NCBI GenBank assembly: GCA_013115145.1
Contig: JAAPAO010000242.1
Span: forward strand, 1-48,317
Direction: 5' to 3'
DNA: 48,317 bases
Origin: Perkinsus chesapeaki ATCC PRA-425
Lineage: Eukaryota > Protista > Perkinsozoa
This document shows positions 1 to 48,317 of this stretch, piece after piece. A program made the position numbers and the translations under genes. Position 1 is the first letter of the stretch. Each line of letters opens with the position of its first letter. The notes under the pieces are model-generated. The model did no database searches and had not been told where the DNA came from. It saw only the letters and a list, made by a program, of their open reading frames with translations.

Positions 1-67
1 ACCGAGAATCGAACTCGGGACCTACTGCGTGTTAGGCAGTCGTCATAACCAACTAGACCATTCCAGC
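1..67 (-). tRNA. trnV: tRNA-Val(AAC), 3' end cut by the window edge (left array copy L1)
   Basis: Reverse complement is GCTGGAATGGTCTAGTTGGTTATGACGACTGCCT-AAC-ACGCAGTAGGTCCCGAGTTCGATTCTCGGT. Anticodon stem ACTGC/GCAGT, T arm CCGAG-TTCGATT-CTCGG. Confidence 0.92.
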
Positions 68-141
68 AACCTGCAACCTGGGAAACTGTGGTAGTGTGTA
101 TCCCTATGTCATAGTGTCAGCGTGTCACTCGGTAGGGTGAA

Positions 142-215
142 TACTGGATCTAAGAATCGAAACCAGGACCTACTGCGTGTCAGGCAGGCGTCATAACAAA
201 CTGGGCCATTCCAGC
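142..215 (-). pseudogene. Degenerate tRNA-Val copy with GAC anticodon (L2)
   Basis: Full-length homolog of L1, 148 bp inward. D loop is mutated (TTTGTT), T stem is mismatched (CTGGT/CTTAG), and there are acceptor and anticodon-stem mismatches. Confidence 0.8.
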
Positions 216-289
216 AACCCGCAAGGGCCAAGACTCTCGCGGTGTCCATCTCTATATGACAATCTCATCATGTCAATGAGTGAGATGAG

Positions 290-349
290 TACTGGAACCG
301 AGAATCGAACTCGGGACCCAATGCGTGTGAGACAGTCGTCATAACCAAC
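290..349 (-). pseudogene. 5'-truncated tRNA-Val(CAC) copy (L3)
   Basis: Matches the tRNA from the D loop to the 3' end. The first 14 nt (GCTGGAATGGTCTA) are replaced by unrelated sequence with a duplicated GTTG. Confidence 0.8.
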
Positions 350-391
350 CAACCAAAGTTTACTCGTCATGGTGCAACTACTACAACTCTA

Positions 392-898
392 TACCTTTCA
401 GAAATCTATTTCGCGTTCAAGGCCACCAATTTCGCGAATAGGGACATGAATTTCGCGTTAGGGATAGAATCGGGAAGTCAATTTCAAGAATAAGGATCAC
501 AATTTCGCGGATACGGAAATCAATTTCGGGCTGTACTTTCAACTACACGAAGAATCTTCGGAGTGCTAGAAATTGCACAATGTGCGAAGCCCCCTCACTG
601 AAACATAGCGCAGCTTGTACCTACCTTCCAGAAACGACTTTAATGGTTTATTGCAGCAACTCCGCATGCCATGAATGATATGACATATAAACATATATTA
701 TACGATGCGAAGACATATGATATGTCAGCGACAGACAATAGTATAGTTAAGGAAGGTTTTTTAAGATTTTTTTGTGTAGTTGAAAGTACAGCCCGAAATT
801 GATTTACTTATCCGCGAAATTCTGATTCTTATACGTGAAATTGACCTCCATATTCTGCCCCTACCGCGAAGTTGATGTCCCGATTCGCGAAAAAGGTA
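392..898. repeat. Imperfect inverted repeat (arms about 392-558 and 763-898) with about 21-bp AATTTCGCG subrepeats; foldback/MITE-like
   Basis: The reverse complement of 763-892 aligns with 430-558, including AAATCAATTTCGGGCTGTACTTTCAACTACAC. An AATTTC(G/A)-type motif recurs about every 21 bp in both arms. Confidence 0.8.
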
Positions 899-1195
899 CA
901 GATAGTTGGTCGGGAGTGTGGGAGAGGACCAATATCCTGTGAGCTCGAAGCCTGAACACCAAACACGAGGTGCTATGCGCTGGCTGCACTGGCAATTGGT
1001 CACACTAGGGACGCTGGAGCACTGAATCAGTGCCACTGATAAATATAGCTTATATTATATACGTGCAGTCTCAGACATCTATGTCATTGACATAGCAGTG
1101 CAAATCCAAATATCCACTAGTGTCCCACGAACCACCTTCGAAAGAGAAAAACACTCACAGGTAATGATGCCGCCATTAAGATCAGTATCACCAGC

Positions 1196-1316
1196 GCGGA
1201 AACCAGGAATCGCACTCGATTCTATATGACCGGGAAAAGTGTAAAAGGGCGCACGCGCAACTTTGCTGGAACCTAGAATACTAGAAGCCTAACACGCGTA
1301 AGGCAGTCGCAATATC
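1196..1316 (-). pseudogene. Two heavily eroded tRNA-Val remnants (about 1196-1218 and 1265-1316)
   Basis: GGAAACCAGGAATCGCACTCG and CTGGAACCTAGAAT...AGGCAGTCG align with the tRNA reverse complement (CTGGAACCGAGAATCGAACTCG...TAGGCAGTCG). Confidence 0.55.
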
Positions 1317-1729
1317 GAATATGACACATCCGACTATATCAGCAAGCAAAACAATGTCCAGAAAGTTCAAATTGTGTGTAATTCTATAAGGTAGATTAGC
1401 TAGTTACCCACCTGAGGTGAGGAGTCCTGGCCGAGGACTGCACACATATTGTGTTCTGGCCCACAAAGATCGACGCACAACACTACAACGCAACTTTTGG
1501 GAATAATGCAGCATTTGCTCAACAGCAGTCAAGTTCTCATGCTTCATTGACTTTGATATTATCGAACAAGTTGTCCATAGCTCTCAGATTCGACTTGTTG
1601 TAATCGGTACGAGACGTAGTGACGTATGAAGTAGGGGCGCTGTCTCCCTGAATAACCATAAAAACCTAGTAAGTTTTCTGTGCAGGTAAGGCCCCGAACT
1701 TACATTGTAAGATCGTCTCAGAGACTCAC

Positions 1730-3103
1730 GTGCAAGTAGGGTCTGTAGCATGGGAGTTTGAACGGCTGGACGCGCAGTAAGGGGAACAACCACGCCGGGC
1801 CTTCCGCTCGATTTTAGTTGTCCTAAACAGTCCCACGAAGGTATGAGCTATTCCAAAGATCTCTAGTTTAATAGAGCCTACGGAAGTAAGTGCCGTTATT
1901 TCGCCACATCACACAGGTTAAAAAACCGGCAAGGGGACAAAGCCGGAACCCCTTTCAATATGTTCGAAATGATTTCGACGAAATCAGAGCGTGAACCGGA
2001 ACACCCAGCGGAGCGGAATACCCGCCAGGGATAGAGTTCGTGTAGGAGCACTACTTAACTACACTTAGCACTACAAAACACTCAGCATCTTCAAGGGCGA
2101 CCTATGAATCATAGGCTATGATAGATCATCTACCCATGATATATCGCCCCTCACCCTGGCATTTCGGCCACGAATACTTGAAATACTGCGGAAATTTACA
2201 ACGCCCTCAATACATTGACGAATCGAAGTGACTTCATGTGAGTTACCTTTCTTTGGTGATAGGCTAGTCCCAATGAGAGCCAGTGACTTGATGAACTGGT
2301 CATGCTTTAGTGCTTGCATATGCCTTTCACGATCTCGGTGAGCAGCATCAACAGCCTCAGCTACAACTTGATCACGATCACGGGCCGCGACTGCTGCAAC
2401 GAACTACAGCAGCATCAAACACTCGAGCACAAAACGTCTTGAATGTCTGACCTGTTCCCGGCTTTGCCGAAGCTCGTCCAGAAGGGACTTATTCAGTTCC
2501 CTCTGTTCTCGCAGCATGGCCAGCAGAGCTGACGACTCTAGGTCTACAAATGATCCCTCCAAGAGGGCTTCTGCCACATTCTCACTTGTGGCGTCGCATG
2601 TGACATCATTAAGACGTTCCCGCAAGTCACCCCGTGTTGGAGAACCAAAGCTTCGATCAAATGCAGGACCGGTAGGAAAAGTCGAAGTTTCTACCCGAGG
2701 GTCTGAAACAACCCAGCGATGCATGAGGGGGGTCAACGTCTTCAATTTACCAGCGGTGAACTCGAATGAGGTAGACTGTCGCACCGCTTCCCTTACTGGA
2801 TCGGACTCTTCACCGTTGGGAGCTGGCAGCGAGCCTCGTATGATAGAAGGGAAATCGAAGATTGTTGCCGTCCTATCGGCTTTACTCTGGAGGGATGAAT
2901 GTACAGTGCGACCTCTATTGGGTGCACCTGTTAATGCACAGAGTAAACAACGATCAAATCTTAAGCTACTCGAATTTCTAGGCGACGGACCAGGCCCCGA
3001 GCGCTGGGGACCCTTTGAGAGAGGACTGTCTGACTCGCTGCTGCTCCCTTCCGGACTCAGCTGATGCCGAGACGACAGTTTCGGTAATGGTCTGATAATA
3101 TTT
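1730..3103 (-). mobile_element. Decayed gag/ORF1-like reading frame of a retroelement
   Basis: One frame is open from about 3103 to 2116 with a single internal stop (2404-2406). It encodes a coiled coil (LLAMLREQRELNKSLLDELRQ) and a gag-like ISWVDDL. The same frame has CSPYC-x7-H-x5-C at 1788-1732. Confidence 0.45.
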
Positions 3104-3119
3104 CATCGGCTGGCGGAAA

Positions 3120-4330
3120 GATCAGCAGCTGCTACAGGCAAGAGGGAAGTGACTTGGCAAGCACGCCAGCCTTCGCGCGACCTGGTCCTCGTAGAGTACT
3201 CAGCACAGCTGAAAAATTGGCGTACATTGAGGATCGAAAGCTGGACAGTTTTCAGTGAACTTACCGGTTTGTGGATCGACCTCTTCCATTGGTACCTACC
3301 ACAAATTCAAGTAAACAGCCACAGGGTCCATGACCGACTCCAAGTTCCTTGGCAAAGCTCACAATATTCTCAGCATCCAGCTGCATTACGAGCCTCTGGC
3401 ATCGGCCAAAGCTCTCAGCCAGGTCGAAGCTCAACCTGGAAGATGGCCAAGCTCAATAACTCGAGGGTGAGAAACCTGCTTCACCGATCGGCTTCCAGGA
3501 CTAGCGTGGATCCCCGGCCTGCCAAGCGGTCGACGAGGGTGCAGAAACGCCGTGCCAATTTGGACCAGTTTTGCTTCATTTCGCCGGTAGCATCTTCGTC
3601 CACCACTCTAGCTACCGTTATGGTATCTGGACACACGGAATCGTTGGATACTCAGAAAGGGAAGCTCTGCCTGTGCCAATATGGTCGATTCTGCGCACGG
3701 CATCCACCACATCTTCGAGGCGGCGCACTGAGTACTCGGACAGCCAACGGATGTCTCGGCACATGGTTGACCAACTAACTCTTGAATTGATGGAGAGGGA
3801 GTACACCTACAGGGACCTCATGGAATTACGCGCTTCTCAACAGTGTGTGTACCTCAACCAGAACTCCGAGTGCTTCAGCATAGGAGGGGCCGTCAAGATG
3901 CTCTTCATCTGTTAGTTGAGTCGGTCGTGGGGAAGACACCTTTTCCTTGCACAGGTAATATTAGTGAGTTACAGGCGCCCGTAACGACCACATGGCGGCG
4001 GAATCGACCATCTCCCAAGCTACTCACCATTGCGCTGTCCTTGCTAGAGACGCTCGAGTTGCTCTCATGATCATCGTCCTCTACGGGCGTGTCTACTGAC
4101 TAACGACACATAGCGTTTGAGATGGTCGCACGGTTCGTTGATTACTTTCGAGGGCGTGGGCAATAAAGAGTGCATGACGAGACAGCAGAGTATCTCCTCT
4201 GTTGTGGGTTCAGTGGGCCGACTGAGCTGCTCGAAAGCATCACAAACCGCAGAAAGAATTCGCAAGCATATAGTCTCCTACGGAAACCGATGGAGGCGGA
4301 GCAATTGCAACAAAAAGAAAGTTGCTCACT
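3120..4330 (+). mobile_element. Possible second, very degenerate non-LTR reverse transcriptase fragment
   Basis: Motif-like strings occur in the expected order and spacing: RQEGSDLAS (3136), LAYIED (YIED at 3223-3234), NSSK (3304), and KFLG (3342, after a frameshift). Many stops; weak match. Confidence 0.3.
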
Positions 4331-4399
4331 CTGATAGTAACATCAACCCTGTCGCAAGATCTATTGCTTACTACTCCCTTCAGGTGCCTTGGCATTGAC

Positions 4400-6300
4400 C
4401 TCAACGCCTAAACACCAAAATGTAAGTTATAATTATCAAAGCCGAAAGCAAGGCTGCCCTACGTTCTGGAGCTCAACTGCCACGTGGTTCTGTAACCTAG
4501 AACCAAGCTCAAGAGTGATAGCTCGAGTGAACGTCCTCAACAGACTTGGAGCGGAGGGCCTGGGACGAGAGACGGAGGTATCGCTCCGGCAATAATCGCC
4601 GGGCACCACGGACGTACTCACCGGCGACTGCGACCAGCCCCTCGTCTACTCGGGCTGATGGGCGATACTGCAACAGCCGCCTTGATGCCTCGTATGAGCT
4701 TGAGGAACCCGCCGCAGCACGTAGAGACACGCAATACGGACGTGGCCAACGCTCGAACTTCGTCCTTAACATCTCTGATACAGAACTGTTTACGAAGAAG
4801 TTGACTTGGACCAAGCCTACTGTTTGGCTGAAGACGCCTGGAGAAGCAGCCACCAGTCGATTTGGTATCGGAACGAGACCTGGGATAGAATGCGGGGTGT
4901 CTAATTTGGGCACCACTGACGCACTCGCTGATCAGCTAGCAACTCGGCTACGGAGATGTCGATCTTGTGATCCCTCATAAGCCCTTTAACGGCTATCCAT
5001 CCAGGGTTGGCTGAAGCAACTCGATCTGGGGCCAGGGCCAACCTACGGAGCGATGTGTCTAGATACAACAAACGGCCGCTGGCTATCGCCTTGTAGATTC
5101 TGGTGGGATTTACTATTCTCCTATGCTTTTTGATGCTCAGTCTCACAATGGAGCTAGCGCCAAAGAAGTAGCGGTTACGTCATTTTGACGCCAGGATAAC
5201 GCCCCTACAGTATTAGACCGGTTTCATCAAGCACCCTCACCAATAAGAGACTATCCGCAAAGTGGCAACCTCAACGTTGAGCAGCCGAAGCGTTCCAGCC
5301 TTGAGGGCACTGACGACCTTCCTCTCGATCAATATAGTCCCTAGCCTGTTGGCCAGCAACCTGATGTTTTAATGGAATATTTTGCGTGGAAATGTTCACG
5401 GTGCCTCAGAAGCTGGGAAATAACTGTTACCTGTGAACCACTTTCGGTGGATGCGGCTGCTCATTCGTTGAAGGGAGTTGCCGGCCCTGTGATAACAAGT
5501 TTGTGATCAAAGCGTCGACACTATTCAGATAGTGAAGCTGAAATGAACTGTTACGGAGAACGCCGAGCTAGTCGACTACGTATTCCTCGGCAGTTGTTGC
5601 CCTCATCACCGAGCCCAGCCAGAGAACGTCGACAATAGCACGGACAGTTGCACCTAAGGCGAAGTCCCGGTCAATCGTGCTAGATGTTGTCTTTCAGCCG
5701 TTCTCACCAACGAAGTCATCCAAATACTGAAGTTCGCAACTATTAAGGATGCCTGACCACTCAATAACCGTTGCAAAGTCCACGGTTGATATTCCCCGGG
5801 CAGATGGCAATGAGAGGTAGGAAGCCCCTGACATATTCCATCATGCAGCAATACTGTACTACAAGGCGTTGCTTCCCCTACGAGCTATTCTGCGGGCCAG
5901 ACGATGGAAGAGCTCAGGGTCCACGGATAAAGTGGTAGAGGCACCGCCAGCTCTTATGCCACTAGGGCTGCATGCGCCCATTGAAAGCTGTAATCCCTGA
6001 CTTGAAATGTATAGAAAAACACTTGGGCTTTTCTAATAGCTAACTCAAGGGAAAACAGGTGGAGGCATAAACTTTTCAAGACCAAGTCAGACCAGCCAAG
6101 TCACCGCCTTTTCCGAGGAACTGGCATAGCCCGCGAACTCGGACTGGCAGAAATAGCCCCATTGAGTAGTCTAGGTGATCACCTCCACTAAGGGTTATGC
6201 GTGCAAGTACCTCTGTACCCCATTCAGTTACCACATGCGGTAAGTAAGTTACTGGATCTACAACCCTGATTTATCATTATGAAGTACGGCTAATCCTTAC
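4400..6300 (-). mobile_element. Decayed non-LTR (LINE-like) retrotransposon: RT domain and C-terminal region
   Basis: Ordered RT motifs across frameshifts: FAGY..SSEKAV (2A-like), GITAFNG, GICQGLPTS (5839-5825 for GICQG), QYLDDF (YLDD 5726-5715), VLWLG (about 5615). An eroded CCHC-like string (YC...EASRRLLQYRP) follows at about 4660-4740. Confidence 0.6.
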
Positions 6301-6667
6301 GGGTAGGAAATTCGAGGCTAGTGAACACATTTTATTCGGCTCTCTACTAGTGAGAGCACTGTGCGTTCCTACTGGAGTTAATTAACAGCGAACAAAACAC
6401 TGCCGATAAGGCGTAAAAGCAGAGCAAATGTAAGCACACTCCAACACCTGTGCAGCCTGTTGAACAGCATATGTCGAAATAGGTGATTGAGTTCTAAAAC
6501 TACTATCTGCTTTATCAACGTCCGATCCATCAATACTAGAACGATGGACTTCTGAGAAATATAGTCGAGTGATTGGTCACTTGAAATGACGAAGCGAGTA
6601 CTGATACTGGAATACCTGCGGGGCAGGACCAAGCCAACACCTACCGCATACTCAGTAAAGTGGGAAT

Positions 6668-7726
6668 TTAGTACACTAGTCTGAGGTTCCCACAAATCTC
6701 ACTGCCGGCAACGCATCTACGACTAGGGAGGCAGAGACCTGTTTGAGAAGCCACGAAGTAGTATGGCTTAAACAGGCAACCAAACCCGAGTTGAGTCGGT
6801 AGCTTCTCTATTTCTTCTGCTGGAATATCGCCATCAGGGAGACGAAGCAAAACTAAGTCTGATGGCTCCACGCCTGCCATGAAGTGATAGAACGACTGTA
6901 CATATCCCATTGGGGATGGAGGCGCGCCACGAATCTTCTTCATAAAGAGCAGAGTATTTAGAGTCACGAACCTCACGTTGGAAAGGAAGCCTTCCCATTC
7001 GAAAATATTAAACCTTCCGCAGTCATCAAGTACACCAACAAAGGACTGGTAGTCGTAGCTATCTACAGCGACAATCTTAATGTTACCCCGAGTGTCTTCT
7101 ATAACATCAAATTCACGCACAAACATACTAGCATAGCCGACTGTACGTTGTTCTCCGGATATTGGGCATAGTTCCTTGAACTCTGTATAGAATGCACAAG
7201 GACCATACCAATCACTCTCACCTCGTTGCTTTCCCAAAATATATTCTTCTTCGGCAGTTAGTGACAGAGGACCATGAAGGCCAGCTACGTAAACCTTGCC
7301 CCGATAAGCCACTATTGTAGAATTGACACTAACAAGGCCTCTACCTCGAAAATTTAGGGGAATTATTCTCGTACCGGGTTCTGGAGGGGTTTCATCGAAA
7401 CAATAAACAATCTCAGGAAGCTTGAACGGTTCAGAGACCTTAGTCACACGTAGCTCGTTGACGCCGGAATCACTATGCAACTTGTAAAATGTGTGAGACA
7501 AGGGGTCTATAGAAGCATACAGCTTGCAGCGGAGAATCTTGTCTTCCCATCGTCCATGACGTGACCGAGCGGAGTTGGACGCGTAAGTCATACCGCGAGG
7601 TTCGCGATGCCCGAGATATTCCCATATAACTGACTGGACGTCAGGCACTGGATCTGGGCAAGAATGGTCTAAGACAGATTTCAGTGCCCTGAGATCAATA
7701 GCCAGATTGAAGATGGCTTCGACCAT
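6668..7726 (-). CDS. Intronless 352-aa hypothetical protein with an N-terminal F-box/SOCS-box-like motif
   Basis: Long uninterrupted ORF. N-terminus LRALKSVLDHSCPDPVPDVQSVIWEYL resembles that of 35354-36427; the rest is beta-strand-rich. Confidence 0.7.
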   Translation of the reverse strand: MVEAIFNLAIDLRALKSVLDHSCPDPVPDVQSVIWEYLGHREPRGMTYASNSARSRHGRWEDKILRCKLYASIDPLSHTFYKLHSDSGVNELRVTKVSEPFKLPEIVYCFDETPPEPGTRIIPLNFRGRGLVSVNSTIVAYRGKVYVAGLHGPLSLTAEEEYILGKQRGESDWYGPCAFYTEFKELCPISGEQRTVGYASMFVREFDVIEDTRGNIKIVAVDSYDYQSFVGVLDDCGRFNIFEWEGFLSNVRFVTLNTLLFMKKIRGAPPSPMGYVQSFYHFMAGVEPSDLVLLRLPDGDIPAEEIEKLPTQLGFGCLFKPYYFVASQTGLCLPSRRCVAGSEICGNLRLVY

Positions 7727-8286
7727 AGAAAATTATTATAAATATTACTGAGAAGCATAAGGAAGATTCGTTGTAGGCGGGAGTGCTAAGGAAAGCTATT
7801 GTCTACCCGATTTCCGCCGAGGTACGGAATTCAACACACACGACAGAAAAACAGAAGCGACAACTCAAGTGCCTGACTACGACCGATGCATGCGTTATGC
7901 CCAAGTAACAGCACGGATGAGATTACAAGGGCGACACTGTATGAACTAGAACAATTTGAACTGCTGAATCAACCACTTCCGCCCCTTGCCCTCGTTATAT
8001 TCCACTAACACAACATGATAACTTACTCTATAGTAGAAGGTAAGATCATCGTACACTAAGGTATCGGCCTCGAGAGTGGTTATGGAAAACAGAAGCCAAT
8101 ACTCACCGATTCGAACTTGGACTTGAGCTCGCGTATGGAGCAGAGGGTCTTTCGTGAACCATCGTAGGCTTCCCTTTAGTGCGAACGCTGAAGTACGCGC
8201 ATTGCAGCGGTACTTCTGCCCAATTGATTAATGTAAGAGTTAAGGTAATCAGTATTGAGGGCAACCGCGATAATAAATTATTCTAC

Positions 8287-8309
8287 CGATAGCACCATCG
8301 GTGCTATCG
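8287..8309. repeat. Perfect 10-bp-stem hairpin CGATAGCACC-ATC-GGTGCTATCG
   Basis: Directly visible inverted repeat in intergenic DNA. Confidence 0.85.
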
Positions 8310-8810
8310 AACCATCGAGAGGTCTCTACACACGAGAGAGAGACAAGCGACTAACTTGAGCTGAGCCGCACGTACTTATAAAGTTGTTTACAACTATCCG
8401 TAGAACGGAGAAAGTGGAAAAGTATTAAGAAACCCTTCAGCCAAGCGATTACAGGCTCTGGTCACTCGAGTACACAAAGCATGCATCCGTTGGCTTCAGA
8501 ATATTAGAGTAAGAAAGGGCGAGCCTCCAAAAGGCGGGAAGTAATATCAGATAGTTCTAGTTGAGGCAGCACTAGTCATCAACTAAGCAACAACGACGTG
8601 TAACGACATACACTACTAGACAGATAGAAGACAGTAACAGTAACTAAGCATTTAATGAACGACATTAACAAGAGCATCAGCCACAGGCTTTGCTTTCCGC
8701 ATCAGCCATGTGTCGTTTACAGACATATCGGGTTATCATGCCTAAGTCCATCGCGCAATTCTGCGCGAATCCTCGTTATAACAAGGTGACTCTACAGCAT
8801 TTACCCTCAT

Positions 8811-9564
8811 TTAAGCTCTATTAGATGAACCGTTCTCACTACCCTCATTAGAGGATGCATAATAATAAAGGCTGTTACCGTCGCTCCCAATTTCTTCATC
8901 GGGATTCACTTCTGGCGCCCAGGAGGCTCTACAGACAGGACAGCGAATGACATCTCCTTTAGCACCCACAGCGGTTGGGCCCCAATGCTCAATGTATACC
9001 CTTGCGCATTCCTTATCAAACTTATGATAACAGTAAACTGATTCTACAACATTGCATTGATCCGAGCTATTCTTGCTGGTATCATTGCCATCTTCAAGAT
9101 CGGTCTTGGAAACTACCGAGTCGTCCATGTCGCCCAGGCAAATTGGGCAAAGCTCCCCTTTTGATGGAGAAGCCAGTTTGAACAAACTATCAAACTCGGG
9201 CATCGGCGTCCGCTCCTTCCGACGTTTGATGGTACCGATGTTGAAGACTGTACTACGGCGCTTCCAAAACTGCAGCAGTAACGGAGGAGCAATTGCCCAG
9301 ACAATAACAAGGTATACAGGAAAGCTAAAATCTGCTGAACCTGACAGGAAAGGCGCACTCGACTCTCCCTAGCAAATGTCAGGCAGACGCACCTGTATTT
9401 GAGTAAACAGTTAAACCCACTAGGGCGGCTAGGATGACGAGCCACGAGGCAGCAAGAAAAACTAATATGCAGTAAGTACGACGCCGCTGTCCTGCACTGC
9501 TGTACTGGCGGCTTCGAGAGGTTAACTCATTTTGAGATACCATCGGTAAGGGGTATGGCTCCAT
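8811..9564 (-). CDS. Two-TM RING-type E3 ubiquitin ligase (2 exons, 233 aa)
   Basis: A 52-nt GT-AG intron (9420-9369) joins two hydrophobic segments in frame to CPIC...CYHKFDKEC...W...CPVCR. Confidence 0.8.
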
Positions 9565-9844
9565 TTATAAAAAACAACTAATAGCTGATTCAAAGTAACT
9601 CCGAGTATCGAGTTTGAACAGATGACTCAACAAGTAGGCAGGTAAAGACTATTGTAATGTGTATTTATCAGTGGGCAGAATTTTAAGGGTGTATGCCATA
9701 GTGCCAATAAAATAGAGAGTGCAGAATGCTACAGTATCGACCAGAAGGTCACTTCGGCGCAGATCAGTCGTCCTGGCGAATTCTCTCTGCGGCTAGTACC
9801 TGAACATGCACCGTGCAGAATAACACCATCTCCTCCGGCTGCGA

Positions 9845-11769
9845 CTAAAGTACCATCTGATTCTCGATACCAGCCTCCTTCAAGGTGATCTGGCGGTTGT
9901 CGAACACCCGTCGTGGCATTCGAGACACTAATTGATAACGGAGGTCAGCTTCGGTAAAATCCTGAGCGTCATCATCGCTGACGGATTTATCATAGTCGTT
10001 GAACAGCTCAGAGTCCATCCAATCATATATATCGGACACTGGCTCGCTATCTAACAGCAACAGAGGAGATTCATCTAACCAATCATTAAGCCTAGTTGAC
10101 CCACCAAGAAACGCCCTTTGGACCCGCTTTCCATTAAACAGTCGCGCGGCTATCTGAAATACACCCAACGTGAGCGTCCGCCTCCACAGCGAGTTACCTC
10201 AACACGGCCTTTCGCTCCTCTATCAGGCTCGGCTGGGAGGCTACTACGCTTTCTCTTCATCGCTGATTTCAGAATCACATATTTCGCTGCAGCATCCGAG
10301 ATCTCTTCCTCCCGTTTTCGTTTCTCCTCTTCACGTTTTCGATCCATCTGTGGACAATACACTATACTTAGCAGAGCTTACGAAGCAGCAGTCCGGCTCC
10401 CTAGCGTTACTTCCAAGCTTTGCTGGTACTCCTGATCCTGGACTTCGCGTGTTTCCCGGTCTACCATTGCCCGAAGTTGCTGTGTCTCCCGCTCAACGCG
10501 CTCAGCCTCCGACATTTGGCTAGCAGAAACGGCGCTTGGCGAAGGCCCTGAGAACGAAAATATCATAACTAAGAAAACAAACGCAATAAATTCCCGAACG
10601 ACCATATAGTTCGCAAGACGTTTTGTGCTTCCCATTTCTACAGGACCGCACTACTCGGGCGAAGAGACGTTGTTCTCGAGACATTGCGCAGTTCACGGGA
10701 GACCTCGAACAAAACAGCACCAACGAAAATGTGGATGTCGCATTGTACGAAAAGCCGACTCTAGTATCTCAAGCTTGATAGTGGATTCCATATCTATTTT
10801 TACCAGATAAAAAGTCACTACTGCGGGCTCGGTTATAAGCTGCTTCCTGTGACTGCATAATCTAAGGCAACACTTTTGAGGCTAGCGCGCAACGCTTGCA
10901 GCTGTCCCTACGGCATCATCGATGTGTTCGACACTGTCATCGGAGACACCCCCAGCAGCCTCACTAGTCGACCCAGAAGCATCGCCCGAAGCGTTCGCCC
11001 TGAAGAGAAGATTCTTAGGAAATTCTGGACCGACGACCCTTCGAATCTCCACCGCGTCCCATTTTGTGCAGGTCAGACTTGGTGATCGCTCTAGCCAAAA
11101 GATACATTATTACGTCTTTTTAGAATTCTCTATAGCCTGTCGTAGAGCCTCGTCCTCTTGTTGTTGCAAAGGGCTTGTCCATTGGTGCCGTTGAGCTAGG
11201 GCTTCCATGGGCGACGCTATCAGCCGTTCACCATCACCACTGTTGTCAGCCATTGGTGAAGTCTGCATGGGAACTGAGCAACATGATATAGGTTTCTGTT
11301 TATTGCATCGGCCCGATATGCCGTCCCAGAAGAATACTTGCCCCATATTCCTGAGCCTGCATCCGCCTGACGTAATCCAGGCTCATCTGCTCTTCCCAAG
11401 CACGTCTCTGAGCTTCCGGATCTACCTGTCATACAGAAACAAGTACTCGCAGATACCCGACTAAAGCTCACCCCTGGGAGCCTTTCCGGCGAGGCAGGCA
11501 GCATTGGTTCATCGGGCCCCCGCAGGGCTTCCCATGCTTTGGCTACGTCCCAGTCGTTAGCTGCCAGGATCTCCATTGCAACTTCCGGATCAATCTACCC
11601 CAACAAAGCTGCTCCAGATGAGTATTATGAATCATTCCATTACCTCCGACTCGGGCCCGGCCATGGACAGAAACTGGACCAACTTCTCATCCCTTTGCTC
11701 TATCTCCTCTGTTGTCGGTACAATCTGCTCATCTCCACCACTCAGCGACCGAATTGATGAGGATGACAT
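9845..11769 (-). CDS. UBA-like plus UBX domain protein (FAF1/FAF2-like p97 adaptor), multi-exon
   Basis: N-terminal DEKLVQFLSMAG...MEILAANDWDVAKAW (UBA-like). A coiled coil with DRETREVQDQEYQQSLE precedes a C-terminal UBX (IAARLFNGKRVQRAF...IYDWMD...YQLVSRMPRRVF...TLKEAGI). The last exon boundary is uncertain. Confidence 0.82.
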
Positions 11770-12316
11770 TGAATAGATAGTAGCAGAACGTTGATAACAA
11801 TCTACCAACGTGGGAGCTGTATGACGTAGTACAGCAGCCAACGACAAGCGTCATACTCGTACTCGGCCCCTAGAAAGCTTTGCGAACCAAACTCGAGTTT
11901 CACATGAACTCTCAAAAAACAGCGAGTCGAATGACCGGCAAAACGGTGAGCCAGTTAATGGACAGTCAATATGAACTCCATCTTAATAGCTAATACTCGC
12001 TACGACTTACAGTGCCCCTGTGAAGCAATCTGTTGCTCAATAACACAGAGGCACGAGGCTTAAAATGCACTGAGAGCATAATAGTAGAAAAAGCGCAAAG
12101 TATACAATCGGTCGCTGGGACCGTGTAGCCTCGCATGAGGCATTAAGCTCGCCGGCGGCAAGCGAGCGATAAGTCGTTGCAGGAGCGCAAAATACGGCGG
12201 CACTGCCGTACATTTGGGAGCGGCCAAGCCACCGATAAAACAACACCAATGATACCAATGCGACACGGTTATAGCACGAGCATGTTGTAATCATGAATCA
12301 CGAATGTGACATTCAT

Positions 12317-13282
12317 TCACTCAGCACCCTTACTCAACTTGATAGCTTCCACCTCACGTATCGGCTTGCGTGCTTGCGCCATCTTAAGATGCGTATAGCT
12401 GACGATACCGAATACTGTCAGGCCAACTCCAAGCAAGTTCGGCAAAGTGTACGGCTCGCCGAAGGCAATATATCCACTAGACAGGATAACGACCAATTTA
12501 GCATGGCCTAGTACGTTATACGATATCGGTGAAGTCTTTCCTATAACCAAGAAGATGGAAAGGTTCACCAGGAAGGCCATACCAGACGAAGCAATTACTA
12601 AACAGCCAGCATAGGTGTACCAATCGAACCGCATAAGTGTGGTAATGTCATCGGCCATCGGTACCACGAGCATGAGCATCAGTGCCGACAGCGGTGCTTG
12701 GTACAAGAGTAGCTGCTGGCTGCTACACTTGAGCTCATCCTGCTTAGTCTTGACCCAAATCTGATATAGACTTGTACTCAGTATACCAGCCACACCAAAG
12801 AAGATCCCGAGAGGGTTAACTTCTACGCTTGTGGCTGTAGCCAGGATAACTCCGAGGCATATCGGAACCAGGGCCAGGAGCTGGATGAGCGGAAGTGTTG
12901 TGGAGTAGCAGATGTACTGAATGACTACGATCACAGGAGTCGTCATGACTTTCATGAGCTGGTAGGTCCCAACCGTATTGTACTGCAATGAGAGATTATT
13001 GAAGACTACGAAGCCACAGAAAGCAACGCATAACGGGAGTACTGATCTCACAGAGATGGGCTTATAGGCGAACTGCCCACTCATGACACAGAGGCAAAGA
13101 CCGATGAATGTCACCAGAAAATGCATCACAGTCAGAGTGGTTGCCCAAGTAAAGCCGTTGTTATATGCTAGCTTGTTGATCCATATAATAGACGTTGAAG
13201 TTACGAAATTCAATGCCATGTACCCACAGATTGCAACGAACGAGGATGAGGCGACTTGTTCCTCCTTTACGACGCCGACCAT
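12317..13282 (-). CDS. SLC35E3: Nucleotide-sugar/triose-phosphate transporter family protein (SLC35E3-like), intronless
   Basis: SIIWINK, FVVFNNLSLQYNTVGTYQLMKVMTTP, QLLLYQAP and IGKTSPISYNVLGHAK, plus about 10 hydrophobic helices. Confidence 0.88.
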   Translation of the reverse strand: MVGVVKEEQVASSSFVAICGYMALNFVTSTSIIWINKLAYNNGFTWATTLTVMHFLVTFIGLCLCVMSGQFAYKPISVRSVLPLCVAFCGFVVFNNLSLQYNTVGTYQLMKVMTTPVIVVIQYICYSTTLPLIQLLALVPICLGVILATATSVEVNPLGIFFGVAGILSTSLYQIWVKTKQDELKCSSQQLLLYQAPLSALMLMLVVPMADDITTLMRFDWYTYAGCLVIASSGMAFLVNLSIFLVIGKTSPISYNVLGHAKLVVILSSGYIAFGEPYTLPNLLGVGLTVFGIVSYTHLKMAQARKPIREVEAIKLSKGAE

Positions 13283-13415
13283 TGCAAGTAGGAAAAAGTC
13301 TAAACTTTTCTTTCCCTCAATTTCAAACTCAGCTATGCAAAAGTGGCCAATCACTCCTAGGAAACTGTTTTATTTTAATATAATACCGTCGTGATGATTA
13401 TGCCAATGGTTGATG

Positions 13416-14852
13416 TCACTCTGCTCTATTCTTAGCCTGCATCTCTGAATCGCTGACCGGGCGGACAATAACAGCCCGTGGAGGTTCAGGACTGAGATAG
13501 GAATCGAGACTACTAATACCTCTACAGCAGTCTCCCTTATTACTTTTTAGGACCATTGTCAAACGAGTAGCTAACACCCATGGCGAGACGTGTGCCGTCA
13601 GGAGAAAAACTGACGCTGGACACACCCACTGATGTGACCTCATCAGCCGTCATTCGCCACAAACGTTTCCGTGCCTCACCGTCCCACACGGACACAACCC
13701 CATCAGATCCACAAGTAGCGAACGTACCATGCCTGAAGTGACAGCAGCACATACAGTTCAAGATGAAACGGAGCGAACAACCCTCTCCTACTTGGGATGG
13801 AAAGCTACGCCATTCACTGCACTAACACCTGGGTCATCGGGATCCGTGGCTGAAAGTACACCGTACCGATTCGAAAGGAGAAAGCATAAGAATTACTCTT
13901 CTTATGGTGACATTTGAATGTGTACTTCGCCCGTACTTTATCCGAATGCTCAAACGGCTCCCACGCCGCCTTACCCTCCTGACTGCCGCAAACGAAGCCT
14001 GTCAATCAGTAAGAACAGCGGCACCGAATAGCTCGCACCTGTCCCTGTCGGATGGATGGCCAAGCACCTAATAGGCTGCGTAAAGGGAGAATCTCGAATT
14101 TGGACCGGAGTCCCAAGGTTACGTATATCAAGCTCCAGTATCTGACACAAGACGAAGCATTGTCCAGAAGTGGCGGTCTAGCAGACGCCGACCCCCGCGG
14201 CGAGCCTACCTCCCTCATGCTTGTACCCGCGATAACTCTAGTACCATTGCTAGGGTCCAAGGCCATACAGAATATCTTACCCTTGGCCGCAGTGCAGCTG
14301 GCACTCTCCTCTCGAGTGCGAGTATCCCACAAACGGACAGTACGGTCCCATCCACCGCTAACCACAAGATCTCGGTCAAGGAGACACTTCTCCACACAGG
14401 ATGCCGGAAAAGCATGAAAACTACCAAGCAAGAAGACTAGGGCCGACCACGAAGCGGGGCCCTCACTTGTCAACCCGATTAACCTCTTTGCCGCCCTGGG
14501 AAAAGTCTACCAGAGCCAGAGCTCCTCCCAGTGTTGCACAGACCGTCTGGGAAGAGTCGCTTAATGTGACGTCTAACAGAGGGTGCCTATCCTTCCACGT
14601 CGCCAGCAGTGCATTGCGGTTGGTGTCATAGAGACGACATGACTGAAAAACCAAAGTGTCCGACTACGTATTGGACTAATAAGATGTTAGAAGGCTCACC
14701 CCATCCCAACTGGACACTGCTAGTAGATGGGCTTGCGGGTTACCGTGACCAAATGCCCGAGTTGCCTCCACTGGGAACCGGACCCTGGATATGGCGTCCA
14801 GTGGCGGCGATACCAGTGTGGTAGTAGTGGCGAAACCCGATGATGTGGACAT
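13416..14852 (-). CDS. BUB3: Mitotic checkpoint WD40 protein BUB3 (RAE1/BUB3 family), multi-exon
   Basis: PPLDAISRVRF, LLAVSSWDG, VVSGGWDRTVRLWD, YTFKCH, VNGVAFHP, GTFATCGSDGVVSVWD, LAMGVSY, and C-terminal VIVRPVSDSE. Confidence 0.85.
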
Positions 14853-15119
14853 CAGACCAAAGGGTGGCAAGAGTGGACACCCAGCTGCTTTCAACGGTAT
14901 TCGAGAGCTCCCTACCCCCACACCAACTCTACGTAATCTGTCTTTGCTGCTGCCGAGGCAAACAGTAAACGAAAAATATTATTAAGTCCAACCAAATATA
15001 ATAAAGAAGGCTGCCAGTAGTGAGGAAACACGCTACTGTAAGATATCAGACAGGAGGAACCCATTGCTGACCATCTCACGCTTGGAACAGTCCCCAGTAC
15101 TTTCGAGCCGGCAATGGAG

Positions 15120-18100
15120 TCAACGTCTTCTACCAGCACCTGGGTAACCTCCACTATCGTATCTATTGCCGCTACTTGAGGAGGTTGGAGGAGGATCCCT
15201 GCGTGAGCCTGGAATCGAACGCCTGAAAGAAAAACTAGTTCAAGATGTAGGTAGCCTTATAAGAGTCATCTCTGTACGACGGCAATAACAACAAGACATA
15301 TCCTAGTACTCTGCCCGCCGCCTTACCTCTGCTCGTACGGACTTTCCCATCCTGGAGCACCACCACGAGTCCCACTGGAAGGAGGCGGACCGTACTGATA
15401 TCCAGAGCGGTCTCCTCGCGATGGCGGCTCATGTCCATCTCTCCTTCCTTCCCAAGCCGGTCTGGGAACCTCAAGCCGCCTTCGCTTCGGGGAATCAGAT
15501 CTTCGGTAATATTCATCTCTTCTTGCCGCGGGTGAAGGTTGGCTCGAGTGGTAGTAATAGGAATCTTCCGCTTGATGAAATCTCTCCGCATGGATTCCGC
15601 GCCTCGAGGGCGGTGAATCCCGGTACCGACTCCTTTCTCTTGGCAGAGGTGATCGTTCCCTTTTCCTCTCCTCGTAAGACGACCGTGTTCGCTCAAGAGG
15701 ACTGCGCATCCTCGTCCTATCGAAGCGATGCGAGTAACCTTTGCCGCCTTCGGAAGAGTGTCCGGTACCCGATGGCGTCGCGGAGTCGCGGAAGGGACTA
15801 TAGCGATAGTCATCTCGATACGAAGTACGAGGGGAAGTTGATCCAGCCGGTGATCGAGACCGAAAAGTGGATCCCGAAGGCCGCGGTCCTCTGCCCATAT
15901 GCGAGCCTTGCCTTTTGAACCAGGTGTCGCCCGACGTTCGCCTAGGTGGACTCCTCGACCAGGACCTGATCACCGTGATCACACCAATCAGCAGCACGCC
16001 AGCGACTTACCTCTCCACGGGCCCATCCCGTCTCCTCACTGAATCGTCCTCGACCCTCTTCCAGTTACCCCATCGACCCTTCCCCCAATTGTTGTCATCT
16101 TTTCCCCACCCGGTCCCACTATTCTGCTTCCAATGCTCCCATCCTCCGCGCCTAGATTTCCATCCCTGATCATCTCCCCGCTCATCATCAATCTTCCAAT
16201 CAGAGCTTGACCGATTCCAGCTATCATTGTTCCAGTAACCCTTCTTACCCCAGGAACCATCACCACCCTTGCCACCCTTGCCACCCTTGCCACCCTTACC
16301 ACCCTTGCCCCACTTGTCCCCACTACCCTGCCACTTTCCCCATCCTCCAGAGTCTCCCCAACGCTTCCAAGGGCTGCCACGCCACCCTTCGCCAGACTGG
16401 CTGTCTTTATACCACTCATCCTTTGCATCGCCCCAAATGAGGTCTCGGAAGGCCCCCTTCACTGCGGTCGAAGCTGCGTCTCTACTCTCCTCCTTCTCAG
16501 CTAGTAGTAGCACTCTAATCTCAGGTAGCTTTCCCGACTTCTCCTCCACAGGACGGTCTGCAGCTAGCAAACACACTGTACCAGTGCGGTTCCCGATTCT
16601 CATCAAATCTTTCTGCCTGATGGACTCGCCCGACCCAGCCTTGGGTAGAGCCATCTCGAGCAGCCTGGAAGACATCGTGAAGTATGGACAGCAAAAAAGG
16701 CATACTACCTTTGCTTGTGCTCGATTGATTGATCGTCGCCTAGTAGGTCGACTTCGCTGCAGTCCTCTCTGTCTGCAACCGTTCGGGCAGATATGACCAA
16801 TAAACCTCTCAAGGCTTCTTTCGCTTTGCCCATCTTGAGATCAGTCTCTTGCCATGGCTCTAGTGTTTTCTTCGCCCTCTTTGATTCTCGGAGGTCTTCC
16901 TTTTCATCATTCTCATTTTTGCCTCCCAACTGCTGGAACTGCACTAACCTCTTCTCCGCCTCGAGTACCCATTTGGCGTACTGTTCGCCACGACTGCGCT
17001 GCTCGGGAGTACCCTCGATGAACAGCATCGGACCAACGACGGAGCAGACGGCACCCGATGCAGCCGACAGCGCGAAATCTTTCAAAGTTGGCGAGTTGTC
17101 GACCGGCTTCTCACTTGACAGCCACAGGCGATCGCAACAATACCCCTGAGCGGGAATAGCACATAGGGAAAACGAATTAATAAATGACGGAAAGAGCAGC
17201 GAGTGAATTCTACACGACGACGCACCCAAGACGCACCGGCCCAGCATAGGGTGTATAAAACACTTCCCGAAACTTATCAGGCAGGACTGGCATTAGTTAT
17301 TTCATCAGTGTGTCAATTACACAAGGAATGGTGACATCATATTTGATCACTCGGTCATCGATGATGATGCTGTTAATGCCCTCGCTACCTGAGCCTCAGT
17401 GGCCAGCCGTGGCTCGATCGATGACGTTATCCAGCCCGGTTTCTTAGTCTCTATCTCATCCAGAATCTCATACATGCACTCTCGCCGACTTCTGGCCCAT
17501 GGGCTCAATATCACTAGCGTAGTTGTTGTGGGCGGAGGGGTGGATGTATCATCATCATCCTTAGGCTGCTGCTCATCAGACGAGGGATCATTCTCTACAA
17601 GATCGAAGATTAAATACATCAGAACATCAGAGCTCTTCTTAACCCGCCTGTGCTGCCTCAGCTTTTGCTAGGCTTTCCTTCTCCTTCTCAGACTCTTTCA
17701 AGAAGAGCAGCAAGCATTGGAATTTCGCCTGCAGGTGACGTAGACGTCTTCGTCTACCCTTGCCGAAAGTCTCATCAACGAGCTCAGTCGGGATCTCCAC
17801 CTCAGTGCCTGCCGTACAGGCTTCACAGTCCACCCTCACCACTGATGATTCATTGGACAGTACCCTTACATTGGACCACGTTTGTGACGACAAAACCCTC
17901 ACGAGCCATCAAAACATCGACCTCTACTTTTTCCCGCTTACTGTCATCTCTGCTCTCCACATCGGAGACATGGACTGGCTCCCCTTGTAAAGTCGCTAAT
18001 GCCCATTTGATATACTCTCTGGCTCTAACTCGCTGCTGTTTAGTGCCACATATATCCACCTAAATTGCGCCCCTGAAAGCTCTGATCAGATACAACGCTT

Positions 18101-19714
18101 ACGAAGCTGCCAAGGCGGCTTATGACGGTGCCGCTTAGCTTCTCCAGCAGCTCTTTAACCTCCATATGGTCCTCAAAGAGAAGTATCGCATCAGATTTCT
18201 GGAGCAAAACCACCACTAAAACTTGCTCTATCAGCTTATCGAGCGTACGTCAATTTCAACCACATCGGAGACCTCTCCCTCATCTTCATTTGTGACCTCC
18301 TTCATACTGTCGGTATAGAAGCCATGAACTTTAGCTTCCACTAAGTTCTTCACCTCCATCTCGCACTGTTTCCGACCCCTAGGGGCGCCAAAGATTGCTA
18401 GCACCACTCTGTCCGGGGATATCTGAAAGCACCCCCTTTTTCCCGTTTATGCTAGCCTCGTTGCTACCTCATTCTCACCCGGTAGTGGTTCCGTATTGCC
18501 CAACAGAAAGACCATAGTTTTCCATTGTTCCTCCATCCTTCTCAGCTTAGCTCCCTTAGTGCCCAATATAAGGGCCACCGAGCTCCGAGGAACATCCATC
18601 ATAGCAGTGAGATCACCATCATTGTCCTTCTTGAGATCCACCCTCACCTCACCTCCTCCTCTACGTGACAAAACTATCCTTATGTACTTCGTCGCAAGCT
18701 CCCGAGCATGTGATGTGCCCTTCAAAACAACTGAGGCCTCCTGCGGGTCACCACCAGTCTGCAAAGATATCAAAACTCTCCGTATCAAACTCTATGCGCC
18801 GCGGCTTACATTTTCCTCCTTCTCGCGCACCATAGCCGACTTCACTCCACTGGCAAGCATGATCTTGTTCCTGGTACTCCCTCCCTTCCCAACGAAGCAG
18901 GGTACATCCTCGGCAGGTATCGGTACAATACTCTCCCCTATCTCGTCTTCATCGGTCTTCTCGCTTCCGGGTGCATCCCCTAGAGATGATAGTGACGATC
19001 AACGCCGATAACTCGCACATACTTGCGTCGACGGGCACCTGCTCCCAAGAGGCCACCAGTCGTTCCACAGTTCTTAGGCGTCGTGGGTCATCGCACTGAC
19101 TAGCTTGGGCAGGTTCATCATTCTCGCCAAGCAGCGCTCTTGGGCCGTCAGCACTCGATAACAGCGCCTCAACCTCAGGGAACGGCCCCTCTGTTACAGG
19201 CGGGGCTTTAGTTGGTTGTTTGTTCGTCTCGGGAGCGGTATCAGCTGAGGAAGGCTTAGAATACTAGCAAATGATACCACGACGACTACTAACCATCGTC
19301 CGCTTCATCCCGCTTAGCACTGTCATCTCGCTCTCTTTTCTTGCCCTCCTTTTCTCCTTCTTGCTCTGTGGTACTCAGCGCTTCGATTGTTGAGGCAATG
19401 TCAAGCGGTACGCTGGACCGCAACTGCTTACTATCATCGTCATTCTTCACACCCTGAAAGTCTAGGTATATCCCCCAAATAAGCTTATTCCCTACTACCG
19501 AGCCATCCCCTTCTGTAGTCATCTTCACGTCATCCGAGACCTCAACTCTACCTTGCTCCCGCTCATCTATCGCAGCTTGCTCACTGGATTGGCCTATGCC
19601 ATTCGCAGTGTGATCAGCTTCAGTCATCTTCTGGCTCTCCGCGTGCTCCTCCTTTGTGGGGCATTCCTCAACCTTCGTTTTCTTGGCGTCGTCCTCTGTG
19701 ATAGGCTTCTCCAT
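15120..19714 (-). CDS. Large multi-KH RNA-binding protein with a Gly/Trp/Lys-rich region and an RS-rich C-terminal tail, multi-exon
   Basis: KH motifs IPAEDVPCFVGKGGSTRNKI and VPRSSVALILGTKGAKLRR. A linker of the form G...R.RA..Y..W.L recurs. GT-AG introns join the ORF-track fragments through the WG-rich and RS exons to ...GYPGAGRRR*. The junction near 17150-17380 is inferred. Confidence 0.72.
16263..16307. repeat. 9-bp coding tandem repeat (CCACCCTTG x5) encoding Gly-Gly-Lys repeats
   Basis: Directly visible; the minus strand encodes GKGGKGGKGGKGGKGG. Confidence 0.9.
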
Positions 19715-19867
19715 TTCAAATACAGTATATATCACAGGCCTACGCAATAAAACACTACACTATCAGTTCAAGCACAAGCAAGATAGATCAAACTAAGCAC
19801 CTTTTTCGCGTGCGCCCGTGTAATCGATTATCAGCAAGGTCAGGTGATTCTTCCTTCCAACCAGACA

Positions 19868-22800
19868 ATGTGGTGGAAAGGAGAGTATCCAGGGTGTCCT
19901 GCAGATGGACGTCTGAAGAACATTGATCTCGAGGAGGAGGTTCAGAGTATCGAGAGATATCTTGAAGATAGCGTCCATGCAATGGGGTTCACTAGTTTCA
20001 ACGCTGTTAACGATATAAAGATTCCCAGGTCCGTTTTCTCCCATCGCGCTTCACATCATACGAATAAACCGTTTAGGTGTATCAAATTCAAGCCTATTCC
20101 GGGGGAGCTCAGATCTCGGAAATCTCGGGGCTCCAAGGTCGCGGCGGACAAAAACCGCAGACCTTCCCGATCACCACCTATAGACACCCAGGTAACCATT
20201 GCGAATCAACAGCCCTTCGAGCGTATTTCTCTCAGGCCAGTACTTCAGCTTCATCAGCGGGCTCTGCGGCATTCCCATGCTCTGCTGCGGCAGCTTATCT
20301 ACCGTACTCGGCTGGTTTGGGGAAGTAATGAGCTCGGTAATAAGGCCAGACGTATCTTTCGACTCAGGCCTGGGTTCCGGCTAAGTCACAGCGATGCTCC
20401 CCTGATAAGAGAGACGATGTCTGGTAATGGGTTGGTTCAAATAAGTGGGGCGGATTGGGTGCTTTCTTGGAGTGGGGGGCACCCAAAGGAACAAACATTT
20501 CAACAATTGCAGGTAGTACGGGGGAGAACAGGCGGTTAATAAAACCAACCTTCTTGGTTCAACGGATCTTACCACGTTCAACTTGTAGATCTATCCTTAA
20601 CAATAGCACTAGTCCACACAATCTGTATCATACATCCCTGCTCAGGAGTGGCAGCGCATTAATCATTTTCCGCGATCGTCAGAGCTCACTCGTAAGGACC
20701 GCCTATGGTCGCACTATGCGGCCATGCAAGAGCTTTTTGGTGCTGAAGAGTTTGACTATCTCCCTGAGACATTCGTCTTGCCCGCGGATATGGACTCCTT
20801 CCTAGAGGTGAATGGTAACGCACAGCCCGATTCAGCCATATCTTCTAGGTCTACGACGTCAACCCTTCCTGGATCTGGATTGTCAAGCCAGCTTCCCAGT
20901 CTCGAGGCCGTGGAATCTTTCTGCTGCGCGACCTTGAAGATTTGCCTGTCGACTCGCACTGTGTCATCAGCCGATATATAGCGAATCCTTATTTAATCCA
21001 AGTAATTATAGCCTCTCTTCGTTTCTTTCCACAGTCTTCTTTCAGGGATATAAATTCGATCTTCGGGTGTACGTCCTCGTGACGGGCTTCGACCCACTTA
21101 GGATCTACATGTATAGGGAAGGCCTCACTCGGCTTGCGTGCAGTCCGTTCGCAGTGAAAACCACTGATGACCTCCAAAACAAGTAAGCCCACTGCACATT
21201 CCTTTATGTTTAATCAACTTGACAGATACAAACATCTTACCAATTACTCAATCTGTAAGAACTCGAATGACTATGTTGAAAATAGTGATGCGAGAGTGGA
21301 TAACTTCGGTCACAAATGGAGCCTTTCGGCATTCAATAAGCATTGTTCATACAGCAATCTAGACATGCCTAAGGTAGGGCTCCACAAAGGGCAATAGTCT
21401 TTATATTCTTCGTTCTCCAGATCTGGGCAAGAATAATAGATGCCATCCTGAAGACAATAATGGCTTCTGAGAGGCTCGGTCACGTTGGTAGGAGTGGCAT
21501 CAGTAGCCGTGCGGCCCACTGCTGCTTTGAACTCTTCGGGTAGTAAATACGGTAGTATCTTCGCACCTAGTTCATTCTCTTAGGTTCGACATCTTGCTGG
21601 ACTCCCGGCTCAAACCGTGGGTAATCGAAGTCAACCTTAGTCCGAGTTTAGTGGCCGATACGCCACTGGATCGCAAGGTAAGGGAGCTGGTCGATTTTCT
21701 TCCAGTCGATACTTGGGGCATTCAGATCAAAGCTCACCTCATTTCGGACGTTCTCAACCTAGTCGGCGTGCCTGTCTCCAGCCCACTAGGCGACAGTTAC
21801 CAGAGGTATTACGGCAGCAGCTTTGCATCAATGCTCAGTCGCCTTCCGAAGACCTTGCCTCCTAGCGGGGAAGGTAGAAGACACTCTTTTTGCTCAACTG
21901 CTACCCTTTCATACCCTTCAGATCGTCCTTCTACGAGCAACGGATGGGCAAATGGCAATGGGCTACCTAGGAGGAGAGAAGCTCATGGACATGGCATAGA
22001 TGAGAGGTCTTTCCGGGCACTGGTGCAAGTGTTGGGGGAGGTTAGGAGGCACCATGAGCATCTGAAAGGCAAAAGAGGGTCCAAGAACAACTTTATAAGA
22101 ATATATCCAACACCAGAGTCGGCTCGAAGGTAAGCGTCTGCTAAGTGCTGTCAGTGCTATATGTGTCTGGTGCAGGTTCAGAGGGCTGGTATCGGCTCAA
22201 AGCCGGTTCACTAGGCTTATCAATGATGTGCTGTATGGTCTTTTGGCTGGACCTGTCTGGCCCGTCCGTGATGAGCATAGTACCCCACCGAGGCGTTCTT
22301 CATCGCAACTGAGGATCTCCGCGGATATTAGGGAGAGCGGTCCGGCAAGAACCGAATCCCCTTCGAACGATATACGTGTCGGCCTTCTCATCCTAGAGTA
22401 TTGTGAGCGCCTTTGTATTTTACTGGAATCCCTATCGCCGAGTGCCCAAGCTAACATAGCTAGAACCGCGTCACTCTGGACACGATGTCAGGCTCTCGCA
22501 TCCGAAATTCCGAGTCAGCGACCATGGCACCCCGCGGTTAGCGCTCCAGACTTCGTGGATCGGATGCGAGCTCGGCTGAGTAGTCTGGCTTCTGAAGGCA
22601 TCTGGGCCAGCTACTCCCAGGACGAGGCTCCGCCATCCACCAGGGCAAAGTGCCGTCGCTACGTTCCCGCGTCTGTGGCTAAGTCCCCGACCGGATCGAA
22701 GCTGCTTCGTGGTCTCGCCGTTAGAAGCACCATGGATCTCGAGCGCGAACTCACGACGCTTGGGTTCTCGGCGGCATTCAGCGCCGTAATGGTGATTGCT

Positions 22801-23049
22801 GCGGACCCCAAGTCCTTCTCAAGAGTGAACACTTCCTTGGGACGGTTATCGACGTCTCGAATCGGAGAGGTGCGGAAACCGTCTGACATACTTCCTGATA
22901 TCCGACGAACGAAAAGTATTGGCACTTTGGTCGCCAAGAGCGACAAGAGTTCTTCTGCCATGGCCAAGACGGTTGCCGCGCCGTCAGTGAAGGCCCAGTT
23001 GGGCCACTTCTTCGAGGGGTTCACTGAGGAGGTCGATTTCGAGGTCTGA
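19868..23049 (+). CDS. Tubulin-tyrosine-ligase-like polyglutamylase (TTLL4/TTLL5-like), multi-exon
   Basis: [75 protein letters not shown] and [12 protein letters not shown]. The start codon is tentative. Confidence 0.9.
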
Positions 23050-23185
23050 TATCTTTACCCTCCATCGCTTCTGCCGTTGTTGTAGCATGCCTTACAAGCT
23101 GTGTCCTCATTTACCCTTACAATGTCTCGAGTTTCAGTTCTCATTAAACCTCTAATAGTATATTGTTTTTCGTGGATTATCAATA

Positions 23186-26100
23186 ATGTCGACGACAAAT
23201 ACTCCTTCTACACCAACCTCGTCTACGTCTTCCTCATCGGGGAAGTTCACTTGGTGTATCGGCATCGACTTTGGCACCCGTACCTCTGTGGTAGCCTCGG
23301 CCCTACCTGGTAACAAGACAACTGCTACTATCGGAATTGACGTTAACGATGTCTCTAACCGATCAACTCCCAGCATCGTCGCTCTTTCTGATGGTTTACG
23401 CTTGACCGGTGAACACGCCATGAACCAAGTAGGTTGTCACATCCCTGCAGTGGTTCGTGGTCATCCGCATCCTTTCAGACCGGCGGATATATATCACATT
23501 TGGCGTCTGCCCTCGAGGATCCCGTTGCCTGCAGCAAACGGTTCGAGTGTGCTTGGGAGACCAAGCTCGGCCCTGTTAATCATGCCGACCGTGAGGGAAT
23601 CGAGCTCACTCCAACACAGGCCACAGCCATCTATCTCAAAGTCAGTTGGTCGTTTTTATTTCCTTGCCGCTTCAATACCATGCTTTCTCAGAACCTACGT
23701 TCCTACGCCTCTTGTGGTGATGCCACCGCCCCAGACGTCATGACCATCGCCGTTCCTGATGGTTACTCAGATGAGGCTATCGACAGACTTGTGAAGGCTG
23801 CTGCACTTGCCACCCCGAGTAAGCCGGCATGAACGGGAAGAAGGCGTAGAGCTACTTATTTTCTCAGACCAGCACCTTGTCGTAGTAGACCATAACTTGG
23901 CCATCGCCAACGCCTACAAGCATAAGGAGTCCACGGCGAAGCTCGAGGAGTCTGGGTAAGTCTTTGACTAGTCCAGATTAGCATAATATTTTCAGATTGG
24001 TTCTCTTCGTTGATGTTGGATACTCCCATGCGACTGCTACTCTAGTATCTTACCCCGAGGGTAAAATAATTGCCACTGAGACCAATAAGGATGTCGGAGT
24101 TTTTGAGTACATCCGCACTATATGCGACATGGTATGGCTCGCATACCCTAGCGTTCCGATTTTTCCGTTGCTAGGTCCGCGACCAGTATGGCGCAGTTAA
24201 GCTGTGCACTCGCCGAGGGCGCCGTTTACTAGCTGCTGCCGAGAAGGCTCTCAAGCAGGTTCGTACCGTCTGAGTGTTTCTTCTGTCATACGCTTGCCTC
24301 CTCAGCTGTCAATGCTAGCTGATACCACTCTCGAGTTGGAATGCTTCACAGAGGATGATGGAGATGTCCGTCTTAACCTCACTAGGTTGGTGCTATCCGC
24401 CACCGCAGAAGTAATTACCATTTTTCAGAAGCAAGTTCGAGGATGCCTCTAAGGAGATTACGGCAACAATCGAGGCTTTAGTCGCACGTGTAGCCAGCGT
24501 TGCTGGGGACTCCCTCGGCCACGTCGAATTGGTGGGCGGTGGCAGCCGTATTCCCTGTGTAAAGGAAGCTATTGCGAAGTACACGACAAAACGTTGAGGG
24601 GTGCAACTCGTTACAACTTCTATTAGGGCCGCTAATGTATCACCTGACCAACTAGGCTCTGGCTTGGATGGCAGTAGCTGTGTTGCTGTTGGGGCCGCGG
24701 CTGTGGCTGTGGAGGTTGCCAGAGGCGAAACGGTAGAGGGTATCAAGAAGGATGTCAAACTTACGGACGACATGGTGGACCCTAGTGAAAGGGAGCTTGA
24801 GGAGTGGATGCAGCAAGTTCACGACAAAGAGGTCAGACATCTTGTCATTTAGTGCGGTCGCACTGTGATATCATTAGACCGCTCGACGCCATGCTAAGAA
24901 CGCCTTTGAGACTTACATTTACACTGTCCGCGACTGGATGAACAACGACAAGCAGGGACTTCTTCCCAAGGACAAGGTAGGAATCGTGGGATAGCATATT
25001 GCAATCGAGATCCCGCAAAACAGGGAGTAACTGATCATGCCTCGCTACGGCCTCGAGACGCTGTCTCGCCGTCTGAAGGCCCACAAATTGTGGGGAACTC
25101 CTTCCGTAATGTCTACTGTTCAGATCACGCCCAGGCTCGAAAAGGATGAGCTTTGGTTCGAAGATGAGCAGTATGGAGAAGTGCCCGTATCAACTGAGCA
25201 ATATGAGGAGAAGCTTAAGGCCCTTAAGGAGTTCGTCGAGGAAGAGGGGTAGGCATAGTCGTGGGTTGTTTAGTATGATGCGTCCGATTCAGAGAGGCGT
25301 ACTTCAAGGCTCGTGAAGAGGAGCGACAGAAGGCGGAGAAGGAGCTGGAGGATAGAGCAGCTCAAGAGAACGGTGGGTTGTGATGCAGGTGGCGAAAGTT
25401 GCACCGCTTTGGCAGGCAAGGAGAAGGAAGACCACGACTTCCGCAAGATGCCCGCCAGTGAGAGGTTGAGGATGGCTGCTAAGAACAAGGAGGAGGGAAA
25501 CGTTGTGTTCAAGGCAGGCAATCTAACGGATGCCGTCAACCGGTACGTTCTTTCCTCGATGCTCCATAGTATCCCTCACGCATCAGGTATGCTCGCGCCA
25601 TGCAGCATCTAAATAAGGCTTTCGATATGAGCCCTGAGCAGCAAGCTGAGCACGACTCTATTGCTCTCTCATGTCATTTGAATACCGCACAGTGTTATAT
25701 CAAAATGGCTGGAAGTGAGAGGTAACTAATGAGGGGGGCACAGCTTGTTTACAGTGTATGCCCGCGTTAAGCAAGTAGTTGTTCGTTGCCATTGGATAAA
25801 ACAACTATTTGTGTACAAAGGATCGCCCAACTTTGTGCGTTATAATGCATGTTGCTGACGCCTGATTTACAACTACTGATTTCTTCCTTATCAGTGATAA
25901 ACAAACCGCTGAGCGACTCTGGGGGAAGGCAGTTTCCGCCGCGAAGGATGCTACTCAGATTGACCATGGCAGCGTCAAGGCGCAGTAAGAAATCCTAATA
26001 ATATTATACTCTCTATCACTGCACTTTAGTTACCGTTTGGCATTAGCGCAGGATCATTTGGGCCAGTTCGATGAGGGTTTAACCTCAGTCAAGCGTGCCC

Positions 26101-26213
26101 GACACCTGGCGCCCGAGGACAAGGAGGTTGTTAGACTCGAGAGCAGAATACAAACACAAATTGACAGACAGAACGCCAAGGCCAAGAAAATGTATAAAAA
26201 AATGTTCGCATAA
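23186..26213 (+). CDS. Hsp110-like Hsp70-family NBD and helical lid fused to a C-terminal FKBP/Cyp40-type TPR domain, multi-exon
   Basis: IGIDFGT, NDVSNRSTPS, FVDVGYSH, ELVGGGSRIP and AKNAFETYIY. In-frame spliced exons continue to NKEEGN...CHLNTAQC...VKAHYR...KKMYKKMFA*. Confidence 0.82.
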
Positions 26214-26413
26214 TTCGGCCTTTCCAAAAAGGCGATATAAATACCCTTTTAACCACTGTCAAGTTTCGGGAGGGTTTCGAAGAGTTGTGTTACACCAGTG
26301 ACGGGAGAGGTTACAACTTAACGCGATTCTGAGATGATAGAACGAATAAATGAGTTTGTAAATGGTGGAATTATAACAATATTAAAGAGCAAAAATGCAG
26401 GATGGTTAACACA

Positions 26414-29400
26414 CTACGAGAGGCCAAAACCAGCCTTGGCATAAATAGCCGTTAAGAGCTTTTTCCGCAACTTCTCCACATTCCCTCCGTAGTCGGGGAG
26501 TTTGAGGAGGTTCACGCAAGTGCTGGCAGTTGGCAAACGGTCAGGATCATCGACCCTTGCTATCGCAAATAAGGGAGAAAGTGTTTTGAAGCCAAGCAGA
26601 GGCGGTCTGGGATTGCTAGTCACAAATTGGAGCAATGCGTCTCGGTCGGCGTCGGTGAAGAGGTCTCTGACGACGTGCCAGAACGCGCGGATATTTGGAT
26701 GCTCTGCGAAGTAACCATTAGAGTACTCAGTATGCCGTTGAAGATCATCGACATCGAATCCGCGCCTTTCTTCTCCTGATATCAGCATGTTCAGTTCTTC
26801 TGGACAAAACAACTGAAGGAGATATAAACTGAGAATCAGAAACTCTTCTTTGGGAAGACCCTACCTGAAGCCATTGCACTGGAATGATATCACCAATGCC
26901 CTCAACGAATGCCTTAGTCTGCTGCTCAATTTGAGTGCACGTTTTGAACTTCGTCATTAGCAGTAGATACAGCATTCTGTTGTCAGCGGTTACGGGTATC
27001 TTGCAAGACAGCACAGTGAGGGCTGGCGACAGACGGAGGCGCCTGAACTACCTTGCTTCCACCAGGGATCAATTCCACATCCCGATTTCCTGCTGTAACA
27101 GTGAAAGTTAAGGAGAGGGCATCCACATCTTCCGGTGAGCAATGCCTTAAGTAAAGCAGACTTCGGCATACCTGGACCGATGCGCTAGCAACTTGTCCTC
27201 CGAACAAAACGCTGGTCTACCTCCTTATCGATGGTAGCAACTTCGTCAATGGAAAACTGTAATCCCAGTATACGATTAAGAAAAACAATAGAGAATCGTG
27301 TATCAACCAGAATCTAAGAAAACTGAGTGATCGCCTTCACACGAGGCATTTAACCCACCAATTCATAAACCGCCTTCCCAACCGCGCGACCAAGATTTCG
27401 GATCTGATTCAGCTCTTCCACTGTCGGAGTGGCATTGGGGATCGGATAAACTCCTATAGGAGGCAGTCTATCGACTACAGCTTCAATAATAGGCCGAACA
27501 TACCGCCGTTCTCGTCCGATGTGAAGAACTTGCCGAAGGCCTCTTTCGTCCAGAGGTTGAGGAACTCTTTGAACAGGCCGCCGCCGTCTATGCCGGGTTC
27601 CATTGCACCTGAAGAAAATATTTGATTGATATACAAGCGGATCTTACCAGTCTCATCAATCCATTCTACTCGCCATCGGGCATGACTCGATCCACTCGAG
27701 GACATGTTTTCCATCATCTTCATACCGTCTTTCAGAAGCAAATCAGGATCTGAAAACCAAGAAGCCCATAAAAGAAACAAAAAAAGGGAGGCGGTCTGCT
27801 GACCCCTATGGACTGTCTGCAGCGTTTCGTTCCGTCTCGAGCGCATCATGAACATCAAATCAGCGTGCCGTCGCTCGCCGCCACTGTGGTCGTTGAGGAG
27901 AACTGTATGGAATAGAGCGACTCGGTCCTTGAAAGCTATCTGAAGCACAAAAGATTATACGTGCGTTGAATAACAAAGGCAAACCCACCGAGTGAGGAAG
28001 TTCGGCAAGAACTGCACTGAGCTGACGCTGTTCGCCCTCGTGGGATCGACTACGGCCGTTAGATTTCGGAGTAAAGAAGTAGTGTACCGCAGGCTCCTGT
28101 TGCTGCGATCTGGCATCACAAGTCGAACAGCGTCGTGTGTCATCCACAACTCTCACTCTGACTGAGCGTTTTGCGTAGCCGAATCACCCTCCACATCGTT
28201 ATCTTCATCCATGTAATCTACGTCGTTCATTTCCTCGTCACCACCACCCCCTTCAGCGGCCAAGTCCGCCAATCGGACGTCTGCAGCTGCCCTCAAAAGG
28301 GGCCGAGAGGAACGAACCACCCAGTAGTCAGCCGAATCCAGACCTAGAGTCGATCTGAACAGTCAAGTCAATCACCAAAGAATCAGGCGAAGATTCGTTA
28401 CCTCCGTCCGTGAAGAGAGCGGCAGATTCTGCAAACCCCACTGACAAGTGTTTGCAGCTGCTGGGTGCAACCGGGCTGGGCCGAAGCTGACAACAACTTG
28501 AAGGCCACGAGGTTTAGTACGGGAATAGCTGATCGAAGTATCTGACATCACTTGGTCCCGGTAGTGTAGCGGCGAAGGGGCCACTGGACCCGGGCCAGGG
28601 GTGAGGCAAGCGAGACGGTACGTCAGGGTCCACGGGATTGCGGTCTTTCCTCTTCATATCATCAGCGTCCATGACTTGCAGGGCTGTCCCATAAAGAGTC
28701 GCCGAGGCGCTCAATCCTACATAAACAAGCTCGTCGCCCGACAGAACCTAGTAGCGATAGCAATGTACGAAAAACCTTCTACTTGATGAGGTAAGGTCTA
28801 CCTTATCTGCACAGGACTGCGCAAGGGACTCTTTTGCATTATCAGTTGCCGAAGGACAGACTAAGTACGGCTCCACAAAACGTCTCACAATAACCTCGTG
28901 AATCCGCGGGATCGACGCCAGTAACTAACGTAAGTATTGTTCCGGTAATGGTCTGACGGAGGTATCCTACAACTCTTGTGTCGTTCTCGAGAGCAATGGA
29001 GTTCTGCGTGCCGAAGTAAAGGCCAAGGAGGGCCCAGATCGCCTCGTCGTCACCGTGCCGAGCCAAGGCCTTCATAACGTGTGGCGACAACAGTACATCG
29101 TTCGAGTTGCCGCGCGATCGAGATCCCCACCAGACGGCGCGAACCACAGCACTAGATATTCCAGTAGTGGCCGAATCCTCAATCCATCGGCACAGATTCT
29201 GAGATAGATGCTGCGCTGTATCATCAGAAGGTTCCGGGAAATAACGAGAGAGCTCGGCTTCGACGTCGGGATACACACTTTCAAGGAAATGCACAGCCGC
29301 TGTGGTAATAGCCTGAAAAGAGCAGGTTTGCAGAGAGCTAGACGGTGATGACCAACCTGGAACTCGGGCTCATCGCGGTTGGCTGTCATTCCTTGCGTGA

Positions 29401-30344
29401 GCGTCGCCAACGCTAACACGCCCCCTATTTTGGCATCGTGGATGAGCTTCAAGGATCTAGAAGGCTCCTTCCACACGCCCCCGGCTAAGACCGCCAGCCG
29501 CTTCGAATCGGTTACAGCCTCTCCTAGCCCCCCATCGGGAAGGATCAAGGCTAAGTCGAACGACCGTGACGAATCGATGTCCAATAGGAGAGATAAGAAC
29601 CTCGGTAACTAAGAATAGACAACTGGCCATGGATCCCAAATGTTGTAAGGACCCTCACCAAGTCCTGTGGATAGGAGTCTACAAAAGCACTCACACAGCC
29701 GCCGGAGCGGACTACCGAAAGTTGGTAATGGTGAATCACCAATTCAGCGGTGTCCGACGATATGCGAAGGTCATCTTCCTTGTTCGATCGTATCTGCAGA
29801 GACAGGTATGTAGAGTATTTGATGGGGCGGTGACAGTCGTACTGAATGAGCAAATAGCAGTCTCTGGATCTGCCCCGGCAAAGCTTTAGCGAGAAACTTG
29901 CCGAGGACGGAGCTCTCCAATCCAAGGGACCGCACCGCCTACATAGTACAATGTACACTCAACCGAGTAGCCGATGATCAGGAAGCTTACTTTGCTAAGG
30001 TCACTATTTCGCTTATCAACGGTGGATCGCAATTCCTTGGCCACCTGACATGCTTCCCTTCGACCACGATACACGCGTTGAATAAACGCTGCAGCCGAGT
30101 TCCTTTTACGGTTTTGTTCCCGTCTGAGCCAGGGAAGACAATAGAGAAAGCATATCCCAACGGAAAAGGAAAAGCGCGAGATCAAAGGGTATAGTAGTTT
30201 CCACGTGAGAAAGACGATTATGTATCCGAATAGAACGTACCTCTGTCGCTCGAGCCGCTGCTGCTGCAAGAAGCGTGACTTGGTCATGGCCGCGGATCGA
30301 CCTGCCAGGTTAACACCGCCACCATGTTCGAGACCACTCCACAT
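26414..30344 (-). CDS. UBE3C: HECT E3 ubiquitin ligase with an N-terminal IQ motif (UBE3B/UBE3C-like), multi-exon
   Basis: AAAFIQRVYRG (IQ), EPGIDGGGLFKEFL, LQFVTSNPRPPLLGF, and LPTASTCVNLLKLPDY with the catalytic Cys; ends AGFGLS*. Confidence 0.85.
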
Positions 30345-30625
30345 ACTAAATAAAGCAAATTCTGAATGAGCCAATGTATATAGAAATGACGTGTTGCGAA
30401 GTTGCTACGCACACATGCCGCCCGAAAACGCAACGTCGACGAAACAAGTAAGATAAGCACGTTAAGCATGTCAGTTGAATCTGAGCTCATCCCTGAAGTT
30501 TCTTATGGCCGTCTGATGGTCAAATGGAAGACCTTTTAATGGGAACGAAAGATCTTTTAAAAGGGCGCATTCACGAATCTTCTCCCTGAATACCCACAGA
30601 TCAGATGATACACATGTGCACTTGT

Positions 30626-32146
30626 TCACCTTCCATGAAAGCGGCGCTTCAATTGTGCTACTATTAGCTGCTCCAAATTGGGTAATCTGTTGTCCACCGC
30701 ATATCCTCTAGGCGCCCGTGGACCTACCCAGGTAAGCTCTGAATCGAGCACAGGTCTTCTCTCACCGTCCTCCCACATTCGTCGGGTGTATGGATTAGCG
30801 TAGGAAGGGAGGGTATTGAGGGCGGGGCTAGAACCGAATATGCTGGTCATGCCTCGCTTGAAAGTGTCGTATCTGACGCTTGGTAGCTATATTCCAGTGG
30901 CCAACAGTTCCTTGGAAGATACCTTTTCCAGACAGTGGCCAGACGGCGCACAAAAGGGGAAGAAGGGATATTCAGAACATCTTCGTTAGATCGAATATCG
31001 CCTGCGTTCGCTGCCTGGAGGTAGCTAGCCCATTCATCAAACACTCGACTGTGGCACAGGAAATGACTGACCAAGTTGTACATCTAAAGCATTGATGAGC
31101 GTTCTCGGCCTGATACGTAATAGCTCCTATAGAGGCTACCTCCGCCGAAAGATGTCTAGCAAGCTTCGTAGAAGTAGTGGGATTGCCAGTAGAAGGGGTT
31201 GTGAGGCTATCCACGAGGATTCTGGCGCTGCTGGTTATACTGTCGGGTAACGCCTTTACATGATACTGCACCTATACAAGATAAATGCTCAATGCAGCTC
31301 GGTAACCATACCAACACACAAATTATGGCTGGAGACAATAAGGCCACGAATTCGATCAGTCTGATTAGAAAAGACAAGGAATGGGAAAAGCAAGTCGGGG
31401 CCGACACGACAAATGGACAAACTCCACTTGCTATTAGCAAAGAGCTGCTTTTGCAGTGAATAACCAGCTAATATTGAATTAAGTTACTACCCCTTTGCAG
31501 TGACCCGCCCTACTACCGTGTATTGTAGGCTAAGCAAACATAGTACTATGAAATGCAGTCCTCTCGACCTTCCGGCTATCTCTTGAGCTCGATTGAAGTG
31601 GTAAGGATGGCGACCAATAAATTCCTCCTCTTCCATACCCAATTGCCACCCATTCGGCTTCAGCCACTCCAGACGCTGTCGTGGTTCTAATAACCGCTCC
31701 ATACGTAGCAGGGCTTCGTAAGCATCTTTAGCAAGGCGGCGATCCTGCAAGTAGAAGAAAAATCAGAGGAAAAAACTGCGCAGCCAACGCTTGTACGACC
31801 ATTTTCGGACAACTTGATCCACTAGCGTCCTCCTGCTGCACTATGCGATTCCCTTCCTCAGAACAGGAATCCTCCTCACCATCAAGTGTCCTGAAATTTT
31901 CAACAATGCTGAGGTTTTACTAAGTTAACGTGAGAGCAGAATCCTACGGGAAAGTTCTCAGTGGTGACCGGATATCAGAAAAATCTCTAGCTCAGAAATG
32001 CAGCATGGATTCGCCGAATACCATGTTTGTTACCTCTTTCCCGGTTCTCTGAGTATTGGCGTGCCGATATCGCTTATGTAGGGTATATAAACCCAGGGGA
32101 TTCCACAAGCTAGACCTTCACCTTTAACCGAGTTAAAGGATGTCAT
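30626..32146 (-). CDS. Hypothetical multi-exon protein
   Basis: A chain of protein-like ORF fragments (DRRLAKDAYEALLRMERLLEP..., VFDEWASYLQAA..., ...QLKRRFHGR*) separated by short GT-AG introns. The 5' exons are tentative. Confidence 0.55.
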
Positions 32147-32482
32147 AGCAAAAAATGATGAAGGCTCCTTACGGCGGTAGATGCCTTGCGCTTATTTTTT
32201 CGCCGACGCCCGACACTGTAATCGTAACGCAACACGACTTATGGCTGAGAAGGATCTCGAAGGAAATTATTCCACGCACCGCGCAAATGATGGTTCCAAC
32301 AAGATAGGGGTGTAAGACAGCAACTGTTATAGAAGCAACGGTGACATTAATTGCTACGAAAATTTGAAGCCATCGGTAGTATTACCGCTGGGGAATCGAA
32401 GAGCAGTGCCCAGACTCAGTACACAGGAGTAAGGTGCCCGCTGCATTGCGACAGATGCTTTGAGACGCGACTCTTAAGGTCC

Positions 32483-33876
32483 TCAGGCTGAGCCGTCTGG
32501 CGCCGTTGCTTCACTGTAAGTGTCATCAGGGCTATAGAACAAGCTAGAGTCGGAGAATTCACCATAGTTAGGAGTAGGTCGCCTGCCAGAAAGTCTCACA
32601 GGAAGCCCCAAGCTATTGAATGCCGTTATTACCAAAGAACTCTTCCGTGTTCCTTTAGAACGTAGCCCATCCAATCCTTATCGTCGACAAAGTTCCAGGT
32701 AGGATCACTTTCCCGCCAATCTGTCGGAGTGAGAACGTTGTCTGTAGGAGCTGGGGCACCCGCCAACAATTTGGCGATTCTATGGGGATCCGCTCCTCGA
32801 AAGTTCTGCTCGTAACCTAAGAAGCATCTTCCTTTGACCAAGGTCGGCTGTGGACGAGCCTTACTAGTCTTCTCAGGTTGGACTAGCGCGCACCAATTAG
32901 TGCCGCTTGCAGCGTACTTTTCAGCTAGAGCTCTCTTGGTCGGCGTCTTCAGAACACTGGGAGAGCATATGTTAATTAAAGCTCTATATGCCAAACCCTA
33001 TTACATAACAGCAACCTCATCCTCCTCGTTAGAAAGGTAGTCCCCGAGAGGATCTCCTTGATCCAGTCTGACTAGGTTGGCCCTGGCCTGCGGCTCCATG
33101 TTATCTGGAGTTCCTGGTGTTATAGTGATGGACTCAATACGGGCTGGTATAACACATAGAATAGCCCAGAACATCTGTGACCAATCAGATGTACTCATTG
33201 CAAGTCTTGCCAGCTTGTTGTCCCAAAGGGAATGCATTATTTTACTGAACTTGAAATCCCAAGGCGGATATACCTCATCACAATCTCCGCTCTTAAACCA
33301 ATCCCAAGCCTCATCTTGGGTAGGATATGGAGGGTTAAGTCCTCTCGGTGTAATCTGGCTAATCGCCTCTCTCACTCCATCCAGAGGGACGTAGCCAAAG
33401 CCTTCAAAAAATACTTTTAATGCCTCCTCATTCTCCCAACGAAATCTTATAATAATATTCCGAGCCAGCCGAAAAAGAATAGGAACTCTCGAGCGTGTGG
33501 CAATCTCGCCAGAGAGGCCAGTTTGGCTCTTGAGTACCACTGAAAGATCTAGTTCGCCCGCTGTGATATCTTCCACAAGTCCCAGGTCGTATAAGGGGCA
33601 TATTAGACCCAATACAATGTCCTCTGCTCCATCGGCTAAGCTGGCATTACTGCCTTTTGCTCTGACACGATTAAACAATCGAAATACCATACCTCGAGTC
33701 GGCCCAACGAGCATCCTGTAGTGCTCAGAATCAATGTCATGGACAACTATAGCGTTGACCCTAGAATCCCCATTGGAGTTAGGATCAGCCACGCTACTGT
33801 AAAAGTAACCAGCGAGACCAGGAGCGTTGTTGGAATTACTGCAATAGCTGTCTTGAGATTCAAACGAGCCAGTCAT
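32483..33876 (-). CDS. Orphan protein, 3 exons, about 431 aa
   Basis: Introns 33004-32957 (48 nt) and 32632-32583 (50 nt), both GT-AG, join the three ORF-track pieces in frame. Confidence 0.72.
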
Positions 33877-34024
33877 ACAAGATTCAAATTCAAGGTGATT
33901 AAGGATTGACTCTCTTGGACGATTATAAAGAGAGAGAAATATTCCGATATATGTCAGAATTGACGCAAACGATTTTACTCATTTCCTCGGCGCACCTTGA
34001 AGCAACAGGCTGCTCACAATTGAA

Positions 34025-35221
34025 ATGGAAGCTCTCGCTCTCGATTCGGCCATAAAGTTCTGTGGTACCGGTGGCGCCACTCTCAGCCCCAAAGAGCTCC
34101 TGGCGCTACAGTCCGGAATGAACAAGCTGAAGTATGACGCCAAATTTGATAAGGTAAGACCGAGAGAGCCACTTCACCAAATCACCGTTTCGATGTGTAG
34201 GTATACTTTTGGGGTCGCATCTCGGGCTTGAAGGGGGACTACTACATTGCCTTTGGGCTTCGGTCTGTGTCCGAGGCTTTTCCTTGCAAGAAGTTCTACT
34301 TCTCTACATCGACGGACCCTGGTACTGACTTTCTAATTAGATATCTCATTGACCTTTGCGCTCCTTCAGATTTTGTAGAGCTTCCTGAGCTGACAGAGGC
34401 TGAAGAGGACATAGTTAAAGCGCTAGTGGATCAGAGGCTTCCTTTCGTAGGGGAACCTTCAAGGTAGTGGTGTGGGGCTCTAGATATACGGTGTGATGAT
34501 CCATCAGACCTGTTGCCACAGAGGACCTCCCTAAACCGCCAGAAGGGGAAGAAGAGAATGCTCCCGTCCCTCTTAGAGTGATTTAACTGATGCACGTAAG
34601 CTTTTATTGTCCGGTGTAGGTAACGGACTTGAAACGGTTGGCCGAAGTAGTCCCTCGTATCGATGCTGAGACGTCAGTGGTTCCTGCCGGTGCCCACTGC
34701 ATGACCGACTCTTTTAAGATAGTTGACAGTGTAGCATTCAAGGGTAGTAGGGCACGGTGCCTCTTTTCGCGGGAAGCCTAATGGAAACATCGCTTCTCAT
34801 CAGGTTTGAGCTACGCTGATGCGAGCTCTATCTCGTCATTTCGCCATTTCCGCCCATCGTCGGATGCCACTGCTTTGCGCGCTCTGGTAGTAGTAGCGGC
34901 CCGCTATGCGGTTTTGGCGGGATCGTTCATACTGTTAGGTCGCTGATGATGCCGCCTTCATGACGGCGTCGAATTTCTTGGACAATGTTGATGAAGATTC
35001 TCCTAAGGGAGCCGCTTGGGTACTTCGGCCGAATGTTTCAGTGCTGCAGGTAGCGTTTGGGCCGGTGTGTCATGTAAAACTGGTCGTCGTAGGGGGCCAC
35101 GGTCCTAAGGAGTCTGGTCTGGCCCGGCTATACTGCGTTCCATGTACCAGGATCAACGCTTTATGGCGGAGCCTACCTTGGAAACGGAATAAGGAACTCC
35201 GACCTGGCATTTATGCTGTGA
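34025..35221 (+). CDS. RSPH9: Radial spoke head protein 9, multi-exon
   Basis: YTFGVA intron region splices to VYFWGRISGLKGDYYIAFG. Also RLAEVVPRIDAETSVVP, FKGLSYADA, and C-terminal GNGIRNSDLAFML*. Confidence 0.85.
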
Positions 35222-35353
35222 AAGACCCATACCTGTAATTCATGATGATGATAGGAAGTTGTGGTATAAGAAAGTCGTTTGGCGTTGAGGGGCTCTTTGT
35301 TGTTGGGGAACATGTTATCAGGTTTGGTGCTGCTCTTTCTTCGTTCCTAGGCC

Positions 35354-36427
35354 ATGACAAATGCCACTACTCATGACGTGCTATCCACGAGAACACTGCT
35401 GAGCTTAGCCTGCTTGTTGAGGAAGAGCCGAGGAGTGCCAATGGAGATATGCATCAGCACCTGGGACTATCTACGGCCGTCTATTAGAGGATTCAATCGC
35501 GGCCAGCAATATAATGTTGATACTGAGGATGGCAACATCTATCCGGTGTACACCAAGCTTACCCAGTCCAACGACTGCCATCTGGTGTGGGTTGCCTATC
35601 CTGATGATAAATACGTACTCGAGGGTCTCTCGCTTGACGGCACCCGGTCTCGTTTAGCGGAGATCCCTCTGCCTTACGTGCACAATTCGATCTGTGCCGA
35701 TATCAGAAAGGGCGGTCCTTGTATCACTTTTGTCTTCAATTCTTCGGTCACCCAAGTGACAGCTTGGTCTATTACTGGGACCTCTCCGCGGAGTGAGCTG
35801 CCCGTGGCCGATATAATGCAGTGTGGCGTGGCCACGGACCTATTGGTTGAGATTGCTACTGGAGCCCCCTTCAGCAACGCTATATATGGTGTGCTGCCTG
35901 GTCTTGGCTTTTCACGTAATCTTCTCATTCGGATGACCCCATTGGGGGGTATGTGGGCTTGCGACAACCTCTGTATAGTCCCAAATCTGATACAAGGGTT
36001 CGCCATCCTAGATACAGACATAGTTATTCTTACTGGCCTTGGGGACCACCCGGACCAAACTGTCTTACAACGCCGTGACGGGTCAGGATGGGAGACTCTC
36101 CTTATCATACCCCGACAGTGTGCTTCCATGGACATAGATCATAGACGTAACTGGATTTACATTCTCGGAGGGTCTCCCGATGTGCCCAATTGGCGTCTCT
36201 GGATTTATTCATTTCAAACCAGGACAGTTGTGCATGAGCTCGATCTGACTATGGAAGGAGGAGCTCGTGGTGGTACCGGCATCGCAGCCAACGCCGCAAA
36301 CATCACGCCTGAGCGGTTATTCGTACGGCCTGATGGCGCCCTGTGGATATCACGGATCCTTCAACCTGACCCGGAATTGCTGGACTTCGACCATCGAATC
36401 GAAACTTGGTACCCCGTAGTCGACTGA
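35354..36427 (+). CDS. Intronless 357-aa hypothetical protein: N-terminal SOCS/F-box-like motif and probable beta-propeller
   Basis: TLLSLACLLRKSRGVPMEICISTWDYL, then propeller-like strings (SMDIDHRRNWIYIL, LFVRPDGALWIS). A pyrimidine-rich AG lies just before the ATG. Confidence 0.72.
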   Translation: MTNATTHDVLSTRTLLSLACLLRKSRGVPMEICISTWDYLRPSIRGFNRGQQYNVDTEDGNIYPVYTKLTQSNDCHLVWVAYPDDKYVLEGLSLDGTRSRLAEIPLPYVHNSICADIRKGGPCITFVFNSSVTQVTAWSITGTSPRSELPVADIMQCGVATDLLVEIATGAPFSNAIYGVLPGLGFSRNLLIRMTPLGGMWACDNLCIVPNLIQGFAILDTDIVILTGLGDHPDQTVLQRRDGSGWETLLIIPRQCASMDIDHRRNWIYILGGSPDVPNWRLWIYSFQTRTVVHELDLTMEGGARGGTGIAANAANITPERLFVRPDGALWISRILQPDPELLDFDHRIETWYPVVD

Positions 36428-36775
36428 CTCGGGGTAGTCGTTCTCATCGTCCTCCGAATCGTTGATGTGTTCTCGTGTGAACTAGAATAATAATGCTTGT
36501 CTTTGATTTATTATCTATTGCATGCCTGCTTTGTTAACGTCCCTTGCCCTTTGTCCGGGCATCTGTTTTCACTGTATTCTATTGCTACTATCATAAAGTT
36601 GTGGCCCTAGTCGAGGAGCTGCATAGCAATCCCAACCCTGGCCGGTATAAATGCCTAATAATGAAGCAATCTGCATATATCTCTAGCTTTGAGTTGGCGA
36701 TAAATATTGAGGAAACAGCGGAAAGCGACATCGTCATTGATGATGTTCCCCGAAGGTTCTTTTGCCCTATCAACC

Positions 36776-37711
36776 ATGCCAACGACTACAGTCTCTCAGC
36801 TAGCTTCTCTACTAGCACAGCAAAAACCAGTGCTCAGTGCCGCTAGGATGGCAGTAAAGTCGAGGGCCATGGTTGCGTGTATTGTTAGGGCAGCTCCTCG
36901 CTCACCCGGTACAGCAGAGATGCTGCTCATACGCCGAGCTGTCCGAGAGGGAGATCCTTGGTCCGGCCAAACCGCGTTCCCGGGAGGCCGCTGCGAGCCT
37001 AAGGATTACGGCAGCGATTTGGCTACGGCGATTAGGGAGGCTAACGAGGAAATAGGCGTTGATCTGAGTGATGAAAGACACTTTAAATTTCTGGGCCGGA
37101 TTAACGATATAGAGCTGTATCGCTCGGGAAGGGTCCATATGGTAGTAGGGTGCATGGTCTTCCATCAGCTCGCCCCACAACCGATTCGCGTCGACCCGCT
37201 TGAAGTGGCGGCTTGTGGTTGGGTGCCTCTGTCGGTGGTTGGACAGGCCACCAGTGGAGACCTTCGTATAGCGTATTGGTCTGTACCCAAGAACTGGGGA
37301 TTGCCCTCTTACCTCCATAACTATCTCAGTCTCATAGGCCTCAATGAGGTCGCTCTAGCAACGCTTCCGATAGACCTCCAGGATGCTGTTAAGGCTAATC
37401 CTGACGTGAAGGTGGATGATCTTGACCTTTGGGGCCTCACACTGCAGTTTGCTATGTTGATAACACGCGACCCTGGTGATCCTCTCGTCGTCTATAGGAA
37501 CCTGCCCGTATGCGGACTGCGAGTGCCTCATAAGTATCGATGGCCTGTCCATGATCTTGGGCTCGCTTTGTATCACACTATTTGGGACAAGGCCAGGTTG
37601 CGCCACGGTTCGGCTGTTCATGTGTCATATTTCTGTTTTTTTCATTGCTTACTGGCTGCGGTTCTCACGGCCGTTGGAGTGGCCACCGCTCGTCTTCGCA
37701 GTCGGCTGTAA
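36776..37711 (+). CDS. Nudix hydrolase, CoA-pyrophosphatase (NUDT7/8)-like, copy 1, intronless
   Basis: LLIRRAVREGDPWSGQTAFPGG followed by the Nudix box ...REANEEIGV; hydrophobic C-terminal helix. Confidence 0.85.
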   Translation: MPTTTVSQLASLLAQQKPVLSAARMAVKSRAMVACIVRAAPRSPGTAEMLLIRRAVREGDPWSGQTAFPGGRCEPKDYGSDLATAIREANEEIGVDLSDERHFKFLGRINDIELYRSGRVHMVVGCMVFHQLAPQPIRVDPLEVAACGWVPLSVVGQATSGDLRIAYWSVPKNWGLPSYLHNYLSLIGLNEVALATLPIDLQDAVKANPDVKVDDLDLWGLTLQFAMLITRDPGDPLVVYRNLPVCGLRVPHKYRWPVHDLGLALYHTIWDKARLRHGSAVHVSYFCFFHCLLAAVLTAVGVATARLRSRL

Positions 37712-37834
37712 AGTTTTCTATCCGTACTGTTGTGGTGTTTGTATCAACTTGGGAAGGCTTCTGGGCTCGGTCAGTCTCTTGCAACTCGGCTTTGCGGGAA
37801 TGTGGTTCCTAGTTTCAGTTCATTTCATTTCCTT

Positions 37835-38770
37835 ATGTCCTCTCTGACGCTGCCTGAGATCGCGGCCCGACTAGCCCAGCAGTCTCCTCTACTAAGCGCT
37901 GCAAAATTGGCCGTGAAATCTCGAGCCATGGTAGCATGTATTCTTCGACCTGGTCCACGACTGGTAGATAGCGCTGAGATGCTTCTTATTCGTCGGGCTG
38001 CTCGAGAAGGAGATCCGTGGTCCGGCCAAACTGCATTCCCTGGCGGCCGATGTGACTTGGAGGATGGTGGCTGCGATCTGGCGACGGTGACCCGTGAGGT
38101 TCAGGAGGAGATCGGCCTAAATCTCGCCAACGAGGAGCACTACAGGCTACTGGGAAGAATTCGTGACCTTGAAACGTTCAGATCTAATCGCGCTGTCCGT
38201 ATGGTAGTTGGCTGTTTTGTATTTGAGCAACTCAGGCCAGAGCCATTGGAGCTAGCTGTAAATGAAGTTGCGGCTTGTGGATGGCTTCCAGTCGCAGCTG
38301 TAGCCTGTGCTAGGGAGGAGGACGTCAAGGAGGTCCAGTGGAGTATCCCAAATGCTGACCCCGCCTATTGGTACTTTAGGCTTCTTGGCTTAACTGAAGT
38401 GACGCTCCCCTCTTTAGTAGTCAGTCTGAAGGATGCCACCAAAGCCAGTCCTGATGTCGAAGTCACATCTTTGAATCTGTGGGGTATAACGATGTGCTTC
38501 ACGCAGATTCTAACTATGGACACCTCTCGGGCCCTACTGCCCTACAGGACAGTGCCGATAGTGGGATGGAGAGTACCGCATATATTCAATCCTTTAATCC
38601 ATGACCTCACTTTTTCCCTTTACAGAGCAGCCTGTCGTAAGGAGGATCTCACGGAGCACGCCTCTGGTATAATTTTGTCATATTTGAGATTCTTCCACTG
38701 TCTCTGTGGAGCAGCAGCATTCACTGCTGCTGCTGGCTTGTCATACTTGGGCATCCGTAGCAAACTTTAA
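37835..38770 (+). CDS. Nudix hydrolase, CoA-pyrophosphatase-like, copy 2 (tandem paralog), intronless
   Basis: LLIRRAAREGDPWSGQTAFPGG...REVQEEIGL; colinear with copy 1 along its full length. Confidence 0.85.
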   Translation: MSSLTLPEIAARLAQQSPLLSAAKLAVKSRAMVACILRPGPRLVDSAEMLLIRRAAREGDPWSGQTAFPGGRCDLEDGGCDLATVTREVQEEIGLNLANEEHYRLLGRIRDLETFRSNRAVRMVVGCFVFEQLRPEPLELAVNEVAACGWLPVAAVACAREEDVKEVQWSIPNADPAYWYFRLLGLTEVTLPSLVVSLKDATKASPDVEVTSLNLWGITMCFTQILTMDTSRALLPYRTVPIVGWRVPHIFNPLIHDLTFSLYRAACRKEDLTEHASGIILSYLRFFHCLCGAAAFTAAAGLSYLGIRSKL

Positions 38771-39151
38771 TATTTCACTCGTTCGAGGAGCTGCGTTTTA
38801 GTCACAGTAAGTCACTTAATGTTTTCTTCGTCAGCAAGAAGATTCGTCGAGCTCCGTCGCTTGTTGTCTTCTGTTCACATTTAGGACTCTACATTGGGTA
38901 TCTTTCGGTGGAGCTATTGAAGAATATATTTGTCACAGCGTTGTGAAAGTTAGATCTTAAATCTCGGTAATCTTCTTCCTAAGAGAAGAGAGTAGAATTG
39001 AATTTTCATGAGATATTTGTCCTACCTCAGCTTCACCAGAACCAGTCTCCAATGATATTCTCAATACTAGCGATAATAATCGACCTGGGTTGCTTGACAA
39101 TGGGTGATATTACTACCATTACGAGCGACTTAGTTGACTTTGTTCATCTAA

Positions 39152-42100
39152 ATGTGCGACTTCGATTCTTGTCTAGCCAAGGTCGGCCTCGGCACGCATC
39201 CACAGTTGGGGGGTGGACAGCATGTGGACCTGAAAGCCGTTGGAAGGAGGAAGCGGACCCGCCGAGAGCTCCGGGCACCGCTAGAAGTCAACGACCAAGA
39301 TGGACTTGAAGTTTTCGGAGAAGAGGGGCAATTGTGGTCTGAGAGCATCGGTGCCCTGCCAAGAACTGAGACGCATTGTCTTACGGGTCGATTTGAGTGT
39401 CTGTACACCGAGCACGTGACGCAAAAACGGAAGCGCTTCCACGAGGGATTTATAGTTCTTCAGCAGGAAGCTGGAGTTAGCCTATTTAGTATGGATTCCG
39501 ACGATGCCATTGACAGTATTATATGGAGTTATACTCTTCGGCGAGACTGGAATAAGGCAAAGGCTGCCGCAGCTACGCTGGAGATGCTGCTCCAGCGGCA
39601 TATCGTTAGGGTGGAGTTCGGCACCGGGATGGGTGGAACTGTTCATACCACTGGCAGCTCAGGCATCAACGCGCGTGCGCGAGGGAGCGTGAATGTCGGG
39701 ATTGTCAGCGCGGATATGTTCCGCTCAGCGGCGGCCATCGAGAGCTCTGCATTCGGTGGGATCGGCCGAGCGTCACTCGATTCTGGGAGTGGCCGCTCGT
39801 TTGGCCCAGTCGAGGACGGGGAGTTCGAGGCAATCTTGCGGAGGGCCAAGGCGGAGGCCATGCCTCAACAGGAGGATGATCGTGCACCTCTTCTGCTTCA
39901 ACCCAGTAAGGTAGCACCTCGGGCATTTCCCCTGACAAATGCGGCTCAAGAGGCTACCGAAAAGAAGAGGGCCATTCCCGAGTTTCCCGCTTATTGTCCT
40001 CCAAGCACGCCATTCGACCTTCTTGACTTGGACTTTGCTGTGCCGTCCAAGGATGCTTTGGTCCCAGCGATTTCGTCAAGCTGTACTCCGTCTCCTATCT
40101 CGTCGCTACACAGTTACGCCCTTCATTACCTTGACGTTTTCTATAAGGCCATTTACTCTTCTGTTAAGGAATTGTCTGTGGGCGTGTCGCGTCGTGCAGC
40201 AGACGGCACCGTGGCTGGGCTTAAGAGATGTCCGCTAAGTTCAACGTGTAAGTTGAAGATCACCGATAAGGGCGATGCCAGGCTCTACTTTCCAGAACAC
40301 TCGGTGGCAGCCACTAGGAAGAAACGCGGCGGCGGAGCACGAGTGTTTCTAAAGTCCTCTTCTGTCCGTGAGAAAGCTAGTCATGTTGATACTCCTGATG
40401 TGTTCGTCCTCCTTGTGAAGGGAACGTGGGCTGTCTATGCTACGGCGTGGCGGGGTATGAATCCTCAAGGCCTTCTCCAAGTAAAGCCCTTAACTGAGGC
40501 GACGAAAAAGCTCCAAGAAGGCCTCGTGGTCGGAAGCACTTTATCCTGTGAGCGCCTGCACTCTATTGCAGGCATCAGCCAACGGCTGCAATACATAGAG
40601 ACCCTACGGTCATTGTTGGGTGCTAAGAAGGAGGATACTAGCGACAGCGAGAACGACTTCTTCAACGCCGGGCTGGCTTCTCGAGCTCACCTTGATCCCA
40701 CAGGCAGCTGTTGTACGAGTCTCTGTCTCCTTGGAGGTCAGGGCAGCCATCGGCTCCTCGGTCATTCTCTTAGCCTTCCTGGAGCCGTAGACCTCGACGC
40801 CTGCATGACGGCGACTACGGAGAAGTTTCCTGGGCTTAATTCAGAGCAAGTAGCGGTCCTTGAAAGGGTTAAGGATTGGTTCTCTACCGCAACTGCTGAG
40901 CCGTTACTCGTTGTTCAAGGAGTCTTTGGGTCTGGAAAGACCACGGTATTGGCCGCTATAGTGGCCCTGCTATACGAGATCCTAGTTGAGTCTCTCGGAC
41001 CAGTTGTTCCCGTGGCCCATAGGAGAGTGGGCTTGCTTGCCCTAACAAATGTAGCCGTTGACAATGTACTGTTAAAGCTCCAGTCGAGGGGCTTTGAAGA
41101 CTTTGTACGCTTGGGTGTCTATGACCGTATTGCCGCCAGCATCAGAGACCGATTTTATGCGAGGACTCAAAGTCGAGCTCAGAAGGAAGGCCCGCAGGGG
41201 TTGTCGGTCCTAGAGTGGAAGGCCCGATCGGTGGTCGCATCGACGCTGGCAGCTGCAGCGGATATCGCTCCTGGGGTAGGGTTGAGCTGCTGAGTGGATA
41301 CTGGTAAGTGTCATCATTTAGGTGCCATGCCCCTTCGTGGTGATTGACGAGTGCGGTCAGGTGACTGAGCCATCTTTGATGTTGCCGCTGATGCGCAGCT
41401 TGCGGCCTGTTCGAATCATTATGTTTGGCGATCCAAAGCAGCTTCCTCCTCCACCAGATGAATGCCCCATAAAAGCGCCTTCGGGTTCCGCATCGATTCT
41501 TCAATTAGTCACCGAGAGGCAGTGTCTGCAGCGTGGTGAATGTGCCCCATGTGTCGTTCCAGGCACGCCAGTCGCCGAGGGAGAGCTCTAATTCGACAGC
41601 AGCACCTGAGGACACAGTACAGATGCCACCCAGATATCGCTGCCATATGCTCTACTCTGTTCTATAACTGCCAAGTCTGCCAGCATTGTGCCAGGCGCTA
41701 CAGCTCAGTATGTGTCAGGTGTTAACTGAGTATAGAGCCCCGGCAACTGGTGCTCCCCTTCCTGGCATGTCTGCTGTGATTGCCTTTCAGCATAGGAGCA
41801 GCTCCGCACCCTTGAGGAAGGGTAAGGTGCTTGAGCCCTGCAGACACTTTCCTTGGGGCTCAGGTGACTCATTATATAATCCGGAAGAGGCCGATATTAT
41901 AGCCGGTTTGGTTCAGCGTCTTACCGGTCGTACTAGAGATATTTGCGTGATATGCATGTATAGGGCCATGGTGCAGGAAATCAAGGATCGGGTCTGTTTC
42001 GCTCCGTTTCGTTCTTAGCGTTTCTCCTAGCTCCTCGATGTTCAAATTCAGATAACACAACCCATCACCGTTGCCACTGTGGACAGTTTCCAGGGCTCTG

Positions 42101-42370
42101 AAGCCAGTATCGTCATCATCGCCTTGACCTACCAAAGAGCACAACGCACCGGTTTTGGTATATCTGTTGGCTTTTCACATTTAGTGTTTATCGGTTTCAG
42201 GCTTCTTCATATCGGACCCCCAGCGTGCGAATGTCGCCATCTCCCGAGCTCGGGATCACTTAGTGGTCGTCGGACACGAAACCGCCTTCAATCGCAGCTC
42301 GACGCGCGTTTGGCCTTTTGTCTACGAGAAAGCTCAAGTAGTGTCATCGCTTGATGCGCTCAGCGTCTAA
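39152..42370 (+). CDS. ZGRF1: ZGRF1-like SF1B (Upf1-like) 5'-3' helicase with an N-terminal DUF2439-like domain
   Basis: FECLYTEHVTQKRKRFHEG (DUF2439-like). Helicase motifs GVFGSGKT, TNVAVDN, IDECGQ, GDPKQLPP, QYRCHP, TVDSFQG and NVAISRAR. Confidence 0.75.
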
Positions 42371-43342
42371 TAAAGTTGTTCCTGTTTCTCACGGCATGAC
42401 CAAAGTGGGAATTTGCATCGGTCCTCCCAGTCTCTTTCGTTATGCCCCCCCTCCATCAGCTGCCCCTCGTTAGGTTTTTGTGTATAAATGACTATCATAC
42501 CATTGGAGCGTAAAGGGCAGCAGCCACGTTTTAACCGAGAGGAAGCTCCGGAAATACGCACTAAAGCCTTTGTGAGAGTTGCTGTTCTAGTGCTTTCAAC
42601 GCTATGCTCCTTTCCAGGATTCCTCGCCCAGGGCCTCGTCGACTATTGAAAAATACCTCACTGTGTCGGACACGCCGCGGTCCTTAGCCATACGTTATCG
42701 CCCGGAAGAATTGAGGGAACCTAATACCAGCGCTGCCCTCGCCAGAGGTGGTACCAGAAACCGTTTCTGCAGAACGCCCTGTGGCGGCGGCAGTTCATTG
42801 GGATTGAGGCTGATCCTTTTTCAGGTGGCCCATGTAGCTGCCCGTCATGCCAGCAGTCTAGCAATAGCCGCGCTTACAATGTCACCAGTGCCTGTCCTGT
42901 GCTGAGACTATCACTTGAGTTCGGGTTAGAGGATCCACTTGCTACATCACCGGATGAGCCTGCCCGGGGATATCTATGGTTGCTTTCACGACTTGTGCAA
43001 GCTCGAGCAAGGTGAAAGGTGACTACAACACAAAGCCATGTCGTCCAAAGGTGCCCTGTGAGCGTCCCCGAAGTTGTCTTCTTCCGGAATGGTATCCCCT
43101 TCCGCTTCTTCGCGATGGGAGGAGAGAAGGGTTCCATCCTGACAATGACAGTCAAGAGGCGTGACAATGTCTCGGAGATGAGAATCGGTTAGGAAACGGA
43201 ATTCACTTATCTGCTCAGATGAGGTTCTTTTCTGGACTTGGTAGGCTTTAGGTGAGCTCCTGAAGACCTTATACCGTTTGGAGCGAAAGCGGTACGGCCA
43301 GAGTGAAGCATATATAGCGAGAGCCTTCAGCAGTGATATCAA
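42367..43342 (-). CDS. Probable spliced hypothetical gene; structure unresolved
   Basis: Several protein-like ORF fragments on the minus strand fill the gap between neighbouring genes. No recognisable domain. Confidence 0.3.
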
Positions 43343-43434
43343 TGCAGCAGACGAAAGTGAGGTTATTCGACTATATTAGCCATAGTTGTGTGTCTAAGAG
43401 TTTTCTCGAGTAGGCCGGGTTCGAGAGAAGACGT

Positions 43435-44466
43435 GTGAGCCTTTTAAGGACTGCGAGGCTGTCCTTCTCATACGTTACATTGACGGAGCAGTTCGTTTGG
43501 TATCGGCAACCGAGGCGAGTCTCCTCATCACAACTTGGCTCCAGCTGTAGTTTCAGCTACGATCAATGGTACTTCAACGTCGCACTAATCGCACGGCCTG
43601 GTTGGACGTGGCATGGTTCTCCACGAGGCCTTATAGAGACGAGAACTCCTCCGTAATGCTCTCTAAAAAATTCAGTTCTGCCCTCGAGTTGCACCGGATC
43701 AAGCTTGAAGCTACGCTAACTCGGCTCGGTCCCCTACATCTTGTATATAGTTTCCCGGTGGCCGCCGCTCGACGCCGATATCGTATCGGTTCTTCAAGCC
43801 CGGTGCAGAAGCAGTGGTGACTATTGGCAGCGGGGGCGGTGACGATGTCCAGGAGCAGCTACCATCACCACTAGAAGGCATGAATGCACGAGCTCTGTAC
43901 CTCCCGGAAAAAGCTCAATTTTCAGAGCGTGTGCGGAGAAGTGTGATGAGAATAGCAGATCTACTGAGCCCGCAATGGAGGCTTTGGGGAGGCTTTTTCG
44001 AATTCGAGTTCGACGCTCTCACGGATCGTGTATGGCTAGTTAGCGCATCACATTTGAAGGTGGAAAAGAGTGTGTCGCCCTTCGAGACTCTTCCTGAGGT
44101 CACACTTGTTCGTCCTCCCCATACGTTCGGAGCTAGTTCCTGTCAGGTAAAACTTGAAGCAGAAGAAGATCAGACGGATGGTGAAGCTACTAAAGTGTGA
44201 TGTGGTCTTACGAGGTGTCTCTCAGAAGAGGCGATCGAACAAGAATGGGATGTCGTGAGCGGACCTGAGGAGATAGAGGCATGGTTGGGATCCAGAGAGG
44301 CCGAGCTTGGCAAACTAGTGGCACGCTGGAACTACGAGGTGCCATTATCGCTGTGGACGGTGATAATGCTGCTAATTGGCAGGTGCAAGAGGAAAGAGAT
44401 CGAAGAGAAGAGCGGTTGATGAAAGAATTCACTGCTGATGGTGACACATCTATAACAGAATCGTAA
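43435..44466 (+). CDS. Probable spliced hypothetical gene with a C-terminal coiled coil
   Basis: Fragments such as RVRRSVMRIADLLSPQWRLWGGFFEFEFD and VQEERDRREERLMKEF are separated by short GT-AG segments. The start is unresolved. Confidence 0.45.
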
Positions 44467-44500
44467 CGGCATGCGCTCTTGAAGTGCTTGCCACTCTAAA

Positions 44501-44743
44501 TTAGGCGGCCGCATTCCTCTGAAGGGCTGGCAAAGCGGCAAAGCGTAACCACTCAAGTGGCAGAAATCTCAAAACTATGGGGAAAAGAGGACCTTGTTCC
44601 CATGCCTCATGTGGGTCCCCTGCACAACTGCGGATTAGCTCCATCTCGGTCTGCTCCGTCATCGGGTGCGGTACCTTTGCGATCAGATCCTCCATCGTTA
44701 CCGTGACTGTACATCCAAGATGGAGGCTTTCGCATCGCGTCAT
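44501..44743 (-). CDS. Possible small hypothetical protein
   Basis: Protein-like segment MEDLIAKVPHPMTEQTEMELIRSCAGDPHEAWEQ; no other support. Confidence 0.25.
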   Translation of the reverse strand: MTRCESLHLGCTVTVTMEDLIAKVPHPMTEQTEMELIRSCAGDPHEAWEQGPLFPIVLRFLPLEWLRFAALPALQRNAAA

Positions 44744-45013
44744 TTGACGAATGGCGATCGTGATATCGGCGGAGAGAGTTTGCTAGTTGCGAGTGAATCA
44801 TCGAATGCAGAGTTCTCCGGGTAGGCTTAGGTGCCCCTCCAAGCTGCGGATTAGTGGTGCCCCGTAGTCAACACGAAGTTTCAATTTCGAGTCTGGGGGA
44901 AGAGTCGAGTCCATGCGATGCTCATATTAGGGATGATGTTATTTCATAGCAACCAGCAACAGCTTGAGTTAGCCTGCCTTCCTACATCTCTGTTCCGTAG
45001 TCAGGATTATACA

Positions 45014-45579
45014 ATGCCACAATTCCCACTGCGGCTTGCCTCTGTACTGGGTTTCCGAGCCTTGGATCCGCCTCAAGACACCCTTGAAATTCCAGAACCT
45101 CCTCGAACACGCCGACGGTGCTTGTCTGGGTCCCTCTCCTCCTGGGTGGAAGTTCAGTATGCCAACGAGAGATATCAGTCGATTCCACCATATAGGGAAT
45201 CCTTCCAGAATCCCTCTTGGGTGAGCATAGGAGCATTGGGAGTAGCTCGTGTGATTACACTACTTTCGTGCTTCAGATTCCGGCTCATACTATCGAGGTG
45301 GAGCCAGTTCCCGCAGAAGCCTCATGTTGCTGGGCTCCCAACCTAGGCATGAAGACTCCAAATCCATCTCAATGGATATTGGCTAAGATATACTATCCTT
45401 TATTCCACCAGATGCTTCTTCCTCCCGAGTATCTTACGCATACGGTATCCCTTCGCTATATACATGAGGATGACATCATATCGGTTACGACTAGCAGTAT
45501 AGATCCGGACTCACTCCTGACTGAGGAGTCCTTCAGTATTGTGGACGATTCCGACGATTCTGACTGGGAGGAGTTGTGA
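45014..45579 (+). CDS. Hypothetical protein, 2 exons, about 169 aa, acidic C-terminus
   Basis: A 56-nt GTGAG...CAG intron (45221-45276) joins the two ORFs in frame; ends DDSDDSDWEEL*. Confidence 0.6.
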
Positions 45580-45861
45580 GGACTGCCCCCGCCACGCTTT
45601 GATCCCCCTTCACGCCTATGATTGAATTACCTAACGTCTAGCCGTTTGTGTTAACATCGAGTTTAACTCGGCAGTCCTAAGCTGCCACATCATGATACAA
45701 TTATCTGCTGTCACTATCATTATTACCTATATACGACAAGCGCTGCATTTGGCTCGCACGAAGCTCATTCCGCTATTGCGTTGCAAGTGTCATGTGAGGA
45801 GTTGCAAAGAACATGCTCAACTCGACTGCAAGCATTTGTGTGTTTGTACCTTGTTTGCTTG

Positions 45862-46763
45862 ATGCTTTCATGCCTGGCGCGATCCATCGGACGATCGGCT
45901 CCAATTGTTGCTAGGACTTCACCACTTGTGCCTCTACGGCATCGGTGTCATAGCTGTAGTAAAGCTAACTTCGATACTGTACGTTTAGTGCAGAAAGAAA
46001 ACCCTAATACATGGCACCTCATCCTCGAAAAACAATTCAGTCAGAAATGGGTAAGCTCATCTTCATCATGTATGATAGCGCTCAGCCCGCGGGCAGTGTG
46101 GGATCCAAAATTTGAGGGTATTTTCGCAGTTGCCGCCTCCGATACGACTCGTCCACTGCGACAACCCCCAGTGCAAAACCTGTGCGGTTCTACGGGAGAC
46201 GCGCCCTGAAATTAGAACACTCAACCATGGGTGGATGGAAGAAAAAGAGCTCAGCTGCAGGTCAAGTAACCTTGTGTACGCGTTGGAGTGCCGTGGCTGT
46301 GGGGTCCTGTAAGTTTTGGTACACTGTATCACCGTCCTCACTTCTTTCCTGCTTCCAGTTACGTCGGCGAAACAAGACGGGAGCTTCGGCATCGAGTTAG
46401 CACTCATCTTCATGTGAAGGCCAACGGTCCAATGAGCATCCACTATCGCAGCGACGGAGATATTTGCCCTCTTTGCGCAGGTGAAGGGTTTGATGTCAGC
46501 TTGGGGTTGCCAGTAGTTTAGTTAGAGCAGGTAACTCAAATGAAAGCCTTCAAGGAGCAAATCTGGACAATTTCGACGTGATGATTCTCGAGAGTCTCAC
46601 TGAGGAGGATTTTGGAAACCCGTTAGAGCAAGGCCGACTACGGCGAGCTCGAGAGCGCTGGTGGATGCAAAAGCTGCATACTGTTTGGCCATTGGGTTTG
46701 AACAATCGTGGCCACCGATTCGCAGATGTTCCCCGGCCACATTCATCACTAATTTCTGTTTAA
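45862..46763 (+). CDS. Penelope-like-element-type GIY-YIG endonuclease with Cys motifs, 4 exons, 240 aa, no RT
   Basis: GT-AG introns 46051-46129, 46309-46358 and 46481-46530 give a stop-free frame: CDNPQCKTC...CRSSNLVYALECRGCGVLYVGETRRELRHRVSTH...ILESL...RERWWMQKLHTVWPLGLN. Confidence 0.88.
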
Positions 46764-47049
46764 AGTGAAAGTTGTAATTGAGCGAACGTGAAGTAGCACA
46801 CCTGTTGTTAATGATGTTAATATTGTCTTTGCATACTGTGGTAATATCTCGCTTGCACGATTTCATTTCATCAAACATTGAACATTGCTGAAGCTTCTGA
46901 TGTGCGTGGTGCCGAGTTACGCAAGTCATCGACAGTATCTTATTAAGTTTCTTCAGGCTGGCACGATATACCGCTTGGGAGCGGAAAATTCAATCCTATG
47001 TTCATTTTTAACGTGGTCGGACTGCCTTAAATGGCTAAATTAAATTAAG

Positions 47050-47111
47050 TGCCTTGCTGGAGTTCCGCTCTTTAAAAATGCCTTGCTGGAGTTCCGTTCT
47101 TTAAAAATGCC
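47050..47111. repeat. 29-bp direct tandem repeat x2 (TGCCTTGCTGGAGTTCCG[C/T]TCTTTAAAAA)
   Basis: Directly visible; one mismatch between the copies. Confidence 0.9.
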
Positions 47112-47295
47112 GGTTTCATCATGACATCATTTTTCCCATGGCGCGGGAGTTGGCTGTGGCAACTTCAAATGTGCGAGAAGCTCCTCAATGCTCCTGAATC
47201 AGAGAGTGAGTTGAATTCTGAATCGGAATCGAAGGGTGCAGATAGCGGTGCATGGCGCGCCTTACACGCTACCAGAGTCATGCCGCCTGCAGATT

Positions 47296-47368
47296 GCTGG
47301 GATGGTCTAGCTGGTTATGAGTCTGCCTCACACGCAGTAGGTCCCGAGTTCGACTCTCAGTTTCAATA
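47296..47368 (+). pseudogene. Degenerate tRNA-Val(CAC) (R1)
   Basis: 1-nt deletion near the D stem/anticodon stem, plus acceptor (TTTCAAT) and T-stem mismatches. Confidence 0.75.
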
Positions 47369-47442
47369 CTCATGCGACTGAATGTGTTGATTAGATTATC
47401 ACATAGAGGTGCGCACTAATAGAGTCTGATCACCTGTAGATT

Positions 47443-47516
47443 GCTGGGATGGTCTAGTTGGTTATGACGACTGCCTAACACGCAGTAGGTCCCGAGTTCG
47501 ACTCTCGGTTCCAGTA
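47443..47516 (+). tRNA. trnV: tRNA-Val(AAC) (R2)
   Basis: 74 nt with all stems paired (some G-U); anticodon loop CT-AAC-AC. Confidence 0.93.
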
Positions 47517-47591
47517 TTCATACTACTACCTGTGTTGATTAGATTATGATAATGAGATGCGAGCTCCTAGAATTTTTCGTCGCTGCAGATT

Positions 47592-47665
47592 GCTGGAATA
47601 GTCTAGTTGGTTATGACGACTGTCTAACACGCAGTAGGTCCCGAGTTCGATTCTCGGTTCCAGTA
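47592..47665 (+). tRNA. trnV: tRNA-Val(AAC) (R3)
   Basis: Intact cloverleaf with one extra U-G pair in the anticodon stem. Confidence 0.88.
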
Positions 47666-47738
47666 TTCATACTACTACCTGTGTTGATTAGATAATGATA
47701 ATGAGATGCGAGCTTGTAGAATTTTAGTCCCTGCAGAT

Positions 47739-47812
47739 GGTGGAATGGTCTAGTTAGTTATGACGACTGCCTAACACGCAGTAGGTCCGGGGTTCGATTC
47801 TCGGTTCCAGTA
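47739..47812 (+). tRNA. trnV: tRNA-Val(AAC) variant, possibly a pseudogene (R4)
   Basis: Acceptor mismatch (GGTGGAA), D-loop GG changed to AG, and a T-stem mismatch (CGGGG/CTCGG). Confidence 0.6.
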
Positions 47813-47866
47813 TCATCCCACTGTGTGCCTTTGCTTGGATCGTTACGCACTACCGTTCCGTGGCTC

Positions 47867-47940
47867 GCTGAGATGGTCTAGTTGGTTATGACGACTGCCT
47901 CACACGCAGTAGGTCCTGTGTTCGATTCTCGGTTCCAGCA
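47867..47940 (+). tRNA. trnV: tRNA-Val(CAC) variant, possibly a pseudogene (R5)
   Basis: One A-C acceptor mismatch and a T-T mismatch in the T stem. Confidence 0.6.
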
Positions 47941-48001
47941 TCATCCCACTGTATGCCTTTTCTTGGATCGTTACGCACTACCGTTCCGTGCTTGCTGACT
48001 C

Positions 48002-48075
48002 GCTGGGATGGTCTAGTTGGTTATGACGACTGCCTCACACGCAGTAGGTCCCGAGTTCGATTCTCGGTTCCAGTA
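48002..48075 (+). tRNA. trnV: tRNA-Val(CAC) (R6)
   Basis: Intact cloverleaf; anticodon loop CT-CAC-AC. Confidence 0.93.
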
Positions 48076-48136
48076 TCATCGCATTGTGTGCCTTTGCTTG
48101 GATCGTTACGCACTACCGTTCCATGATTACTGGCTT

Positions 48137-48210
48137 GCTTGGATGGTCTAGTTGGTTATGACGACTGCCTCACACGCAGTAGGTCCCGAGTTCGATTCTC
48201 GGCTCCAGTA
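48137..48210 (+). tRNA. trnV: tRNA-Val(CAC) variant with two acceptor-stem mismatches (R7)
   Basis: Acceptor is GCTTGGA/CTCCAGT; the other arms are intact. Confidence 0.6.
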
Positions 48211-48283
48211 TTCATAAAACTAGCTGTTTGATTAGATAATGATAATGAGATGCGAGCTTGTAGAATTTTAGTTCCTGCAGATT

Positions 48284-48317
48284 GCTGGAATGGTCTAGTT
48301 GGTTATGACGACTGCCT
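48284..48317 (+). tRNA. trnV: tRNA-Val, 5' half only, cut by the window edge (R8)
   Basis: GCTGGAATGGTCTAGTTGGTTATGACGACTGCCT is identical to the L1 5' half. The anticodon is outside the window. Confidence 0.8.

Follow-up and report, generated by a model that had tools for sequence, protein, structure and literature searches.

Canonical Penelope-like elements (PLEs) carry their endonuclease at the 3' end, so that endonuclease-only copies truncated at the 5' end are common. Perkinsus is an alveolate parasite of bivalves (clams and oysters). PLE endonucleases are set apart by a CCHH motif that has its two cysteines placed between the GIY and the YIG motifs (Craig et al. 2021, PMC8557442), and the Neptune, Nematis and Naiad elements have an extra C-x(2-5)-C-xx-C linker in addition (PMC8557442). 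According to the same survey, endonuclease-bearing (EN+) PLEs with Zn-finger motifs are found in animals only, plus one transfer to conifers, and both motifs are absent from the non-animal Chlamys elements (PMC8557442). Homing endonucleases with such Zn motifs "have not been found", stand-alone forms occur only beside rotifer Terminons, and the source of the PLE nuclease is treated there as an open question (PMC8557442).

We describe here a locus in Perkinsus chesapeaki ATCC PRA-425. The stretch of DNA that was analysed (the window; 48,317 nucleotides) is a complete 48.3-kb contig, and near its right end lies what we take, with a probability of roughly 80%, to be a single-copy nuclear Perkinsus gene for a 240-residue, free-standing GIY-YIG endonuclease of the PLE type. 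What appears to be new here, as judged from sequence, is that an alveolate has a PLE-type endonuclease as a host gene that stands alone and is under selection. We found no paper that names Perkinsus together with GIY-YIG, and those that name Perkinsus and Penelope deal, to judge by their titles and abstracts, with other subjects.

Gene model and protein motifs

The predicted gene occupies positions 45862-46763 of the + strand and consists of four exons and three GT..AG introns, with 240 codons; all of its parts are given here as + strand positions of the window. Exon 1 (45862-46050; 63 codons) ends in phase 0 with gtaagc following directly, and is separated by intron 1 (46051-46129; 79 nt, gtaagc..cag, phase 0) from exon 2 (46130-46308), which encodes a C-x4-C-xx-C zinc-knuckle linker followed by the opening half of the GIY-YIG core. 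Intron 2 (46309-46358; 50 nt, gtaagt..ccag, phase 2) splits a Leu codon and cuts the core between CGVL and YVGET. Exon 3 (46359-46480) encodes YVGET, the catalytic Arg and His and a lineage-specific H-Y-x5-C-x2-C, and after intron 3 (46481-46530; 50 nt, gtgaag..gcag, phase 1) exon 4 (46531-46763) supplies an acidic spacer, the catalytic Glu and Asn, a short tail and the stop codon TAA (46761-46763). Intron 3 contains a stop in frame with exon 3 (tag, 46519-46521), and an alternative in-frame acceptor 3 nt upstream (ag, 46526-46527) would give 241 codons. A first-pass annotation, made from the letters of this DNA, had proposed that three canonical introns restore a frame of 240 amino acids with the full layout of a PLE endonuclease; reading the DNA and translating the four pieces bears out the frame and the predicted junctions, and all of the motifs are found in the exon translations as that annotation stated them.

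The linker reads H-C-DNPQ-C-KT-C (pattern H-C-x4-C-xx-C, 46157-46183 in exon 2) and lines up with its counterpart in the metagenomic PLEs described below. It is followed from 46268 by SCRSSNLVY-x3-C-x2-C, which continues as -x3-YVGET beyond intron 2. Exon 3 places Arg (46393-46395) four residues before His (46405-46407), both of them catalytic (R-x3-H), and in exon 4 the catalytic Glu (46653-46655) lies within RERWW and the catalytic Asn (46701-46703) within PLGLN. The catalytic set of Tyr, Tyr, Arg, His, Glu and Asn is complete both in the window gene and in P. olseni. The two cysteines expected between GIY and YIG are present (ECRGCG), as is the first His of the CCHH-type motif (in S-T-H), and another His aligns with the "HF" of PLEs. 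After this H(Y/F) comes an insertion of about 17 residues, with C-P-L-C and an acidic run, at the place where PLEs have a variable second His. The lineage-specific C-P-L-C may complete the Cys pair in place of that second His; the AF2 model described below has pLDDT values under 50 at the insertion, and metal ligands are thus not readable there.

Residues 27-63, encoded by exon 1, are conserved and include H-x-C-H-x-C and several Trp; exon 1 has no Pfam match and scores about 0 bits, with no positions matched, in the PLE endonuclease profile presented below. In both Perkinsus species the N-terminal 26-36 residues contain four to six Arg or Lys and zero Asp or Glu. By composition alone this N-terminus looks like a mitochondrial presequence, and an organellar site of action is a possibility that we would place somewhat below even odds.

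Orthologues in P. olseni, synteny and selection

The P. chesapeaki exons were used one by one as search queries (window positions 45862-46050, 46130-46309, 46360-46479 and 46530-46760), and a natural P. olseni orthologue, P0009, served as a stand-in for whole-protein analyses. In a representative search of 1.84 billion proteins exon 2 had one true match, P0001 (78% identity, E 4.7e-28), which is KAF4700678.1, a P. olseni "hypothetical protein" that carries the UniRef name "GIY-YIG domain-containing protein". Six further matches of exon 2, bacterial repeat proteins that align over a Cys-rich stretch of 12-37 residues, were judged spurious by their Pfam content. A word search with P0001, together with its cluster listing, brought the number of P. 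olseni entries to five, the added four coming from several isolates. P0009 and P0010 (247 amino acids) have the full layout up to RERWW..GLN, and the P. olseni orthologues KAF4695994.1 and KAF4704673.1, which are 247 amino acids long, have junctions as in the window gene. The C-termini of P0001, P0008 and P0011 differ, and the E and N motifs are spliced away in three of the five GenBank models. The DNA of the locus that encodes P0001 (L010) still encodes RERWW..GLN in frame (RERWWMQELHTIWPRGLN, right behind the point at which the model splices out), so the models with other C-termini look mis-annotated, and the dropping of the E and N motifs is probably an annotation error. Given these divergent P. 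olseni annotations, the 3' end of the P. chesapeaki gene as modelled here is to be taken as a prediction. Public databases already list the P. olseni proteins as unnamed products of automatic annotation; the window gene's own protein appears to be missing there, since no protein of this genome came up in either of the protein searches. A look-up of spliced transcript contigs for the P. olseni orthologues returned genomic contigs only. The orthologues also bear out that the contig belongs to the genus Perkinsus.

The surroundings of the gene are shared as well. In the window it is preceded on its own strand by two NUDIX ORFs, by a ZGRF1-like/AAA_11 helicase and by a gene that ends in ..DSDDSDWEEL at 45579. 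At four P. olseni loci (L010, L025, L026 and L028) both the upstream gene, there ending in ..DSDDSDWDEL, and the gene order are as in the window, and a 313-kb P. olseni contig also has the NUDIX and helicase genes with the order kept. The arrangement common to both species is NUDIX genes, helicase, an unnamed ..DSDDSDW(E/D)EL gene and the endonuclease gene. On the other side, 530 bp downstream, seven tRNA-Val genes stand in a tandem array that reaches to the contig end. No tRNA genes are present at the syntenic P. olseni loci, so the array is a lineage-specific neighbour, and a link between it and the nuclease was rejected for the same reason.

The four-exon structure was annotated independently in P. 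olseni, and in a DNA alignment all three introns, with GT..AG borders, stand at identical codon positions in the two species. Intron 1 of P. olseni has 68 nt (gtgagc..cag; 61% identical in a forced alignment), intron 2 has 48 nt and intron 3 has 47 nt (49% identical). In this alignment the exons are conserved with third-position changes, and for the introns and the two flanks next to no alignment is possible; the encoded amino acids are 65% (exon 1), 81% (exon 2), 68% (exon 3) and 60% (exon 4) identical. Selection was estimated by Nei-Gojobori counting for each exon with the counts then summed. Between P. chesapeaki and P. olseni pN is 0.18 and pS is 0.76, and since synonymous sites are saturated, dN/dS can be given as well below 0.25 and no more finely. 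Between the two P. olseni allele classes dN/dS is 0.28 (a value inflated by the ungapped treatment of a terminal indel) and 0.10, and all copies are open. Synteny and dN/dS in related species were among the checks put forward with the first-pass annotation, and on both the answer is clear: P. olseni keeps the gene order and all three intron positions, and evolution of the gene is strongly non-neutral in the interspecific counts as well as among alleles (dN/dS about 0.1-0.3).

These comparisons bear on whether the locus might be a 5'-truncated or dead PLE fragment in which the "introns" are chance restorations of the frame. Endonuclease-only fragments of that sort are, as mentioned, common, and Pfam is blank on the window gene when it is read exon by exon. 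However, P. olseni has the three GT..AG introns at identical codon positions and, with synonymous sites saturated, a protein whose identity per exon is 60-81%. The gene starts with an ATG of its own and an N-terminal exon that bears no relation to PLEs, and it is present in one copy with no PLE 3' structures found. We judge the frame and motifs at 45862-46763 to be far beyond chance, because P. olseni has the same annotated structure and a PLE endonuclease profile matches three of the exons colinearly, and a dead fragment seems very improbable.

The same loci argue against mollusc-host DNA having contaminated the parasite contig. The bivalve hosts of Perkinsus do have PLE-rich genomes (PMC8557442), and a mollusc-labelled cluster is among the nearest Atlas shapes (below). 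The gene nevertheless lies inside a 48-kb contig between genes of Perkinsus type, and the same order of genes is seen again in several P. olseni assemblies that are independent of each other. Its introns (47-79 nt in the two species) are short like the intron of about 46 nt in the neighbouring helicase gene, its GC3 of 0.49 is like that of its neighbours (0.44-0.56), and no PLE protein resembling exon 2 was found at E<=0.001 in the 1.84-billion-protein library. We consider contamination to be extremely improbable.

PLE-type assignment, copy number and element hallmarks

On the P. olseni orthologue the Pfam GIY-YIG model narrowly passes its cut-off of 22.6 with 22.9 bits, and exon by exon on the window gene Pfam gives nothing meaningful, because the GIY-YIG core is split by intron 2. 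A word search with residues 64-226 of P0009 against 5.8 billion sequences found P0012 (E 1.3e-6), the 173-amino acid product of a Tara Oceans contig, with 30% identity across 94% of the region. Patterns conserved between P0012 and P0009 led in turn to 13 metagenomic loci, four of which carry single ORFs of 836-891 amino acids with the PLE-specific DKG motif (in all four), a YxDD box and, at the C-terminus, the endonuclease. Pfam recognizes RVT_1 weakly in two of these four ORFs and GIY-YIG in two, and their architecture is that of canonical PLEs (PMC8557442). When IMG/VR viral contigs and prokaryotic genomes were scanned with the conserved patterns, no relatives were found; a word search with exon 4 gave no candidates, and sequence searches of the PDB found nothing.

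We built a PLE-only HMM from nine metagenomic PLE endonuclease domains and zero Perkinsus sequences. With this HMM, which could favour the nearest PLE relatives of the Perkinsus protein since its members were fished with partly Perkinsus-derived patterns, the P. olseni orthologue scores 72 bits over positions 42-182 (from the linker to GLN), and four control GIY-YIG domains of the P. chesapeaki genome score 5-12 bits. The corresponding values for the window gene are 34 bits for exon 2 (positions 43-94), 13 bits for exon 3 (positions 96-113) and 16 bits for exon 4 (positions 139-182), and the three exons match the HMM in colinear order.

The feature neighbours of the protein in the ESM Atlas are eukaryotic (Cnidaria, Chordata) clusters of 205-261 amino acids with GIY-YIG and HTH_animal. 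An AF2 model of the orthologue, made from a 15-row alignment, has a mean pLDDT of 52.6, with 70-83 in the core. Its best match among solved structures is the catalytic domain of I-TevI (1ln0_A; Z 8.2, rmsd 2.7 Å, 85 of 92 residues aligned at 22% identity); the other solved matches are T4 EndoII, PD-T4-3 and UvrC (Z 4.7-5.3), HIGLE (Z 3.0) and Slx1 (Z 2.8). The nearest Atlas shapes are mollusc- or chordate-labelled clusters of 940-1005 amino acids with GIY-YIG, RVT_1 and HTH_animal (TM 0.41-0.52 by query). The assignment to the PLE type made in the first-pass annotation is thus supported by a controlled profile test, by language-model features and by shape.

The 1.3-kb locus is the single DNA match in the 41.7-Mb, 3544-contig assembly, and protein searches of the genome with exons 2 and 4 return self-matches only at E<=1. 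We also made a profile from the four full-length metagenomic PLE ORFs. Its sole match in the whole genome is exon 2, so no PLE reverse transcriptase (RT) is detected, in a search that relied on four related PLEs for its profile and on a first-look filter, and that EN-deficient or divergent PLEs could escape. By DNA, by exon proteins and by the full-length PLE profile, the gene is present in one copy. When the same profile was run against the six-frame translation of the 48-kb window with the HMMER filters off, exon 2 scored 26 bits and exon 4 was faintly visible; the RT part of the profile had no match in the window in any of the six frames with all filters off. RVT_1 has at least 150 matches of other kinds in the genome and, among the matches listed genome-wide, none on this contig. 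No direct or inverted repeats were found flanking the gene, and an Rfam scan of positions 44500-47300, hammerhead ribozymes included, gave no match at E<=1. With the RT part of the profile unmatched and the repeat search and the Rfam scan blank, the earlier observation that no RT or terminal repeats are visible nearby holds. The accompanying remark that this window contains decayed retroelements was not borne out, as the ORFs scanned gave no RT. The Pfam GIY-YIG model marks six other places in the genome, and the four of these ORFs that were scanned are three PIF1-helicase fusions and one MutS_V plus GIY-YIG protein; such genes were rejected as paralogues, being helicase- or MutS-fused and having unrelated profile scores.

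Alternatively, the protein could be a nuclease that acts in trans for a mobile system that is split or non-autonomous, serving an EN-deficient PLE or another RT element elsewhere in the genome, as the first-pass annotation had also suggested. In its favour, the genome has those RVT_1 matches of other kinds, rotifer Terminons are accompanied by stand-alone nucleases with both Zn motifs (PMC8557442), and the catalytic residues are all intact. Against it, the gene has a single copy, which keeps its syntenic position in both species, the full-length PLE profile detects no PLE RT in genome or window, no flanking repeats or ribozymes were found, and selection resembles that on a host gene. With no PLE RT detected and the locus fixed in two species this suggestion is unsupported, and we regard it as unlikely. 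The other suggestion of that annotation, a host-adopted nuclease, is favoured by the copy number, synteny, introns and non-neutral evolution. Taken together these four lines, with the introns conserved and the selection purifying, support the view that the locus behaves as an ordinary host gene and not as transposon debris.

Origin, possible role and comparison with known systems

In a maximum likelihood tree of 14 endonuclease domains Perkinsus falls among the PLE sequences and away from the helicase- and MutS-fused domains; the Perkinsus branch has a length of 2.84 and its group a support of 83/95, in a tree that carries a long-branch warning and has an unreliable root. Since the 1.84-billion-protein library has no PLE like exon 2 at E<=0.001, any capture would be old or from an unsampled lineage, and any such capture would be older than the split between P. 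chesapeaki and P. olseni. The gene would have arisen either by exaptation of an animal-type PLE endonuclease, conceivably one taken from the mollusc host, or by descent from a free-standing nuclease. A more specific form of the latter, which we hold to be rather doubtful, is that the gene represents a surviving free-standing zinc-knuckle GIY-YIG lineage that was the source of the PLE endonucleases and now, in a myzozoan, nicks DNA as an enzyme targeted to an organelle.

As a host gene, we infer, the endonuclease would have a role in DNA processing (recombination, repair or turnover) and not in retrotransposition, and its presequence-like N-terminus might direct this action to an organellar site. 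The gene would point either to a clean domestication of a PLE endonuclease, possibly with transfer from host to parasite, or to a representative of the missing free-standing ancestor. A self-contained PLE-type nuclease of 240 amino acids could also be expressed and assayed without an RT, which would be useful because relatively little is known about PLE transposition, as was noted in 2024 (PMC11167929).

Several host GIY-YIG nucleases of DNA repair or recombination, namely SLX1, ANKLE1, plant HIGLE and the C-terminal domain of MSH1, offer a functional analogy. The Perkinsus protein differs from this group in that it is without a RING, ankyrin/LEM or MutS partner domain. Slx1 and HIGLE are much weaker structural matches to it than I-TevI, and the genome's own MSH1-type and helicase-fused domains reach 5-12 bits on the PLE profile. 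I-TevI, the homing endonuclease of a phage T4 group I intron, is the best solved fold match, and the R-x3-H spacing of the Perkinsus protein is that of R27 and H31 in I-TevI. By analogy, the same catalytic residues imply a one-metal nicking chemistry as in I-TevI. Sequence similarity between the two is not detectable by phmmer, and I-TevI has no Cys clusters, and its tethered C-terminal DNA-binding domain is absent from the Perkinsus protein.

The stand-alone endonucleases of rotifer Terminons (Athena group) are, like the Perkinsus protein, free-standing ORFs with C-x(2-5)-C-xx-C and CCHH-type motifs (PMC8557442); in this comparison, made by description only, they differ in lying inside giant telomere-associated retroelements and in having large unique insertions. 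Finally, the canonical linker-bearing PLEs (Neptune, Nematis and Naiad; CDD cd10442, GIY-YIG_PLEs) have in common with the Perkinsus gene the linker, the Cys pair, and the order and spacing of the R, H, E and N residues. Unlike those elements, the Perkinsus gene is neither fused to nor near an RT, is present in a single copy and has three spliceosomal introns in its coding region, and it is further distinguished from them by an unrelated N-terminal exon of 63 amino acids, by the C-P-L-C insertion of about 17 amino acids and by its alveolate host.

C-terminus of the P. olseni nuclease models

For the nuclease's P. olseni orthologue, three of the GenBank models (P0001, P0008 and P0011) splice out just ahead of the RERWW..GLN stretch and join far-downstream exons, and they therefore lack the catalytic Glu and Asn. 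At L010 1381-1508 (JABANO010037126.1), in the locus that encodes P0001 and is the only one of the three models' loci whose DNA was read, both residues are encoded in frame. The C-termini of the three models are likely mis-annotations; P0009 and P0010 (247 aa) look correct.

Genes flanking the nuclease

Two tandem NUDIX ORFs, followed by an AAA_11 helicase with a ZGRF1-like N-terminal domain, occupy window positions 36707-42370 on the + strand. This NUDIX-NUDIX-helicase order recurs on a 313-kb P. olseni contig, where one GenBank model joins NUDIX and helicase as a 1902-aa protein. The gene directly 5' of the nuclease (42400-45579, +), whose product ends in the acidic tail ..DSDDSDWEEL, is also kept in P. 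olseni, as a 625-aa model to which Pfam assigns no family.

On the 3' side, ARAGORN finds seven tandem tRNA-Val genes at 47296-48211 (+), with repeat periods of 135-149 nt and anticodons CAC (four genes) or AAC (three); five of the seven score high enough for the Rfam gathering cut-off. These genes continue up to the contig end as one array, and the syntenic P. olseni loci have no counterpart of it. A 29-nt unit is present twice (47047-47104; copies 93-96% identical) some 190 nt before the tRNA-Val array begins.

Other GIY-YIG genes of the genome

Further GIY-YIG genes of the P. chesapeaki assembly lie on contigs C338, C3240, C192 and C916 (L004-L007) and C1304 (L008). Judged by profile score against metagenomic PLE endonuclease domains, they show no relation to the PLE type. 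The ORF scan took in four ORFs, on C338, C3240, C192 and C1304; three are PIF1-helicase + GIY-YIG fusions, and one encodes a MutS_V + GIY-YIG protein of the MSH1 type.
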